NCBI GenBank assembly: GCA_020342155.1
Contig: CP070842.1
Span: forward strand, 1,172,594-1,236,593
DNA length: 64,000 nucleotides
Reading direction: 5' to 3'
From: Dehalococcoidales bacterium
GTDB taxonomy: Bacteria; Chloroflexota; Dehalococcoidia; Dehalococcoidales; Fen-1064
The position numbers and the translations under genes are program-made. Below the pieces are notes generated by a model. It ran no database searches. It was not told the origin of the DNA and was given only the letters and a program-made list of their open reading frames with translations. Of the stretch, positions 1 through 64,000 are shown piece after piece (positions within the stretch are counted from its first letter, which is position 1; each line of letters begins with the position of its first letter).

Positions 1-1169
1 TCTACCTTCGCCGGACTAAAGTGTGGCGACCCATCAGTAGCATCCCACTGTAGCTCTCTTAGCACTTCATCGATGTCACTGAGAGTGGATGTGAAAGGCT
101 CGTCACCATTACTGTTGAGCTCAATAGCCTCCCACCGGTCAATCCGGGAACGGCTGGCAGGTATCCTGCTGGCCAGCTGGTAAAGGTGTATCATTGCTTC
201 GGTGCTGTCCTCTATACTCGCTTCCGGCGATATCACACGGTCCATAATCCTGCTGGCAAGTCGTAGCGGGGCGTGCAATATCGCTGGAACCAGCCATTTC
301 CCCGAACCCTGCAGGCTGAGTCGGACCATAATCTCAAGGAAAGCCTCTCTGAGCGAGTGCGAGGTGATGGGCGGCCTCAAGCTCAGTGCTTCAGCCTGAA
401 TCCTGCTGTAATCCTGTCCGATACCTCGATACCTCTGTTTGGTGAGGAAGTCAATACGACTGTCCTCTACTATAGTGAATATATCGGTGGCCAGCTTGCT
501 ATTATCGAAGAGATTTAAAAATCTCAGCAGGTCAGTTGTGGTATCATCCCCATCAACGGGACCGTGTAAAAGACCCAGGTTATGGCAAAGCGTGGTCGCT
601 TTGTCAATCCTGAATTCATAACTGCCGAATTCAAAGTGCCCTATCTGATGGGTAGCCATCACCTTGTACCAGGTGAAGTTCTCGGGTTTACTGGGATACC
701 TGTCAACGAACTCCGGCAGAAAGATGGCGTGACGGTCTATCGGGAGTTCCGCAGGCAGAACGGGAGTCTTACCACCAATCAGCGCCAAACAGTAGGTTTC
801 TATTAACTTTTTAATACTACTTAGTTCCACCCCGGGTGAAAGCTTCTCCAGCAGGTGGGCACTCCTGAACGTTCCCAGGCGGAAATACTCAATTCCGCTC
901 CCCTCGCTCTTCCGAAGAAGTTCAAGACCTTCCTGGCACCAGGACTCTAAACCAGCGGGACCAGCCCTTTCTATCACAAAAGGACAGGTTCTCAGGAATT
1001 CTGATACTGCAGGGGAGGACAGGCCAAGTGCTTCTTCGGCCAAGTCTAAAAGGCGGATATGCACCGAACGGGGCACCAGTCGCATTACCGCGCGAAGCTC
1101 GTCGGCAATCGTTGGTGGAAAGTTCTCAAGTGTCTGCTCTATCGAGATGGTGTCTCTGTCGTCTGTCAT
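1..1169 (-). CDS. Partial CDS (3' end off window): NorD/CbbO-like partner of the adjacent CbbQ/NorQ ATPase
   Basis: Absent from the supplied ORF track because it runs off the window edge. My translation of the minus strand from ATG 1169-1167 (MTDDRDTISIEQTLENFPPTIADELRAV...WYKVMATHQIGHFEFGSYEF...) stays open for all 389 codons down to position 1. It begins 27 nt after the CbbQ/NorQ stop, the usual Q-then-D/O gene order. The product name rests on context only; the expected C-terminal VWA domain would lie outside the window. Confidence 0.6.
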   Translation of the reverse strand, partial: MTDDRDTISIEQTLENFPPTIADELRAVMRLVPRSVHIRLLDLAEEALGLSSPAVSEFLRTCPFVIERAGPAGLESWCQEGLELLRKSEGSGIEYFRLGTFRSAHLLEKLSPGVELSSIKKLIETYCLALIGGKTPVLPAELPIDRHAIFLPEFVDRYPSKPENFTWYKVMATHQIGHFEFGSYEFRIDKATTLCHNLGLLHGPVDGDDTTTDLLRFLNLFDNSKLATDIFTIVEDSRIDFLTKQRYRGIGQDYSRIQAEALSLRPPITSHSLREAFLEIMVRLSLQGSGKWLVPAILHAPLRLASRIMDRVISPEASIEDSTEAMIHLYQLASRIPASRSRIDRWEAIELNSNGDEPFTSTLSDIDEVLRELQWDATDGSPHFSPAKV

Positions 1170-1196
1170 GTGGCCTATATTCTCAGTCGTATTGGC

Positions 1197-2096
1197 CTAC
1201 TCAAATATACTGGAAACAACCTCTTCGATACTCTGCTGGACCTCAGCTTCGTCTGAGATAGCCCAGACTACCGCCACCTGGCAAGCTCGCCGTGGTGCGA
1301 CGCCCTGTACAATGAGTTTCCCGGCGTAGATTAGCAGGCGGGTGCTTGCCCCTTCCTGCAAATGGTATTCCTTGAGGTTTCTCGCCTTCTCACCAAGCCG
1401 GGCCAGGTCGTGGGCCAGCGTCTCTACAACGCCACTCTCATGCTTGATGATTTCCGTCTCCAGATCCAGTGGGGGATAGTCAAACTCAATGGCGATAAAT
1501 CTCTGGCGAGTGCTCTGCTTGAGGTCTTTGAGAGTGCTTTGATAACCGGGATTATACGAAACTACCAGCAGAAAACCATCGTTAGCTTCAATCACCTCGC
1601 CCTTTTTCTCTACCGGCAGAATGCGGCGATGATCGGTGAGAGGGTGGACCAGGACCGTGGTATCTTTCCTTGCCTCAACTATCTCATCAAGATAGCAAAT
1701 AGCGCCAGCCTTGACTGCCCTGGAGAGCGGGCCGTCAATCCACTTCGTAGACTCACCCTCAAGGAGATACCTGCCGACAAGGTCGCTGGCCGTCAGGTCC
1801 TCGTGGCAGGCAACAGTAATCAGGGGAATTGCCCGCTGCCCGTCAGAAGAGGCGGCTTTCCGGGAACGGGACTTTACCACAGCGAGTGGCTTACCTAGTC
1901 GATAGGCCATGTATTCCAAAAACCTTGTCTTACCACATCCTGTGGGTCCCTTAAGGAGAACCGGTATTTTTTGGGAGTAAGCAGCCTCAAACAGCTTCAC
2001 CTCGTCCTTTACCGGGAGGTAGAACGGCTCTTCGGTAATAATGTATTCCTCTACCACGTGTTCCCGGTATGTTCCCTGCCCTTGAGCTGACATCAC
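1197..2096 (-). CDS. CbbQ/NirQ/NorQ/GpvN-family AAA+ ATPase (MoxR class)
   Basis: 299 aa. Walker A is [11 protein letters not shown] and Walker B is [10 protein letters not shown]. Length and overall pattern fit CbbQ/NorQ proteins. Confidence 0.9.
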
Positions 2097-2231
2097 TGCC
2101 TATTCCCCTTCAAATTCACTTGCTCTAGTATACCGAATATAAGAAGTTTGAGTCCAGTAACGCCGCCTTACTGGACAGATCCCGAACTCTCATCTAAAGA
2201 GAAGACGTTTATTCCAGTCAAGCGCGCTACA

Positions 2232-2261
2232 TTGACAAGTTACATGCAAGCGAGCTATATT
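2232..2261 (+). promoter_or_regulatory. Candidate sigma70-type promoter for the acyl-CoA dehydrogenase pair
   Basis: TTGACA (2232-2237), an 18-nt spacer, then TATATT (2256-2261), about 100 nt upstream of ATG 2360. Confidence 0.35.
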
Positions 2262-2359
2262 GTGCCGTCTATGGGTGTAAAGAGAAAGGAGGCATCGTCA
2301 GTTTTATTTAGTTTGGTCAGAGAGACTTGTCGCACACTCACTAGAATGAGGAGGTATAT

Positions 2360-3580
2360 ATGGAATTCGGATTTTCCGAAGGGCAGAAGAAGCTAATGGC
2401 AGAGATGCGCGAATTCTGTATGAATGAAATCCCGGAGGACTATGACCCGGAATATTCGGGACGCTTCCAGGAAGCAGAAACACTGGAGTTCTGGAAGCAG
2501 TTCCACCAGAAGGGAGTGGAAAAGGGGTGGCCGACGGCGGGCTGGCCCAAGAAATACGGTGGTATGGGCCTAAGCGCCATAGAGCAGGCAGCGATTGCTT
2601 CAGAAATGTCGTACTGGGGAGCACGCTGGGGAGGCATAATGGCTATGTCACTGGTGGCACCAACGATCCTGGCTGCTGGCACTGATGAGCAGAGAGAGAA
2701 GTGGGTCCCACCGATAGCCCGGGGAGAGATAACTGCCTTCGAGGCTTTCACCGAGCCCGATGCCGGTTCGGACGAAGCCAATGTGCAGCTCCGGGCAGTA
2801 CCTGACGGCGATGAATATGTTCTCAACGGGCAGAAGACGTTCATATCCGGTGGCGTAAAACCCGACTGGCTCTACACGCTGTGTAAAACCGCCGACGTTA
2901 CTCCTAAGCATCGCGGGCTGAGTATTTTCATGGTACCCGGTGATGCTCCCGGTGTGTCCTACCGACCATTACCCACTATGGGCGGCTCACAGCAAAACGA
3001 GATTTTCTATGACAATGTCGGGGTACCCAAGGAGAACCTGGTAGGTGAGTTAAACCGGGGCTTCTATCTTGCCATGACTACCTTCGAGTTTGAAAGGGCA
3101 GCTGGCGGCGGACTGGGCGCCAGGCGTAGCATGGAAAAGATTATGGAATACGCCCGGCAGGAAAAGCTGAACGATAAACCGCTTTATAAAGACCCGAAGG
3201 CACGGGACATGCTGGCAAGGATGGCCGTCCACCAACATCTGGGATTCCTCTTTGGCTGGTATACCGCCTGGCACAGGAGCCAGAGAGAAAAGCTGGGCCC
3301 ACAGCACTATAACTCGGGCACGCTCTGGGCTAGACTCTGGCAGGAATTTGATGGTGAGCATATGAGACGCGTTTTCGGAATGTACACGCAGCTCAAACAG
3401 AAATCGAAATATGCGAAATACCATGGGAGACCGGGACGCACCTGGGAATACATGCATGCCCACCATGCCGCGGGCAGTCCAGAGATACGCAGAGTCGTCA
3501 TTGCCGATAGAGGTCTTGGTCTGCCCAGGATACCAAGACAATTCAACGTCCAGATAAACGAGGCTCTTAGACAGGGTTGA
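2360..3580 (+). CDS. Acyl-CoA dehydrogenase family protein
   Basis: 406 aa. ACAD N-terminal, middle and C-terminal pattern (GLSAIEQAAIASEM, AFTEPDAGSD, LNGQKTFISGG, FEFERAAGGGLG). Confidence 0.9.
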   Translation: MEFGFSEGQKKLMAEMREFCMNEIPEDYDPEYSGRFQEAETLEFWKQFHQKGVEKGWPTAGWPKKYGGMGLSAIEQAAIASEMSYWGARWGGIMAMSLVAPTILAAGTDEQREKWVPPIARGEITAFEAFTEPDAGSDEANVQLRAVPDGDEYVLNGQKTFISGGVKPDWLYTLCKTADVTPKHRGLSIFMVPGDAPGVSYRPLPTMGGSQQNEIFYDNVGVPKENLVGELNRGFYLAMTTFEFERAAGGGLGARRSMEKIMEYARQEKLNDKPLYKDPKARDMLARMAVHQHLGFLFGWYTAWHRSQREKLGPQHYNSGTLWARLWQEFDGEHMRRVFGMYTQLKQKSKYAKYHGRPGRTWEYMHAHHAAGSPEIRRVVIADRGLGLPRIPRQFNVQINEALRQG

Positions 3581-3624
3581 TGACGTGAGACGAGGAGCAG
3601 GAAGAATTGTAGAAGGAGAAGGGT

Positions 3625-4881
3625 ATGGATTTTGCACTTAGCGAAGACCAGGAAATGCTAAAAACTATGGCCCGCGATTTCCTGGAGAAGGAATGCCCTG
3701 AGGTCATGGTCAGGCAGATAGAGACCGATGAGAGAGGCTACTCCCCAGAGCTATGGCGCCAGATAGCAGAACTGGGCTGGCTGGGAATCAGTATTCCTGA
3801 GGAATATGGGGGTACCGGTGGTGACGCGATAGACCTGATGGTCCTTCACGAAGAAATTGGGAGAGCGTTATTCCCCAGCCCTCACCTATCCACCGTGGTG
3901 CTCTGTGGGCACACTATCCTGGATGTTGGCAGTACGGAGCAGAAGCAGGAGTTACTGCCCAAGATAGTCAACGGAGAACTGATTCTGGCAATGGCCTTGA
4001 CCGAACCCGAATCCAGTTGGGACGGTAAGGCCTGGGACCCCGAAGGAGTAACTGTCAAGGCAGCTCCTGATGGCGATGACTATGTCATCGATGGTATCAA
4101 GTTGTTCGTCCATGATGCTCACATTGCTGATTACCTGCTATGTGTGGCTAGGACCAAGGATGACGGACCACCTGAGGAAGGGATAACCCTGTTTCTGGTA
4201 GACGCCAAAAGTCCTGGGATTAGCTATGAGCTACTGGATACCCTGGCCAACCGGAACAAGCAATGCGAGGTCGTTTTCGACAAGGTAAAGGTCCCCAAGT
4301 CAAACATCGTCGGTGAATTGAACGGCGGATGGGCACCCTTATTCAAGTCTATCACGACAGGGGCAGTATTGCTGTGCGCCCAGATGGTCGGTGCTGGTCA
4401 TCGAATCCAGGAGTTGACGGTTGATTACGCCAAGACCAGAATACAGTTCGATATGCCTATCGGCATTAACCAGCATGTCCAGGAGCATTGTGTCCAGCTT
4501 GTTATCCGCCAGGATGCTTGCCGGTATGCGACCCAGTATGCAGCCTGGGCGCTTGGCCAGCCGGGGCAGGACATGGAGGTAGCCATGGCCAAGGCCTGGT
4601 GCAGCGAAGCCTTCGAGCATATCTGCTGGCGCGCCCACCAGGTTTTTGCCGGTGTCGGCACCATGGCAGTACTCCACATTATGCCTATGTATACCAGGAG
4701 GGGAATCGTCATGGAGCACTATCTGGGCGACACTCCATTCTGGCTGGAGAAGGTAGCACTGGAGATGGAGAAATTGCCTCTCCACCAGAAGACTAAAGGG
4801 AAACCGCTCGGTCTCTGGGACCCCGATAGGAAACAGGTGCCAGTCTGGGATATCTGGCGAGAGTACGCCGAGAGTTTATAA
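3625..4881 (+). CDS. Acyl-CoA dehydrogenase family protein (second subunit-like paralogue)
   Basis: 418 aa. ACAD pattern (MALTEPESSWD, IDGIKLFV, VGAGHRIQELTVDYAKTRIQF). Lies 44 nt after the first ACAD. Confidence 0.9.
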   Translation: MDFALSEDQEMLKTMARDFLEKECPEVMVRQIETDERGYSPELWRQIAELGWLGISIPEEYGGTGGDAIDLMVLHEEIGRALFPSPHLSTVVLCGHTILDVGSTEQKQELLPKIVNGELILAMALTEPESSWDGKAWDPEGVTVKAAPDGDDYVIDGIKLFVHDAHIADYLLCVARTKDDGPPEEGITLFLVDAKSPGISYELLDTLANRNKQCEVVFDKVKVPKSNIVGELNGGWAPLFKSITTGAVLLCAQMVGAGHRIQELTVDYAKTRIQFDMPIGINQHVQEHCVQLVIRQDACRYATQYAAWALGQPGQDMEVAMAKAWCSEAFEHICWRAHQVFAGVGTMAVLHIMPMYTRRGIVMEHYLGDTPFWLEKVALEMEKLPLHQKTKGKPLGLWDPDRKQVPVWDIWREYAESL

Positions 4882-4888
4882 GGAGAAA

Positions 4889-4917
4889 AGCCCGGGGCTA
4901 AGCCCCGGGCTTCTTCA
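4889..4917 (+). terminator. Rho-independent terminator after the ACAD operon
   Basis: AGCCCGGGGC-taa-GCCCCGGGCT hairpin followed by TCTTC. Confidence 0.7.
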
Positions 4918-4969
4918 TCTAGCACGCGAGCAACCGGTAAAAAGCATTAAGCAGGCACTTTAGCCCCGG

Positions 4970-4983
4970 TGGTGGAACTGGGG
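4970..4983. repeat. Direct repeat of the tRNA-Ala 3' terminus (putative distal att site)
   Basis: TGGTGGAACTGGGG here versus TGGTGGAGCTGGGG at 10164-10177 (13/14). Both copies are preceded by CCCC. Confidence 0.6.
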
Positions 4984-5213
4984 CATCAGGAGGAAGAATT
5001 CTCATAGTGACATCCTAGTAGTTAGTTACCTCACAGTTTACTAGAATGTCGAGTTGCTTATTAAGTCAATGTTGAATATCACCGCAAGCTTGGAAAATCA
5101 AAGTAGACGATTGAGTGATTGAACGAATAAGAGATATCTATCCAGCCGTTTTAATAGCTATTCCATGCCGTAACTCTTACTTAAATTGTCGTATTCTTTG
5201 TTTGAGCAGGTCA

Positions 5214-5630
5214 CTAGCGAATTCCTGTATCAATCTCAATATCTAATTTAAAAGTGATACCAGACTTTATTTCCACCTGTTTAGGCACATCATCACTATA
5301 ATCGATACCTATGCTGTTAATATCAACTGTATAAATACCAGGTTCCAGTTCTACTCTGTATCTGGTGTAGTTCTCTTCTTGATTGCATTCAATGTCCACT
5401 TGCATTACTAGCTCGGTACCACTCTTGTCGTAAATCATTATTTTTCTGGCATCGTAAATATCGCATCGAAGGACTGCATCCTGACCTGGTTGCTCAACCG
5501 GTGTTATGGGACCGATGAGCACATTTCCCTGCAAGAGTCCTTTTTCGTCTGTACTAGAACATCCAACAAAAAATAATCCCAGTACTATTATTGCTACTAA
5601 AAGTATATTTAGCTTCATTCGTTTAGCCAA
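5214..5630 (-). CDS. Hypothetical lipoprotein
   Basis: 138 aa. Signal peptide with lipobox (LFFVGC|SS). Confidence 0.75.
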   Translation of the reverse strand: MAKRMKLNILLVAIIVLGLFFVGCSSTDEKGLLQGNVLIGPITPVEQPGQDAVLRCDIYDARKIMIYDKSGTELVMQVDIECNQEENYTRYRVELEPGIYTVDINSIGIDYSDDVPKQVEIKSGITFKLDIEIDTGIR

Positions 5631-5694
5631 TTATTACTATGCCCATCTTTTCCAGAATATCTCGGGGTATAGTATCAAATAATCACACTTCTAT

Positions 5695-6648
5695 TTAGTC
5701 ATCGTATGTGATCAGTTCTACGTCTATTTCACTAACGTAAACAAGGTTCATACCAAGGGTGAAAAGGAAACCATCCTGAACATTCTGTATAAATCGGATC
5801 GGGCCAACTTCATCATCGAAACGGGCAATGACCTGCTGTTGCCCCTCACTAAAAAAGTTGATACCAGCCATTGGTTTTATGAGAATCATGTCGAGAGAAA
5901 TGATTGCAGGGACATACTGAGGCTCGACATATGTCTTCTCCATATAGTCAGCGGCGATATAAAACTCCATTGTTTCCACGCTAGTCGGAGCGGAAGGATC
6001 AGATATATTGATAGTAAAATACGCTTTTCCATCCGTAACGTAATCTAGCTGAACTGCAAACCCGTTGTAGGCCTGACCTACAGTTAGACCGGTATTACTA
6101 TCTATTATGGGTATCGCCCTCAGATCCGATGATACTACATATGCATTGTGTGTATTCTGAGAATGCAGAATCCTATCCCTATTCAGTCTCTCTATATCCG
6201 CTTCTACTAGCAAAGCTCCTCCCTGAGGAAGGATACTACCATCGTCATAGATCACCCAGGTAGGCCTGTTGAACGAAGCAAAATGCTCATCAAAATCAGC
6301 GTTAAACCACAGGGCATTATTAAATGCTTCACTGGCATTAGATGGCCACCTGTCGACTATATATTTATACGCTTCAAGATTTTCGTGACGCTCGACAAAG
6401 TCGCCTTCTGCTAAAGATGGGAACAGTATCCCTATATATTCTTTAGCCTCGGGTGTTTGAGCCATATCAATCAACCTGGCTACTACCACCAGCTGAGCCT
6501 CATCATCCGTAAAAACCACATCTGATGTATTTGTACTACAAGCTGTGGTAGACAGTACGGTCACCAGCAGCACCACTAGAACACCCAGAGCAGTGCGCCA
6601 CCAGGAGCTTCGAAGATATTTGTTCATGAGTCGTCCTCTTTTCGTCAA
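5695..6648 (-). CDS. Hypothetical lipoprotein
   Basis: 317 aa. Hydrophobic N-terminal segment followed by TTAC|S lipobox-like cysteine. Confidence 0.75.
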   Translation of the reverse strand: MTKRGRLMNKYLRSSWWRTALGVLVVLLVTVLSTTACSTNTSDVVFTDDEAQLVVVARLIDMAQTPEAKEYIGILFPSLAEGDFVERHENLEAYKYIVDRWPSNASEAFNNALWFNADFDEHFASFNRPTWVIYDDGSILPQGGALLVEADIERLNRDRILHSQNTHNAYVVSSDLRAIPIIDSNTGLTVGQAYNGFAVQLDYVTDGKAYFTINISDPSAPTSVETMEFYIAADYMEKTYVEPQYVPAIISLDMILIKPMAGINFFSEGQQQVIARFDDEVGPIRFIQNVQDGFLFTLGMNLVYVSEIDVELITYDD

Positions 6649-6893
6649 TATACTAACTCGCCTGGACCTATTACCCGCCGGCTAATTCTCAGTTTACCTT
6701 GAGTAGAGACCACGTTCTCCAACAATTCCTTTAACCTCTTACCAAACAGCTTCCGATGTCGCCGGACAATAAGCTTTAGCAGAACGGCATCAGAAGGGTT
6801 TTCTTCGAGTACATGGAAATTAGCCCCAATACCACAATCAGTAGAGTTTCCTCTTGATCGAGTTACATAAACAAGATTATTCAACTCATCCAA
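6645..6893 (-). CDS. Small basic hypothetical protein (uncertain)
   Basis: 82-aa ORF bridging two larger genes with 4- and 13-nt overlaps. No recognisable motif. Confidence 0.3.
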   Translation of the reverse strand: MDELNNLVYVTRSRGNSTDCGIGANFHVLEENPSDAVLLKLIVRRHRKLFGKRLKELLENVVSTQGKLRISRRVIGPGELVY

Positions 6894-8719
6894 GTTGGAC
6901 CGACACGACCAGTAATCTCCCAGGATCCATCAACATCTTCAAGGACATATGTTGTGCCACCTGCAGCTAGATTCGCTATGTAAATGCTTCCTGCCACTTG
7001 GACTGAGCCGTCTTTTTTCAGGTAGATATTTCCCAATGTAATGATCGCCCTACCACGTTTCACTTCAAGATTAGATTGTTCAAATTCGGCATCTCCAAAC
7101 CTGTTAACCCATACAATATCTATGTTTAGGTCGCTTATCATTCTGGAAATCTCATCTTGCATGGTCTCTGTAATCATATGTGTATTTGATGGTTGGCCTT
7201 CAACTGTATTCCCGGCACTATCGTCCGTGCTCTTGATAACGTAAAGAGTGTCAGGATTAAGATTTCCCCCGAATGTATCATCTTCTGTCGCAAGCTGCCG
7301 TATTACAGCAGCATAGATAGCTGTTTCATCTTGTATTGGTAAACTAGTTTGAATCTGTTGACCTGCGAACTGTGTGCCTAGAACGGTCTCAAGTGCTTCT
7401 GTTACCGCCAAGTTTTCACCGACGTATAGCGCGATTATTCTACCAGCTTGATAAAAATGGGGTGGAGCAACCCAAAACGGCATACTGGTACCTATATAAC
7501 TACCATCAGTTGATACAAGCACCGCCTCCTCTTCGGCTGCTGCCTGAACGCTGTACTCGAAGACCTGAACTTCCTCCCCATTCACTTTAAATACCTGTCC
7601 TGTGACCGAGAAGAAGTCCTGAACTATTACTTGCGGTAACGTTTCATGCTCAACTGTAGCTCCGGCCGAACGAAGGCTATCTACGAGGCTATCATAGTCT
7701 ATCAACGATCTAACTAATACCTCTTCAGCTTTTACTTGTGCCGGATATGATTCCATGACAGGCCCTTTAAACCATACTTCTACGGTTTGCCCGTTTTGTA
7801 ATGCACCAAACGCTACCGTGTAATGATCCTGCCCGTTATATTCATAGATCGGTGTATTCTTCTCAATGGTCACCCAGAATTTGTCTGAGGTGTTATTTGG
7901 TTGTTCCAGTTCCACAAGTATTCGCCCGTCTATGGTTTCACTGCAGACAGGATCGATTTCTGTGATGATCCCGGTAATATCGGATTCTTCTCGGAGTATA
8001 ACATTATCAGGATCTATGGGATCGGAAAATTCCTCTTGATTTATCATATCCCATACGTTATCAATTGAGGCATACGCTATTTCTCCCTGTTCAACTGCAA
8101 TAGATAATTCGTGAGGGGTTATCACTTCAGCAAGCATATTACCAGTACGGTCACCATAACCTGCGTGTGCACTCTCAAACTCAATAACAAACATCCAAGT
8201 GAGTGGAATAGAGACTTCAATACTGTCAACTAGCTCTAAAGTATCTTCAATACCATCAAATACATAGGTGGGACTACTCCTAACAAAGTCAAGGGCTATT
8301 TGTTCACTCCCTTCTTTTGTTACTTGCTCCAGAGCCCTAACCTCAGTCACAGTACCTTCAGTATCTACGTTTCCTTCCCAATACCAGCCGGATTCCATAT
8401 TCAGAAGGACCACATCAAAAACCATATTCTCAGCGAGGACTATGGGATAGGAAACCTGTATCATCCACAGGTCTGAGATAAACTCTATAGTCTCTGATCC
8501 GATCAATCCTTCAGGAGTAGTGTTATATTCCTGCCATATTAAACCTGTACCTGGCACGTTATCAGTATATCGATTTTCTAGATACGACAACGCAGCGTCT
8601 CGAGCCTCACTGGCATTTTGAACATTACCAGGTTGATTGGTGAAACCTACCATGACAGATAAAGTGAGTATCGCTGCACTTAATGGTAATACTATCGAGA
8701 ATAGTTTTTGCTTCAGCAA
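6881..8719 (-). CDS. Large secreted or membrane-anchored hypothetical protein
   Basis: 612 aa with an N-terminal signal/anchor (LFSIVLPLSAAILTLSVMVGF). No motif recognised. Confidence 0.8.
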   Translation of the reverse strand: MLKQKLFSIVLPLSAAILTLSVMVGFTNQPGNVQNASEARDAALSYLENRYTDNVPGTGLIWQEYNTTPEGLIGSETIEFISDLWMIQVSYPIVLAENMVFDVVLLNMESGWYWEGNVDTEGTVTEVRALEQVTKEGSEQIALDFVRSSPTYVFDGIEDTLELVDSIEVSIPLTWMFVIEFESAHAGYGDRTGNMLAEVITPHELSIAVEQGEIAYASIDNVWDMINQEEFSDPIDPDNVILREESDITGIITEIDPVCSETIDGRILVELEQPNNTSDKFWVTIEKNTPIYEYNGQDHYTVAFGALQNGQTVEVWFKGPVMESYPAQVKAEEVLVRSLIDYDSLVDSLRSAGATVEHETLPQVIVQDFFSVTGQVFKVNGEEVQVFEYSVQAAAEEEAVLVSTDGSYIGTSMPFWVAPPHFYQAGRIIALYVGENLAVTEALETVLGTQFAGQQIQTSLPIQDETAIYAAVIRQLATEDDTFGGNLNPDTLYVIKSTDDSAGNTVEGQPSNTHMITETMQDEISRMISDLNIDIVWVNRFGDAEFEQSNLEVKRGRAIITLGNIYLKKDGSVQVAGSIYIANLAAGGTTYVLEDVDGSWEITGRVGPTWMS

Positions 8720-9188
8720 TTGGCCCCCCGTTATTTACTTTCTTTCCATTTTTCCCGTAATGTCACTTCTTCTACTTATACGATACAATAGTAGAAAGTA
8801 TCACAACTTCTAACTGTTGCATCACATATTTTGTGGTTATAAACAACTTTGAATAGAAGCTGGCTGTGTCGATATTGATTCTATTCTGCCTTCTACTTCA
8901 GACTAATATATTCTTGTAACCTTTTTATGTAACTCTAGTCACTCTTGTTTTGATATTTGCATTTAATTGCATGCAATTATCGTTTCTTGACAACAGTTAC
9001 CGTCAGGAAATAATACTACATTTCTTTTCATCCATAGACGAATAGCGTTACAAGATAAACAAATATTCCGGTATTTAATCGATGATAACAATCTGACTTA
9101 TTGTTATGTGGACTGAGGCTGCACAATACATCTTGTTGTTACTGCACAATCAGCCATAAGGTAAGATCTCAAGAACTAGCACGTGCGA

Positions 9189-9217
9189 TTGACACTGGAA
9201 GATTCCGGCCCTAGAAT
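9189..9217 (+). promoter_or_regulatory. Candidate sigma70-type promoter
   Basis: TTGACA (9189-9194), a 17-nt spacer, then TAGAAT (9212-9217). Confidence 0.5.
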
Positions 9218-9294
9218 TGGTACGAAGTCAAATACTCAGTATAAACAGGTTTCTTTGTTCACATTCGGTGCTGTGGCAACAAGGGGGAATGCAG

Positions 9295-9861
9295 ATGGAT
9301 ATTGTACTTGGTCGACTTACAGAAGCATCTGTTGAATATCAGAATGAGTATATAGTCTCTTTTGGTACTAACGGGCGTCTCATTATTCGATACTGGGTAT
9401 TCCGTAAGAGGGAAGAGCAATCGGAGGATGATTCATCAGAATATGTGGAAAAGGTTCCTCCTACGGGGCTCGCTATCACATTGAACGGACAACGCTACGC
9501 TTATCTTGAGAACTCATTCGTCAAGAATGCTATGCAGTATTACCACTTTATCCCAGATACGATGTTTGTCCAGGCGGAGTGCGGTCTTCTGTCTGAAAGA
9601 CGTAGGAAAGAGCTCGTTCGTACCACTCAGTCGGGCGTTCCGATTGATAAAAAGACACTGGAACTCATTGAAACGGTGCTGCGAGATATAGTAACTGTGG
9701 ATGTGGAACTATTCGGCTTGGAGCGTAAGAGGATACGTAAAACACTTGTCGAATCGACCATAAATCCATCACTTAAACGGTTGGACCGCAAGAGGGCACG
9801 AAAAGTACTTATCAAACTCAATGCTGACGAATTAGAGGCAGCACGCTGCCCGGGGGACTAA
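9295..9861 (+). CDS. Hypothetical protein
   Basis: The track ORF starts at TTG 9217, which overlaps the -10 box. ATG 9295 follows the RBS AAGGGGGAA (9281-9289). No family recognised. Confidence 0.6.
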   Translation: MDIVLGRLTEASVEYQNEYIVSFGTNGRLIIRYWVFRKREEQSEDDSSEYVEKVPPTGLAITLNGQRYAYLENSFVKNAMQYYHFIPDTMFVQAECGLLSERRRKELVRTTQSGVPIDKKTLELIETVLRDIVTVDVELFGLERKRIRKTLVESTINPSLKRLDRKRARKVLIKLNADELEAARCPGD

Positions 9862-9950
9862 CAGTTAGCATTAGCCGGTCTCTTTCCATGACGCGCTATG
9901 TCGACCACCAGGAGTTCATGATATATCCAAAGGGCATGCAATCTATTTAT

Positions 9951-10160
9951 TTAATACAACCGAATGCAATGAATAGTATGATTGCACTTTCCGATGTTTT
10001 GTTCAGCAGCTGAGGTTATAGCCAATCGTACAGGCACCACCATATCCGCGCTGATAAACCTGCTTATAGCCAGGTCATAGTAACGGGCGTCGTAGTAGTA
10101 CAGGCCGGTGCCACCAGACGGGAAAAGGAGAGAGTCGCTTGGAGTTCTGCCTATTGTCAC
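9951..10160 (-). pseudogene. RHS-repeat-associated core (tip) fragment
   Basis: GTGLYYYDARYYDLAISRFISAD matches the RHS core signature (G.YYY.ARYYD...GRFiS.D). Only 69 codons remain, starting 4 nt from the tRNA-Ala 3' end, and no YD-repeat body is present. Confidence 0.6.
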
Positions 10161-10163
10161 CCC

Positions 10164-10239
10164 TGGTGGAGCTGGGGGGATTCGAACCCCCTACCTATTG
10201 AATGCCATTCAATCGCTCTCCCAATTGAGCTACAGCCCC
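10164..10239 (-). tRNA. tRNA-Ala (anticodon GGC), CCA encoded
   Basis: Cloverleaf folded by hand: GGGGCTG/TA/GCTC/AATTGGGA/GAGC/G/ATTGA/ATGGCAT/TCAAT/AGGTA/GGGGG/TTCGAAT/CCCCC/CAGCTCC/ACCA. The G3:U70 alanine identity pair is present. Confidence 0.95.
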
Positions 10240-10257
10240 GTAGGAATATTCTAACAC

Positions 10258-12708
10258 TCAGGCACTGGCTTTGGCCACCTTTACGTTGAAAGTCAGCTGC
10301 TCATCTTGCAGGTCAACCATAACGGTATCACCGTCTTTGAACTCACCACCGAGTACCTTACTCGACAGCGGATTCTCCACGTAGCGTTCAATGGCCCGTC
10401 TCAGCGGCCGTGCCCCGTACTGTGGGTCGTAACCGGCTTTGGCCAGCCATGACTTGGCTTCATCGGTCAGTTCCAGGTCCAGCTTACGCTCGACCAGACG
10501 CTGCTGCAGGTCCTTGACCATCAGCTCGACAATCTGTCGCAGTTGCTCCTCGGTTAGTTCATGGAAGACAATAATCTCATCCAGCCGGTTAAGGAACTCG
10601 GGACGGAAGGTCTTCCTGACCTCGTTCATTACCTTCTCTTTCATGTCCTCGTAGCCCTGCTTCTGGGCAGCGGCACCACCCTTTCGGCCAGTGAACCCAA
10701 TGGCAGCCTCGCGCTTGATGAGCTCGACTCCTACATTGCTCGTCATAATAATCACGGTGTTCTTGAAGTCCACCGTCCGGCCGTGGCCGTCGGTCAGCCG
10801 GCCGTCATCAAGGAGCTGAAGCATGGTGTTAAATACCTCTGGATGCGCCTTCTCGATTTCATCAAGAAGGATTACACGATAGGGACGCCTTCTCACTGCT
10901 TCGGTGAGTTGTCCGCCCTCCTCGTAACCGATATAGCCCGGTGGCGCCCCGATGAGGCGTGATACCGTGTGCCTCTCCTGATACTCCGACATATCCAGAC
11001 GAACCATAGAATTCTCGTCGTCAAACATAAACTGGGCCAGGGCACGAGCCAGCTCGGTCTTACCGACGCCGGTCGGACCGAGGAAGACGAAACTGCCAAT
11101 CGGCCGTCTCGGGTCTTTCAACCCCGCCCGACTCCTCCGTATTGCTTCGGAGATGGCAGTAACGGCTTCCTCCTGATCTACCAATCGCTCATGGATGCGC
11201 TCCTCCATGTGAAGCAGCTTCTCCGCCTCTCCCTCCAGCATCTGTGAAACGGGTATTCCGGTCCATTTGGAGATAAGCTCGGCAATATCATTCTCAGTCA
11301 CTTCCCCGCTGATTTTCTCCTGCTGGAGCCAGTTGTCCTTGGCCGTGTTATATTCATCCTCAAGGCGAATCCGTTCGGCCTTAAGCCGGGCAGTGTTCTC
11401 ATAGTCCTCCCGCTGAGAAGCGGCTTCCTCCTCATTGGTCAACTGATGCACTTGCTTCTCTAGAGACTTGACCTCAGGTGGAGCGCTTTCCGTATCAATG
11501 CGCAGCTTGCTGGCAGCCTCATCAATGAGGTCAATCGCCTTGTCCGGTAGAAACCTGTCAGAGACATAACGCTGGCTTAGCTGGGCCGCCGCCTCCAGTG
11601 CTTCATCGGTTATCTTTACTTTGTGGTGAGCTTCGTACCTCGGACGTAACCCATGAAGCATTTCAATCGTGGCCTCAACAGTTGGCTCACCAAGGAAGAC
11701 CGGCTGTAAACGCCGCTCCAGGGCTTTGTCTTTCTCAATGAACTGCCGATATTCATTCAAAGTGGTGGCACCGATACACTGCAATTCGCCATGAGCCAGC
11801 GCCGGCTTAAGCATGTTGCTGGCATCGATTGCCCCCTCAGCGGCACCAGCGCCAACCACGGTGTGAATCTCATCAATAAACAGTATAATCTCACCCTGTC
11901 CCTGCCGAACCTCATCCATGACGGCCTTAAGTCTTTCCTCAAACTCACCTCGGAACTTGGTGCCAGCTACCATCGCCCCCATGTCCAGAGCCACCACCCT
12001 GTGCCCCTTGAGAGAATTCGGCACGTCATCGGCAGCAATCTTCTGTGCCAGCCCTTCGGCAATAGCAGTCTTGCCTACCCCAGCCTCACCAATAATCACC
12101 GGGTTATTCTTGGTGCGCCGGGAGAGTATCTGTGTCACCCGCTTTATCTCATCTTCCCGGCCAATAACCGGGTCGAGCTTGCCCTGTCGAGCCAGCTCGG
12201 TGAGGTCTCGGCCATACTTTTCCAGAGAACGGTACTTGCTCTCCGCCCGAGCATCGGTAACGCGATGCCCGCCCCGCAGCTTCTGTAAAGCAGAATAAAC
12301 CTTCTCCCGGTCAATCCCGTAACTGTGCAGGATGGCAGCTGTTTCTCCCTTTTCTTCACCGGCCATGGCAATTAGTAAGTGCTCTGTACCGATAAACTCG
12401 TCCTGAAGCCGTCTTGACTCAGCTTCAGCAGTAGAGAAGAGGGCACCGATCCGCGGTGTCGCGTATATCTGGGATACCTCGTAAGTAACCTTAGGCATTC
12501 CCTCAAGGACAGTCATAACCTGTAGTTCCACGGCAGCAGCATCAACACCCAGTTCACGAAGAATATCCCCGACCAAGCCCTTCTCCTGACGGAGCAGGAC
12601 CAGGAAAATATGCTCCACATCCCACTGGTTGTGCCGAAATTGCGCCACTAGCTGCTGTGAAGTAGTTATTGCCTCCCATGCCTGTTCTGTAAATCGCTCT
12701 TGCCTCAT
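10258..12708 (-). CDS. clpC: ATP-dependent Clp protease ATP-binding subunit ClpC
   Basis: 816 aa. Double Clp_N, two AAA+ modules ([16 protein letters not shown]), a short UVR-like middle domain and an IGF ClpP-docking tripeptide (AAIGFTG). Confidence 0.93.
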
Positions 12709-12725
12709 CGTAAACCTCCCTCGGT

Positions 12726-13517
12726 TTACTCCTGATCACTACCAAAATTGGCCTTCAGGAAATCAACTATCTGCCGCTGGACCTCAGGATACTCCCAGCT
12801 ATAGTCATGTCCTGGTGCATTAATACAGTAAGTAAATTTCTTCGGTCTGCCTCGCAACCGAGACTCAGCCCACCGGTATGGGGCCGTGATATATGATTTG
12901 AATCCCCTCCACAGATCACGGTTACACATGGGGTCGGACATCAACCCATTACTATCAATCGCCAGCGTTCTCCCTGTAATTAGGCGACGTTTCATGTGCG
13001 GGAAAAATATACCCAACTCAATGCTGTAGACCTGCGGGGAATCATCCAGTTCGCGTATTACAGCATTGCTGAAGGCAGCCCCTTGACTAGCTCCAATCAA
13101 TACTACCTTTAAGTCACGAAGATGGTCGGTGAGAAATCCCAACATGGCTGCCAGTATCCTCGCTTGCAGGGACTCTCCCTTAAAAAAGAAAAGCGTTTCT
13201 TTTTTAATATCCTGCATGTGCCGCCAGAAATTATCACCGCTCCGGAAATACTGGACTAGAGTCCAGGTCCGCTTCAGTTCATCCATGGTGTTGGTGACAC
13301 CGGTGACGATGCTTCTTTCCCAATCCAGACAGTCCTTAAGAACTGTATTCCCCCAGCCCCCAGGGTTATGAATCAAGAGGAATTCTTTATCCCGAGCCTG
13401 ACTGAGAGTATCCCGTAGCCAATTTACGAACTGGCTACGTTTTTTATCGTCGCGCGCCAGAAACCGCCCGGCGAGGCGGTCAATCTCTCCCTGCAAAACC
13501 GCTTCATCACTGACCAT
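12726..13517 (-). CDS. Hypothetical protein, possibly alpha/beta-hydrolase-like
   Basis: 263 aa. GASQG nucleophile-elbow-like motif after a beta-strand-like VVLI. Lies 18 nt upstream of clpC. Confidence 0.7.
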   Translation of the reverse strand: MVSDEAVLQGEIDRLAGRFLARDDKKRSQFVNWLRDTLSQARDKEFLLIHNPGGWGNTVLKDCLDWERSIVTGVTNTMDELKRTWTLVQYFRSGDNFWRHMQDIKKETLFFFKGESLQARILAAMLGFLTDHLRDLKVVLIGASQGAAFSNAVIRELDDSPQVYSIELGIFFPHMKRRLITGRTLAIDSNGLMSDPMCNRDLWRGFKSYITAPYRWAESRLRGRPKKFTYCINAPGHDYSWEYPEVQRQIVDFLKANFGSDQE

Positions 13518-13531
13518 GTTCAGTTACCCTT

Positions 13532-14080
13532 TCAACCGTGGCATACCTCTTCGCTACCAGATACACCCCTCTGCTTGAGATACGTCTTGTCTCCCTTCTG
13601 CCATACCCAGAGGTGGTGTTCGGGTATTACCCAAGCAGCGATAGACTGCCGGTATGGATAGACAATAAAAACCGCTTCGGCCACCCGGTTGAGTTCATCC
13701 AGCGCCCGCACAGCATCCTCAGTGGTCAGCATATGCTCCAGGAGGTGGCTGACAAAAGCCGCCCCGAAGGTATTATCCGAGAAAGGGATATGGGTCACAC
13801 TACCAACCACCGCACACGGATGACCATAAACCGCACGGTGGTCAATGTCAAGGCAAACGTCACCGCCACCGTGAGCCGGTTTGTTGAACCAGCGACGGGC
13901 CGGCTTCACGCCCCACGGGCTAGGGACTACCAGCAGTGGCTTGGCCCTCTCCCGGGCATAACTATTGGCCGCCCGGTATTTCCGGTTCTTGTCCTGAATC
14001 TCAATCATCCATATAACAAGCTGCCAGATGCCTATGGCTGCCAGTATCGCCAAGACTACATACAGGGCTACATGCACCAC
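13532..14080 (-). CDS. Membrane-anchored protein with a class I SAM-methyltransferase-like segment
   Basis: 182 aa with an N-terminal TM helix. IPFSDNTFGAAFVSHLLEHM resembles the Methyltransf_11 post-II motif, but motif I is poor. Confidence 0.6.
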   Translation of the reverse strand: MVHVALYVVLAILAAIGIWQLVIWMIEIQDKNRKYRAANSYARERAKPLLVVPSPWGVKPARRWFNKPAHGGGDVCLDIDHRAVYGHPCAVVGSVTHIPFSDNTFGAAFVSHLLEHMLTTEDAVRALDELNRVAEAVFIVYPYRQSIAAWVIPEHHLWVWQKGDKTYLKQRGVSGSEEVCHG

Positions 14081-14096
14081 CTTGCCTCCTCCATCT

Positions 14097-14723
14097 TCAC
14101 ACTCCTATCCAAGAGAACAGAGAATTGAATCCAAAATAGCCACAAAAGGCAATCACCAGACTTTTAAGGCCGGTACCCAGGAAGGAAAAAAGTAAGAACT
14201 TGTAGGGAGGATAACGGAGGGCAGCGATGGCAATTGTCATCGGAAGGTGGATAGGATTGGGTATAAAGGACATGAGAAAGACAGCCAGCGAGCCGTGCCG
14301 CTCCGCGAACCTTATTCCCCGATCATAGAAACGGCTACTGAATTTACTGGTAATCTTCTCAGAAAAAGTCCGGCCTCCATAGCCAATCATGAAAGTAATG
14401 AACTGCCCTACGGTGGCACCCAGGCCCGCGAGTAAACCGACCCACACCGGCGATAGCACACCGTAGTCATCAACGATAAGACCCGGTAGAGTGAATACCA
14501 GCAGCCAATATGGGACTGGAATGGCGGTTACGCTGAAGGTACTGCCAGCAATAAAGGAGACTATCAGTACACCCAGCAGACCAAATCTGGCCAGGTAGTC
14601 TGTGTTCGTCAGCTCATCTTTGTATAATACAGCGGCAACACAGAGGCCAGCGGTAGCCACGATAGCCAGGGCACCCAGCCCCAGTTCCTTCTTAGACCAA
14701 TGCCGCTTGACCTCTTCTTCCAT
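14097..14723 (-). CDS. DedA/TVP38 (VTT-domain) family membrane protein
   Basis: 208 aa, polytopic. ERHGSLAVFLMSFIPNPIHLPMTIAIAAL matches the VTT pattern. Confidence 0.7.
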   Translation of the reverse strand: MEEEVKRHWSKKELGLGALAIVATAGLCVAAVLYKDELTNTDYLARFGLLGVLIVSFIAGSTFSVTAIPVPYWLLVFTLPGLIVDDYGVLSPVWVGLLAGLGATVGQFITFMIGYGGRTFSEKITSKFSSRFYDRGIRFAERHGSLAVFLMSFIPNPIHLPMTIAIAALRYPPYKFLLFSFLGTGLKSLVIAFCGYFGFNSLFSWIGV

Positions 14724-14785
14724 AACTACGGTTTGTCTCCATGCGATGAGCCTGAACGATCTGCTACCCTCACAAAGCAGCCCCT

Positions 14786-14794
14786 ATTATAGCA
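14786..14794 (-). promoter_or_regulatory. Extended -10 element (TGCTATAAT on the minus strand)
   Basis: Plus-strand ATTATAGCA, about 63 nt upstream of the DedA-like start. Confidence 0.35.
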
Positions 14795-14884
14795 AGAATA
14801 TCCCAACGAGCACAATATGTCATCTGGCACGGTAGATGTGATGGTATTGGGAGTGGAAGGTATCCAGAGACCAGAGGCGAGTGT

Positions 14885-15499
14885 CTACGGTTTCTCGTCT
14901 TGGGGGACGTCGGCCAAGATATCGAGGAGCTGCTTAAGTATGCGCGCGGTAGCTCCCCAGATTACTTTGTCCTGATAATGGTAGTAGTACTGGTCAATCT
15001 CCTCGCCTTCGAGGATATCCTTATCCCGCCGAACATTGCTCTCATCGAGGAGCGTCGAGATAGGGACTTCGATAATCCCCTCCGTCTCCCACTCATCCAC
15101 TTTAAACTGATAAGGCCACGGTATCCCGGCAACGAAGGGAGATATCACATAATTGGAACCGATTGTACGGTAATCATCGAGCTCTCCAAGCACCTCGACA
15201 TCCTCCGCCATTATCCCAACTTCTTCAGTAGATTCTCGAAGTGCGGTCTGGAGCAGATTTTCATCCCCTTCCTCGTAGGCCCCACCCGGGAAGGATATCT
15301 GGCCCTTGTGGTCTCTCACGCGGTCAGTCCTCTGGATAAAAAGAATATGGGGCTGCCCATGTTTTCGGTATATCGGTATCAGCACTGCCGATGACACCCG
15401 GTGGGGGTCGGAGATATGAAGTTTCTGCCTCCGGGTGAGGGCTTGCCTCAGTTTCTGCTCCATGCCTTCTATACTAGCACCACCAGCCAATCGAGACAA
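14885..15499 (-). CDS. Nudix hydrolase, CoA pyrophosphatase type
   Basis: Nudix box GGAYEEGDENLLQTALRESTEEVGI, preceded by the CoA-pyrophosphatase-type motif LFIQRTDRVRDHKGQISFPGG. Confidence 0.85.
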   Translation of the reverse strand: MSRLAGGASIEGMEQKLRQALTRRQKLHISDPHRVSSAVLIPIYRKHGQPHILFIQRTDRVRDHKGQISFPGGAYEEGDENLLQTALRESTEEVGIMAEDVEVLGELDDYRTIGSNYVISPFVAGIPWPYQFKVDEWETEGIIEVPISTLLDESNVRRDKDILEGEEIDQYYYHYQDKVIWGATARILKQLLDILADVPQDEKP

Positions 15500-15568
15500 A
15501 TAGGACGGTAGCCCTTAGTGGAGAGTCGTGCGTTAACAGCGAATGTGAAAGCTAATCACACATAATAC

Positions 15569-15598
15569 TTGACAATTTCACATTTATCCTTTTATAAT
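15569..15598 (+). promoter_or_regulatory. Candidate sigma70-type promoter for pyrG
   Basis: TTGACA (15569-15574), an 18-nt spacer, then TATAAT (15593-15598). Confidence 0.45.
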
Positions 15599-15682
15599 CA
15601 AAAAGACTTGTTGTGGCTCCACGTGCCCCGCATATATTCCTAATGCAAGGTTGCTTCTTTACCCGACATTTTATTTCCCTGT

Positions 15683-17314
15683 ATGTCAAAGTACATCTTT
15701 GTAACTGGTGGTGTAGTTAGTGCTGTAGGTAAGGGCATCACTGTCGCTTCAATCGGCACCCTCCTCAAGAGTCGTCAGGTTACCGTGACCATACAAAAGC
15801 TTGACCCCTATCTTAATGTTGACCCCGGAACGATGTCACCCTACCAACACGGCGAGGTATTCGTCACCCAGGATGGCGCCGAGACCGACCTTGATCTGGG
15901 TAACTACGAGCGGTTTGTCGATATCAATACAACCGCCGACTCCAATGTTACTTCGGGCCAGATATATAGTGCCGTAATTGCCAAGGAAAGGCGCGGCGGT
16001 TTCCTCGGCGGTACCATCCAGGTGGTACCTCATGTCACCGGTGCCATCAAGGAGCAGTTCATGCGGCTGGCGGAGCAGTCCCAGGCAGACGTGGTCATTA
16101 TCGAGGTTGGGGGTACGGTCGGCGATATCGAGGGGCAGCCTTTCCTTGAGGCTATCCGACAGATGAGAAACGATGTCGGCCGTGACAATGTTCTCTATGT
16201 CCACGTCACCCTGCTGCCTTACCTCAACTCTACCAAGGAGTTAAAGACGAAACCGACACAACACAGTGTTAACGAACTCCGACGTATCGGTATCCAGCCG
16301 GACATCATCATATGCCGTGCCGACCTACCGATACCGGAAGGGATCAGGGACAAGATATCCCTCTTCTGCGATGTCGAACGGGAGGCTGTCATCCCTCTGC
16401 CGACAGTTTCCACCATATATAAAGTGCCGCTGCACCTAGAAGAAGAAGGGCTAGGGCAACTGGTCGTCAACAAGCTGTGTATTGAAGCACAGCCGGCCGA
16501 CCTGAGTCAGTGGCAGGAACTGGTCAATCGCCTCAACGAGCCCCATGAACCGGTGAATATCGCCCTGGTAGGTAAATATATCGGGTTACAGGATTCTTAT
16601 TTTTCCGTGCGCGAGGCACTGCACCATGCTGCTCTGTTCCATAACAGGGACCTCAATCTCTCCTGGGTCCATTCCGAGGAACTGGAAGAGGATAATGTCC
16701 AGACGGCTTTGCGGTCCGCTCAGGGCATTATTATCCCCGGTGGCTTCGGTGTCAGGGGTATAGAAGGTATGATAAAGGCCGCCAACTACGCCCGAACTAA
16801 TGATATCCCCTACCTGGGACTGTGTCTGGGGCTGCAGGTCATGGTGATTGAGTTTGCCCGCTACGTCTTTGACTCAGACGGGCCGAACTCCACGGAATTT
16901 GATGAAACCACCCCTTACCCGGTTATTGACCTGATGCCGGACCAGAATATGGAGAAAATGGGCGGGACGATGCGCCTCGGTAACTACCCCTGCCAACTGG
17001 TCGACCACAGTCGTGCCGCTAAGGCTTACGGCCAGTGCCTGGTTCAGGAACGTCATCGACACCGTTACGAATTCAACAACAGTTTTCGCGCCCCGCTACA
17101 AGAAAAGGGAATGGTCTTCAGTGGGCTGTCGCCAGACAATAGGCTGGTGGAAATCTGCGAACTAGCCGACCACCCTTGGATGGTCAGTTGCCAGTTCCAT
17201 CCCGAGTTCGGTTCCCGGCCCAATCGACCCCATCCCCTGTTTCGTGATTTCGTTGGTACTGCCAAAGACGTACTACGGGAGGGGGCTCAGCCATCGCTGT
17301 CCCTTTCACAGTAA
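15683..17314 (+). CDS. pyrG: CTP synthase
   Basis: 543 aa. [20 protein letters not shown]-terminus and a GATase C-terminal domain ([15 protein letters not shown]). Confidence 0.97.
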
Positions 17315-17355
17315 TACTCAAAAGGACAAGTTAATACGTTCAGGTGAAAACGCAA

Positions 17356-18006
17356 ATGCGCATCTTTCTAGATACAGCTAACATCAGCGAGATACGGAAA
17401 GCAGTCAGTCTGGGTATAATCAGTGGTGTTACCACCAACCCCAGCCTCGTGTCAAAGGAAGCTACGGCGGATTATGAAACGGTTATCAAGACCATCTGCT
17501 CCATCGTCAGCGGGTCTGTTTCCGCCGAGGTTCTGGCCGAAGATACTGATTCCATGATTGAGGAAGCCCGTGTCAAGGCATCCTGGGCACCCAACGTGAC
17601 CATCAAGATACCAGTCACAGCCGCCGGGCTAAAGGCAACGTCAGTTCTGAGTAAGGAAAAGGTAGACATCAATATGACACTCTGCTTCTCGGTGAACCAG
17701 GCGCTGCTGGCCGCTCTTGCCGGGGCCGCCTATGTCAGCCCGTTTGTCGGCAGACTGGACGATGTCGGCCATGACGGTATGCAACTGGTACAAGAAATAG
17801 TTGAAATCTACAACCACTATGAGTTTAGCACCAAGGTAATCGCCGCCAGCATCCGCCACCCCCTACACTGTGTGGTAGCTGCCAAAGCGGGGGCACACAT
17901 TGCCACGGTACCATACAGCGTATTAATGCAGATGATACGGCACCCGCTGACCGATGTTGGCATCGAGCGCTTTCTCAGTGACTGGCGGAGCGTTTCGGGA
18001 CAATGA
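17356..18006 (+). CDS. tal: Short transaldolase / fructose-6-phosphate aldolase family protein
   Basis: [14 protein letters not shown]...[11 protein letters not shown] 17356 is preferred over the track's GTG 17344. Confidence 0.9.
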
Positions 18007-19331
18007 ACATACAAGAAAACCCCGAGGAGGGACAGGCAGCATCAACGACAAGGGAGACTACGAGAATGGACATTACCCAACTGGAAACAAAAAGTATAGA
18101 AGAATTGACAGAGCTGGCCAAAGAAATGGAACTCTCTGACTACTCAGAGCTCAGCAAGCAGGACCTCACCATGCGGCTCCTCCAGGCGGAAGCCGAGCAG
18201 CAAGGTAATATCTTCTGCAGTGGCATCCTGGAGATAATGAACGATGGCTACGGATTTCTCCGACAGAGCTCCTTGCTGCCCAGTTCCTCCGACATCTATG
18301 TTTCGCAGTCTCAGATAAGGCGTTTCGGTCTGCGCGTTGGCGACATGGTAGCCGGGCAGGGCAGACCAGCCCGGGCTGGTGAAAAGTACTACAGTCTGCT
18401 GCGGATAGAAGCGGTCAATGATATCAATCCAGAGCTCGCCAAAGGCCGACCGTATTTCGGTTCACTCACCCCTACTTTCCCCGACCAACTTGTCAATCTT
18501 GAGGTTCCCAAAGATAACCTTTCGACTCGGCTACTCAACTTGATTGCCCCTATCGGTCGCGGACAACGCGGGCTGATTGTTTCCCCACCCAAAGCAGGTA
18601 AGACAATACTACTCAAGTCGATTGCCAACGCCGTCAATACTAACTATGATGACATTCATATCATGGTGTGTCTAATCGGTGAGCGTCCAGAAGAGGTTAC
18701 GGACATGAAGCGTTCGGTCAAGGGCGATGTAATCAGCGCTACCTTTGACGAACCAGTAGAGAACCACACTCGTGTCGCCGAACTGGCCCAGGAAAGAGCC
18801 AAGCGACTGGTGGAGAGCGGACGCGATGTATTCATTCTGCTCGATGGTATTACCCGCCTTACCCGCTCCTACAACCTGGCGATGCCCTCAAGCGGTCGTA
18901 CCCTCTCCGGCGGTATTGACCCGGCAGCACTATATCCCGCCAAACACTTCTTCGGTGCTGCCCGAAATACCGAGGAGAGCGGGAGTCTGACGATACTGGC
19001 CACCTGCCTGGTTGATACCGGCAGCCGGATGGACGACCTCATCTACGAAGAGTTCAAGGGTACCGGCAATATGGAGGTCCACCTCGACCGCCGGCTGGCA
19101 CAGCGCCGCATTTACCCGGCAATCGACATCGAGCTAAGTGGCACCCGACGCGAGGAACTGCTTCTTGAAGAGAATACCCTGAAACAAGTATGGCTCCTGC
19201 GGCGTATGGTGGCCATGATTTCCTCTGACTCGACAAACTTCGTTGAAGGCACCGAACGCTTGCTCGACCGTCTGCGGAAGACCGAAAGTAACGCACAGTT
19301 CCTGGCCAACCTGAGTAAAGACGCCGAATAA
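18003..19331 (+). CDS. rho: Transcription termination factor Rho
   Basis: 442 aa. Rho N-terminal and RNA-binding domains, and an ATPase domain ([15 protein letters not shown]). ATGA overlap with the tal stop. Confidence 0.95.
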
Positions 19332-19444
19332 ACAAAGAATCCCTCTGACGGCACCCGAACAACATCAACGTTCCCAGGTGATCCCTTGCCAAAAACCAGA
19401 ATGAGGGGTTAAGCTTGGGGGGACGGTAGTGTTAGGGGGCCGAT

Positions 19445-21280
19445 TTGACGAGTAGCCTGATAACCGAACAGCTTAAGCAGCTACCTGCTAGCCCCGGTGT
19501 CTACCTGATAAAGGACACCGAAGGGAACATCCTTTACGTGGGCAAGGCAACCGACCTAAGCCAGCGGGTGCGGTCGTATTTCAGTCCCGGACAAAACCTC
19601 CCCTACAAGCTCCTGCAGATGGTCGCTAAGGCGCACGACATAGATTTCTACGTCACCAACCTTGACCAAGAAGCTCTTATCCTCGAGCTTAACCTGATAA
19701 AGCAGCACCACCCCCCATACAATGTCCGTCTCAAGGATGACAAGACCTTCCCCTACCTCAAGATTTCACTTAACGAAGAATGGCCCAGAGCATATTTTAC
19801 CCGCCGCCTGGAAGAAGACGGGGGACGCTATTTCGGGCCTTTTGCCAGCGCCAGGTCAGTCCGCCAGACACTCAAAGCACTAAAGAGAATCTTCCCCTTC
19901 CGCTCCTGTTCCAAACCTATCATGGGTACCGACTCCCGGACCTGTCTTGAATACCATATGAACCAGTGTGTCGGGCCCTGCGTTGGTGCCGTAAGCGAGG
20001 AGGAATACGCCGATATTATCAGGCAGGTCATCCTTTTCCTCGAGGGTAAGCAGGAAGTGGTCGTTCGGGAACTGGATAACAGAATGCAGCAGGCCGCCAA
20101 GGCCCTCGAGTTCGAGAAGGCCGCGATAATAAGGGACCAAATCGAGGCGATAAACAATGTAATAGAAGGGCAAAGAATCGCCGATATCACCAGCGATGAG
20201 CAGGACGTTATCGCCTTTGCCCAGAATAGAAATCAGGCCTGTGTCCAGGTCTTCTTTGTCCGGGGCGGCAGGCTGATAGGCCGGGAGAGCTTCACCCTAC
20301 AGGGCACCAGGTCCGAAGAACCTGTACACATTATGTCCAGTTTCGTCAAGCAGTTCTACTCCTCGGCCCCATATATCCCGCCGCTGCTGCTGCTTCAGCA
20401 CCCGGTGGAGGACCAGGCAGCCATCGAGGAATGGCTTCAGGGAAAGCGGGCAGGCCGGGTACGCATCCGGGTACCGCACCGGGGCAACAAAAAGCGGCTG
20501 GTGAGGATAGTCGCTGAAAATGCCGCCCAGGGCCTCCAGCAGATGAAGCTCAAACAACTGGCGGCTCCGGCAGCCCTGACGGCCGCACTAAAAGAGATTG
20601 GAAAAGAGCTACACCTGCCCCACACCCCCTCCCGCCTCGAGGGATATGATATCTCCAACATTCAGGGTAAAGGGGCGGTGGGCAGCATGGTGGTCTTTGA
20701 CCAGGGCAGGCCCAAACCCTCCCTCTACCGGCGTTTTCGCATCAAGACCGTCGAAGGGACAGACGACTACGCCATGCTCCAGGAAGTGCTCCAGCGCCGC
20801 TTCAAGCGGCGCGGCCTTAAGAATAACGAGACCTCAAAAACGGATACGTGGGCAGTCATGCCCGACCTTGTCCTTATCGACGGTGGCAAGGGGCAGCTCA
20901 ACGCCGCCGTTTCGGCAATGGAGGAGGTCGGTGCTAAATCGGTGCCTGTGGCCAGTCTGGCCAAGGAGAACGAAGAGGTCTTTATCCCGCAACGGAAAGA
21001 GTCGATAGTCCTCGCCGCCACCTCCCCCGGTCTCCAGTTACTGCAACGTCTCCGGGACGAGGCGCACCGCTTTGCCCTGGGTTATCACCGGAAGGTCCGC
21101 CGCAAGCAGACCTTTGACTCCTCGCTTGATGCCATTCCCGGCATCGGCCCGAGGCGTAAACGCGCTCTGCTTAGACAGTTCGGTTCGGTGCGCGGCATCC
21201 GCGAGGCCTCCGTGGAAGAACTGGCCACCGCCAGGGGCATGTCACAGGGCCTGGCAAATAAGATAAAGGAGCTTTTGTAG
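19445..21280 (+). CDS. uvrC: Excinuclease ABC subunit C
   Basis: 611 aa. GIY-YIG N-terminus (PGVYLIKDTEGNILYVGKA), UVR domain and a C-terminal HhH2. TTG start. Confidence 0.95.
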   Translation: MTSSLITEQLKQLPASPGVYLIKDTEGNILYVGKATDLSQRVRSYFSPGQNLPYKLLQMVAKAHDIDFYVTNLDQEALILELNLIKQHHPPYNVRLKDDKTFPYLKISLNEEWPRAYFTRRLEEDGGRYFGPFASARSVRQTLKALKRIFPFRSCSKPIMGTDSRTCLEYHMNQCVGPCVGAVSEEEYADIIRQVILFLEGKQEVVVRELDNRMQQAAKALEFEKAAIIRDQIEAINNVIEGQRIADITSDEQDVIAFAQNRNQACVQVFFVRGGRLIGRESFTLQGTRSEEPVHIMSSFVKQFYSSAPYIPPLLLLQHPVEDQAAIEEWLQGKRAGRVRIRVPHRGNKKRLVRIVAENAAQGLQQMKLKQLAAPAALTAALKEIGKELHLPHTPSRLEGYDISNIQGKGAVGSMVVFDQGRPKPSLYRRFRIKTVEGTDDYAMLQEVLQRRFKRRGLKNNETSKTDTWAVMPDLVLIDGGKGQLNAAVSAMEEVGAKSVPVASLAKENEEVFIPQRKESIVLAATSPGLQLLQRLRDEAHRFALGYHRKVRRKQTFDSSLDAIPGIGPRRKRALLRQFGSVRGIREASVEELATARGMSQGLANKIKELL

Positions 21281-21283
21281 GCG

Positions 21284-22279
21284 ATGCCGGCCAATCTGAC
21301 GCCAGCCTATTTCGAAGCCGAGAAGAGGTTCCGGGCAGCCAAAACTAACCAGGAGAAGATTATTGCCCTGGAAGAGATGCTGGCGGTCATGCCCAAGCAT
21401 AAAGGGACCGACCACCTCAAGGCCGACCTCAGGAGGAAAATCGCCAGGCTAACCCAGGCATCTGAGCGGAAGTCGGCCACACAGCGGGCGTCTATGGTTC
21501 TCCCCAAAGAGGGGGCCGCCCAGGTGGTCATTGTCGGTCTGCCTAATGCCGGCAAGTCGCAGCTTGTGGCCAGTATCACCAAGGCCAACCCCAACGTGGC
21601 GGACTACCCTTTTACCACGCAGAACGCCACCCCTGGGATGATGGAGTTCGAGAACATCAAGATACAGCTTATCGACATGCCGCCGCTCGTCTCTGGTTCA
21701 GTACCGTTCTGGGTACCGCCGATGCTGAGAAGGGCTGATACACTGCTTATCATGGTGGACCTCAACGATAACCCGCTGGACCAGCTCATAGAAATCTCCA
21801 TGCAACTGGAAGAGTTGAGGATTGGCATCGGGGAAAAGAAGCTGGAATCAGAGGAGGAAGAGCCCGGCTGGACATGGAAAAAGGTCCTTATCATCGGCAA
21901 TAAACTAGACCTGGCGGAAGAGAACAGCACCGCCAAGACTGACCTGCAGGCCCTCCGGGATGAATACAAGGATCAGGTGCCAGTCCTGGGTATATCGGCG
22001 AAAAACGGCACCGGCCTGGAAGACCTGCGGCTCAAGGTATTCGAGGTACTGGACATTATCCGGGTCTATACCAAGACACCGGGGCAGAAACCGGACCTTA
22101 ACGACCCCATCGTCCTGGAGCGGGGGAGCACGCTGGCCGACGCCGCCGAGGACGTGCACAAGGACTTCCGCGCCAAGTTGAAGTTTGCCCGTCTCTGGGG
22201 CTCGGGAAAGCACGACGGCGTCATGGTGAAGCGGGACCACGTGCTGGAGGACGGCGATGTCATTGAACTGCATATCTAG
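21284..22279 (+). CDS. OBG/DRG-type GTP-binding protein with a C-terminal TGS domain
   Basis: 331 aa. G1 is GLPNAGKS, G2 region is YPFTT, G3 is DMPP and G4 is NKLD. TGS-like C-terminus (IRVYTK...GDVIELHI). Confidence 0.85.
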   Translation: MPANLTPAYFEAEKRFRAAKTNQEKIIALEEMLAVMPKHKGTDHLKADLRRKIARLTQASERKSATQRASMVLPKEGAAQVVIVGLPNAGKSQLVASITKANPNVADYPFTTQNATPGMMEFENIKIQLIDMPPLVSGSVPFWVPPMLRRADTLLIMVDLNDNPLDQLIEISMQLEELRIGIGEKKLESEEEEPGWTWKKVLIIGNKLDLAEENSTAKTDLQALRDEYKDQVPVLGISAKNGTGLEDLRLKVFEVLDIIRVYTKTPGQKPDLNDPIVLERGSTLADAAEDVHKDFRAKLKFARLWGSGKHDGVMVKRDHVLEDGDVIELHI

Positions 22280-22338
22280 CCATTTGACAGTCCGGCAAGG
22301 GTGGGAGTAGCATAGCGGCAGAGGACGGAGGAATTTTC

Positions 22339-23175
22339 GTGAATATCCTGGTAACCAACGATGACGGTATCGATGCCCCGGGACTATGGGCACTCGCCGA
22401 GGCGATGAACCGGGTTGGCGATACTATGGTCGTTGCCCCCGATAAGGAGCAGAGCGGCGTCGGCACGTCCGTCTCCCTACACAGCGGTGTGAAAGTCGAT
22501 GAGGTGCCTTCAAAAGTATCCGGTGTCGAAGCCTATGCCGTCGAAGGCACGCCGAGCGATTGCGTGATTGTCGGCCTCCGCCAGCTGGCCAAGGGACGAC
22601 ATATCGACATGGTTATCTCCGGGATTAATCCCGGGGCCAATACCGGTCGGGATATCCCCTACTCCGGTACTGTCATGGCTACGCTCCAGGGCTACTTCCG
22701 CAGGATACCGTCGATAGCCGTGTCCCTGGCCTATCGAGGACGTAGCGAAGAGCTACGCTACGATGTCGCCGCCAGGGTAGCCGAGTCACTGGCACACCGT
22801 GTAGAGGGCGGCAATATGCCGACCGACGTTATTATCAACACCAACATCCCCAATATCCCCCTGGCCGAAATCAAGGGCATGGTCACCACGCGGGCCGCCA
22901 CCGGCTCCTACTACAGCATCCCCCGGGGCAGGGGGAGCGAGAATACGAACCTATCGGTGCGTAATCTACCGACCATAGCCGACCTCCCTCATCATTCGGT
23001 TGGTGGCGTGGAACGGGTCATCGATGAAGGGACCGACATCTGGGCAATATTGTCCGACATGATATCGATTACGCCGCTGCGCATCGATGTTACCGACCAT
23101 GACTCCCTGACAGCCCTGGAAGAACACGTCACGGCGCTGCAGTCCGACCTGCTTGGAGACGGTAAGAGGATATAG
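22339..23175 (+). CDS. surE: 5'/3'-nucleotidase SurE
   Basis: MNILVTNDDGIDAPG N-terminus and GINPGANTG motif. GTG start. Confidence 0.92.
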   Translation: MNILVTNDDGIDAPGLWALAEAMNRVGDTMVVAPDKEQSGVGTSVSLHSGVKVDEVPSKVSGVEAYAVEGTPSDCVIVGLRQLAKGRHIDMVISGINPGANTGRDIPYSGTVMATLQGYFRRIPSIAVSLAYRGRSEELRYDVAARVAESLAHRVEGGNMPTDVIINTNIPNIPLAEIKGMVTTRAATGSYYSIPRGRGSENTNLSVRNLPTIADLPHHSVGGVERVIDEGTDIWAILSDMISITPLRIDVTDHDSLTALEEHVTALQSDLLGDGKRI

Positions 23176-23184
23176 GAGACGGCG

Positions 23185-23400
23185 ATGCCGATACGACCGA
23201 GCTGGTACGAAGACTACTGGGAAAAGCAGGACAAGAGCACTTCGAATAAGGTGAGGACGACCTGTCCCCGCTGCGGGAGCTCCAAGACCTATTACAACCA
23301 GCAGTACCAGACCTGGCGCTGCGGCCGCTGCGAGCACTCCTTTATTATTGAGGGCATGGGCCGGAGGCCCTGGTGGAAGCGGCTTTTCGGTAGGGGGTGA
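23185..23400 (+). CDS. Small zinc-ribbon protein
   Basis: 71 aa. CPRCGS...CGRCEH, a pair of CxxC motifs. Confidence 0.55.
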   Translation: MPIRPSWYEDYWEKQDKSTSNKVRTTCPRCGSSKTYYNQQYQTWRCGRCEHSFIIEGMGRRPWWKRLFGRG

Positions 23401-23480
23401 GAACGACCCACCCTCTCACCCCTTTCTTCAGTACATCAACTAATTTCAGTTAAAACTCCGCAACATAAGGACAACAGTCA

Positions 23481-23534
23481 ATGCTCCAAAATAATAAACC
23501 TCAAAAACCCCCGTTAAGACCCCTGAAGAGGTGA
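23481..23534 (+). repeat. Diverged copy of the trmH-family gene start (17 codons plus TGA), in frame with the downstream MBL gene
   Basis: ATGCTCCAAAATAATAAACCTCAAAAACCCCCGTTAAGACCCCTGAAGAGG versus 24801-24850 ATGCCCCAAAAATCTAATCCTCAAAAACCACCATTAAAGCCACTGAAATGG. 38/50 identical, ungapped, counted by eye. Peptides are MLQNNKPQKPPLRPLKR* versus MPQKSNPQKPPLKPLKW. Confidence 0.6.
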
Positions 23535-23537
23535 GAG

Positions 23538-24764
23538 ATGCTGGAGAGGAAAACTGGTATTCCCCTGGCTCCGCAGGAGCTGGACAAACAGAAGATTACC
23601 AGTGATATCTATACCGTCCAGCACAGCGTTGTCGGACAGGACGCCCACACGGCTTACACGAGCTGGGTAATCACCGAGGACGGTGTTGTGATAATCGACC
23701 CTGGCAGCTACCGGGTGTGCACCATGCTCAGGGAGGAAATGGACAAGGCCGGCCAACCAGTCAGGTATCTCATCTATACTCACGCGCATGGCGACCACAT
23801 TGGCGGTGCTGCTGCCTTTCTTGAGCAAGAACCAAAGGTCATCGCTCACGAAAACGCACTTGAGCGGCTACGCCGGTATGAAGTGACTGCCGGATACATC
23901 CGGCGTATCAACAGCATCCAGTTCCATTTCAATATTCCGGCCGGTATTCCGCCGCGGCGCTTCCCATCGGTCCATCCTACCGATACATATCATCACGAGT
24001 ACCGTTTTGAGCTGGGCGGGAAGACTTTCGAGCTGTTCCACGCTAAGGGTGAGACCGACGATTCCACTGTTATCTGGGTACCGCAGCTTAAAGCCGTCTT
24101 CCTCGGTGATTTGCTTGAGGCTTCCTTTCCCAACCTGGGCAACCCTTTCAAGGTGATGCGCTATGCCCACGAGTGGGCTATAGCGTTGGAAAAGGCTCTA
24201 GCTCTTAAACCCGAATTTGCTATCGGCGGTGACTGCGTTCTGACCAATAACAGGGAAATCAATGAAGTCCTGAGCGTGAATATTGAGCTGTTCAACTACC
24301 TGGAAGAATCCGTTGTCCGGGCAGCCAATGATGGTAAAAACCTGGAACAGATGATTGAAGAAATTCAGCTCCCGCCTCACCTGGCCGACAGCCCTTATCT
24401 GAAACAGGTCTATTCCCGGCGGGAGTTTGCCATCTACAATATCTGGCGGCGTTATTGCGGCTACTTTGACTTCTCGCCATCGGGGCTGCTACCGCGACCC
24501 AGGCGGGAGGTCGCCGGGGTGGTACGTCAGTTGATTGGTAACGACCAGGCCATTCTGCACAGGGCTGAGGAGTTGATGTACCAGGGTCAGTTGCAGCTCG
24601 CTCTGGAAACGCTGGATGTTATCCTGAAAGTGGACTACGAGGATATGGCAGCGCGCAGACTGAGGCATGAGATACTCCAGAAGATGGCGGAGACCGACGA
24701 ATGTTTGATGTCCCGCAATGTCTGGGTCTACTACCTTGAAGAGGACGAAAGCTTTCTGGGGTAA
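23538..24764 (+). CDS. MBL-fold metallo-hydrolase with an alkyl-sulfatase-type dimerisation domain
   Basis: 408 aa. HAHGDH motif. The C-terminal half resembles the alkyl-sulfatase dimerisation region. No SCP2 tail. Confidence 0.85.
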   Translation: MLERKTGIPLAPQELDKQKITSDIYTVQHSVVGQDAHTAYTSWVITEDGVVIIDPGSYRVCTMLREEMDKAGQPVRYLIYTHAHGDHIGGAAAFLEQEPKVIAHENALERLRRYEVTAGYIRRINSIQFHFNIPAGIPPRRFPSVHPTDTYHHEYRFELGGKTFELFHAKGETDDSTVIWVPQLKAVFLGDLLEASFPNLGNPFKVMRYAHEWAIALEKALALKPEFAIGGDCVLTNNREINEVLSVNIELFNYLEESVVRAANDGKNLEQMIEEIQLPPHLADSPYLKQVYSRREFAIYNIWRRYCGYFDFSPSGLLPRPRREVAGVVRQLIGNDQAILHRAEELMYQGQLQLALETLDVILKVDYEDMAARRLRHEILQKMAETDECLMSRNVWVYYLEEDESFLG

Positions 24765-24800
24765 GAAGGCTGATAGGGTCATCGGAAAGGGTAATTATTT

Positions 24801-25577
24801 ATGCCCCAAAAATCTAATCCTCAAAAACCACCATTAAAGCCACTGAAATGGTACCGGAAGCTGGCCGCCCGGAAGGGTCGGCTGGAAGCTGATGCCTTTA
24901 TCGTCGAGGGGGAGCGGGCGGTGAGGCAGGTCGTGGAAAGCCTGCCCGAGGAGGTACTCGAAATCGTCACGGTGGAAGGGATAGCCACCCCCTATCCCCA
25001 CTACCCCCTCCGGACGGTAACCGAGAGCCAGTTCCGCAGCATCTCCCAGGCACAGACCCCCCAGGGGCTCCTGGCCGTTGTCCGGCCACCCTGGCAGACC
25101 TATACCGACAGCGTACCCATAGACCCCGGTACGAGACTGCTCCTGCTGGACGACATCCAGGACCCAGGTAATGTCGGCACGCTCATCCGCACCGCCGCCG
25201 CCTTCGGCTTCTCCGGCGTCATCCTCACCGATAAAAGCGCCGACCCCTTTTCACCAAAGTGCGTGCAGGCCTCTGCCGGCAGTATTCTGTCAGTCTGGCT
25301 GCGAAGGACAGACGAGTACCTGAGGATGGTACAGGCACTGAAGAAGCGGGGCTATTTCGTGCTGGCCGCCGACCTCAACGGCAAGGAAGACACGTCGGTA
25401 TTCGATAAACGGAGATTGTTACTGCTGGCACTGGGGAATGAGGCTGCCGGACTCTCCGAGGAGATGCTGGCTGCGTCCGACTACCAGCTCAGGGTCCCCA
25501 TCGTCCGCGACAAGGCGGAGTCACTTAATGTCGCCACCTGTGGGGCAATCCTTATGTACCTGGTTACCCGGAAGTAG
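24801..25577 (+). CDS. TrmH/SpoU-family RNA 2'-O-methyltransferase
   Basis: 258 aa. Motifs DPGNVGTLIRTAAAFG, LGNEAAGLS and ESLNVATCGAILMY. Confidence 0.88.
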   Translation: MPQKSNPQKPPLKPLKWYRKLAARKGRLEADAFIVEGERAVRQVVESLPEEVLEIVTVEGIATPYPHYPLRTVTESQFRSISQAQTPQGLLAVVRPPWQTYTDSVPIDPGTRLLLLDDIQDPGNVGTLIRTAAAFGFSGVILTDKSADPFSPKCVQASAGSILSVWLRRTDEYLRMVQALKKRGYFVLAADLNGKEDTSVFDKRRLLLLALGNEAAGLSEEMLAASDYQLRVPIVRDKAESLNVATCGAILMYLVTRK

Positions 25578-26453
25578 CTACTGACCGGCACCGGTGGTAG
25601 AGGCCCTCCTGGCCTGATACCTCGTTTCACCCTTACTGAAGAGCCTTTCCTCTTCCTCGGTGGCAATTATCAGCGGCGGTACCCCGGTCGGCCTGCCCTC
25701 AGCATCAAGGGCCACCATGACTACATAGGCGGTCAACGCCTCGACCCTCTGGCCGGCAAGGAGGTCTTCCATTTCAAGCCGGACCTGCACCTCCATCGAG
25801 GAGCGGCTGGTGAAGGTGAGTCGCCCGCGAATAATTACCAGGCTGCCGACACGGACCGGACTGCGGAAAACGATATCATCAACCCGGCCGGTGACGATAT
25901 TGGTACGGCAGTGACGGGTAGCCACGACGCCAGCGGCATTGTCCATCAACTTCATCAGCTCGCCGCCGTGGACAAAGCCGGCCGGATTTGCCTGATTGGG
26001 CAACATCACCTGTGCCATCTCGACCGCCGAATGGCCTACCGTCCTGCCCTCGAATTCCCCGCCTTTCTCCAGCCCCTCGCGTAGCTTGTGATAGTTCGCC
26101 TCATGCCTCGCCTCAACCTTACTCATGCGGCGGAAGAAATTGGCAATCTCGGTAAAGCCCTCTGCCTCAGCGGTCTCGGCTGCTTTGGGATAGAAATGGG
26201 TGGCCTCGAGATGCTCACCCTTAATTGCCTGCTCCAGATTTTCCACGATGTCACCAAGGCCACCAAGGAACTCGAACTCATGCCGGGCATGTTCGGCCTC
26301 ATTCATGGCCGTGGCGGCAAACAGGTCGGCAATCTGCTCCAGACCGGCCTGCCTGGCAGCGTCGGCAAAGTAGCGATAGCGAGCACTGACACCCACCTCC
26401 GCCGAAAAGGCCTTCAACAGGACTTCCTCGGTCTTGCTTCCCTTCAGTTCCAT
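25578..26453 (-). CDS. Fusion protein: rubrerythrin-like diiron domain plus acyl-CoA thioesterase (hotdog) domain
   Basis: The N-terminal ~135 aa carry two ExxH motifs (NEAEHARH, KVEARHEA) and no rubredoxin CxxC pairs. The C-terminal ~150 aa match the YciA/BFIT-type hotdog pattern (MLPNQANPAGFVHGGELMKLMDNAAG...SSMEVQV). Confidence 0.85.
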   Translation of the reverse strand: MELKGSKTEEVLLKAFSAEVGVSARYRYFADAARQAGLEQIADLFAATAMNEAEHARHEFEFLGGLGDIVENLEQAIKGEHLEATHFYPKAAETAEAEGFTEIANFFRRMSKVEARHEANYHKLREGLEKGGEFEGRTVGHSAVEMAQVMLPNQANPAGFVHGGELMKLMDNAAGVVATRHCRTNIVTGRVDDIVFRSPVRVGSLVIIRGRLTFTSRSSMEVQVRLEMEDLLAGQRVEALTAYVVMVALDAEGRPTGVPPLIIATEEEERLFSKGETRYQARRASTTGAGQ

Positions 26454-26467
26454 AACACTCCCCCCTC

Positions 26468-27316
26468 CTAGAGTACGAACTTCTCCACTGCGGCGGCCAC
26501 GCCGTTGTGCTCGACATCGGGAACAATATGGTCGGCCACGGCCTTCAACTCCTCATGGGCATTACCGACAGCAATCGCCAACCCGGCCGTTGACAACAAC
26601 GAGATGTCATTGGTACCATCACCGATAGCCACAACCTGAGACAGCGGTATCCCCAGAAACGCAACCAGCTCCTCCAGGGCCCTGCCTTTGGACACCTCAC
26701 GGCTGATAATATTCACAAAGTCCGCATCCGGATAGACCGGTGTCTTTGCCCACGTGAAGTTTAGACGGCCCTCAAAGTATCGGCAGAAAAGGTGGGCTTG
26801 CGCCTTCTCTTCCTCGGAGCGTATCACCAGTGTCCCCTTAATAATCCGCTGCCGCTGCCAGAGCTGGTTCAAGTCCGTGACGGTCGGTTCGAGCCCGAAG
26901 AACTCGCGGCGTATTTCGGTCCCCCAGTCTTCCTGCTTGACGAACAAATGCATAGACGAAAAGAGTTCGATCCTCATTTCCTGCTGATAAGCGAACTCGG
27001 CCATCTCCTTCACCAGTTCCGGTGCTACCGGTTCAACGTAGACCTCTTTATCACCATGAGTGTCGGACACCAGGGCACCATCGAAGAAGACATGATATCC
27101 ATCAAGCGAAAGTAACTCAAGAGTCTTCTGACAGGCCTGAGTCACCCGTCCCGTTGACAGGGAGACCTGGACACCTGCCTGTCTGGCACTGGCCAGTGCC
27201 TGCCTGTCCGCGTCAGAAATAACACCGGCCTGGTTTATCAGCGTACCATCAATATCCACAACCAGGAGATGGGGGCGGTCTGTCAAGCCTTTTTCCTCCA
27301 CATTCTTCAATAGCAA
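26468..27316 (-). CDS. Cof-type HAD-IIB family hydrolase
   Basis: 282 aa. VVDIDGTL motif I, STGR motif II and GDGTNDISLL motif IV. Confidence 0.85.
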   Translation of the reverse strand: MLLKNVEEKGLTDRPHLLVVDIDGTLINQAGVISDADRQALASARQAGVQVSLSTGRVTQACQKTLELLSLDGYHVFFDGALVSDTHGDKEVYVEPVAPELVKEMAEFAYQQEMRIELFSSMHLFVKQEDWGTEIRREFFGLEPTVTDLNQLWQRQRIIKGTLVIRSEEEKAQAHLFCRYFEGRLNFTWAKTPVYPDADFVNIISREVSKGRALEELVAFLGIPLSQVVAIGDGTNDISLLSTAGLAIAVGNAHEELKAVADHIVPDVEHNGVAAAVEKFVL

Positions 27317-27342
27317 ACGATTGGATTATGTCAACCCACAGA

Positions 27343-27372
27343 TTGACGGGCAGGTTCTGACTATGCTATATT
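27343..27372 (+). promoter_or_regulatory. Candidate promoter for tRNA-Met
   Basis: TTGACG (27343-27348), an 18-nt spacer, then an extended -10 TGCTATATT (27364-27372). The tRNA 5' end lies 11 nt downstream. Confidence 0.5.
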
Positions 27373-27382
27373 TGACCCGCAT

Positions 27383-27455
27383 GGCAGCGTAGCTCAGTTG
27401 GTAGAGCAGAGGACTCATAAGCCTCGGGTCGTGGGTTCGAATCCCTCCGCTGCCA
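27383..27455 (+). tRNA. tRNA with CAU anticodon (elongator Met or Ile2), CCA not encoded
   Basis: Hand fold: GGCAGCG/TA/GCTC/AGTTGGTA/GAGC/A/GAGGA/CTCATAA/GCCTC/GGGTC/GTGGG/TTCGAAT/CCCTC/CGCTGCC/A. G1:C72 argues against an initiator. Two non-Watson-Crick pairs: A31-G39 and U50-U64. Confidence 0.9.
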
Positions 27456-27492
27456 GTTTTTATTTCGCCTGGCTAACACCAAATTATAGCAT
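27430..27492 (+). repeat. Repeat copy A: tRNA-Met T-arm/acceptor 3' part plus 3' flank (the functional gene end)
   Basis: CGTGGGTTCGAATCCCTCCGCTGCCAGTTTTTATTTCGCCTGGCTAACACCAAATTATAGCAT. Confidence 0.8.
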
Positions 27493-27538
27493 AACACCAG
27501 ACTTCGAGACGGCTTTCAATAAGAGGGATGAGTTAGAA

Positions 27539-28447
27539 ATGAGTATAATAACTTTTGCAACCATGTCCACCCAGAATAACCTCACGCGAGCCATTATATT
27601 ATTTGACAGCCTGCGAACGTTTGGCGGCGAACTTGCGGATTCTCATTGTATTATGCTTATCTCAGAGAAGGGAGAGCCTTTACCCGATAAAACAAGAGAG
27701 CAACTTAGTGCGCTAGATGTTAACCTAGTACATTTTGATATGGACAAGGGAGCCTTACGGTTTCCACTCGCTTCGCTGGTGTATGCCGCAGCCAGAGCAG
27801 AGCAGCAGGTACGGGATGAAACCGAAATATTGGTCTGGATGAATGAGGACACTCTGATAGTTAACCCGCCAGTGGGCTTTCTACTCGAAGAAGGTGTTAA
27901 TTTTGCGTATAGACCGGTACACCATACCAGGATTGGCTCAGTATACGATAAGCCCCTAGATGATTTCTGGTCAATGATATATCAGCACTGCGGTGTTACT
28001 GGAATAAATGCATTTCCGATGGAAACCTGCACTAGGGATAATGTCATCAGAGCATACTTCAACGCTGGTTTACTTGCTGTGAGACCGAAGCAGAGCCTCC
28101 TTGCGACATGGCTTGACTATTTTGAGCGACTATATCAGCATCCCGATTTTATACCATTCTTCAAGGATGACGTTCTTTATATGATATTCATGCACCAAGC
28201 AGTGCTATCAGGCGTTGTCCTGAGCATGTTTCAGAAAGACGAATTACTGGAACTCCCAGAGACCTTTAATTATCCACTCCATCTTCACCAAGAGTATCCT
28301 ATCGAATACCAACCTCAGGAACTTAATAATCTAATCACCTGCCGCTACGAAGGCATCGAAGATTTACGGAATTCCTTGAAGGCGATTCCAGCAGAAGAAC
28401 CCTTAAAAAGCTGGCTTGATGAGAGAATAGGGCTAACCGATATGTGA
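27539..28447 (+). CDS. Hypothetical protein, possibly a GT8-like nucleotide-diphospho-sugar transferase
   Basis: The track ORF (27398) reads through the tRNA, so ATG 27539 after AAGAGGGA is preferred. FNAGLLAVRP resembles the GT8 FN(S/A)G motif. The assignment is weak. Confidence 0.65.
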   Translation: MSIITFATMSTQNNLTRAIILFDSLRTFGGELADSHCIMLISEKGEPLPDKTREQLSALDVNLVHFDMDKGALRFPLASLVYAAARAEQQVRDETEILVWMNEDTLIVNPPVGFLLEEGVNFAYRPVHHTRIGSVYDKPLDDFWSMIYQHCGVTGINAFPMETCTRDNVIRAYFNAGLLAVRPKQSLLATWLDYFERLYQHPDFIPFFKDDVLYMIFMHQAVLSGVVLSMFQKDELLELPETFNYPLHLHQEYPIEYQPQELNNLITCRYEGIEDLRNSLKAIPAEEPLKSWLDERIGLTDM

Positions 28448-28452
28448 TAGCT

Positions 28453-28509
28453 TGTTTCCATCCTATGCTACCTTTCATTTCTTACCAAAGTACCTGCTTG
28501 ATTACAACA
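28453..28509 (+). repeat. Repeat copy B (degenerate)
   Basis: GTTTCCATCCTATGCTACCTTTCATTTCTTACCAAAGTACCTGCTTGATTACAACAT aligns to copy D (...GCTGCCAGTTTTTATTTCTCACCTAAGCACCTGCCTGATTATAGCAT). Confidence 0.55.
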
Positions 28510-28683
28510 TTACCTATGCGAATTGATCCGAACGCCTACACAATAAAAAGACTAGTAGAAATTTAGCGACCTGCTAGCCCAGTCACCTGTAGTGTCAGTA
28601 CTGGTATTCTACTCCGGAAAATTAACGTAATTAATTGTATAATGTGGAAAACAGAAATTTGCTTGAGGTGGGGGGAAGTAATA

Positions 28684-28875
28684 ATGTCTGAAATGAAGCA
28701 AACAATTCTTGAATCGTGGCCAGCCTTAAAAGAAAATTTGGGTAGTTTCTTATCTGACACAGACGCCTGGATAATTGCTGAGCTTAAGACTGCACATCAA
28801 GCTAAGGACTGGGAAACAGTATCCAAAATCATAGAGGTAATGGAATTTGTGCACGACATGCACCATTCACATTAA
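28684..28875 (+). CDS. Small hypothetical protein (63 aa)
   Basis: ATG 28684 is preceded by GAGGTGGGGGGAAG. No family recognised. Confidence 0.45.
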   Translation: MSEMKQTILESWPALKENLGSFLSDTDAWIIAELKTAHQAKDWETVSKIIEVMEFVHDMHHSH

Positions 28876-28901
28876 CTAAGCATGGCCCTCATACATTTAG
28901 T

Positions 28902-28964
28902 CGTGGGGTCGAATCCCTCCGCTGCCACTGCCTAGATTTCCCATGCCACCACCAGATTATTTCA
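28902..28964 (+). repeat. Repeat copy C
   Basis: CGTGGGGTCGAATCCCTCCGCTGCCACTGCCTAGATTTCCCATGCCACCACCAGATTATTTCA. Similarity may extend back to CTCATA at 28888-28893, the anticodon loop. Confidence 0.7.
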
Positions 28965-29714
28965 AACAGAGTCGATTCGCTTCCGCATTCTACTCCATGT
29001 GTTTGTAATGAGGAAACTCTCCTCCATGTTGTCAATCATCCGGGTGAATTTGCTAATAGGTACTGATAACGTTATTACATCCGGTGGTACAAAGGGCCTT
29101 GCCGAAGGATCGAACATGCCAACTATTGCCTTAGGATGCTCTGAGTCCTTTTCAAGGTAGGGATACTGCACAATAGTGGAACAGCCAGAACCAAATGGAG
29201 CGGACACCGCATTTCTATCAACTTCATCAAATCGGGCAAGGGTGAAGAGTCCTGATAGAACGTCAGGTTTCGCATAAAAAATGACAACTTCTGGATTATC
29301 TGATTCCTCTAACCTGTCCCATCTCTTGAACACTATAAACCGACCTGGTGCTTGAAATGTTGGCGTGTTCTTCATTATCTCCTTAACAAGCTCCGGTGAT
29401 TTACAGTAACGTTCGCCCTCCAGTCTTCCCGGAATCCCATAGGAGAGGAAATATTCAAAACCAGGCATGATACCCTCAGCAAATCCAAGATATCTTTTCC
29501 CTCCAGGACAACCGATCGAGTCTGCGTCAAAATATAGAGAATTCCCTTTCCTCACATCCGTTAACGCACCAATCACACACCTAGACACAGACTCTGGCTC
29601 AACCGACTGCGCATGTCCTTCCTCATCCGTGTAATAGAAAGTAATGGGTAGTTCGGCACCACCAAAGTACTTGCTCCAAAGCCGGGTGAATGTGTCCCTG
29701 GTATGCATGTCCAT
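28962..29714 (-). CDS. DUF169-family protein
   Basis: 250 aa. Typical DUF169 pattern (ITFYYTDE...CVIGAL...GCPGGKRYLGF). Confidence 0.85.
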   Translation of the reverse strand: MDMHTRDTFTRLWSKYFGGAELPITFYYTDEEGHAQSVEPESVSRCVIGALTDVRKGNSLYFDADSIGCPGGKRYLGFAEGIMPGFEYFLSYGIPGRLEGERYCKSPELVKEIMKNTPTFQAPGRFIVFKRWDRLEESDNPEVVIFYAKPDVLSGLFTLARFDEVDRNAVSAPFGSGCSTIVQYPYLEKDSEHPKAIVGMFDPSARPFVPPDVITLSVPISKFTRMIDNMEESFLITNTWSRMRKRIDSV

Positions 29715-29752
29715 TGAACACCTCCTCGATTATGAATGAGTCAGTAAAAAGG

Positions 29753-29854
29753 GGAAATGGTAAAGCAGCCTCTCGCTTTCCCACTTATCGGTAGTTCGAA
29801 TCCCTCCGCTGCCAGTTTTTATTTCTCACCTAAGCACCTGCCTGATTATAGCAT
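29753..29854 (+). repeat. Repeat copy D (extended; near full-length pseudo-tRNA plus flank)
   Basis: GGAAATGGTAAAGCAGCCTCTCGCTTTCCCACTTATCGGTAGTTCGAATCCCTCCGCTGCCAGTTTTTATTTCTCACCTAAGCACCTGCCTGATTATAGCAT. Confidence 0.75.
29845..29853 (-). promoter_or_regulatory. Extended -10 (TGCTATAAT on the minus strand) inside repeat D
   Basis: Plus-strand ATTATAGCA, about 130 nt upstream of the DUF169 start on the minus strand. Confidence 0.35.
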
Positions 29855-29933
29855 ATCGTTTAGCTTATACATTTCTCGATAACTGCTAACAACTGCTACA
29901 ATAATCTTATTACACAAGGGAGGTAAGAGACCA

Positions 29934-30500
29934 ATGGAAGCGAAGATAACCTATTTCGAAACCCCGGGTAGAGATAACACAGATGCTGTAATGGAGATTG
30001 TAAAGCAGCGTGCTCAGGAACTCGAAATCGAGACGGTTGTTGTCGCATCATATCGTGGCTACACTGCTGAAAAGGCAGTACGTGCGCTTGACGGTATGAA
30101 AATAGTTGTTATCGCCGGATTTCCACATCCAACAATGGATAACCTGGAGGAAACCTTTGCACAGGGTGACGAGAAACTTATCAAGGATAAGGCTACAGTA
30201 CTTATTGCCACACATTTTTTCTCCGGGATGAGTCGCGCAATACGGAAAAAGTACAACTCTTCAAGCCCTGAGGAACTTGTTGCTCAGGCATTAAGAATGA
30301 TGTGTAGCGGTGTAAAGGTCGGTATTGAGTGCACAATCATGGCTGCTGATGCAGGCTTGGTACGTACTGACGAGGATATTATCGCCATTGCCGGTACAGG
30401 TAGTGGTGCCGATGCAGCTATCTTGGTTAGACCTGTAAACTCACAGGACTTCTTTGACCTCAAGGTGAAAGAGATACTGTGCAAGCCGCGGAACTGGTGA
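29934..30500 (+). CDS. Pyruvate kinase alpha/beta (C-terminal) domain-like protein
   Basis: 188 aa. The pattern YFETPGRDNT...VVVASYRGYTA...IAIAGTG is typical of stand-alone PK_C-like proteins. Confidence 0.8.
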   Translation: MEAKITYFETPGRDNTDAVMEIVKQRAQELEIETVVVASYRGYTAEKAVRALDGMKIVVIAGFPHPTMDNLEETFAQGDEKLIKDKATVLIATHFFSGMSRAIRKKYNSSSPEELVAQALRMMCSGVKVGIECTIMAADAGLVRTDEDIIAIAGTGSGADAAILVRPVNSQDFFDLKVKEILCKPRNW

Positions 30501-30508
30501 TATGTAGA

Positions 30509-30608
30509 GGAAATGATTAAACAGCTTCTCACTTTATCACTAATCGGTAGTTCGAATCCCTCCGCTACCAGTATTTTATTTTACCTAAGTACACCATCTG
30601 AAAATTAA
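30509..30608 (+). repeat. Repeat copy E (extended, like D)
   Basis: GGAAATGATTAAACAGCTTCTCACTTTATCACTAATCGGTAGTTCGAATCCCTCCGCTACCAGTATTTTATTTTACCTAAGTACACCATCTGAAAATTAACT. About 80-85% identical to D by eye. Confidence 0.75.
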
Positions 30609-31064
30609 CTAAGGAATTGACTTAGCCAGTTGTTCTCCCAGAGCTCTGCATGTTTGCAGAATCTGTTCATCCGGCTTACCTCTAGAACCGACTGGTTCCC
30701 CAATTAATGTGCCTACACGCCTGAAAATACGCTCCATTGCGTCTTTTACCCTGCCACCACCGCCATGTGAGTAGAAGAGTATATAGGGTTTCTCTCTAAG
30801 TCCATCCAGTCCATCGCGTACATCAGCAATATAATGATCGTCCATAAAGGTCTTGAGACCACCTGCTATATAGCTATAATAATCTGGTGAACCAAAGGCC
30901 ACGCAATCATACTGTGGGAATTGATTGACATCAAAACGCCCGTCATTCGTATTGAATGAATCGACCTCACATCCTGCTTCCCGTAGACCATCAGCGATTG
31001 CTTTAGCCATAGCTGCTGTATTACCATATTCCTGCGAATGATACAGAACAAGGGCTTTCGTCAT
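30609..31064 (-). CDS. Flavodoxin-like protein
   Basis: 151 aa. LVLYHSQEYGNTAAMA FMN-binding N-terminus. Confidence 0.85.
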   Translation of the reverse strand: MTKALVLYHSQEYGNTAAMAKAIADGLREAGCEVDSFNTNDGRFDVNQFPQYDCVAFGSPDYYSYIAGGLKTFMDDHYIADVRDGLDGLREKPYILFYSHGGGGRVKDAMERIFRRVGTLIGEPVGSRGKPDEQILQTCRALGEQLAKSIP

Positions 31065-31075
31065 TTCACACTCCT

Positions 31076-31107
31076 AATAATCCGAACCCCTCCGTTGTTA
31101 TTCACCC
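31076..31107 (+). repeat. Repeat copy F (short, degenerate)
   Basis: AATAATCCGAACCCCTCCGTTGTTATTCACCC resembles TAGTTCGAATCCCTCCGCTG..TT..ATTTC.CC with deletions. Confidence 0.4.
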
Positions 31108-31889
31108 TTAAAGACAGGGTCTCGCTTCTCCGTGAAGGAGCGTACACCCTCCCGAAAATCCTCCGTCTGGAAAAGTCGTCTCTGGGTGAGTACTGAGAAC
31201 TCCAGATTGGACTCGAAGTCTGAACTGAGCCCCAGGCGCATCTGTTTCTTGGCCATCTGAACAGCCAAAGGTGCATTGTTGGCAATCTTCATTGCCCATT
31301 CGCTGGTAGTCCGCTCGAGCTCTTCATGGGGTACTACCGTGTTCACTAAACCGATGCGCGCTGCCTCGTTGGCATCCATTCTTTCACCAAGGAACATAAT
31401 TTCGCAGGCCTTGGCCCAGCCGATCAGCCGTGGCAATAACCAGTGGCCTCCGTTATCGGGTACCAGCCCCCGCTTAACGTGCATGTCTCCCAGAACAGCC
31501 TTGTCTGAGGCTATCCTGATATCGCAGAGCTGGGCTAGCTCAAATCCCCATCCTATTGCCGGACCATTGATAGAAGCAATCGTCGGTTTGTCCAGTGAAA
31601 GCATGAGAGTGGGGAGGTTAGAACCACCAGTCCTGACTCTTCTCTCGGTTCCTTCTGAGCCGAGTCCCTGCCCACCAGCCTGAGCAGCCAGATCAAGTCC
31701 GGAACAGAAACCTCTGCCAGCACCGGTGATGACTATTACCCTGATCTCATTATCATCTCTCGCGTCCTCGATACCTGCCATGAGTCCTGATATCATCGAG
31801 CCTGTGAAAGCGTTAAGCCGATCAGGTCGATTCAATGTTAACGTAGCGACCGGTCCTTCCTTTGCATAGATAATGTCCTGTGATTCCAT
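31098..31889 (-). CDS. Enoyl-CoA hydratase/isomerase (crotonase) family protein
   Basis: 263 aa. VVITGAGRGFCSGLDL oxyanion-hole motif and GPAIGWGFELAQLCDIRIAS. Confidence 0.9.
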   Translation of the reverse strand: MESQDIIYAKEGPVATLTLNRPDRLNAFTGSMISGLMAGIEDARDDNEIRVIVITGAGRGFCSGLDLAAQAGGQGLGSEGTERRVRTGGSNLPTLMLSLDKPTIASINGPAIGWGFELAQLCDIRIASDKAVLGDMHVKRGLVPDNGGHWLLPRLIGWAKACEIMFLGERMDANEAARIGLVNTVVPHEELERTTSEWAMKIANNAPLAVQMAKKQMRLGLSSDFESNLEFSVLTQRRLFQTEDFREGVRSFTEKRDPVFKGE

Positions 31890-31942
31890 CGAATTCCTCC
31901 TCTGCTACTTTTTATTTCGCCACAACATCTGATTATAGCATG
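31890..31942 (+). repeat. Repeat copy G (terminal)
   Basis: CGAATTCCTCCTCTGCTACTTTTTATTTCGCCACAACATCTGATTATAGCAT. 29/33 identical to copy A across TCGAAT..ATTTCGCC. Confidence 0.75.
31932..31940 (-). promoter_or_regulatory. Extended -10 (TGCTATAAT on the minus strand) inside repeat G
   Basis: About 45 nt upstream of the crotonase ATG (31889). The antisense of the tRNA-like part supplies GAGGAGGAA 6 nt before that ATG. Confidence 0.4.
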
Positions 31943-32159
31943 CCACTGAACTGCCTCACATCTCGCTAAAAAAGGATTGAAAAGTGTGAAAACAGCAAGT
32001 ACGATAGTGTCAATTTCAAATGGCTCTCTGGTCTTAATATCATTCGGCTTTGCAATATTCTATGTACATAATCTCATAACGGAATTATTAATAGATCACT
32101 TACCCAGACTACTACGTCTGTGATATCCCCATTTGACACCAATCATCCTGTAGGTTAAT

Positions 32160-33446
32160 GTGAACGGGATGACTACCGATTCAGAACCACCAACCGCCTT
32201 CCAAGTAATACTAGAGCCAGGTGGAGTACAATGTAACCTTGCCTGCAGGTATTGCCCCTATCCGCCAGAAGAACGGCAGCAAAAAAAGAAACCCCTCCGC
32301 ATGACGAAAACCATCCTTAACACCTTCACCCGCCAGTACATCGAAGCCCAGCAGGTGCCGGAGGTAACCTTTAACTGGCAAGGGGGAGAGCCGCTCCTGA
32401 TGGGTCTCGAATTCTTCCAGCAGGCGGTCGATTTCCAGCTCCAATATCGACACCCCGAGATGGCAGTTTATAACACCGTGCAGACCAACGGCCTCCTACT
32501 CGACGACGAGTGGTGCCGCTTCTTCAAGGCAAATGGCTTCCTCGTCGTTATCGGCATCGACGGTCCGGAGGGCCTCCACGACACTACCCGAATCGATAGT
32601 AGCGGGCAACCCACGTTGGAGCGCGTCATGGCCGGGGTAGAGCTGTTGCACAAGTATGGTGTCGAGTTCAACACGTTGACCAATGTTCACCCAGGGAATG
32701 TCGACTCCCCCGTAGAAATATACCGGTTCCTCCGGGACGATGTTAAAGCTCGCTTCATGCAGTTCATCCCAGTCGTTAACCAGGAAGGAGAAAAGGTCAA
32801 AGAGGTCTCGGTAACGGGTCGGCAATACGGCGATTTCCTTAAGACAATCTTCAGCGAATGGGTGCGACGCGATGTCGGGACAGTCTCCGTGGATATCTTT
32901 GACGCTACCCTAGCTGCCTGGGCAGGGCAACCACCGGGCGTATGTATCTTTGAGGAGACCTGTGGTAAAGCCCTGCTTCTGGAGCACAACGGAGACCTCT
33001 ATGCCTGCGATTACTTCGTCGAACCACACCACTGTCTCGGCAGCATCAAGAATAAGAGACTGACTGAGATGGCCATCTCAGAGCAGCAAGTCCGGTTTGG
33101 TCTCGCCAAGCGTGATACTCTCCCTGTCCACTGCGTCGAGTGCCAGGTAAGGTTTGTCTGCCACGGCGGCTGTCTGAAAAACCGGTGCCTGCATACGCCT
33201 GACGGCGAACCGGGGCTGAACTACCTGTGCGAAGGATACCGGGACTTCTTCAGTTACGTCGGTCCGGCGATGATGTTCATGGTAGAGGAGCTACAAGCTG
33301 AACGTTCTCCCACCAATGTAATGTACCTCATCGCAGAGCAGGACGCCCTGTTGCAGCTGAGCTTCGCAGGTGCGAGAGTCAATGAGCCTTGCCCCTGTGG
33401 CAGCGGTCTCGAATTCAAGGACTGCCACGGACGCAAGGAGGCCTGA
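32160..33446 (+). CDS. Radical SAM/SPASM maturase, anaerobic sulfatase-maturating enzyme-like, with a C-terminal SEC-C motif
   Basis: 428 aa. CNLACRYC radical-SAM cluster, SPASM cysteines (CIFEETCG..., CVECQVRFVCHGGC) and the tail CPCGSGLEFKDCHG. Confidence 0.85.
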   Translation: MNGMTTDSEPPTAFQVILEPGGVQCNLACRYCPYPPEERQQKKKPLRMTKTILNTFTRQYIEAQQVPEVTFNWQGGEPLLMGLEFFQQAVDFQLQYRHPEMAVYNTVQTNGLLLDDEWCRFFKANGFLVVIGIDGPEGLHDTTRIDSSGQPTLERVMAGVELLHKYGVEFNTLTNVHPGNVDSPVEIYRFLRDDVKARFMQFIPVVNQEGEKVKEVSVTGRQYGDFLKTIFSEWVRRDVGTVSVDIFDATLAAWAGQPPGVCIFEETCGKALLLEHNGDLYACDYFVEPHHCLGSIKNKRLTEMAISEQQVRFGLAKRDTLPVHCVECQVRFVCHGGCLKNRCLHTPDGEPGLNYLCEGYRDFFSYVGPAMMFMVEELQAERSPTNVMYLIAEQDALLQLSFAGARVNEPCPCGSGLEFKDCHGRKEA

Positions 33447-33497
33447 TGTTGCTTGATGTCTCTGTTGGGGAAGTAGAATGCAACGAGGTGAACTGTA

Positions 33498-34406
33498 ATG
33501 AGTGACTACGTTATTATCGATGCCCATGTCCACACCTACCAGACCCGGGAAGTCGGCCTCCAAGCCAAGCAAGGCAATACTACAACCGACTATGCCGGTA
33601 CTGTTGATGAACTGCTCCCTATCATGGAGAAGGCAAATATCAGCCAGGCAGTAATGGTCAATATGCTACCACTGGCTGAGATGAAAAAGGCGGCCGTGGA
33701 AAGGCTACCGGAAGACCTCAGCCAGGCACAACGCGATGATGCCCTTAAAGAAATAGATGCCCGGATGCTGGGGCGGCTGGAGCGCCGCAACTCCTGGACC
33801 TGCGATCTAACCCGGGAGCACCCGAACCTGATTCCTTTCATCAATCTTGACCCGCTACAGGATGACACCACTATGACCACCGAATTGCTGGACAAGGTCA
33901 ACAACCAAGGTGCCAAGGGAATAAAACTACATCCCGGCTCCCAGTGGTTTTACCCAAGCGACCGCAGGCTCTGGCCAGCCTACCGAACTGCACAGGAGAT
34001 GGGGTTACCTATCATCTTTCACGCTGGCCGTTTCATGAGCCCCGAAACGTACTCACGACCGAATAACTTCGTTGAAGTGCTTGAATCGTTCCCTGAACTC
34101 ACGCTGGTTATGGCCCACATAGGCACCGGCTATGAAAATGAGGCAGTATCGCTTTCAAAAGATTTCCACAACCTCGTGTTTGATTGCTCCGCTATCATCG
34201 GGAGCATTAACCCCGACGGAGAGCTTACGGAAGAGCGCCTCGCTTCCCTGATACGGGAGGTCGGCGTGGAACGAGTCATGTTCGGCTCGGACTTTCCCTG
34301 GTTTGATCCGGCCGATTCCGTAGCACGACTGCTCCATCTCGAGTTCAGTGAAGAAGAGAAGCAGCTGCTCTTTGCCGAGAATGCCATCCGAATCTATAAA
34401 CTCTAA
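33498..34406 (+). CDS. Amidohydrolase-family (TIM-barrel metal-dependent) hydrolase
   Basis: 302 aa. IIDAHVHTY N-terminal metal motif, and HAGR...MAHIG...GSDFPW. Confidence 0.85.
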   Translation: MSDYVIIDAHVHTYQTREVGLQAKQGNTTTDYAGTVDELLPIMEKANISQAVMVNMLPLAEMKKAAVERLPEDLSQAQRDDALKEIDARMLGRLERRNSWTCDLTREHPNLIPFINLDPLQDDTTMTTELLDKVNNQGAKGIKLHPGSQWFYPSDRRLWPAYRTAQEMGLPIIFHAGRFMSPETYSRPNNFVEVLESFPELTLVMAHIGTGYENEAVSLSKDFHNLVFDCSAIIGSINPDGELTEERLASLIREVGVERVMFGSDFPWFDPADSVARLLHLEFSEEEKQLLFAENAIRIYKL

Positions 34407-34467
34407 GAACCAGACGGCTCCATGCAGACATAGATATACCACGTCTGAACAGGGTGGAACAAAGCCT

Positions 34468-36786
34468 TTATTCCGAACGCCTTTTAAAGCTAAGCAGGCG
34501 CTTTAGCAAGAAGGGGCAGAGCTCTACCCATGACTTCTGCATCCTCCCCTTCTGCAACCCGGTCAGCTCCTTCATGCGACCGAATTGTGTCTCAATGTAA
34601 GCCTGGGCAATCGTATTGACTGCCTGGGCTTGTGCAGGTATCACCTGTGCCAATCGACCGGAGTACTCCAGCGGCGTCTCCGCAGGTCGCGGCCCAAACT
34701 TACTCAGCGATGCCAGGTAGCACATTCGGTTGTAGACATCGGCCGGATTATCCACTCGCTTGAGACGTACCAACCAATAAGCATAGCCAAGTCTCACTGC
34801 AAGGTACAGTGCCAGCGGAATCCCGAAAATGGCGAAATAGACGTACAGGTCCGGGCCTGGAAAACCGCTACGACCTGTACTGGTCGATTTATTATCCCCC
34901 TCTATAGGAGAGAGTACCTCGCCTTCGGGGAAAAACTCCGGGTAGGGATCATCGATTATGCCATTACCAGCAGGAATAATTTCAATCGTGTCATTATCGC
35001 CAGGAGTTGCTGAAAATTCCACCCAACCATATCCTGGGAAATAGACCTCAGTCCGGGCGTGATAGTCTTTAGCCCGCAGGGTATAGTTACCGGTATTTTC
35101 ATCGAGCACGCCCTCAAGATAGCCAGTATTAAGCCTGGTCGGTACACCCACGGAACGCAACATTACCGCCAGTGCCGAGGCAAAAGAAGTACAGACACCT
35201 TCTTTTGATTCAAACAAGAAATGAGCAACACCATCAACATCCTCAGGAGGCTTTTCGGCCTCAAGATTGTACTCGAAGTCCTGCAGGTACTCTATAATCG
35301 CTATTACCTTGTCGTAGACCGTCTCTGTCTCTGCCATTATCTCCTGGCTGAGCAACCCGACCTCCACCGGCAGGGTATCCGGTAGTTGCAGATAGCGGTC
35401 AACGATTGCCGCCGGGTAGTCCTCTCCGGCCTGTGATAGCTCCTCTGGTGTCAGCGAGGTGATACGAGTGCTCACCGTATAACTCTGATAGGGTTTCATC
35501 AGCCCCGGTGCCACCACGGCGATGATGTCACTTTCCACCTCAGCCTCATTATCAGAGACTTCGGACGAAGCGCCGTCAGAGGAGGTCAGCGGCACTTCCT
35601 CATTCTCCAGAGTGACAAACGTCTGCCCCAGTGCCGGGATACTGATAGAGACAAACTCACCCAACACAAGCAGGACGTCCGTCCTCAACCTGTTTTCCAC
35701 CGTATAAGTCACCGACTCACCCTCGACCAGATCCATACCCTCACCAGCCGCAAGCAGGTCAACATCGTGCTCAATAACCTCACTGCTGGTCCATCCCCAG
35801 GAATAATAGTTGTCATACCGCCTGATACGCCAATAGGACGGCTGGTCAGCGGTAACGATGAACAGTGTCCGTTCGCTGGTACTCACCGAAGAGCTGAAGT
35901 ACAATTGCATCTGATCATAACTGTCGATCTTTACCCATTTAGTACGGGCTACGGCGAATATGTTATACCACTGGTCCTGAGCATTATCTCTAAGAAGAGC
36001 GACCAGGTCCAGCCCCATCTGTTCTACCGGGGGCTTGGGTACCACCCAGGCAACCGTCACCGTGAGGATACTGATAATAACTACCGCGCCGACCACTTTG
36101 ATGACACTCGGACGAGAGAACCGGATACCGTGCCGTCGAAACCAGTCACCCTGTTTTGCCAAACTCGCCTGGCCGAGCAATAACAGTGCCACGAATAGAA
36201 AGATAGGCAAAAAGTAATAGTCTTCCTGACGAAGATTGCTCAGGTTTATCAGAATAGTAACCGTGCCTGCGATAACGGCCACCCAGGCGTTCCGTCTCCT
36301 TACGAAGAACCATGTCGAGATAAAGCCAATCACCCAGGTAAGAAGGATAAGGAACATGACGAAAAAGATGGGATCCTCGTTCGGGCGACCACCGGTTACA
36401 GTCTGCCACCAGTTCCCCAGAGCCGATTCTGCCTCTGCTACAGGCACAAGACCGACCGATTGCCACACGGTAACGCCTATTCCAAGGACAACTGCGAGAG
36501 AGTAAGTTACCTTACCCGGTAACCTGCCTCTGGCAAACCACAGGCCAACGACCACCGAGATAACGAGAACCAATATCAGCGAGGGTTCCCTCTTAACCCA
36601 GTTAGCATGCTCGATCGACCACACGGCGACAGCCAGGGTAAAAAAGACGAGTACTACACCAATCCACTCCTGCGGACTACCGAGGACATTCCGAACAACC
36701 GCGATTATTTGTGCGGGTATCCTGAGCCTGCCGGTCAAATGCGAGGCGTTGCTCCGTGCTCCACTACCACTACCTATACCTTCCAT
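34468..36786 (-). CDS. Transglutaminase-domain membrane protein (TgpA-like)
   Basis: 772 aa. Multi-TM N-terminus, transglutaminase core (GVCTSFASALAVMLRSVGVPTR...YHARTEVYFPGYGWVEFSATPG) and a C-terminal TM/DUF4129-like tail. Confidence 0.85.
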   Translation of the reverse strand: MEGIGSGSGARSNASHLTGRLRIPAQIIAVVRNVLGSPQEWIGVVLVFFTLAVAVWSIEHANWVKREPSLILVLVISVVVGLWFARGRLPGKVTYSLAVVLGIGVTVWQSVGLVPVAEAESALGNWWQTVTGGRPNEDPIFFVMFLILLTWVIGFISTWFFVRRRNAWVAVIAGTVTILINLSNLRQEDYYFLPIFLFVALLLLGQASLAKQGDWFRRHGIRFSRPSVIKVVGAVVIISILTVTVAWVVPKPPVEQMGLDLVALLRDNAQDQWYNIFAVARTKWVKIDSYDQMQLYFSSSVSTSERTLFIVTADQPSYWRIRRYDNYYSWGWTSSEVIEHDVDLLAAGEGMDLVEGESVTYTVENRLRTDVLLVLGEFVSISIPALGQTFVTLENEEVPLTSSDGASSEVSDNEAEVESDIIAVVAPGLMKPYQSYTVSTRITSLTPEELSQAGEDYPAAIVDRYLQLPDTLPVEVGLLSQEIMAETETVYDKVIAIIEYLQDFEYNLEAEKPPEDVDGVAHFLFESKEGVCTSFASALAVMLRSVGVPTRLNTGYLEGVLDENTGNYTLRAKDYHARTEVYFPGYGWVEFSATPGDNDTIEIIPAGNGIIDDPYPEFFPEGEVLSPIEGDNKSTSTGRSGFPGPDLYVYFAIFGIPLALYLAVRLGYAYWLVRLKRVDNPADVYNRMCYLASLSKFGPRPAETPLEYSGRLAQVIPAQAQAVNTIAQAYIETQFGRMKELTGLQKGRMQKSWVELCPFLLKRLLSFKRRSE

Positions 36787-36798
36787 TTCCCAAAACCC

Positions 36799-38064
36799 TC
36801 AAACATGTCTTGCATGCAACAGCGAGACGCGGTGGTCGAGCGCTGTCGCCAGCTCATCTCCCTGCCCAACAACATAGACCTGCACACCGGTGGCACTCAG
36901 ATTACGCGCGATATTGAGTGCACCGGGCTGCCCCCCGAAGCTGGAAGCATCAATCTGGACGACGACGACAGCGTCAACACGATTTCTCAATTGCCGGGTG
37001 GCATCAAATAGCTCGCCGCTGACCGAAGCTGTGACAATAATAACGATTGAATTGCCCCTAAGCTGTTCCATCTGGTCAGAGAGAAGCTGTCCTACCGTTT
37101 CTTTCCCGGTTGCCCTTGCCACGGCAAGGGCTTCCAGAATACGCCACAAGTGGTCCTCACCCCTATCAGGCGGAATATAATATGACTGGTCAGCGTAGGC
37201 TATCAGCCCAACTCGCATCCCGGTATCCAGGTGCTTTTTTGCCATCGAGGCCGCGATTTTTACGGCATATTCCTCCGTGGACTCATCGCCCTCGCCGACG
37301 TGAGACGCTGCTTGCATATCAAGAACAACCCAGACCGTCTTGGCAACATTCGAAGAACGGTCAGCATCAAATAACTTGACCATCAGCCTGCCGGTATGAG
37401 CCGTGCTCCGCCAGTGGATGTGATTGAGGCTATCACCTGAGTAGAACTCACGCACGCTGGAGGCGTTAGGGCTTATCTGACTGATGGACTGGTAACCGGC
37501 GCTCCGACCGAACTCGTTAAAAGAAACGGACCTGAACAGGGGTAGTTCAAATGTCGCCGGGTAGACGAGGACGCTTTGTGGCTCTCCCAGAGTACGTTTC
37601 CGTGAAAACAGACCAAAGGGGTCGGTCGATGTGACAACAACCGTACCCAGGTCGTAGCGACCCCGGCGCCGACAGTAGACACCGGACTCCCAGCGATGGG
37701 AACTCCCTGCCGACAGGTTCAGAACCTCGGCGTCACGGTAACCCCCCATATTGGTGCCCTCTTCTATCCTGAGCCAGAGCTTAGGGAAACGGCTGCTATT
37801 GGTAACTGTCATCTCTTGCTGGAATTTCTTACCTACCTGGCAGTGCTCCGGTGGTGGCTCAGCCCAGACACTAATACCGCGGATACTAAATACCGTCCAC
37901 AAAAAGCTTGCCAGCGGCACCAGCACCGAGAGGAAGAAGAGGCGCAACACCAGGCCGGAACCTCCCAGCAGTGACACAGCAAGAAGTGCTGTCGGGATTG
38001 TAGTAATTAATACAATATTTCGGACTTTCATCGTCTCAGCATCGAATGGTGCCCACCCTGACAC
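36799..38064 (-). CDS. DUF58 (VWA-like) protein
   Basis: 421 aa. VREFYSGDSLNHIHWRSTAHTGRLMVKLFD is the DUF58 signature. Confidence 0.85.
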   Translation of the reverse strand: MSGWAPFDAETMKVRNIVLITTIPTALLAVSLLGGSGLVLRLFFLSVLVPLASFLWTVFSIRGISVWAEPPPEHCQVGKKFQQEMTVTNSSRFPKLWLRIEEGTNMGGYRDAEVLNLSAGSSHRWESGVYCRRRGRYDLGTVVVTSTDPFGLFSRKRTLGEPQSVLVYPATFELPLFRSVSFNEFGRSAGYQSISQISPNASSVREFYSGDSLNHIHWRSTAHTGRLMVKLFDADRSSNVAKTVWVVLDMQAASHVGEGDESTEEYAVKIAASMAKKHLDTGMRVGLIAYADQSYYIPPDRGEDHLWRILEALAVARATGKETVGQLLSDQMEQLRGNSIVIIVTASVSGELFDATRQLRNRVDAVVVVQIDASSFGGQPGALNIARNLSATGVQVYVVGQGDELATALDHRVSLLHARHV

Positions 38065-38087
38065 AAATTGTTGAGGCTGGTCAGACC

Positions 38088-39050
38088 TTACTCCTTCAGC
38101 ACCGTCCCGGGTACAGGAATGGTCTCCAGCAACTCAGTGATGCCAGCCCTCCCTGTTCTGTCCTGAGAAACATCCGTCAGCCGTACTATCAGCCGATGTG
38201 CCAGGACAGCCTCCGCCAAGGCTTTAACGTCATCAGGCAGCACGTAATCCCGCCCATGCACCAGGGCACGAGCCTGAGTCGTTCGGAAAAGAGCCAGAGA
38301 CCCACGCGGCGAGGCACCTAGATATATCGTGGGGTGGTCACGGGTGGCTGCCACCAGGGACACGATGTACTGCTTAACCAAATCATCCACATATACGTCT
38401 TTCACTACCGTCTGCAACGTCAGAAGGTCAGCGCCGGTGGCTACCGGAGCGATATTTTCAATCGGGTGGGTATGCTGCTGCTGTTCCACGACAGCAATTT
38501 CATCTGAGTGGGAGGGATAGCCGAGGTGTATGCGCATGAGAAACCTGTCCAATTGCGTCTCCGGGAGAGGGAAAGTACCTTCATACTCGATAGGGTTCTG
38601 GGTGGCCAATACGTGGAATGGAGAAGGTATCTGATGAGTAACGCCGTCAACCGTTATCCGCCCCTCCTCCATACACTCCAGCAAGGCCGATTGCACCTTA
38701 GGAGTAGCCCGGTTTATCTCATCGGTAAGAACCATCTGTGCCATAATAGGTCCGGGACGGAACTCAAAATCCTGTATCTTCTGGTTATACACAGAAACTC
38801 CCGTAATGTCTCCAGGAAGCATGTCGGGCGTAAACTGGATTCTTCGAAAGGTACAATCCAGTGACCTGGCCAAGCTGCGAGCCAGCATCGTCTTGCCGAC
38901 GCCCGGAGCATCCTCAATCAGCAGGTGTCCCTTACTAATCAGGGCTATCACCGCCAGTTCGACCACTTCCCCCTTACCGATAATAACCTGCTGCACGTTA
39001 TCCAATAATTTCGCAGCGGTCTTCTGGGCCTGAACCATCGCATCATCCAT
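38088..39050 (-). CDS. MoxR-family AAA+ ATPase
   Basis: 320 aa. [14 protein letters not shown] Walker A, LTDEINRA Walker B and [16 protein letters not shown]. Confidence 0.93.
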
Positions 39051-39114
39051 CTTTGCCCCCCAATCCTCATCTCACTCACGTGAATAAACCAGATTGCGTC
39101 TGGTGCTCACTATT

Positions 39115-39123
39115 ATTGTAGCA
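39115..39123 (-). promoter_or_regulatory. Extended -10-like element (TGCTACAAT on the minus strand) upstream of moxR
   Basis: Plus-strand ATTGTAGCA, about 65 nt upstream of ATG 39050. Confidence 0.35.
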
Positions 39124-39182
39124 TAAAGTACATGGTATGATTAAAAAGTCAGTGAGCACCGCAGTATATACTATGGGGAGAG

Positions 39183-39233
39183 GTAAAATCAAAGAAAACG
39201 CCCGCACTCCAGAAAAGAGTTACGCGGGCGTTT
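39183..39233 (-). terminator. Rho-independent terminator (minus strand) after the zinc-ribbon gene
   Basis: AAACGCCCGC (39196-39205) pairs with GCGGGCGTTT (39224-39233). On the minus strand it is followed by TCTTTGATTTTAC. Confidence 0.65.
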
Positions 39234-39307
39234 CACTTACTCTATTTATAAATGGGCCGCTAATATGTTTTCAGCTACGTGACAGTGGGGTACGCCCGGA
39301 CTCCCGG

Positions 39308-39484
39308 CTAAGTCTCAGAACGCTCGGTCCCGGCCGTCACTGGCCGCATCTCCAGTTCTTCCAGGCTCTCCATTTCACGCCGGTGGGAGCACTGAAGACA
39401 CTGGACATACCAGGTGTCTATGTCTCTGTCGATATAGAGGTCGCCACCACATCGGGGGCAGTTCTTCAGCTTCCACATTACCAT
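39308..39484 (-). CDS. Small zinc-ribbon protein (58 aa)
   Basis: MVMWKLKNCPRCGG...CLQCSH. ATG 39484 is preceded by AAAGGAGGAA. The longer 121-aa track ORF has an implausible N-terminus. Confidence 0.6.
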   Translation of the reverse strand: MVMWKLKNCPRCGGDLYIDRDIDTWYVQCLQCSHRREMESLEELEMRPVTAGTERSET

Positions 39485-39805
39485 AGCCGTTCCTCCTTTC
39501 AGCACCACAATGCAATTAAGAGGTAAATTGAATGCACCCACTATCTCACTCAGACTGCTCGGTCGTAAGGCCCAAAGAGATGACATAATTGAGCCAAATG
39601 GACTATCTTTTTTAGCCGTGCAGGACAGTCCAATTGTACTGTCACGGACTAGTACTCCGGTACGACCCGCCATAGACTAAGAGCGGCGTCATTTACTCTA
39701 AGGCTGGGGGAGATTGCGTATCGGGGGAAAAGTAACCCTTTAGGGTCACCCAAATGAGCCAAACGTATCTTACAATGGTACCCTTCCGATACCAGAATAG
39801 ACTAA

Positions 39806-40603
39806 ATGGAACCAATCCCGGAAAAGATAATGGATATTGCAGACCTTAGGAAGGTCCAGGAGCAGTCGCGTCACTCCAAGTTTCTCACGACTCTGGGGGA
39901 GATGATGGCCAGTATTGCCAACGAAGTGAACAACCCCCTGGGTAGTATCCTTCTCTATTCCGAACTGCTGATGGCGGGCGACACCTCACCACAGACCAAA
40001 AAAGACCTGAAGGTAGTTCATGATGAGGCCAGGCGTGCTGCCAGGGCAGTGACCTACCTGCTGATCTATTGCCGACAGGAGAGGTCGGAATTACACTACC
40101 TCGACGTGAACGGGATTCTTGAAAACCTTCTCGGAAGGCGTCGCCATTTAGAGACGACGCCCAATATAACCATGACCTCCGACCTGCAGGACGATCCGCT
40201 GCTGGTGAAGGGTGATTTATCTCAAATCAATCAGCTGTTTATGAACCTAATACTCAACGCCGAGAAAGCCCTGAAGCAGGTTGACGGAGGCCATATCACG
40301 GTTACGACGCGGAGAGAGGGCGAGTGGGTGAAGATATCAATAACCGATGATGGCCCGGGCATACCCCCGGAAAATCTTCAGCAGATTTTCTATCCTTTCT
40401 TCACGATCAAGCAGACTGGAGAAGGTTCCGGTCTCGGCCTGAGCACGTGCTACAGTATCGTAACCAGCCACAAGGGGTTGATACATGCCGAGAATAACGA
40501 AACCGGAGGCGCCACTTTTACTGTGGAGTTGCCTTTGGCTGACATACCGGAGAAAACACGGATAAGCGAGGATAGCAGGATAGCAGGTTCGTTAGTGACA
40601 TGA
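39806..40603 (+). CDS. Soluble histidine-kinase-like protein (DHp + HATPase_c) with H-box His replaced by Asn
   Basis: 265 aa. H-box position reads ASIANEVNNPL (AAC 39920-39922) versus GMTHEINNPL in the kinase at 44637. N, G1 (DDGPGI) and G2 (GSGLGL) boxes are intact. No TM or sensor domain. Confidence 0.8.
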   Translation: MEPIPEKIMDIADLRKVQEQSRHSKFLTTLGEMMASIANEVNNPLGSILLYSELLMAGDTSPQTKKDLKVVHDEARRAARAVTYLLIYCRQERSELHYLDVNGILENLLGRRRHLETTPNITMTSDLQDDPLLVKGDLSQINQLFMNLILNAEKALKQVDGGHITVTTRREGEWVKISITDDGPGIPPENLQQIFYPFFTIKQTGEGSGLGLSTCYSIVTSHKGLIHAENNETGGATFTVELPLADIPEKTRISEDSRIAGSLVT

Positions 40604-40631
40604 TAGGACCGAGGGAAGCGGAGAAACAGCG

Positions 40632-41120
40632 ATGACAACAAGAGGTCCGCAAATCTTGATAGTGGATGATGAGCCCTACATGCGTAGGGGCTTACGCCGT
40701 GTCCTGGAGAAGGAAGGCTACGAGGTAACAACCGCACCGGACGGCGAGACAGCACTCAAGATTGTCAGCGAGAGAAAGCCTGAAGCAGTCCTATTAGACA
40801 TCATGATGCCCGGGATGGATGGCAGGGAGGTATGCCGGCGAATTCGTGAGATCGCCACAACAGTCCAGGTAATCTACATCACCGCCAGGGCAGAGCCGAA
40901 TGACCCGATGCAGTCAAAACAGCTCCGAGATAAGGCTGATGCTTTCATTACCAAGCCAGCCACCAGTAAAACGATAATATCAACCGTAAATGGCCTGCTG
41001 CGAAATACTCACCAACAGCCCGAAAAGCCGCAGCTATGCCGGACGGGACAGTTGACCAAAGCAGGAGGCTGCCTGCAAAACACTGAAGCCGGCGAGGATG
41101 ACAGAAAGCCGATTCGTTGA
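40632..41120 (+). CDS. Stand-alone response-regulator receiver protein
   Basis: 162 aa. Canonical REC residues ([20 protein letters not shown]). Confidence 0.85.
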   Translation: MTTRGPQILIVDDEPYMRRGLRRVLEKEGYEVTTAPDGETALKIVSERKPEAVLLDIMMPGMDGREVCRRIREIATTVQVIYITARAEPNDPMQSKQLRDKADAFITKPATSKTIISTVNGLLRNTHQQPEKPQLCRTGQLTKAGGCLQNTEAGEDDRKPIR

Positions 41121-41232
41121 CAATAGATGTCAGCAGGGGTATATTTTTTACAAATTCGTAACCATATTCTCAGTAGAGGAGATGGTCGAACAGGCGGGGA
41201 TTATCATGATTACCGCCTGAGGTCGAGGTAAG

Positions 41233-42783
41233 ATGAGAAGTGGGAACATCTTGATACTGGAGACTAATGAAGACCTCCGACTCAACAAGAGCCGTACTTT
41301 ATCACGGGAGGGCTACAGCGTCACTAGCGTTACCAGTATTGGAGAGGCCATCGAGACAACCCGGCAGCAGTCCTATGACCTGTTGATCATCGGTGTCGGA
41401 GAGCCGGAACAGCTACATACACTTCTTACCCCACTCCCCCCGGAAATAAACGTACTTATCTTAGCCTCCGTCGACACCATCGGCCAGGTTACCGAGTATG
41501 CCGGCACAGGGATACATTCTTTCCTGCTCGAGCCGTTCACCTTAGGCAGATTTAAAAGTGCGGTTGCCCAGGCAATTGACGGTGCCCGGTTGTTAAAAGG
41601 AGGTATCCGCAGTGCAGTCCTGAGCTCCCTGGCACGTGCCAACTGGCTGCCAGCCCCTGAAGTTAAAACAGACCAGTTCTTCAAACGTATCGTTGAAATC
41701 AGCGCCGCCGATATTCAGGCGGAACACGTCTTTCTAGTGGTAAAAGATGAAGCGACCGGTGCACTTGTTACCAGGGCCCAGGTGGGTGAACACCAACCAG
41801 ACCTGCGCGCCGTATGCAACCGGGTAGTAGACACAGGGGAGCCGGTCGTTATTGACAAAGAAAACCGGGACCCCGAACTCCGTGGCCTGATAGCCGAAAC
41901 AGACACCACGGCCATCATGTGTGTACCCCTGTTAATCAAAGGCAGTGTCGTCGGGGTAATAGGTCATGCCAAGGTAACCGAGGGGACGAAGTTCACTCCT
42001 AACGATCTGAGCTTTGCCTCGCTTATTGCCTGGTGGAGCAGCATGGTACTGGAAAATGCCCGGCTGTTTAGCCGGGTCCAACATCAATACCTCCACATGG
42101 AGAGACTCCTGGACGAGATAAGAGTCGCCCAGGAGAACGAACGCCGACGGGTGGCTGTCGAGATACACGATGGCGTTGCTCAGTGGATGGTCGGTGCTTC
42201 CTATGGTATCAAGGCAATCGGCAACCTTATCTCGGAACAAAAGCTGGCTGACCTCGAGCTTGAGCTAACCAAGATAAGAGATACGGTACAGACAAGCATA
42301 AGAGAACTCCGACGCGCCATCACTAACCTCCGCCCACTACCGCTCGAAGAATTGGGCCTGACCGCAGCTGTCTGCCAAGCGGCAGAGTCCCTGCAAGAAG
42401 ACGGTATCAGGTGCCGTTACTTAATCGATAGAGACCTGCCCGAACTTACACCCGCTCAGGAAAGCACAACCTACTGGATAGTCCAAGAGATGCTGTCCAA
42501 CATCAGAAAACATTCCAGAGCGAGTGAAGTTACCGTCCATATCCGTTATTATGATAGCATGTTCTCAGTCGAGGTCAGCGATAACGGGCGGGGCTTCAAC
42601 CCGGAACAGATGATGCGCAGCGAATCACCGCTGGTACACCTGGGACTTCTAGGTATGAAGGAAAGGGCAGACCTGTTGGGCGGTAGCCTATCGATAAAAA
42701 GTGAACAAAGAAAGGGAACCTCGGTAAGCTTCACCTTCCCGGTTTCGTCCCCGGAAACCGCAGAAGTAGTGATATCAGGTTGA
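41233..42783 (+). CDS. GAF sensor histidine kinase (HisKA_3/NarL-partner type) with a degenerate N-terminal receiver-like domain
   Basis: 516 aa. The REC-like fold lacks the key residues (ILILETNE, LLIIGVG, LEPF). GAF region follows, then H-box VAVEIHDGVAQ and HATPase_c (DNGRGF, GLLGMKERA). Confidence 0.85.
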   Translation: MRSGNILILETNEDLRLNKSRTLSREGYSVTSVTSIGEAIETTRQQSYDLLIIGVGEPEQLHTLLTPLPPEINVLILASVDTIGQVTEYAGTGIHSFLLEPFTLGRFKSAVAQAIDGARLLKGGIRSAVLSSLARANWLPAPEVKTDQFFKRIVEISAADIQAEHVFLVVKDEATGALVTRAQVGEHQPDLRAVCNRVVDTGEPVVIDKENRDPELRGLIAETDTTAIMCVPLLIKGSVVGVIGHAKVTEGTKFTPNDLSFASLIAWWSSMVLENARLFSRVQHQYLHMERLLDEIRVAQENERRRVAVEIHDGVAQWMVGASYGIKAIGNLISEQKLADLELELTKIRDTVQTSIRELRRAITNLRPLPLEELGLTAAVCQAAESLQEDGIRCRYLIDRDLPELTPAQESTTYWIVQEMLSNIRKHSRASEVTVHIRYYDSMFSVEVSDNGRGFNPEQMMRSESPLVHLGLLGMKERADLLGGSLSIKSEQRKGTSVSFTFPVSSPETAEVVISG

Positions 42784-42794
42784 AAGGTACAGAG

Positions 42795-43436
42795 ATGGGA
42801 GAAACACCAGCTATCAAGGTACTTATTGTTGATGACCACAATGTCGTAAGAGAGGGGCTACGACGGATACTGGCAACAGACGAAAGCATAGATGTGGTTG
42901 GGGAAGCCCGAAATGGAGAGGAAGCAATCACTAAGGCCATCACACTCAGACCAGACGTCGTCATCATGGATCTCAGGATGCCCAAAATGGACGGCATATC
43001 CGCCACCCGCGAGATAAAAGAGAAACTGCCCGACGTGAACATACTAGTGCTGACCCTATATGCAGAAGATCTCGTTAGCCAGGCGGTTGAGGCTGGCGTA
43101 TCCGGATATCTACTCAAGGACAGCGACTCAGAGCAGATCACCAGAGGTATACATCAGGTGTATGATGGATTATCACCAATCGCCCCCTCCCTCACCCGGG
43201 GGCTGGTTACGGAGTTCGCCAAGCTGAGCCGGAGTAACCGCTCTTCGATACTGACCAGTCGGCAGGTCGAGATATTGAAGCTGGTCGCCGAAGGGGCGAG
43301 CGGTAAACAGATTGGCGAGAAACTATTCCTCAGCACGTCTACAGTAAAACGGGAAGTGCGGCATATCTTCGATAAACTCGGCGTAAACGACCGGGCCCAC
43401 GCCGTTTCCGAAGCCCTGAAGCGAAACCTCATCTAG
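42795..43436 (+). CDS. LuxR/NarL-family response regulator (copy 1)
   Basis: REC (VDDH, VIMDLRMPKMDG) plus a LuxR HTH (LTSRQVEILKLVAEGASGKQIGEKLFLSTSTVK). An alternative TTG start at 42780 overlaps the kinase stop. Confidence 0.88.
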   Translation: MGETPAIKVLIVDDHNVVREGLRRILATDESIDVVGEARNGEEAITKAITLRPDVVIMDLRMPKMDGISATREIKEKLPDVNILVLTLYAEDLVSQAVEAGVSGYLLKDSDSEQITRGIHQVYDGLSPIAPSLTRGLVTEFAKLSRSNRSSILTSRQVEILKLVAEGASGKQIGEKLFLSTSTVKREVRHIFDKLGVNDRAHAVSEALKRNLI

Positions 43437-43593
43437 CCCCATCGCCCACACACCCCGACCTAAAAAAACGTGACCCACACCGGTCACAACAAGACACCAC
43501 AGGTCTTATCATGTTGTCCCATCAAGCCAAACAACATTGTCTCTTCGGTTCTCTTTTGCTGTCTATTTAGGCCTTACGAGTGATTTGAGTACA

Positions 43594-43602
43594 TGCGACA
43601 AT
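43594..43602 (+). promoter_or_regulatory. Conserved extended -10-like element TGCGACAAT (copy 1)
   Basis: Part of a ~65-nt upstream block, about 70% identical to the block at 44440-44505. It overlaps the track ORF ATG 43601. Confidence 0.3.
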
Positions 43603-43633
43603 GGGTACAGACCGCTTGTTGGGAGAGAACGTG

Positions 43634-44320
43634 ATGACAAGTGTGTTACTTCCCGGGGCAATGCCCGAAGTCGTAATGACAGAAAGACCCTACAGTATCC
43701 GGGTACTCGTAGTTGATGACCACCACGTGGTCCGCGAGGGCCTACGACGGATGCTGGAAATGGAAAATGGCATCCAGGTTATTGGTGAAGCCAGAAGCGG
43801 TGAGGAGGCAATCGCCAAGGCTATCTCACTCTCACCGGACGTTATCGTCATGGACCTCAAGATGCCGGGGATGGACGGAATCACAGCCACACGCGAGATA
43901 AAAGAACGGCTGCCCGACGTCAGCATTCTGGTGCTTACCCTCTACGCGGAGGATTTTGTCAAGCAAGCCGTGGAAGCCGGGGTGTCCGGCTACCTGCTCA
44001 AGGACAGCGACTGCGAGCAGATAACTCAGGCGATACACCAGGTACACGAAGGGCTGTGCCCAATAGCGCCGTCCCTCACCCGCGACCTGGTAATGGAATA
44101 TGCCGAACTCAGCCGGAGTAGCCGGGCCTCGATTTTAACCAAACGGCAGCTTGAGATATTGAGGTTTATTGCTGAGGGAGAAAGCGGCAAAGAAATCGGC
44201 AACCTCCTCTTCATCAGTACCTCTACCGTGAAGCGTGAAATCCGGCAGATTCTGAGTAAGCTTAAGGTCAACGACCGTGCTCAGGCCGTTTCAGAAGCAA
44301 TCAAACGGAGGTTAATCTAG
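43634..44320 (+). CDS. LuxR/NarL-family response regulator (copy 2, tandem paralogue)
   Basis: Highly similar to copy 1 across its whole length. ATG 43634 follows GGGAGAG (43621-43627). The track start 43601 lies inside the putative -10. Confidence 0.88.
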
Positions 44321-44362
44321 TTCACGCTACGCCCACTCATATTCCTCGATTGCCAAGTTGTC

Positions 44363-44396
44363 AACCCTGACCCACCAAGGTCAGGGTTTTGTCTTC
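44363..44396 (+). terminator. Rho-independent terminator
   Basis: AACCCTGACC-caccaa-GGTCAGGGTT followed by TTGTCTTC. Confidence 0.7.
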
Positions 44397-44490
44397 TAAG
44401 CCAATGCTTATGCTCCCACAGGGCCACAAAAGGTGCTTTTCACGGTTCTTGTTTAGTATCTGTTTAGACCTTACACGCCACATGTGAGCG

Positions 44491-44499
44491 TGGGACAAT
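44491..44499 (+). promoter_or_regulatory. Conserved extended -10-like element TGGGACAAT (copy 2)
   Basis: Homologous position to 43594-43602, upstream of the PAS hybrid kinase. Confidence 0.3.
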
Positions 44500-44636
44500 G
44501 AGGGTAGAAATAGCCAAGGCTATGTCCCGGGCAAGAGAGTACGTTTAGTAGCAATCGGCTTCTTAATCTGGTGAGCCGGTAAGGAGCCCTGAACCGGGGT
44601 AATGAGCACTTCCTGAGAACAGAATAGGCAAGCATA

Positions 44637-46181
44637 TTGGAGAAGAGAGATTTGAATCAGGAAACAAGCGAACTCCGAGATATTATCAACTCCCAGGACG
44701 ATATCATACTGATAATCGCGCGGGATTACGGTATTGAGAACGTCAACAGAAGCGGTCTGACCCTGCTCGATAAGAATAGAGAAGACGTTATCGGAGAGAA
44801 ATGCTACCAGGCACTACATGCCAAGGCAGAGCCATGCCAATACTGTCCATTCACTCAGACTATGAAGACCAAGCAAACAGAAGTGGTCGAGCGCTACGAT
44901 ACCACGCTCGGGAAACATTTCCGCATCAAGAGCACCCCGATATTGAGTGAGCGCGGTGATGCTGTGAAGTGCATCCTTTCGATTAGAGACGTCACCGAAA
45001 GGGTCAATACTGAGGCGAAGCTGAAAAGGATGCAGCAGGAACTCAACCTCAACAGACGCCTCGTCGCAATTGGGCAGGTGGCCGCCGGTATGACCCATGA
45101 GATAAACAACCCGCTGACGGGTGTGATTGCTTTTTCCCAGATGCTGATGCAAATGGACATCCCGGAAAACATGAAGGAAGCGGTGGAGGTTATTTTCGAT
45201 GGCGCTAGCCGCGTCGTCGGAATTGTCGACAGGCTACGCACCTTTGCCCGTCAAGACAGACCAGAAAAAGAATATACCGACCTCAATGCTATCATAGGCA
45301 ACACGCTGGCAATGCGCTCATACGAGATGCGCAGCAACGGTATCGAGGTAACAACCCACCTTGCCACGAACCTGCCCGAGACCGTAGCCAACGTGGGACA
45401 ACTTCAGCAGGTACTCCTCAACATCATCATCAACGCCGAGCAAGCAATGGCGACCAGTTCCCTGCAGAAGAAATTGACCATCACGACCGAACAGGTTGCC
45501 GACAGAATCAGGGTAAGCATCAGCGACAGCGGCCCCGGAATACCGGAAGAGATTATTTATAGACTATTCGACCCCTTTTTCACCACAAAGGACAATACCA
45601 GCGGAATGGGGCTGGGCCTGAATATTTCCCACGGTATCATCACGGAGCACGGTGGTGAAATCCGTGCTCAAAGCGAGCCCGGCTCTGGAGCGACCTTCAT
45701 CATTGACCTCCCCATCGTTGCCGAGACTAGAGAGAGGGAACCGGCCAAGCCTGCCGACGTGGAGCAAGCAGAACCGGTCGGGGCGAGGATACTGGTCGTG
45801 GATGATGAACCGCACATTTGCCGTGCCCTCGACAGGCTACTAACCAAAAACGGTCATCAGGTAGATACTACATCCAGCCCATTAAAGGCCCTTGAGATGT
45901 TGAGCGAGGCAGAGTACGACCTCATCCTGCTAGACCTGAGGATGCCAGACATGAACGGCATTGAGTTCTATGACCATATCAAGGCAATATCACCGGCGTT
46001 ACAGCAGAAGGTAGTCTGCGTCACTGGCGATGTCGTCAGTGCCCAGAATGAGGCCTTCTTACATGAAACTGGAATACCATGTGTCGCTAAACCTTTTGGT
46101 GTTAGTGAACTGATGCGTCAGGTAAGACACGTATTGGAGGGAGAAAAAAATGATGCGCAAGTCACGTATTCTCGTAGTTGA
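44637..46181 (+). CDS. PAS sensor hybrid histidine kinase (PAS-HisKA-HATPase_c-REC)
   Basis: 514 aa. PAS with CYQALHAKAEPCQYCP, H-box MTHEINNPL, HATPase_c and a C-terminal REC (VVDDE, LLDLRMPDMNG). TTG start. Confidence 0.88.
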   Translation: MEKRDLNQETSELRDIINSQDDIILIIARDYGIENVNRSGLTLLDKNREDVIGEKCYQALHAKAEPCQYCPFTQTMKTKQTEVVERYDTTLGKHFRIKSTPILSERGDAVKCILSIRDVTERVNTEAKLKRMQQELNLNRRLVAIGQVAAGMTHEINNPLTGVIAFSQMLMQMDIPENMKEAVEVIFDGASRVVGIVDRLRTFARQDRPEKEYTDLNAIIGNTLAMRSYEMRSNGIEVTTHLATNLPETVANVGQLQQVLLNIIINAEQAMATSSLQKKLTITTEQVADRIRVSISDSGPGIPEEIIYRLFDPFFTTKDNTSGMGLGLNISHGIITEHGGEIRAQSEPGSGATFIIDLPIVAETREREPAKPADVEQAEPVGARILVVDDEPHICRALDRLLTKNGHQVDTTSSPLKALEMLSEAEYDLILLDLRMPDMNGIEFYDHIKAISPALQQKVVCVTGDVVSAQNEAFLHETGIPCVAKPFGVSELMRQVRHVLEGEKNDAQVTYSRS

Positions 46182-46848
46182 CGACGATATCGCGGTAGTG
46201 AAGTCCGTCCGGGCCAATCTGCAGGCCAGAGACTGTGAAACACTGACGGCCATGGATGGCGTCGAGGCTCTCCAGGTCATCGAAAAAGATCTTCCTGACC
46301 TGATAATCCTGGACATCACCATGCCCAAGATGAATGGCTTCGAGGTCTGCCGGAAAGTCCGTGAGTGGTCACGTGTCCCCATAATCATGCTCAGCGCCAA
46401 GCATGACGTCGAAGAGAAGGTGAAATGCCTGAATATTGGTGCTGATGATTACATCACCAAGCCCTTTGGAGTGAATGAACTGGCGGCGCGGGTGCGGGCG
46501 GTACTACGTCGTGCCCAGGGTAACGAAGAGGATCAGACAACGCCGAACTTTACCTGCGGCGACCTCAAGATTAACTTCGTGGAGAGACGGGTGACCGTCG
46601 GCGACCGTAATGTCAAGCTGACCCCAACGGAATACAATCTCCTGCAGGAACTGGTACTCGGAGCAGGCAAGGTATTCCCCCACTCTTCTCTGCTTGGCAG
46701 GGTTTGGGGACCGGAATACGTCAATGAGAGAGAGTACTTACACGTCTTCGTAGGGCGTCTCCGGAAAGAGCTCGAAGCTGACCCGGCACACCCGAAATAC
46801 ATCGTCACCATACCCGGTGTCGGCTACAAGTTCCAAGCGCCCAACTGA
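46150..46848 (+). CDS. OmpR/KdpE-type response regulator
   Basis: 232 aa. REC plus a winged-helix trans_reg_C domain (LTPTEYNLLQELV...VGYKF). RBS GGAGGGAG. Overlaps the kinase by 32 nt. Confidence 0.9.
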   Translation: MMRKSRILVVDDDIAVVKSVRANLQARDCETLTAMDGVEALQVIEKDLPDLIILDITMPKMNGFEVCRKVREWSRVPIIMLSAKHDVEEKVKCLNIGADDYITKPFGVNELAARVRAVLRRAQGNEEDQTTPNFTCGDLKINFVERRVTVGDRNVKLTPTEYNLLQELVLGAGKVFPHSSLLGRVWGPEYVNEREYLHVFVGRLRKELEADPAHPKYIVTIPGVGYKFQAPN

Positions 46849-46879
46849 AGTCCAGCCGATAATTTCTGACGCAGGGCAA

Positions 46880-46913
46880 AAAGGCACCCGTATCGGGTGC
46901 CTTTACATTTTTA
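46880..46913. terminator. Bidirectional rho-independent terminator between convergent genes
   Basis: AAAGGCACCCG-tat-CGGGTGCCTTT, flanked by an A-run upstream and TACATTTTT downstream. Confidence 0.7.
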
Positions 46914-46946
46914 TACTTTCCAAGCAAGTCCCGCAGATAGCCACCG

Positions 46947-48050
46947 TCAACGCAGGCACTCCCAGTATTCCTTTAGGTGGTCTTTTGCTATCCGGATAAT
47001 GGCGTTGATATCACTAAAGGAACGTTCTCCCTGCCATTCAGCGGTCGGTTCGGGCTCTTCCAATTCAGCATCAGTGCCGGTCAAGCCGCAGATAAGGGCC
47101 AACCAGGCATGGGGCAAGACCTGCCGGTTGTAGCCGGAGCCAATGAGGTCAATCTCCTTGCCTTCACACACCTCGGCCATCTCCCTGACCTGCTCACCGA
47201 GCATTCTGAAGCTCTTTACCTGGAGCCCGAGGTTTGTTAGCTCGTCAGCGGTATGTGGGTCGGAGCCGCCGTTACGGATAATCACCTGCGGTCGAAACTC
47301 TTCGGCCACCGGCCGCACGATTTCCTCGAAGACCTGCTGGTAGGCATCCTCTCCCGAGAAGAGAGGCATGGGCACGTTAATCGTGAAACCCCTGCCATCC
47401 TCCGAACCAATCTGGTGGGCAAATCCGGTCCCGGGATAGAGTGTCCTGGGGTCCTGGTGCAGGTCAATCAGCAGCACCGAGGGGTCTTCATAGAAGTATT
47501 CGGCGGTGCCGTTTCCGGCATGGGCATCAGTGTCGAGAACAAGAACCCTGTCCAATCCGTGTACCTGTCGCAAATACCGGGCACAAAAGGCGACATCATT
47601 ATAGAGGCAGAACCCTTCCCCGTAATTGCCCTTGGCATGGTGCATACCACCACCAAGGGCGACCACCTTCGATGATTCATCCGTTGCCACCAGGTCAGCA
47701 GCTACCTTTGCCTGGCCGACAATCAGCCTGGCTGCCTCCTCAACCTTGCCCGGTCGGCCTCTGGGAATGTTGTCCCGGCTAAGGAAGCGGTTGAAATCGC
47801 CTGGATAGTCCAAGCCTAGATTAGCCGCCCGGTAATAACGCTGGCAGAAATCAATGTAGTCGTGCTGGCATATCAGGTGCAGTTCATCATCACCTGCCGG
47901 CTCAGCTATGATCATCTGGTAGTCCTGGCCCTCGACCAGCTTTTTTTTAAGAAACTGCGGGAAGATATCATAGCGGTCGCCCCGAAAGGGATGGCCCAGT
48001 CCGTAGTCATATTCCCGTAGCTCCTCGCGATAAATTATCGGTATTACCAT
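46947..48050 (-). CDS. Histone-deacetylase-family protein (AcuC/acetylpolyamine amidohydrolase-like)
   Basis: 367 aa. GGGMHHA, FCLYNDVA and DTDAHAGNGT metal and catalytic motifs. Confidence 0.88.
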   Translation of the reverse strand: MVIPIIYREELREYDYGLGHPFRGDRYDIFPQFLKKKLVEGQDYQMIIAEPAGDDELHLICQHDYIDFCQRYYRAANLGLDYPGDFNRFLSRDNIPRGRPGKVEEAARLIVGQAKVAADLVATDESSKVVALGGGMHHAKGNYGEGFCLYNDVAFCARYLRQVHGLDRVLVLDTDAHAGNGTAEYFYEDPSVLLIDLHQDPRTLYPGTGFAHQIGSEDGRGFTINVPMPLFSGEDAYQQVFEEIVRPVAEEFRPQVIIRNGGSDPHTADELTNLGLQVKSFRMLGEQVREMAEVCEGKEIDLIGSGYNRQVLPHAWLALICGLTGTDAELEEPEPTAEWQGERSFSDINAIIRIAKDHLKEYWECLR

Positions 48051-48196
48051 TTCCAGTTTCCTGCCCAGTTTATTTTACCTAATTACTGCCATCCTGCCAA
48101 TAAGCTGCTATCATACACCCATTGACCTCAATAATGGCTAAGAGTATCATGTAGCTAATTATCAACATGAAATACCTCCGAAGGAGGATATCTATC

Positions 48197-48871
48197 ATGG
48201 ATGCTGAGATTCACCGGCTGCCTATGGGAATATGCAACTGCTACTTGATTAAAGAAAATAGCGTGATTCTGGTTGATGCCGGCCCACCTAAACAGGTCGG
48301 CAAGCTCCGCACAGCATTACAAAAGCTATCGATTGAACCGCAGGATATTTCTCTCATGCTGATAACTCACGGCCACTACGACCACATCGGCTCCGTTAGT
48401 GAAGTCAAGACGTTGACCGATTGTAAAGTTGCTATTAATCATCGCGAAAAGGAATGGGTGGAGCAAGCGCTCCATCCGTTACCTCCGGGAATCGGTATCT
48501 GGGGTGCCGTTATGGCCGTATTGATGCGAATCACAGCCCCTTTCGTACAGTTTCCGGCCTCATCGGTGGATATTGCTCTTGAGGACACAGAGCTCCCCCT
48601 GCATCCATTCGGTGTCAATGGCAAGGTCCTCTACACGCCAGGACACTCCTCCGGTTCCACGAGCCTGCTGTTGGACACAGGCGAGGCTTTTGTCGGTGAC
48701 CTGGCGATGGGTGGTTTCCCGACGCGAATCGGGCCGGGTATGCCAATATTCGGTGACGACCGGAATGCCATCAAGACAAGCTGGAAACTACTCCTGGATA
48801 GTGGTGCCAAGTGGATATACCCCTCCCACGGAAATCCCTTCTCGGCCGATATTCTAAGAAAAGCACTCTGA
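48197..48871 (+). CDS. MBL-fold metallo-hydrolase
   Basis: THGHYDH motif. ATG 48197 is preceded by AAGGAGG (48181-48187) and preferred over the track start 48167. Confidence 0.85.
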   Translation: MDAEIHRLPMGICNCYLIKENSVILVDAGPPKQVGKLRTALQKLSIEPQDISLMLITHGHYDHIGSVSEVKTLTDCKVAINHREKEWVEQALHPLPPGIGIWGAVMAVLMRITAPFVQFPASSVDIALEDTELPLHPFGVNGKVLYTPGHSSGSTSLLLDTGEAFVGDLAMGGFPTRIGPGMPIFGDDRNAIKTSWKLLLDSGAKWIYPSHGNPFSADILRKAL

Positions 48872-48889
48872 ACCGCGCTAGGAAACAGC

Positions 48890-49426
48890 TTAGAGCGAAC
48901 CAGTCACCTTTTCAACGACCCTGGCCACAAAGTCCTGCCTCTCTTCGTCTGACATCCCGGTGCTGCCCTGCTCCTTGAGAATAGCTATCATATTCAGCAC
49001 GAAGTCAATCCGTTCTTCCTTGGGCATGTTGGGCAGCATCATGTTAAGGCAATGGGGCATCATCTCCTTCATCATGTTGGGCATCATTGGCCCCTCCATT
49101 TGAATCTGCTCAGACGAAGCAATTGCCTCTTCTGATTTCTCCGTCTGAGGACGGCTACCCATCATGCCTGATATCATCTCCATCATACCACCGCCTTGAC
49201 CACCACCCATCATACCCGACATCATTGTCATCATCATCTGGGGCATTACCTCGGCCATGTTGATGCCCTCCATCATCTTTGGCATCATTTCCATCATCAT
49301 CTTTTGCTTGTCTTCAGCCGTCATGCCGGTGAAGAACTTCTCCATCATCTGTCCCATCATCTGCTCTTTTTCTTCTTTGCTCATCCGTTCTATCATCTGG
49401 TCCATCATGCTATCCATCATTCCCAT
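48890..49426 (-). CDS. Methionine-rich protein (about 45 Met in 178 aa)
   Basis: Perfect RBS AAGGAGG 7 nt before ATG 49426. Lies 23 nt downstream of the PadR gene on the same strand. MM/MxM/MMxxMM repeats over the first ~140 aa, then an ordinary C-terminal ~40 aa. Confidence 0.8.
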   Translation of the reverse strand: MGMMDSMMDQMIERMSKEEKEQMMGQMMEKFFTGMTAEDKQKMMMEMMPKMMEGINMAEVMPQMMMTMMSGMMGGGQGGGMMEMISGMMGSRPQTEKSEEAIASSEQIQMEGPMMPNMMKEMMPHCLNMMLPNMPKEERIDFVLNMIAILKEQGSTGMSDEERQDFVARVVEKVTGSL

Positions 49427-49449
49427 CTTATGCCTCCTTGCTTGATAAA

Positions 49450-49947
49450 CTACTCTCCGGTGATGTTCTTGACTTCGTTATAGGCATGGGAGATAACCTC
49501 CCGAACTTGCTTCATCTTTTCAGGATCAAGCCTACGACTGTGACGAGCCAGCAATCCGCCCAAGCGACCGAAGTCCTGTACCGCTTCGCCAACGTTCACT
49601 CTGTCACGTGGATTCCAGTGGTCCTTCATGTATCGCCTGATCCTCTCAGTAGAACGACTTTGTCCTTCGAGGAACTTCATACCGTCGTCAGTAATCGTGT
49701 AGACCTTTTTACCATCTTGCTGGTCAGAGCCGACATAGCCAGCTTCTTCCAGCATCTGGAGTGTCGGGTAGATACTCCCCGGGCTGGGTGAGTAGAACCC
49801 ATGGGAGCGCTCCTCAAGGGCAGTAATAATTTCATAGCCATAGCGAGGTTTGTCATGTATCAGCTCCAGTATCACATACTTCAGGTCGCCCCGCTGAAAA
49901 TGCCGGTCACGCAAGTGCGCCCTGAAGAATCTACTTCGGTGAAACAT
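49450..49947 (-). CDS. PadR-family transcriptional regulator
   Basis: 165 aa. The winged-helix pattern ILELIHDKPRYGYEIITALE...SPGSIYPTLQMLEEAGYV is typical of PadR. Confidence 0.9.
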   Translation of the reverse strand: MFHRSRFFRAHLRDRHFQRGDLKYVILELIHDKPRYGYEIITALEERSHGFYSPSPGSIYPTLQMLEEAGYVGSDQQDGKKVYTITDDGMKFLEGQSRSTERIRRYMKDHWNPRDRVNVGEAVQDFGRLGGLLARHSRRLDPEKMKQVREVISHAYNEVKNITGE

Positions 49948-49985
49948 TATCCGTCCTCCTTTACATGGATTGCTTAAAGATATAA

Positions 49986-49999
49986 CACGATATATCGTG
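49986..49999. promoter_or_regulatory. Perfect 14-bp palindrome, candidate PadR operator
   Basis: CACGATATATCGTG, 39 nt upstream of the PadR start codon, embedded in GATATAA...ATATATC. Confidence 0.45.
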
Positions 50000-50112
50000 A
50001 TATATCATATCACTCAGACAACAGTCTGTCAATAGGTTTGATACAAAATAATCAGCAGCACTGCTACCCGATACACTATGATATAATCTACTAACATAAA
50101 GGCCAGCAGTAG

Positions 50113-52175
<2,063 letters not shown>

Positions 52176-52176
<1 letters not shown>

Positions 52177-52619
52177 TGAAAAATTCAAGCCGACTGGTGG
52201 TGGCTGTGGGGATAGTAAGTCTGACCGCACTGCTCCTATCGGGATGCGGTATTTCCAAGACGGAACATGAGGCTTTACAGAATGAGTACGACATACTTAA
52301 GGCCGAGTTGGACGGAATCCAGGAAGTCTACCCACCCAGGGACTTTTCTTCGATTTCGGAACTGGAAGACTGGCTCAGTACAAATGACGTATCGGAAGAG
52401 CCGCTAGTAGAGTACGCCGACGAGTGGTATCGAAAGGCCCTGAAGATACAGGAGGACGCTCTTGAAGATGGATATATTATATCCGCTGATTATGATATAT
52501 GGGAGGATGGTGAAACCGCAAGCGTATGGTGTGTGGCTATTGTCCGTGGCAGGGCATTTTTCTGGGACCCGGAGACTGACGATATTACAGAAGAAACGTT
52601 CTTTGGCACGGTCAAGTAA
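52176..52619 (+). CDS. Hypothetical lipoprotein
   Basis: 147 aa. Lipobox LLSGC|G. ATG overlaps the ligA stop. Confidence 0.7.
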
Positions 52620-52630
52620 GGGAGCGGTAA

Positions 52631-53227
52631 TTGTTTTTCTGGAAGAAAAAGCGTGATGTAACACTGATTGTCGGGCTGGGTAATCCAAGGGATAAACACG
52701 CCCGGAATCGCCACAATATCGGCTTTATGTGCGTTGAACATCTCGCCCGGAGTAACGATATCCGCCTTAACAAGAGCCAGGGACAGGCGTTGATAGGCTC
52801 GGGAGAGGTGGCCGGTTTGCAGGTCATTCTTGCCCAGCCGCAGACATTCGTCAACCGCAGTGGACTGGCAGTCAGCTGGCTGGTAAGGAAGTACCAGGTC
52901 ACCCGTGACCGCCTGATTGTCATCCATGACGACCTCGACCTGCCATCAGGGAGAATCCGAGTACGGCACGCAGGGAGTTCCGCCGGACACAGAGGTGTTA
53001 TGTCTATTGCCGACTCCCTCGGTGGGAGTAATTTTACCCGCATCCGCGTTGGTATCGGGCGACCTGCCGTCACCGTGGACAAAGATGCCGAGGTGGTCGA
53101 CTACGTCCTCGGCGATTTGACGCCTGAGGAGGAAAAAATATTTGAAGAGGTAATCCCGAGGGTGAGTGATGCCGTCCAGTCCCTGCTGACCGAGGGCCTG
53201 GACACGACGATGAAAAGGTTTAACTAA
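52631..53227 (+). CDS. pth: Peptidyl-tRNA hydrolase
   Basis: 198 aa. LIVGLGNPRDKHARNRHNIGF signature. TTG start. Confidence 0.93.
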   Translation: MFFWKKKRDVTLIVGLGNPRDKHARNRHNIGFMCVEHLARSNDIRLNKSQGQALIGSGEVAGLQVILAQPQTFVNRSGLAVSWLVRKYQVTRDRLIVIHDDLDLPSGRIRVRHAGSSAGHRGVMSIADSLGGSNFTRIRVGIGRPAVTVDKDAEVVDYVLGDLTPEEEKIFEEVIPRVSDAVQSLLTEGLDTTMKRFN

Positions 53228-53280
53228 TCCGGATTTCCGTAAAAACCAAATTTTCTTAGACACTTAAGGGGGTGAGGTAG

Positions 53281-54327
53281 ATAAAAATCGACTATCAGCC
53301 AGTTGAGTGGGTCGGCGACCGGGTAAGGCTGCTCGACCAGACCAGATTACCCGGCGAAGAGGTCTATCTCGATATTACCGACTACCGCGAAGTGGCCTCG
53401 GCAATCAAACAGATGAATGTCCGGGGAGCACCAGCCATCGGGGTGTCCGGTGGCTATGGGGTCGCCCTTGGTGCCCTGAAGATTAAGGCAGCTTCCGGAA
53501 ACGAGTTTATCAGAAAGATGCGTAAGGTCATCGAGGCCCTGAAAAACGCCCGCCCCACCGCCCGGAACCTCCCCAGAGCAGTCGAACGTATGGAACGAGT
53601 TGCCAACGAGGCGGTCACCGAAGGGAAGAACGTAGACCAGATTAGAGAAATTCTGGTGGACGAAGCCAAGAAGATACACACCGAGGAAGCCGAAGCCACC
53701 TATAAGATTAGCGATTTCGGGGCCGATCTTATCTTGAGCGGTGCCACCGTACTCACCCACTGCAACACCGGCCCGCTGGCGACCACCGGTTACGGTACGG
53801 CGCTGGGCGTGATTATCCGTGCCCACGAGCAGGACAAGGAAATAAAGGTGTTGGCCGATGAAACCCGCCCCCTCCTCCAGGGAGCGCGACTCACTTGCTG
53901 GGAGCTACAAAAGGCCGGTATCCCTGCAACACTGATTACCGACTCAATGGCGGGGTACTTTATGAGCCGGAGGGAGGTCGACTACGTGATTGTCGGGGCC
54001 GACCGGATTGCGGCCAACGGCGATACCGCCAATAAAATAGGCACATATACCCTGGCGGTACTGGCCAGGGAGAATAAAATCCCCTTCTACGTGGCCGCCC
54101 CCACCACCACCATCGACCCCTCACTGGCGTCAGGAGAGGAAATCCCGATTGAAGAGCGTAGCCATGATGAGGTAACCGGCTTCCAGGGAGTGCGTACCGC
54201 CCCCGACGAGTGCGAGGCGGCTAACCCCGCCTTTGACGTCACCCCCCATAAATACATCACCGCCATTATTACCGAGCGCGGCATAATACAAAAACCTTTT
54301 CAGCGGGGGATTGGGAGGGTAATATAG
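53281..54327 (+). CDS. mtnA: S-methyl-5-thioribose-1-phosphate isomerase (eIF-2B alpha/beta/delta family)
   Basis: The track ORF starts at GTG 53392. However, the frame is open from 53281 and encodes the conserved N-terminus (..PVEWVGDRVRLLDQTRLPGEEVYL...VRGAPAIG). Later motifs are TGPLATTGYGTALGVI and ADETRPLLQGARLT. There is no ATG/GTG/TTG between 53281 and 53392. The SD AAGGGGGTGAGG (53266-53277) precedes ATA 53281. Confidence 0.8.
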   Translation: MKIDYQPVEWVGDRVRLLDQTRLPGEEVYLDITDYREVASAIKQMNVRGAPAIGVSGGYGVALGALKIKAASGNEFIRKMRKVIEALKNARPTARNLPRAVERMERVANEAVTEGKNVDQIREILVDEAKKIHTEEAEATYKISDFGADLILSGATVLTHCNTGPLATTGYGTALGVIIRAHEQDKEIKVLADETRPLLQGARLTCWELQKAGIPATLITDSMAGYFMSRREVDYVIVGADRIAANGDTANKIGTYTLAVLARENKIPFYVAAPTTTIDPSLASGEEIPIEERSHDEVTGFQGVRTAPDECEAANPAFDVTPHKYITAIITERGIIQKPFQRGIGRVI

Positions 54328-54336
54328 AACAGTATT

Positions 54337-55020
54337 ATGAATCTATATCAAGATGAATCGGGCGATTTGGGATTCAAGGCAGGTAGCAGTAAATACTTCG
54401 TTGTTGTTATACTTTGCTCAGAAGAATCCAAACGAATCTCAAATGTGGTCAGGAAGTTCAAAGGGCAACTAATAAAGGCTGGTTGGCCGGTAAATATCGA
54501 GATTAAGGCGCACAATCTATATGACACACCACGTAACAGGGATATACCGGATACCTATAAGTATAAGCGTGATTCTGCTAGACCTATTGAGACAATACTG
54601 CGAAGATTAACAGCTTGCGAAATCGAAATAGACGCCATAGTTGTAAGAAAAGACAGAATCAATACAGACTTACGCAACCTTCCAAATAGCATTTTGCTTA
54701 ACTATTTCTCCGGCAGGGTATTGATAGACAGAATCACCAAGTACAGCAATGTGAATTTATACGTGGACCTGACGAATAAGCAGACTCATGATTCCCATCA
54801 TTTCGATGGCTATATAAAGACAGGGACTTACCTGACGAAGAAAGCATTCTTCCCACTGAACATCGAACACGTAGATTCTGACGTAGTACGCGGTGTCAGC
54901 GCGGTAGATTTCTTCGCCTGGTCCGTGTTCAGGAAATATGAGTATAGTGATAGCCGATTTGTGAATATATTCAAACACAAAATCAGCACGTTTAAAACGT
55001 ACTATTTCAGGGCAAAATAA
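54337..55020 (+). CDS. DUF3800-family protein
   Basis: 227 aa. The N-terminal MNLYQDESGDLGF is the DUF3800 DESG signature. Markedly AT-rich compared with its neighbours. Confidence 0.8.
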   Translation: MNLYQDESGDLGFKAGSSKYFVVVILCSEESKRISNVVRKFKGQLIKAGWPVNIEIKAHNLYDTPRNRDIPDTYKYKRDSARPIETILRRLTACEIEIDAIVVRKDRINTDLRNLPNSILLNYFSGRVLIDRITKYSNVNLYVDLTNKQTHDSHHFDGYIKTGTYLTKKAFFPLNIEHVDSDVVRGVSAVDFFAWSVFRKYEYSDSRFVNIFKHKISTFKTYYFRAK

Positions 55021-55207
55021 AAAAACCGCATCAGCGGCTTTCTAGTGGTGGCGCCTAACTAGCGGTTGCCACACATGCAACTTATGCACTCAGCACACTA
55101 ACCAGGAATTACCCACCGCACTTTAATTATATAGTTAACAACACCTTTTGTCAATGCAACCCTGACGTTATCCCGTTCTACTAAATCACATTAATTTCCA
55201 CCGAGCA

Positions 55208-55216
55208 TGGTATAAT
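55208..55216 (+). promoter_or_regulatory. Extended -10 element TGGTATAAT upstream of mtnP
   Basis: 30 nt upstream of ATG 55246. The RBS GGGAGGAA follows. Confidence 0.4.
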
Positions 55217-55245
55217 ACGGCAAACATTTAGGGAGGAACTAATAC

Positions 55246-56109
55246 ATGCTACAGGCTAAAATCGGGGTTATCGGGGGGAGCGGACTTTACGATATCCCCG
55301 GGATTGAGAATGTCGAAGAGGTAAACGTCGATACCCCGTTCGGCAAGCCGAGCGACTCTATCACCGTGGGCAAGCTGGGGGGAGTGGGGGTGGCCTTCCT
55401 GCCGCGGCACGGGCGGGGGCACCGCATCCTTCCCTCGGAGATACCCGTCCGCGCCAATATCTACGCTTTGAAATCACTCGGCGTGGAGCATATCATCGCC
55501 GTCAGCGCCTGCGGCAGCTTCAAGGAAGAGTTCAAGCCCGGCGACCTGCTAATCCCCGACCAAATAATCGACCGCACCAGTGGCCGGGTGAGTAGCTTCT
55601 TCGGCGACGGCATTGTTGCCCATGCCCTCTTCGCTCAGCCCTTCTGCCCAGAGCTCAGTAACCTCCTGTACGAGACCGGGAAGGAAGTGGACGCTTCCAT
55701 TCACCAGCACGGTACTTACCTCGTAATGGAGGGGCCGGTCTTCTCCACCAGGGCGGAATCATTACTGCACAAGTCGTGGGAGGTGGATGTCATCGGGATG
55801 ACAATCTCGCCGGAGGCCAAGCTGACGCGGGAGGCCGAAATCTGCTACGCTTGTATCGCCGGTGTCACCGACTACGACTGCTGGCACGAGACCGACGAAC
55901 CAATCCCTATCGACGTCATTATCCAGACCCTGCAACATAACACCGATACCATCAGAGAGATTATATCAAGGGCTATCGCCAGAATATCCGATACACGCGA
56001 TTGTGATTGTGCCAACGCCCTGCAAACGGCCATCGTGACCGCCCCGGAGGTGATAACGCCGGAGATAAAGAAGAGGCTGGACTTAATAATCGGTAAATAT
56101 GTGAAGTGA
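55246..56109 (+). CDS. mtnP: S-methyl-5'-thioadenosine phosphorylase
   Basis: 287 aa. IGVIGGSGLY...FLPRHGRGH...NIYALKSLGV...SACGS pattern of MTAP/PNP family 2. Confidence 0.92.
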   Translation: MLQAKIGVIGGSGLYDIPGIENVEEVNVDTPFGKPSDSITVGKLGGVGVAFLPRHGRGHRILPSEIPVRANIYALKSLGVEHIIAVSACGSFKEEFKPGDLLIPDQIIDRTSGRVSSFFGDGIVAHALFAQPFCPELSNLLYETGKEVDASIHQHGTYLVMEGPVFSTRAESLLHKSWEVDVIGMTISPEAKLTREAEICYACIAGVTDYDCWHETDEPIPIDVIIQTLQHNTDTIREIISRAIARISDTRDCDCANALQTAIVTAPEVITPEIKKRLDLIIGKYVK

Positions 56110-56116
56110 GGGGACT

Positions 56117-57142
56117 TTGGCTAATATAGAATTCGGCTGTTTACCGACCGCTATCGGCGGTATGCCCCAGACCGACCCGCAGGCGGCCTGCACCCAGGTT
56201 ATCCGTTACCTGCGGGACATCCCGGTATGGCCGCAACTGCCGAACCGCTCCTACAACGAGAATATGTATGTCCAGTACAGCTGGGGGCTTCCGGGATTGG
56301 TAGTAGAGAACGAGCGCATCTATGTCGATCGTACCCAGGCCCACAAAGAGTTGGAGCAGTTTTATACCGACTTCCTGTCGGACGACTATAATAAGTACCC
56401 CATCGGGGCTGAGTACGCCGCCGGTCTGCACACCTTTCTAGGCTGGGAGCACCTCTCGCCCTGGGCAGTTAAGGGGCAGATAACCGGGCCGGTCACACTG
56501 GGCATGATGGTTACCGACGAAAACCGCAAGTCGATAATCTACGACGATGTCCTCGGCGATACGATACCGAAGCTGCTCAAGCTCAAGGCAAAATGGCAGG
56601 AGAAGGTCCTCGGTCAGCTATCGAAGCGGACGATTATCTTCGTCGACGAGCCGTATATGTCTGCCTTTGGCTCGGTGGGCATGATGCTCTCCGAAGAGAC
56701 CGTAGTCGGCCTGATCAACGATGTCTTCAGCAGCATCAACGGCGTCAAAGGTATTCACTGCTGCGGTAACACCGACTGGTCAATCCTGCTTAAGACCAAT
56801 ACAGATATTATCAACTTTGACGCCTATAACTATGCGCAGTCACTGGCGCTCTATCCCGCCGAGGTCAAGAAATTCCTCGAAAAAGGCGGGACGATTGCCT
56901 GGGGAATTGTCCCCAATAACCCGGAGACACTGGCAAAAGAGACAGTTGCCAGCCTCAAAAACCGCCTTGAAGAGGCCATGGCACCTTTCACCAGAGAAGG
57001 TATCCCTTTTAAGCAATTGGTCAGGCAGGGCCTGTTGACACCAAGCTGCCAGATTGCTTCGCTGGAAACAGAGGAAGCGGCAGGACAGGCCCTGGAGTTG
57101 CTGGCGGAGCTATCGACAGATATCAGGAAACGGCACCTCTAA
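56117..57142 (+). CDS. Short MetE-like (URO-D/CIMS superfamily) protein, candidate core methionine synthase
   Basis: 341 aa, the size of a single MetE catalytic barrel. HxC-type motif GIHCCGNTDW and a C-terminal Cys (LTPSCQIA) sit where the MetE zinc ligands lie. Confidence 0.7.
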   Translation: MANIEFGCLPTAIGGMPQTDPQAACTQVIRYLRDIPVWPQLPNRSYNENMYVQYSWGLPGLVVENERIYVDRTQAHKELEQFYTDFLSDDYNKYPIGAEYAAGLHTFLGWEHLSPWAVKGQITGPVTLGMMVTDENRKSIIYDDVLGDTIPKLLKLKAKWQEKVLGQLSKRTIIFVDEPYMSAFGSVGMMLSEETVVGLINDVFSSINGVKGIHCCGNTDWSILLKTNTDIINFDAYNYAQSLALYPAEVKKFLEKGGTIAWGIVPNNPETLAKETVASLKNRLEEAMAPFTREGIPFKQLVRQGLLTPSCQIASLETEEAAGQALELLAELSTDIRKRHL

Positions 57143-57182
57143 TAAAGGCTATTGATCCTGTCACTGAAGGTTTGGTTCGACT

Positions 57183-58058
57183 ATGCCAGACTATATTCTG
57201 AAATATGACCCGATACCGAGCATCTTCGAGAAGGGCAATTCTTACCATAAACTTAAAGCCCTGAGTTTTCTGGCGGAAAGGGATGACAGTAGACTACTTG
57301 ATGTATTGCAGAGAGTGAAATCTTCCCAGAATGCCGATGGCGGCTGGCCGTGGCTGGGTCGATGGGAATTTGATGAAAAGGTCCCCAGCAGCATCAGTGA
57401 CACAGCCTATTACCTGCCCCCGCTCGTGGATTGCGGTGTAGACATACATTCCGAAGAAGTAGTGAAGGCATCAGCTTTCTTGCTGAAAGCACAGAGTGAC
57501 GATGGCGGGTGGGCGGAAAACCCGGAGTTACGTAAGACCATGGAGGAAAGCTGGACCTGGTTCAGTGTCGACCACAGCGTGACGTGGATTACCGGGCTGG
57601 TTATCAACACTTTGCTCAAAGCAGGACATCCGCTCGATGCATCATCCATAGTCAAAGCCGTGACTTTTTTAAAAAGCATGCAGAATGATGAGGGGGGCTG
57701 GCCTTCCCATGCCAGTGTCCCCGAACCGAGCAGCACCGAAATGTGGACGATGGAGGAGGTCATCTCGGCATTGTTGAATTGCGGGGAAACGAAGGACTCG
57801 GAGATAATCAAGAAAGCTGAAAGTACCATACTGAACCACCGGGATAGGTGGCAGGAACCCGTGGAAAACCCCCTGGGCGTGTTTCTGATGCTGGGGTATG
57901 ATAGAGGCCACGAGTACGTGGCAAAGTGTATCGGTCATCTTCTGGAAAATCAGAAGGAGGACGGCGGGTGGGGTTATTATAACGAGTGGGACTCCAGTCC
58001 CGACCAGACAGTCCGCTGGCTGGAGGTGCTGCTGGAGTACGGAGTGAGAATAGGCTAG
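57183..58058 (+). CDS. Prenyltransferase/squalene-oxidase-repeat (alpha-alpha toroid) protein
   Basis: 291 aa with four Q..DGGW repeats (QNADGGWPW, QSDDGGWAE, QNDEGGWPS, QKEDGGWGY). Confidence 0.8.
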   Translation: MPDYILKYDPIPSIFEKGNSYHKLKALSFLAERDDSRLLDVLQRVKSSQNADGGWPWLGRWEFDEKVPSSISDTAYYLPPLVDCGVDIHSEEVVKASAFLLKAQSDDGGWAENPELRKTMEESWTWFSVDHSVTWITGLVINTLLKAGHPLDASSIVKAVTFLKSMQNDEGGWPSHASVPEPSSTEMWTMEEVISALLNCGETKDSEIIKKAESTILNHRDRWQEPVENPLGVFLMLGYDRGHEYVAKCIGHLLENQKEDGGWGYYNEWDSSPDQTVRWLEVLLEYGVRIG

Positions 58059-58064
58059 TCTGCA

Positions 58065-58703
58065 ATGTTTAGTAACAAGGAATTCTGGGAGAAACGCTTC
58101 AGGGAGGAAGGCAAGGTCTGGGGAGAAGACCCGAGTAAATCTGTCTACCAGGCATCGGAGTTTTTTCGCAAGCACGATGTAAAAAGCATACTGGTACCGG
58201 GTTCAGGCTACGGAAGGAATACCAGGCTGTTCTCGTCGTCAGGATTTGACGTAACCGGTATTGAGATTTCCGCGACCGCCTGCAAACTGGCACAGCAATT
58301 CGACCCGGCATCGAAGGTCTACGAAGGTTCGGTACTGGACATGTCGTTTGTCCCCGGCACGTTTGACGCTATCTATAGCTACAACCTGCTTCACCTTTTT
58401 AGTGAGAATGACAGAAATCTATTCATACAGGAGTGCATCGACAAGCTGGGAGAGCCGGGATTTGCCTTTTTCACGGTTTTCTCAGAAGATGAACCGACCT
58501 TCGGACAGGGCAGGTGGGTTGAGAGCAACACCTACGAAAGTCGACCTGACAGGCCGACACACTACTTCACCGAGGACGACCTGAGAGAGCACTTCCAAGA
58601 CTTTGAGATTATCGAGACCGGGATAGTCCAGGAACCGGAAGACCACGGCGGGCAACCCCATACCCACATTCTGCGGTATGTCTTCGTGAAAAAAGCAGCG
58701 TAG
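58065..58703 (+). CDS. Class I SAM-dependent methyltransferase
   Basis: 212 aa. Motif I is ILVPGSGYGRN, with post-I DVTGIEIS and FDAIYSYNLLH. Confidence 0.85.
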   Translation: MFSNKEFWEKRFREEGKVWGEDPSKSVYQASEFFRKHDVKSILVPGSGYGRNTRLFSSSGFDVTGIEISATACKLAQQFDPASKVYEGSVLDMSFVPGTFDAIYSYNLLHLFSENDRNLFIQECIDKLGEPGFAFFTVFSEDEPTFGQGRWVESNTYESRPDRPTHYFTEDDLREHFQDFEIIETGIVQEPEDHGGQPHTHILRYVFVKKAA

Positions 58704-58772
58704 TGCCTGATGTATCCGATGCTAGTTATATAACGCCTCTGCCTCAGAGTAAAATAAGAGGAGCAACTTTGA

Positions 58773-58979
58773 ATGGAATGTAATATTGACAAGAATAAGG
58801 CCAGCTGCAATTGCACCTACGAGCCCTGTTCGAGGAAGGGCAAGTGCTGTGAATGTATTTCCTACCACCTTAAGTCCGACGAGTTACCTGCTTGCGTCTT
58901 CCCCCGGGAAGTCGAGAGGACCTATGACCGCTCCTTCGGCAGATTTGTGCAGGTCTACGGCAACAAAGCCCGGGGGTGA
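58773..58979 (+). CDS. Small Cys-rich protein (DUF6485-like)
   Basis: 68 aa. CNCTYEPCSRKGKCCECISYH...PAC. RBS AGAGGAG. Confidence 0.6.
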   Translation: MECNIDKNKASCNCTYEPCSRKGKCCECISYHLKSDELPACVFPREVERTYDRSFGRFVQVYGNKARG

Positions 58980-59045
58980 CAAGCCAGCCTGTTTGGGCTA
59001 TATTGGGGATAAAGTTGCCCCAGCTTTGATAGGGGAGGTAGCAGT

Positions 59046-59954
59046 ATGAGTATCCTGGTAGTCGGTTCGGTAGCCCTCGATACGGTAGAAACACCAATGG
59101 GTAAGGTCGAAGATGAAATCGGTGGCTCTGCCATTCATTTCTCAGCGATTGCCAGTCTCTATACCAAAGTCAATCTGGTGGCGGTAATCGGCACTGACTT
59201 CCCGAGGGAGGAAATCCGGTTTCTCGATGAGCGGGGAGTCGATACACGGGGTCTACAGGTAGTTATCGGAGAGACCTTCCGCTGGTCAGGGCGATATGAC
59301 TACATGTCAAATATCACCGAGACCCTGGACACCCAGCTTAATGTCTTTGCCAATTTTCACCCCGTTATCCCCGAAGGATACGAAAAGAGCGATATTGTCT
59401 TCCTGGCCAACATCGACCCCGACCTACAGAGGGAGGTGCTGGAGCAGGTACCCGAGGCAAAATTAACGATGATAGATACCATGGACTTCTGGATAGAAAA
59501 CAAGCGGGAATCACTCATCAAGACAATAAGCATGGTCGACATCGTTACCATGAATGAGGGAGAGGCCCGTCTCCTCGGTAAGACCGAAAGTATCCTTACT
59601 GCCGCCAAGGGTATTCTGGATTTGGGACCGGATATGGTAGTCATCAAGCGTGGCGAATACGGATGCGTTAAGGTAGATAAAGATGGCTACTTCACCGCTC
59701 CAGCCTGCCTGCTGGAACAGGTCAAGGACCCAACCGGGGCCGGGGACACCTTCGCCGGTGGCTTTCTCGGCTACTTGGACCAGACCAACGAATTAACCGA
59801 ACCAGCCATAAGGCGGGCGATGATACACGGCTGCGCCGCTGCTAGCTTTACCGTGGAAGAATTCGGTGTGGAACGGCTCCGCACCCTTACCACCAGGGAA
59901 ATGGCAGAACGGTATCAGGAATTCTACAACTTCTCCCACTTGCAAGACTGGTAA
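59046..59954 (+). CDS. PfkB-family carbohydrate/nucleoside kinase
   Basis: 302 aa. GGSAIHF N-terminal motif and DPTGAGDTFAGGF C-terminal motif. Confidence 0.88.
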   Translation: MSILVVGSVALDTVETPMGKVEDEIGGSAIHFSAIASLYTKVNLVAVIGTDFPREEIRFLDERGVDTRGLQVVIGETFRWSGRYDYMSNITETLDTQLNVFANFHPVIPEGYEKSDIVFLANIDPDLQREVLEQVPEAKLTMIDTMDFWIENKRESLIKTISMVDIVTMNEGEARLLGKTESILTAAKGILDLGPDMVVIKRGEYGCVKVDKDGYFTAPACLLEQVKDPTGAGDTFAGGFLGYLDQTNELTEPAIRRAMIHGCAAASFTVEEFGVERLRTLTTREMAERYQEFYNFSHLQDW

Positions 59955-60084
59955 TGGTAATGCCCGATATGCGACCACCGGTCGAGGAGATTGCTTGGCC
60001 ACGCCTTAATGCCCAAAGAGAACATTGGTAAATACTGCCAAAGGGGGATGATTCTTGTCCCGAAGATATGATAAACTGGTATCC

Positions 60085-60212
60085 ATTCACCTGAATAACC
60101 ATCAGGGGACTTTTGTGATTATAGATAGCGACTAAACTACATCGCCAAAAGATTCACGGCATTGAAATAAACAAGGATGACGAATTTCAAACCGCTCTTT
60201 ATTCAGGTGAAT
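60085..60212. repeat. Perfect 14-bp inverted repeat pair, 100 nt apart
   Basis: ATTCACCTGAATAA (60085-60098) and TTATTCAGGTGAAT (60199-60212), inside a 690-nt AT-rich non-coding gap. Confidence 0.5.
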
Positions 60213-60339
60213 TCTTACGATAGACTTGTGATAAAATGCCACTTGCCAGCTCAAGCCAACCGCATTATGACTTGAGATATTTTTCATCAAAGCACCGGCA
60301 AAGAGAGTTCGATTTATTAGTTAATGTGGGTAACGCCAA

Positions 60340-60549
60340 ATGAGTAATTTAGGAAGGCCGCCGAAAGAGAAGGGCAAAAAGCACCCCCTGTACGGGCAAT
60401 TCAATGGCGAAGTGCCCTGGATGAATGGGTGTAAGGAGTACAACAGGGACACATGTCTGGATTGCCCGATTCCTCTGGAGAAATGTGCTGCAGAAAACCC
60501 CCGTCTCCACAAAGGCGGGCGACCAAAGGGAAGTAGTAGTAAACTATAA
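60340..60549 (+). CDS. Possible small Cys4 protein with GRP(P)K motifs at both ends (uncertain)
   Basis: 69 aa. GRPPKEKG...C-x9-C-x2-C-x7-C...GGRPKG. The local G+C looks higher than the flanks. Weak RBS. Confidence 0.35.
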   Translation: MSNLGRPPKEKGKKHPLYGQFNGEVPWMNGCKEYNRDTCLDCPIPLEKCAAENPRLHKGGRPKGSSSKL

Positions 60550-60559
60550 ACCATGATAG

Positions 60560-61912
<1,353 letters not shown>

Positions 61913-61924
61913 AAAGGAGTGCAT

Positions 61925-63136
61925 ATGCCCAATAGCTTTTATGACTCGAATAAATACATGCTGACTTCGGAGTCGGTCACTGAAGGGCACCCCGATAAAC
62001 TGTGTGACCAGATATCAGACGCCATTTTGGATGCCATTATGACCGAGGACCCCATGGGCCGTGTTGCCTGCGAGACCGCCTGTACTACCGGTCTGGTGAT
62101 TGTACTAGGGGAGATAACCACTAAATGTTACGTCGATGTACCTCAGATAGTACGCCAGGTCGTCCGCGACATCGGCTATACCGACCCGGCTTGCGGTTTT
62201 GATTACCAGTCCTGCGGAGTGCTGGTATCAATCACGGAACAATCAGCCGATATTGACCTCGGGGTAAGCAAGTCGAGAGAGTTGAAAGAAGACACCTCCG
62301 ATACCGATGAACTTGACCAGACCGGGGCTGGTGACCAGGGAATGATGGTGGGCTTTGCCTGTAACGAGACTCCGGAACTGATGCCGCTACCGATTGCGCT
62401 ATCGCACAAGCTATGCCTGCGTCTTGCCCAGGTGAGAAAGGACGGTACCCTGCCCTACCTCCGGCCCGACGGGAAATCGCAGGTAACCGTGGAATACAGC
62501 AAGGGCGTCCCGAAGCGGGTCACCAGTGTGGTTATTGCCGCCCAGCACGATGATGACGTCAGCAGCGAACAGATAGCCAAGGACGTTATTGAGAAGGTTA
62601 TCAAGACGATTGTTCCTGCCTCATTGATTGACAGCGAGACCAGATTCTTCGTTAACGGCACCGGCCGCTTTGTCATTGGTGGCCCGGTTTCAGATACCGG
62701 CTTCACCGGCCGCAAGCTCCTGGTAGACACCTATGGTGGGCTGGCCCGTCACGGCGGTGGGGCCTTTTCCGGAAAAGACCCGACTAAGGTTGACCGCTCG
62801 GCAGCTTACATGGCAAGGTATATCGCCAAAAACATCATCGCCGCCGGACTGGCCGATCGTGTAGAAGTACAGATTTCCTACGTAATCGGTGTCGCGCATC
62901 CGCTGTCCGTGGCCGTGGAGACATTCGGCACGGGCAAGGTTGATACCGATGTCATCGATAAGCTCATCAGTAAACACTTCGACCTTAGGCCAGCCGCCAT
63001 CATACGCTATTTCAACCTGCGACGGCCTATATTCCAGCAGGTTGCCTCCTACGGACACTTCGGTCGCGACGACCTTGACCTGCCCTGGGAGAAGACAGAC
63101 AAGGCCGAAGTCCTCAAGAAAGAGGCTCTGGGCTAA
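61925..63136 (+). CDS. metK: S-adenosylmethionine synthase
   Basis: [31 protein letters not shown] and [19 protein letters not shown] 61925 follows AAAGGAG; the track start is GTG 61919. Confidence 0.96.
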
Positions 63137-63172
63137 TTAATAATTGCGTGACATGAAAAAACGAGGGAATTC

Positions 63173-63199
63173 AAGAGGGGCTTCGCCCCTCTTTCCTTA
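63173..63199 (+). terminator. Rho-independent terminator after metK
   Basis: AAGAGGGGC-ttc-GCCCCTCTT followed by TCCTT. Confidence 0.7.
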
Positions 63200-63247
63200 T
63201 GCTATGCTTCCCCTTCTCTAGCGCAGAAGGCGAACATCCATTTAGTG

Positions 63248-63253
63248 TATAAT
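63248..63253 (+). promoter_or_regulatory. -10 box TATAAT ending 8 nt before the ATG (possible leaderless or near-leaderless transcript)
   Basis: GTGTATAATACACCCAAATG. There is no SD between the box and ATG 63262. Confidence 0.3.
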
Positions 63254-63261
63254 ACACCCAA

Positions 63262-63942
63262 ATGGAAAGAGTCTTCTTCTGCTGGAGTGGTGGTAAAGAT
63301 AGTGCCCTCGCCCTCTACGAAATTATACAGAGCCAGACTTATGAGGTGGTGAGCCTGCTCAGTACTGTAACTGAGGACTACGACCGGGTCAGAATGCATG
63401 GTGTCCCCAGAGTGCTGCTTGAGCGACAGGCAGACTGCCTCGGCCTGCCCTTAGAGGTTGTACACATCCCAAAAAACTGCTCGACTGAGGAATACGGGGT
63501 AAGGATGCAGGAGACCCTTACCAGGTTCAAGCAGGACGGTGTCTCATTGGTGGTCTTCGGTGATGTTTTCCTGGAAGATGTCAGGGAATACCGGGAGAAT
63601 AACCTGGCAAGAATCGAGATGAGGGCAGTCTTTCCCCTCTGGGGGAGAGATACCGCGGAACTCGCTCAGTCATTCGTCACTCTAGGTTTTGAGGCCATCA
63701 TCACCTGCATCGATTCCAGGGTTCTGGATAATAGATTTATCGGCAGGACAATTGATGATTTATTACTGTCCGAGCTTCCGCCGGGGGTTGACCCCTGTGG
63801 CGAGAACGGCGAATTTCATTCATTCGTGCTTAACGGGCCCATATTTAAAGAAAGGGTTGCCTGCGCTCTAGGGGAAGTGGTACTCAGGGACTCTTTCTAC
63901 TTCTGTGACCTCGCCCAAAAGGAGACGGCTATCACTAAATAA
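63262..63942 (+). CDS. PP-loop ATP-binding protein, Dph6/MJ0570-like (adenine nucleotide alpha-hydrolase)
   Basis: 226 aa. The FCWSGGKDSALAL PP-loop, then GDVFLEDVREYRE and a GENGEFHSFV C-terminus, are typical of this family. Confidence 0.85.
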   Translation: MERVFFCWSGGKDSALALYEIIQSQTYEVVSLLSTVTEDYDRVRMHGVPRVLLERQADCLGLPLEVVHIPKNCSTEEYGVRMQETLTRFKQDGVSLVVFGDVFLEDVREYRENNLARIEMRAVFPLWGRDTAELAQSFVTLGFEAIITCIDSRVLDNRFIGRTIDDLLLSELPPGVDPCGENGEFHSFVLNGPIFKERVACALGEVVLRDSFYFCDLAQKETAITK

Positions 63943-64000
63943 AATCGAAGTAAGGGAGCCCAAGAGAGTGGGAGAAACGAAAAACCCGATAAAGTTTGGC

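Follow-up and report, generated by a model that had tools for sequence, protein, structure and literature searches.

An MBL-fold gene between two copies of the znr/trmH junction: a probable ancient single-gene insertion with long target duplication in a genus of Dehalococcoidales

The window, i.e., the whole stretch of 64,000 nucleotides that was analysed from an uncultured Dehalococcoidales bacterium (assembly GCA_020342155.1, contig CP070842.1, positions 1,172,594 to 1,236,593), contains the gene block surE-znr-trmH, in which a single MBL-fold gene is located between the housekeeping genes znr and trmH (Table 1). The window genome (G000) was compared with the genus g1 members G001, G002 and G003, as well as with other relatives. 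The gene surE is syntenic in the genera g1, g3, g4 and g6, the znr product gives a weak PF12760 match under the curated cut-off, and the znr orthologs are found immediately 5' of trmH in G005 and G008. The trmH orthologs were present in 17 relatives, and their N-terminal motif PLKPLKWYRKLA is conserved order-wide; therefore, the downstream of the two trmH starts is the original one in function.

Table 1. Features of the surE-znr-trmH block and of the sequences flanking the MBL gene in the window (G000)
Feature	Position	Strand	Basis
surE (5'/3'-nucleotidase), first gene of the block	22339..23175	+	Pfam PF01975, E 2e-55
znr, 71-aa zinc-ribbon protein, left neighbour of the insertion	23185..23400	+	ORF
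Z2, znr-3' part of the left junction copy, still the working znr end	23359..23400	+	aligns with the post-MBL relics of G001, G002, G003
80-nt spacer, znr stop to trmH relic	23401..23480	.	gap of only 10 nt in G003
T1', trmH part of the left junction copy, a decaying relic of trmH nt 1-47	23481..23527	+	37/47 identical to 24801-24847 (optimal local alignment)
17-codon ORF, MLQNNKPQKPPLRPLKR and stop	23481..23534	+	ORF not preserved in the sister species
MBL Shine-Dalgarno GAGGTGA, final three bases forming the "interrupting" TGA	23528..23534	+	sequence
MBL-fold cargo gene, 408 aa, with alkyl-sulfatase dimerisation domain	23538..24764	+	PF00753, PF14863
Z2', remnant of the right-hand znr-3' relic, mostly deleted in G000	24765..24800	+	orthologous spacers in G001, G002, G003; weak in G000 alone
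T1, right junction copy, working trmH start	24801..24847	+	repeat search, local alignment
trmH/SpoU-family RNA 2'-O-methyltransferase, right neighbour of the insertion	24801..25577	+	PF00588 (E 9e-34), PF22435

Alkyl sulfatases of the SdsA1 type consist of an MBL catalytic domain with the HxHxDH motif, a dimerisation domain and a C-terminal SCP2-like domain. The MBL protein of the window, with the HAHGDH motif and the domains PF00753 and PF14863, has SdsA1 (2cfu) as its best PDB match (E 3e-19, over residues 54-392), being 408 aa in length versus 658 for SdsA1 and devoid of the SCP2-like C-terminal domain, and is predicted from these matches to be an SdsA1-like, metabolic-type MBL/alkyl-sulfatase-like enzyme. 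At the znr/trmH site, the gene is found only in genus g1, and the context of its orthologs differs from genus to genus; in the sister genus g4, the gene is located on a separate contig, with none within at least 20 kb of trmH (48.9-kb contig).

The initial annotation had described a second, diverged copy of the trmH start ahead of the MBL gene, with 38/50 identities (23481-23530 vs 24801-24850), a figure that was reproduced on recounting, and the similarity holds under proper local alignment, in which the two neighbourhoods score 44 versus 17.0 ± 2.2 for shuffled sequences, with none of 300 shuffles reaching 44. The similarity starts at both ATG codons, as had been noticed, the preceding 60 nt agreeing at 15/60 positions only, i.e., at the level of chance; the two encoded peptides, the TGA at 23532-23534, its frame shared with the MBL ATG at 23538, and the presence of exactly one gene, MBL, between the copies were likewise described correctly. 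The repeat search returned a single family (23481-23544 vs 24801-24864, 64 nt, 73%, spacing 1320 nt), and the whole 2.3-Mb genome contains two copies only of the trmH-start repeat (E 7.9e-5), which thus does not belong to a dispersed repeat family. The proposed running of the similarity into the MBL N-terminus has to be abandoned, the 17 nt GAGGTGAGAGATGCTGG and TGGTACCGGAAGCTGG being non-homologous and the likeness of LERKTG to LAARKG coincidental; in G003, the relic truly continues as ATGGTACCGGAAGCTGG..., ~90 nt ahead of the MBL start. What had been overlooked is a second relic, the mirror image of the first, which stems from the znr 3' end and follows the MBL stop, ahead of the trmH ATG.

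The znr-end relic is weak in G000 and clear in G001, G002 and G003, where the orthologous spacers read ...CC(A/C)TGGTGGAAGCG...GGTAG, i.e., as the znr end, and its end retained in G000 holds the trmH ribosome-binding region. The gene order in G003 is znr – trmH-start relic – MBL – znr-end relic – trmH, with the segment from the znr 3' end (last ~45 nt) through approximately codon 28 of trmH duplicated on either side of the MBL gene, so that both the left 130 nt and the right 134 nt align to contiguous znr-end/trmH-start sequence. These two copies are identical in 107/124 ungapped columns, with an alignment score of 107 versus 17.6 ± 2.1 in shuffles. Both relics were found also in G001, G002 and the metagenome contig L061, and the cross-genome matches are reciprocal, since the G000 relic is 94% identical to the real trmH start of G003 (over 33 nt) and the G000 trmH is 93% identical to the G003 relic. 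The duplication of ~130 nt in G003, of which 47 nt and remnants are left in G000 (both exceeding 30 bp), is a lower bound on the original length. The copies of the same genome carry shared species-specific substitutions (GTTTATT in G003; GGCTCTT.GGGAGAGG in G002), which means that gene conversion has blurred their history, and the boundaries between insert and target are too diverged for microhomology to be read, because the insertion is old and common to the four genus members. The relics decay differently among the species, with a later deletion of ~90 nt in the G000 branch and one internal deletion in G001; the 80-nt spacer ahead of the trmH relic is absent from G003 and, therefore, a later gain in the G000/G001/G002 branch.

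The comparison of synteny in relatives with and without the MBL gene, recommended in the initial annotation, revealed the ancestral empty site in the more distant relatives G005 (L016) and G008 (L014), where surE-znr-trmH is contiguous and uninterrupted, with one junction copy; among the genus g1 members examined, none has an empty site. Different cargo occupies the same junction elsewhere, namely IrrE/DUF4411 in G016 and L062 and Mrr in L063, and the junction of G002 additionally holds a 166-aa ORF and a DUF4145 gene, the latter in the spacer between the znr stop and the relic. No junction duplication accompanies the cargo of G016/L062 and L063; not every insertion at this hotspot leaves a duplication scar, and other mechanisms act there too. 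The scans of metagenome contigs and genome contigs with trmH were swamped by the generic SpoU motif and yielded four usable loci from the former and 0 from the latter. The insert contains the MBL CDS alone, with no integrase or transposase in or near it, and the nearest G000 match to the two recombinase families searched, PF00589 (tyrosine) and PF00239 (serine), is >160 kb away, the genome having three full matches to the former family and two small ones to the latter. Neither Ku nor ComEC was found by searches of G000 (estimated completeness 94%), and the missing Ku argues against end joining of the Ku type.

A comparable duplication surrounds a related MBL gene in G041 (L060), where the MBL stop is directly followed by 61 nt that repeat, with 80% identity, the 3' end of the 311-aa gene lying upstream, the duplicated sequence being unrelated to the znr/trmH junction. 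The homology of L059 and L060 covers only the MBL CDS with 13 nt upstream and 8 nt downstream, and the little that is shared beyond the CDS suggests that the mobile unit is the bare gene; in G003, the MBL stop is separated from the znr relic by 20 nt only. The other MBL orthologs and 16 paralog loci with enough flank have no flanking repeats; thus, the scar is not a property of the gene family. The repeat around the MBL gene of L057 (59 nt, 93%) was rejected as a target duplication, its further copies in that genome and relatives marking it as dispersed.

With high probability, the locus goes back to the ancient insertion of a single gene with long target duplication, the upstream relic being the decaying leftover of the duplicated target. 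The MBL CDS with its own ribosome-binding site (~1.3 kb) would have entered the tight znr/trmH junction in the ancestor of the genus, and ~130 nt of the target would have been duplicated, one copy per side, resulting in the order znr (full) – trmH-start relic – MBL – znr-end relic – trmH (full). Since the junction itself was copied, the 3' end and stop codon of znr were preserved, as were the ribosome-binding site and start codon of trmH, and the MBL gene would have come to lie within the surE-znr-trmH transcription unit. The redundant halves would then have decayed separately, species by species: in the G000/G001/G002 branch, a ~90-nt deletion, apparently between two CTGA motifs, may have joined the relic to the MBL Shine-Dalgarno and accidentally yielded the 17-codon ORF, which is in frame with the MBL gene and has the TGA of GAGGTGA as its stop, the 80-nt spacer would have shifted the relic ATG from the old ribosome-binding site, and G000 would have lost most of the znr-end relic. 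We infer that one and the same event inserted the gene and, by duplicating the target, gave rise to the two copies; the candidate routes are replicative template switching or the filling-in of breaks with a wide stagger. The initial annotation had offered the footprint of a single-gene insertion as one of its readings, and the geometry agrees with it; the element-borne replacement of the trmH start that it included fits less well than a duplicated target, since the right-hand copy carries a useless znr-end relic, though the two are not strictly separable.

The in-frame TGA had also been read as a nonsense codon cutting off a former N-terminal extension of the MBL protein. The 30-mer with the TGA is identical in G000, G001, G002 and the independently assembled metagenome contig L061, so that the TGA is not a sequencing error. 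It lies inside the Shine-Dalgarno, the position of which is occupied by GGAGGAG in G003, and M(L/V)(E/R)RK is the start of each of the 12 MBL orthologs, which come from at least six unrelated contexts, from which it follows that there was never an N-terminal extension. A functional short uORF or leader, with its translation coupled to MBL initiation, is hardly credible, despite the stop positioned 3 nt before the MBL ATG and overlapping the Shine-Dalgarno in G000, and despite the ATG-initiated short ORF that ends at most ~35 nt upstream of the MBL ATG in all four species. These ORFs differ in frame, length and peptide, with 17 codons in G000, 11 in G002 (MSQNTNPQNPR), 7 in G001 (MPQNTDP) and 42 in G003; being frameshifted, deleted or longer in the sister species, the 17-codon ORF is not the conserved uORF that had been suggested. 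Moreover, the relic ATG is now 80 to ~700 nt from the ribosome-binding site copied with it (G000, G001, G002), the Rfam search of the region gave no RNA family match, and the promoter and terminator scans at the locus gave matches at the chance level only. Thus, what looks like a regulatory peptide or a broken protein is an insertion scar of a known kind, and neither a disrupted MBL protein nor recoding nor a leader peptide should be annotated here.

The second junction copy might instead have been brought by the element, as a circle with the MBL gene and the znr/trmH junction that was integrated via a Campbell-type crossover or by a trans-acting site-specific recombinase using the junction as attB. 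The attL/attR-like geometry is indistinguishable from that of a single-crossover insertion-duplication, the direct repeats would permit excision as a one-copy circle, the junction repeatedly receives other cargo (IrrE/DUF4411, Mrr, DUF4145, the 166-aa ORF), and a tRNA-Met-anchored array of cassettes, in which tRNA 3' ends recur, is located in the same window. Nevertheless, such an origin is unlikely because no integrase of the tyrosine or serine recombinase families searched occurs in the insert or within 160 kb of it, the junction copies are missing from the other cargoes, the formation of the circle itself needs a prior illegitimate event, and the duplication of an entirely different sequence at L060 leaves no common att site. 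A multi-step rearrangement without any insertion mechanism, i.e., a tandem duplication from inside znr past the MBL gene followed by internal deletions, is still less probable, to the point of being very improbable: tandem duplications and deletions are common, and later deletions are evident in the G000 branch (~90 nt) and in G001 (internal), but at least three events with breakpoints hugging one CDS would be required, the same outcome must recur around the related MBL gene in G041, and the MBL gene would have to be near trmH, whereas in the sister genus g4 it is on another contig.

The self-BLAST of G000 revealed many direct-repeat pairs of 35-157 nt that tightly bracket single ORFs; however, a genome-wide cassette mechanism was rejected, most of the pairs being dispersed repeat families or tRNA 3' fragments according to the copy counts and the searches of G001-G003, with only ~6 pairs unique. 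One of the dispersed families contains the palindrome TGGACAAACATCCCGATGTTTGTCCA. For the unique pair 979450/980776, the empty-site comparison is not clean, its flanks being on different contigs in relatives. It may tentatively be suggested, as a rather doubtful generalisation, that Dehalococcoidales move bare single genes (CDS with ribosome-binding site) into core-gene junctions, copying from 60 to at least 130 nt of target, either recombinase-free or via a trans-acting enzyme, that the present locus and G041 stand for two or more such moves of the MBL gene, and that the same process gave rise to the tRNA-Met array and to further "gene-end stub" cassettes of this genome. If so, such movement would leave the ends of both neighbours intact, with the newcomer expressed from the host operon. 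The copying of a tight gene-gene junction lets the newcomer join the operon without harm to the neighbours, which may explain the persistence of the scar.

Insertion with long target duplication was described by Nobusato, Uchiyama, Ohashi and Kobayashi 2000, as cited (ref. 37) in PMC2853133, and the criteria and cases were given by Furuta, Abe and Kobayashi 2010 (PMC2853133), the published cases being mostly restriction-modification genes of naturally competent species. The present locus has in common with them a small unit without transposase or integrase between chromosomal genes, and direct repeats >30 bp, well above transposon target duplications, that are unique in the genome, vary in length by case and align to single-copy sequence in the insert-free genomes. 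It differs in the MBL/alkyl-sulfatase-like cargo instead of a restriction-modification system, in the genus-wide, ancient event with repeats 73-86% identical instead of recent, near-identical ones, in the Dehalococcoidales host without detectable ComEC, and in the duplication of a gene-gene junction, which results in two mirror-image pseudo-ends. The locus thereby adds a dated, multi-species case with non-restriction-modification cargo to a class whose mechanism has been unexplained since 2000. Campbell-type single-crossover integration, as of suicide plasmids, likewise produces the order target copy – insert – target copy and keeps a functional copy of each gene end, but it needs a circular donor carrying the target, whereas a bare CDS with no donor, plasmid backbone or replication gene is found here. 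Integron cassettes and tRNA-anchored arrays are similar as promoterless single-gene units at a fixed place that are expressed from outside, with relatives holding different cargo in the same slot; however, there is no IntI and no attC here, the L059/L060 homology ending 8 nt past the stop and the 20-nt gap of G003 leaving no room, and the repeats are copies of the local target, with none common to different sites. The echo of the tRNA-Met array (27382-30571) that had been pointed out is, accordingly, fair as an analogy of geometry and extends to nothing beyond it. A site-specific att-flanked element differs by its recombinase, none of the two families searched being nearby, and by a common core, the G041 site having duplicated unrelated sequence. 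The znr/trmH junction resembles the core-gene integration hotspots in carrying varying accessory or defence genes in close lineages and being empty in others, but the flank exchange by homologous recombination alone makes no duplicated junction; the duplicated junction records a primary, non-homologous insertion.

The surE, znr (zinc-ribbon), MBL (metallo-beta-lactamase-fold) and trmH genes are all co-directional in the window, and a repeat search returned one direct-repeat family, whose downstream copy is the trmH start. The 38/50 identities counted by eye in the initial annotation were the same on recount, while the 60 nt upstream of both ATGs agree at the chance level (15/60). The similarity holds under proper local alignment of the two neighbourhoods (score 44 vs 17.0±2.2 in 300 shuffles, none as high), and the repeat sequence occurs in exactly two copies in the single-contig 2.30-Mb genome, G000 (E 7.9e-5); therefore, the repeat is real.

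Features of the znr|trmH locus and of the sites compared with it (window positions unless a contig or genome is named)
Feature	Position	Description
surE	22339-23175	
znr	23185-23400	71-aa zinc-ribbon protein
Direct repeat	23481-23544 / 24801-24864	64 nt, 73%, spacing 1320 nt
MBL	23538-24764	408 aa, MBL fold + alkyl-sulfatase dimerisation domain
znr-end relic, G000	24765-24800	
trmH	24801-25577	SpoU/TrmH-family methyltransferase
Fusion gene	25578-26453 (-)	rubrerythrin-thioesterase (4HBT), between trmH and HAD gene
tRNA-Met(CAU)	27382-27456	
tRNA-Met 3'-end copies	~28899, ~29791, ~30547	partial; array 27382-30571
Relic ORF, G000		17 codons
Relic ORF, G001		MPQNTDP*, internal deletion
Relic ORF, G002		MSQNTNPQNPR*, frameshift
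Relic ORF, G003		42 codons
Cargo, G016 + L062	L062 646-2303; L221 (G016:C68)	HTH-IrrE/M78 peptidase + DUF4411 protein
Cargo, L063	L063 1472-2380	Mrr restriction endonuclease
Extra junction genes, G002	L023 746-1408 and 2910-3410	DUF4145 protein after znr; 166-aa unknown ORF before trmH
Unique pair (outside window)	G000:C1 979450-980872	97 nt, 93%
Unique pair (outside window)	G000:C1 1383367-1386043	55 nt, 98%
Unique pair (outside window)	G000:C1 449832-453937	~160-240 nt
Palindrome repeat (outside window)	G000:C1 1456473, 1457715, 1458683, 1460054, 1649100, 1016758, 884542, 456635	
Palindrome repeat variant	L059 ~5795-5820	~190 nt upstream of MBL ortholog

The duplication is most complete in G003, another species of the same genus (g1), where the 130 nt directly upstream of the MBL region align with the 134 nt directly downstream, with 107 of 124 ungapped columns identical (score 107 vs 17.6±2.1 in shuffles). 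The duplicated segment starts within znr, about 45 nt short of its stop (...RPWWKRLLGRG*), spans the 10-nt intergenic gap and ends at about codon 28 of trmH; therefore, the order is full znr, a trmH-start relic (a decaying extra copy), about 70 nt, MBL, 20 nt, a znr-end relic and full trmH. G001 and G002/L061 likewise retain a clear znr-end relic; in G000 this relic has shrunk. The cross-species matches are reciprocal: the G000 relic is 94% identical to the G003 trmH start over 33 nt, and the G000 trmH start is 93% identical to the G003 relic. The insertion footprint proposed initially was right in outline but incomplete; the initial annotation took in only the trmH half of a duplicated gene-gene junction and missed the znr end.

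The trmH N-terminus ...PLKPLKWYRKLAARKGRLEA is kept across the order, and the MBL orthologs of twelve genomes start with M(L/V)(E/R)RK..G.P irrespective of the upstream sequence, so it is the downstream copy that serves trmH as its start, the upstream one is a fragment derived from it, and the relic peptide was never an N-terminal extension of MBL; the suggestion that such an extension had been cut by a nonsense codon is thereby refuted. In G003 the relic runs on as ...CTGAAATGGTACCGGAAGCTGGTTGC..., with the MBL start CTGAGGAGGAGAGATG about 90 nt beyond; at the same place G000, G001 and G002 have CCCCTGAAGAGGTGAGAGATG, which we infer from the sequences to be most simply the result of a deletion between two CTGA motifs. 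With the relic continuation gone from G000, the homologous part in the window stops at 23527, before the MBL Shine-Dalgarno sequence. The following GAGGTGAGAGATGCTGG is that sequence with the start codon, and it resembles TGGTACCGGAAGCTGG by coincidence, as LERKTG does LAARKG. The Shine-Dalgarno sequence GAGGTGA ends with the "interrupting" TGA (23532-23534), and four independent assemblies read identically over the 30-mer surrounding this TGA. The remaining proposal, a short upstream ORF coupled to MBL translation, is unsupported: the ORF is different in each of the four species, no Rfam family matched the relic region, and promoter-like matches in the region are at the chance level only. Moreover, in the G000/G001/G002 branch an insertion of 80 nt, or of about 700 nt with the DUF4145 gene in G002, has separated the relic ATG from the znr stop region, where the ribosome-binding site copied along with the relic was located. 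The relic is decaying neutrally and is no conserved leader.

Substitutions specific to one species are found both in the functional znr end and in the relic of that genome (GCGTTTATT in G003; GCGGCTCTT.GGGAGAGG in G002), therefore gene conversion has acted between the two copies; this helps to account for an old duplication being recognisable today, and divergence between the copies is not usable to date the event.

The order znr, MBL, trmH is common to the remaining three species of the genus (G001, G002, G003) and metagenome contig L061. In more distant genera of the family, represented by G005 (genus g3) and G008 (genus g6), surE, znr and trmH are directly adjacent and MBL is absent. The synteny comparison thus identifies MBL at this site as a derived, genus-specific state. 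In the sister genus g4 (G016, L062, L063) the slot holds different cargo; with such varied cargo and empty junctions among the relatives, the znr|trmH junction is an insertion hotspot for defence and accessory genes. Junction duplication was not detectable around the other cargo (G016/L062, L063, the extra genes of G002). A further variable insertion in the same block is the rubrerythrin-thioesterase fusion gene, found at that position in g1, G012 and L062 and missing there from G005, G008 and G016.

The MBL orthologs, 59-70% identical, form one clade per genus, and their neighbours differ in each genus examined. Loci L059 and L060, with 84% DNA identity between their MBL genes, have in common only the CDS, 13 nt before it and 8 nt after it; thus, what relocates is a bare gene plus its ribosome-binding site. 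L060 (genome G041) has, directly behind the MBL stop, 61 nt that repeat the 3' end of the upstream 311-aa gene (...LKKACRGRREAPSS) at 80% identity, and the relative G045 has other DNA in the corresponding slot. At this second site, a gene end was duplicated independently around a related MBL gene. In L057 the repeat flanking MBL was rejected as a target duplication, being a dispersed element, and flanking repeats were not seen around the other MBL orthologs and paralogs checked.

A genome-wide pattern of bracketing repeats in G000 was also rejected, because most are dispersed families or tRNA fragments; about six pairs are genome-unique. Three further genome-unique pairs resemble the znr|trmH case, with a neighbour gene's start or end copied beyond one or two inserted genes, and the empty-site test for the 97-nt pair was not clean. 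In the tRNA-Met array, the cassette array mentioned in the initial annotation, each 3' copy follows a 0.75-1.5-kb unit. The near-perfect palindrome TGGACAAACATCCCGATGTTTGTCCA is part of a repeat, about 55-75 nt long, that is dispersed among intergenic regions (about 20 BLAST copies in G000, 8 with the full palindrome; many in G001-G003); this repeat looks like a putative operator for some regulator.

The insert is without any mobility gene, and all matches in G000 to PF00589 and PF00239 (three full tyrosine recombinases and two small serine recombinases) lie over 160 kb away from the window. Biochemically, the candidates are filling-in of breaks with a wide stagger, template switching during replication, and integration by one crossover of a circle that carries a junction copy; Ku (PF02735) and ComEC (PF03772) had no match in the 2.3-Mb contig, estimated 94% complete. 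The duplication would have left znr its stop, to the left of the insert, and trmH its ribosome-binding site and start, to the right; the functional consequence to be inferred is that a promoterless gene could join the operon without harm to either neighbour. An "insertion with long target duplication" is recognised by flanking repeats that exceed 30 bp, match the target sequence and are genome-unique, without other mobile elements (PMC2853133). The geometry of the MBL insertion agrees with this published description, and the znr|trmH scar is a well-resolved but ordinary trace of this known type of event.

Follow-up and report, generated by a model that had tools for sequence, protein, structure and literature searches.

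The window, the whole 64,000-nucleotide stretch of a Dehalococcoidales genome that was analysed, contains a tRNA-Met(CAT) gene called by both ARAGORN and Rfam at 27382/3–27455/6 on the plus strand, followed by an array of genes separated by partial copies of the tRNA 3′ end. The HAD hydrolase gene 5′ of tRNA-Met adjoins it in all related loci fetched, and a radical SAM gene with a transglutaminase gene closes the island in the related loci L094, L097, L098, L101 and L102. Between these borders, HAD/tRNA-Met on one side and radical SAM/transglutaminase on the other, the island measures 4.5 to ~18 kb across arrays.

26468–27316, minus strand: Cof-type HAD hydrolase, conserved core gene and proximal anchor 5′ of tRNA-Met (Pfam Hydrolase_3, E = 5.6e-51)
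27343–27372, plus strand: likely tRNA-Met promoter, TTGACG, 18 nt, TATATT, TG upstream (consensus scan, 10/12 matches with TG)
27383–27455, plus strand: tRNA-Met(CAT), intact attachment gene heading the array (ARAGORN; Rfam tRNA model 67.3 bits, E = 1.5e-13)
27437–27494, plus strand: unit A, the gene's own T-loop-to-3′-end core, T-rich run, spacer and AATTATAGCAT
27483–27491, minus strand: predicted extended −10 motif TGCTATAAT of unit A, leftward, antisense to the tRNA
27539–28447, plus strand: cassette 1, GT8-like GT-A glycosyltransferase-fold protein, 302 aa (AF2 model pLDDT 94; Foldseek)
28453–28512, plus strand: unit B, core decayed, flank well preserved (41/54 identical to D; nhmmer E = 5.3e-7)
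28684–28875, plus strand: cassette 2, 63-aa ORF (no family match)
28900–28969, plus strand: unit C, 0-mismatch core plus T-stem 5′ strand
28962–29714, minus strand: cassette 3, DUF169 protein, 250 aa (Pfam DUF169, E = 2.3e-35)
29750–29858, plus strand: unit D, long form, with ~45-nt left arm, 0-mismatch core and flank with intact promoter motif
29845–29853, minus strand: predicted extended −10 motif TGCTATAAT of unit D, positioned to drive DUF169
29934–30500, plus strand: cassette 4, PK_C-like protein, 188 aa (Pfam PK_C, E = 3.1e-9)
30506–30614, plus strand: unit E, long form, with left arm 85% identical to that of D, 1-mismatch core and degenerate flank motif
30609–31064, minus strand: cassette 5, flavodoxin, 151 aa (Pfam Flavodoxin_1)
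31082–31100, plus strand: unit F, decayed core with 5 mismatches, between flavodoxin start and hydratase stop (33-nt gap)
31098–31889, minus strand: cassette 6, enoyl-CoA hydratase/crotonase, 263 aa (Pfam ECH_1, E = 1.4e-63)
31889–31945, plus strand: unit G, 3-mismatch core abutting the hydratase start codon, then flank with intact promoter motif
31932–31940, minus strand: predicted extended −10 motif TGCTATAAT of unit G, 43 nt upstream of the hydratase start
32160–33446, plus strand: radical SAM/SPASM/SEC-C protein, conserved core gene at the distal island end (Pfam)

Each interval between units in the window array holds one gene, on either strand, in agreement with the original prediction (GT8-like, 63-aa ORF, DUF169, PK_C-like, flavodoxin and ECH_1). 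The 302-aa product of cassette 1 had no Pfam, NCBIfam or PDB sequence match; Foldseek searches with its predicted structure returned the UGGT catalytic domain, LgtC and glycogenin as best matches (E ~1e-8), and at the level of this model a GT8-like glycosyltransferase fold was confirmed. An ORF homologous to the 63-aa ORF is present in the L097 array (cluster c15), and the genes for flavodoxin and hydratase are probably transcribed leftward as a single operon. Composition is heterogeneous, as had been claimed, with 42–45% G+C at 28–31 kb and ~53% in the surroundings. The claim that the window lacks an integrase or transposase was likewise borne out: no integrase, transposase or serine recombinase was detected in the 64 kb in the sizeable ORFs covered by a Pfam/NCBIfam domain scan, and four ORFs at 19.4–24.8 kb were assigned only through synteny with annotated loci.

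All seven T-loop-to-3′-end copies, A–G, passed testing and every one lies on the tRNA strand. The 19-mer TCGAATCCCTCCGCTGCCA, which lies in the gene itself at 27437 (A), is repeated at 28909 (C), 29796 (D), 30552 (E) and 31889 (G), with 0 mismatches in C and D, 1 in E and 3 in G; these are five near-exact cores where chance predicts 0.04 matches per 64-kb window. Identity of G to A is 88% over 33 nt, the same as the 29/33 given earlier. Unit B aligned to D without gaps at 41/54 identical positions (score 28), compared with a mean of 7.1 and a maximum of 14 for 1876 random window segments. In C, the flank motif is degenerate and overlaps with the stop codon of DUF169. Unit F is not significant alone, as elsewhere in the window five other 5-mismatch matches occur by chance, besides one more in the homologous T-arm of tRNA-Ala (10167); the equivalent junction has clean cores with 1–2 mismatches in L005, L010 and L102. 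The similarity of B–G to the tRNA end, and with it the prediction of seven copies, is thus upheld by the 19-mer, a repeat profile, the alignment null and the orthologous junctions. Decay of several cores (B, F, G and the hydratase boundaries) indicates that not every site was kept functional.

Units D and E have in common a 71-nt unit, 85% identical between them and 66% identical, in register, to the tRNA. They had been taken for near full-length pseudo-tRNAs, a reading we rejected: neither was recognised as a tRNA even at E ≤ 10, no conserved single-strand fold of the repeat unit was found, and their left parts are a shared long arm that also stands at junctions with various genes in other genomes. 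The left arm of D accompanies DUF169 in the window array (WIN), L004, L005, L010, L011 and L101.

Ten further arrays, usually with the same core-gene borders, were found at the same tRNA-Met in related Dehalococcoidales genomes, giving 11 arrays at or derived from tRNA-Met. Those of the ten relatives carry 1 to ~12 cassettes. Single-ORF cassettes, as originally described, hold for the window array (0.4–1 kb single genes); in the relatives a cassette has 1–3 genes and reaches 5.6 kb. More than 25 cassette families occur over the 11 arrays, with boundaries 0–130 nt from gene ends; families common to arrays are GT8-like, DUF169, PK_C-like, flavodoxin, enoyl-CoA hydratase, PALP and MFS. In 124 kb, all 58 cores with ≤5 mismatches are on the tRNA strand and none on the other, and orientation is fixed per family: GT8-like 10/10 plus, DUF169 9/9 minus, hydratase 9/9 minus, PK_C 6/6 plus, flavodoxin 6/6 minus, PALP 5/5 plus and MFS 4/4 plus. 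GT8-like is the first cassette in 7 of the 11 arrays; DUF169 is present in nine (88–92% identity), PK_C-like in six, flavodoxin in six and in five different contexts, and the hydratase in eight, as the most distal repeat-bounded cassette wherever present. Order conflicts number at least four (PK_C/DUF169, flavodoxin/GT8-like, PALP/DUF169, and MFS first versus last), and these differences between arrays cannot be explained by loss alone. The relatives thus have overlapping gene sets in other orders with repeats present, rather than the same gene order without repeats. Scanning 185,579 species genomes for the unit gave six hits, only in five Dehalococcoidia MAGs; the unit occurs only downstream of tRNA-Met and always on the tRNA strand, which argues against a dispersed REP or MITE.

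Boundary mapping showed that a cassette retains its own flank and left arm whichever its neighbours, and that homology switches inside the core. Over 43 internal copies, per-base agreement with the tRNA is 80–90% from TCGAAT to the 3′ end and drops to 20–60% just left of it, the pattern expected for a crossover in the T-loop. L102 has two additional tRNA-proximal cassettes relative to L005, and its MFS cassette has a near-identical long-form unit on each side. Some events were evidently not site-specific, since L103 holds, at an unrelated junction, a core with a 45-nt remnant of the GT8-like 3′ end, and L094 has flavodoxin without cores. Between core and promoter motif the spacer is of at least three types, whose distribution is independent of the genes on either side; such mosaic units suggest exchange by homologous recombination or gene conversion and not a single fixed crossover point. 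A 50-nt 3′ fragment of the tRNA, apart from the intact gene, stands at the head of the W156 and L101 arrays, indicating that something large did recombine at tRNA-Met.

Cassette proteins are 74–92% identical between genomes and core genes 80–92%; being as diverged as core proteins, the cassettes have turned over slowly. No recent transfer is evident, and much of the pattern is accounted for by vertical inheritance with rearrangement. At four-fold sites orthologous cassette genes share only 56–65% identity, and many internal cores differ from the tRNA at 0–2 of 19 positions, so that the cores are maintained despite the divergence of the cassette genes. In L004 the tRNA has TTCGATTCC, whose T is also in the four proximal internal copies; the ancestral A is retained at the two distal hydratase boundaries.

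The shared ~40-nt flank described originally is real; most of it is a predicted leftward extended −10 promoter (TGCTATAAT) and not obviously a recombination arm. The motif TGNTATAAT occurs seven times in the 64-kb window against 1.6 expected, and three of the four occurrences outside the array sit 30–65 nt upstream of gene starts. Counted over all arrays, the promoter motif is present after the intact tRNA in 8/10 cases, with a minus-strand gene on the left in 11/24 and with a plus-strand gene on the left in 4/24; it is retained where a minus-strand gene stands to the left of the flank. The reverse complement of the unit G core, GGAGGAATTCGATG, is also the predicted ribosome-binding site of the hydratase gene. 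With a leftward promoter in the flank and GGAGG from the reverse complement of the tRNA remnant, the unit could supply expression signals to a left-hand minus-strand gene.

On balance, the array is probably an additive island anchored at tRNA-Met and made of mini-cassettes that have attP-like sites but no integrase, with recombination in trans and reshuffling through homologous recombination. We suggest that a cassette would insert as a circle bearing such a site, made up of an optional ~45-nt left arm, a tRNA copy from the T-loop to the 3′ end, a T-rich run and a short flank. A Campbell-type crossover around the T-loop would restore an intact tRNA, and the far end of the insert would be left with a 3′ piece of the tRNA; with the tRNA and the array's existing copies both serving as targets, repeated insertions could build a co-oriented array. 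Since the cassettes have no recombinase gene, the enzyme would have to act in trans; the likeliest candidate would be a tyrosine integrase that targets the T-loop, its gene being either at another place in the genome or on a visiting element. No recombinase was found within ~10 kb of any array locus, and in IMG/VR no virus had the site as attP. Homologous recombination and gene conversion between the 25–110-nt repeats would add deletions, duplications, permutations and homogenisation.

These latter processes might have sufficed. On a possible but doubtful alternative account, the repeats are fossil att sites of a few ancient integrations, since when only RecA-dependent loop-out, Campbell re-insertion, unequal crossing-over and gene conversion have acted, with no dedicated recombinase today. 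The lack of a recombinase near any array, the mosaic units with spacers independent of both neighbours, the T variant homogenised in L004 and the similar divergence of cassettes and core all agree with it, as do order differences that resemble circular permutations (PK_C–PALP...DUF169 versus DUF169...PK_C–PALP) and the GT8-like remnant in L103, which implies duplication and then deletion. Homologous recombination, however, cannot make new junctions of unrelated genes with tRNA fragments, which more than 25 families have, and the shared block begins sharply at the T-loop in most copies. In many units, moreover, the well-matched stretch is only ~20–25 nt long, near the lower limit for RecA-dependent exchange.

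The original prediction left a choice between a cassette array and eroded serial integrations, the latter meaning multi-kb integrase-bearing elements (prophages, islands or tycheposon-like) that entered at tRNA-Met and were deleted down to 1–3 cargo genes. Dehalococcoidia genomes are streamlined, in keeping with such erosion, and the 50-nt tRNA fragment away from the intact tRNA in W156 and L101 points the same way. Accretion in tandem at tRNA genes, along with partial tRNA repeats and degraded elements, is also known in Prochlorococcus (10.1101/2020.12.28.424599) and Alteromonas (PMC4898812). Yet random deletion would rarely spare both att copies every time, and in the 11 arrays more than 25 families have both boundaries 0–130 nt from gene ends, with no integrase, excisionase or replication-gene fragments inside; one small cassette also recurs, boundaries unchanged, in differing contexts. 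The comparative data favour a cassette array, whose recombination step we infer, over erosion of large elements, which we regard as improbable. Very improbable, in our judgement, is a promoter/ribosome-binding-site module or MITE-like element that duplicated itself into gaps between genes in an ordinary variable region as regulatory punctuation, not a recombination site. The predicted promoter retained with a minus-strand gene on the left, the Shine–Dalgarno sequence that the tRNA remnant gives the hydratase gene and the recurrence of the unit beside different neighbours speak for it; but 58/58 copies are co-oriented with the tRNA and downstream of it or its 3′ fragment, with none elsewhere in the window, and there are only the six hits in 185,579 genomes. 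Half of the units, besides, have no promoter, they have neither terminal inverted repeats nor target duplications, and cassette content, besides the units, varies at exactly these points.

Neither form had been thought described at this unit size. The kind is known: tRNA-anchored additive islands with partial tRNA repeats have been described with larger units and usually with integrases, as the additive flexible genomic islands of Alteromonas (PMC4898812) and the Prochlorococcus islands built by tycheposons (10.1101/2020.12.28.424599). Like these, the array is a hotspot 3′ of a tRNA gene that relatives have at the corresponding site with differing cassette combinations; newcomers displace older cassettes outward, and partial tRNAs occur throughout the island. 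Those islands consist of multi-gene modules that are near-identical across species, whereas here a unit is one gene of 0.4–1 kb (in relatives at most 3 genes or 5.6 kb), a tRNA fragment lies at almost every gene junction, no integrase or remnant is in or beside any of the 11 arrays, and the cassette proteins have diverged as far as the core genome.

In streptococcal ICE/IME systems, CIMEs (cis-mobilizable elements) reportedly accrete at tRNA or other att sites. They too are att-flanked segments without recombination functions, in tandem arrays with related elements, which a related integrase reportedly moves in trans, as proposed here; unlike these kb-scale decay products beside a cognate ICE/IME, the units here are gene-sized and numerous, with no cognate element seen. 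In the same bacterial class, the tandem ssrA islands of Dehalococcoides are said to stack at a small-RNA gene with direct repeats of its 3′ end between them, but these are multi-kb, each with its own integrase and rdhA operon, and the array here is at tRNA-Met.

An integron comprises IntI, attI and an array of attC cassettes, attC being an imperfect palindrome, with a single Pc promoter at the platform. Here no integrase gene is adjacent, the repeat is a tRNA 3′ fragment without a conserved hairpin, genes lie on either strand, and promoters are predicted within the repeat units. The small variable island nevertheless looks like an integron-style cassette array: its cassettes are mostly single-gene and recombinase-less, a short repeated site marks their boundaries at one fixed chromosomal platform, and relatives differ in their order and content but not in how they are oriented to the sites.

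The repeat core, TCGAATCCCTCCGCTGCCA, equals the final 19 nt of tRNA-Met and recurs along the array on the tRNA strand; the intact gene and the copies with a recognizable core are as follows.

tRNA-Met and core copies in the window
27383–27455, + strand: tRNA-Met(CAT), head of the array
27437, + strand: copy A, the tRNA gene's own 3′ end, core with 0 mismatches
28909, + strand: copy C, core with 0 mismatches
29796, + strand: copy D, core with 0 mismatches
30552, + strand: copy E, core with 1 mismatch
31889, + strand: copy G, core with 3 mismatches

In shuffled sequence 0.04 such core matches are expected by chance. The core of copy B is decayed, and its alignment to D (41 of 54 positions match) scores 28, where the null reached 14 at most. 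Together, the near-exact same-strand cores and the alignment of B bear out the original prediction of a tRNA-Met followed by repeats of its own 3′ end. Copy F, predicted as short and degenerate, has five mismatches and is not significant alone; we accept it on position, as it lies inside a 33-nt intergenic gap, precisely where three other genomes have clean cores in the equivalent junction. ORF and domain analysis of the window confirmed one gene per interval (GT8-like, a 63-aa ORF (orf63), DUF169, PK_C-like, flavodoxin and enoyl-CoA hydratase (ECH)), and the heterogeneous composition was likewise confirmed, with a G+C content of 42–45% in the array versus ~53% in its surroundings.

Units D and E share a 71-nt unit at 85% identity, the left part of which is a ~45-nt long arm, GGTAAAGCAGCYTCTCGCTTTCYCACTTATCG. 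The same arm stands at junctions with different left-hand genes in three related loci (L094, L097 and L102) and retains some in-register similarity to the tRNA D-arm (TGGTAAAGCAG versus TGGTAGAGCAG). D and E had been read as near full-length pseudo-tRNAs. That reading fell: at E ≤ 10 the Rfam tRNA model detected the intact gene in the window and neither D nor E, and RNAalifold on seven long-form units plus the tRNA gave −0.48 kcal/mol with essentially no covariation, which rules out tRNA pseudogenes with a consensus structure and leaves the in-register similarity.

The locus was traced in relatives through the HAD gene 5′ of tRNA-Met, the DUF169 and GT8-like proteins, a DNA-pattern scan and a repeat-unit profile, four routes that in combination yielded 10 further arrays. 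Covering 185,579 species genomes, the DNA-pattern scan gave six matches, all in Dehalococcoidia metagenome-assembled genomes (MAGs) and all of this locus type. HAD adjoins tRNA-Met in all loci. Where both ends are readable, the island is limited by HAD/tRNA-Met and by the core radical-SAM and transglutaminase genes, with the W156/L101 lineage as the exception, and its size ranges from 4.5 kb in the window to ~18 kb in L094. More distant relatives (including L016 and L017) have the tRNA and flank and no array, and the tRNA-Met of W156 is not directly followed by one; in lineages further removed still, DUF169 stands as an ordinary gene beside tyrS, without repeats. Among the matches listed in a HAD-profile metagenome scan, L014–L024 were relevant and none added an array, and an exact look-up of the PK_C-like protein in public assemblies gave no match. 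A 1.17-kb DUF169 contig, considered as a sign of cassette circles, stops at the left unit and is not circular.

In L011 (3510–5510) and L101 (9800–11900), of the W156 lineage, an array with GT8-like, DUF169 and further cassettes lies away from the intact tRNA-Met. At its head stands a ~50-nt tRNA-Met 3′ fragment that starts at the anticodon stem, and it lies beside the core genes carB and nrpR; the intact tRNA-Met with its unit flank lies >10 kb from the array, and after it, beyond 0.9 kb of AT-rich non-coding DNA, comes an aldehyde:ferredoxin oxidoreductase gene. This layout suggests a large rearrangement or insertion via the tRNA, with another crossover point. In L103 (3880–4564, locus coordinates) the HAD gene by tRNA-Met is called as fragments of 33 and 177 aa, suggesting a pseudogene.

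The arrays total 124 kb, in which all 58 cores with ≤5 mismatches are on the tRNA strand and none on the opposite one, and each cassette family keeps a single orientation relative to the tRNA, while cassette order varies.

Orientation of cassette families relative to tRNA-Met
GT8-like: 10/10 on +
DUF169: 9/9 on −
Hydratase (ECH): 9/9 on −
PK_C-like: 6/6 on +
Flavodoxin: 6/6 on −
PALP: 5/5 on +
MFS: 4/4 on +

Cassette order in the window and three related loci
Window: GT8, orf63, DUF169, PK_C, flavodoxin, ECH
L005: flavodoxin, 2TM, GT8, HD, orf63, OmdA, DUF169, Fer4, PK_C
L010: GT8, PALP, 2TM, flavodoxin, DUF169, ECH, MFS
L094: GT8, PadR-64aa-MTase, PK_C, PALP, hydrolase-ABC-DUF169, ECH

Cassette order conflicts in at least four pairwise comparisons, which rules out simple differential loss, or loss-only evolution from a single ancestral order. 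Nor do relatives carry the same genes in the same order without repeats, as a stable ancestral region would: the 11 arrays share families, conflict in order and have the repeats. When the same cassette is aligned across contexts, it brings along the flank that follows its left core and the arm that precedes its right core, and similarity to the neighbours changes over within the core. A set of 43 internal copies matches the tRNA at 80–90% per base between TCGAAT and the 3′ end, and agreement drops steeply to the left. Integrases that cross over in the T-loop leave an identity block of such shape.

Cassette proteins are 74–92% identical between genomes, core neighbours 80–92% and the fast-evolving HAD protein 54–86%. 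As the cassette identities are like those of core proteins, recent horizontal transfer of cassettes is unsupported, and cassette turnover is slow. At four-fold degenerate sites, orthologous cassette genes are 56–65% identical; many internal cores are 0–2 of 19 positions off the tRNA, and the most distal (hydratase) boundaries are decayed. The cores are thus maintained despite diverged cassette genes. The tRNA of L004 has TTCGATTCC in place of TTCGAATCC, with the T common to its four proximal internal copies and the A kept at the two hydratase boundaries, a case of concerted evolution after the split from the other genomes. Compared with L005, L102 has two additional tRNA-proximal cassettes, and its MFS cassette has a near-identical long-form unit on each side; both are signs of insertion beside the tRNA.

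The units are mosaics, in which spacer types assort independently of both neighbours. In the L103 array (4105–4170), a 45-nt GT8-like 3′ remnant plus core lies at an unrelated junction, between a second hydratase gene and a hydrolase gene. The array also has an intact GT8-like cassette 2 kb further upstream, which is evidence that a duplication was followed by deletion. In L094 (2175–2630, locus coordinates) the orthologous flavodoxin (85% identity) lies directly by the radical-SAM gene with no tRNA-like core on either side, so that it either occupies its ancestral position or has lost both boundaries. From the mosaic units, the L103 remnant and the core-less flavodoxin, we therefore conclude that homologous recombination and deletion also shape the arrays.

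The conserved flank, GATTATAGCAT, reads on the opposite strand as TGCTATAAT, a predicted perfect extended −10 promoter. The motif TGNTATAAT has seven copies in the window versus 1.6 expected; four of these are outside the array, three of them 30–65 nt upstream of gene starts.

Extended −10 motifs (TGNTATAAT) upstream of genes outside the array
14786: upstream of a VTT-domain gene
50079: upstream of ligA
55208: upstream of a PNP_UDP_1 gene

Promoters of this type thus seem to be common in the genome. Across arrays, the motif follows the intact tRNA-Met in 8 of 10 cases and occurs in 11 of 24 units with a minus-strand left neighbour, versus 4 of 24 with a plus-strand one; motif-less units with a minus-strand left gene are mostly junctions where the right gene is also on the minus strand. 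A two-hexamer scan reported no two-hexamer promoter in the flank, where the extended −10 stands alone. The core of unit G directly abuts the hydratase start codon, so that on the gene strand the tRNA remnant reads GGAGGAATTCGATG and supplies the ribosome-binding site. With the promoter motif, this makes the flank largely an expression signal. Just past tRNA-Met itself, a perfect extended −10 (27483–27491, − strand) is directed back into the tRNA. This tRNA-antisense promoter is kept after 8 of 10 tRNA-Met genes examined, among them those of L001 (no array directly at tRNA-Met) and L009 (a single cassette); it would give an RNA antisense to the tRNA that continues toward the HAD operon.

No recombinase domain (Phage_integrase included) was found in the sizeable window ORFs scanned, and to that extent the predicted absence of integrases and transposases from the window held; four ORFs at 19.4–24.8 kb were identified by synteny only. 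Neither the called genes within 10 kb of the 10 related arrays included a recombinase, nor did any cassette of the 11 arrays hold an integrase or remnant. The sole mobile-element gene seen near any array is an IS110-family transposase gene in L004 (20282–20792), on the HAD side of tRNA-Met at a distance of ~10 kb. IMG/VR yielded no cognate element; an exact 19-mer scan there for a phage or plasmid attP returned one contig, L013 (IMGVR_UViG_3300037339_000563), a phage 12-tRNA cluster whose own tRNA-Met (336–409) ends in the 19-nt core. The match is a tRNA sequence coincidence and not an attP. The first cassette was considered as a hidden recombinase: the GT8-like protein (27539–28447) has no Pfam, NCBIfam, PHROG or PDB sequence match, and its AF2 model (pLDDT 94) resembles the UGGT catalytic domain, LgtC and glycogenin (GT8/GT24-type GT-A). 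This confident GT-A glycosyltransferase fold therefore rules it out as the missing recombinase. Its unannotated family comprises ~440 proteins from Dehalococcoidia, Anaerolineae, Asgard archaea and Methanofastidiosia MAGs, a few of them fused to a Flavin_Reduct (PF01613) domain.

On balance, we favour an additive tRNA island of recombinase-less mini-cassettes with attP-like sites, served by a recombinase in trans and reshuffled by homologous recombination. Circular mini-cassettes would insert, Campbell-type, at the tRNA or at copies already present, through a crossover catalysed by an enzyme acting in trans, and would later be rearranged by homologous recombination. That recombination would act alone if the repeats were fossil att sites, a reading to which the mosaic units also lend themselves and which we regard as rather doubtful. 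The residue of eroded multi-kb elements would likewise leave tRNA 3′-end repeats; >25 compact cassette families and the absence of integrase remnants make this improbable. The promoter in the flank could instead mark a promoter- or MITE-like unit spreading by itself, but the unit is confined to a single locus and a single strand and is rare in genomes (six matches in 185,579), so it is not a dispersed REP/MITE, a family whose copies scatter in both orientations and carry terminal inverted repeats, and self-spreading is very improbable. Beyond the trans-served island that we favour, we tentatively raise a bolder possibility: a working gene-capture platform, evolved independently of integrons, in which the tRNA-Met T-loop-to-3′-end is both primary and cassette site, a dedicated recombinase elsewhere moves single-gene circles, and the unit doubles as an expression module (outward extended −10 plus a Shine–Dalgarno sequence from the tRNA remnant).

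Integrons are the textbook platform for stockpiling and reshuffling single-gene cassettes, and tRNA-side islands are usually viewed as graveyards of large integrated elements. Like an integron, the locus has an array of cassettes that lack a recombinase and differ in content and order from one relative to another (11 arrays); unlike one, it has no adjacent IntI-type tyrosine recombinase gene, no attC imperfect inverted repeats (R″-L″/L′-R′) with a single-strand hairpin, and genes on both strands. It works like an integron array but does not belong to the integrons. With additive tRNA islands it shares its position, the same in relatives, directly behind the 3′ end of a tRNA gene, inserts bounded by direct repeats of the tRNA 3′ part in a block that starts at the T-loop, deviant composition and variable presence among relatives, whereas no cassette here has an integrase or remnant. 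As in accretion of the cis-mobilizable element (CIME) type, att sites stand on both sides and recombination and transfer genes are absent inside. Prochlorococcus islands, built by tycheposons and with partial tRNAs scattered through them (10.1101/2020.12.28.424599), are among the closest known systems. Compared with these and with Alteromonas islands, units here are gene-sized, a repeat stands at almost every junction, and integrase and remnant are absent.

The locus therefore sits between integron and tRNA island, combining the address and repeats of the latter with an integron-like grain: one gene per unit, no internal recombinase, fixed orientation and shuffled order. Discovery of a trans recombinase would mean that cassette capture had more than one origin, in this case using an essential tRNA gene as its site; should there be no such enzyme, the array would illustrate how short att relics by themselves can keep accessory genes modular in a streamlined genome. 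In both cases the array offers a well-defined site, open to testing, in an uncultured lineage that is abundant in the environment and otherwise shows few mobile elements.

Last, the window holds a second tRNA-anchored island (4970–10239), at tRNA-Ala(GGC) (10164–10239, − strand). It has four sizeable ORFs (138, 317, 612 and 214 aa), of which the 612-aa ORF has the sole Pfam match, a weak one to DUF3221. None of the four has a PHROG match and an integrase is absent; the 214-aa ORF beside tRNA-Ala, considered as a small integrase, has no Pfam, NCBIfam or PHROGs match. Low-GC DNA (39–44%, 4984–10163) abuts the tRNA-Ala 3′ end, and at the far end of the island lies a 13/14 direct repeat of that 3′ end (CCCCAGTTCCACCA, 4970–4983), for which 0.02 occurrences are expected by chance.
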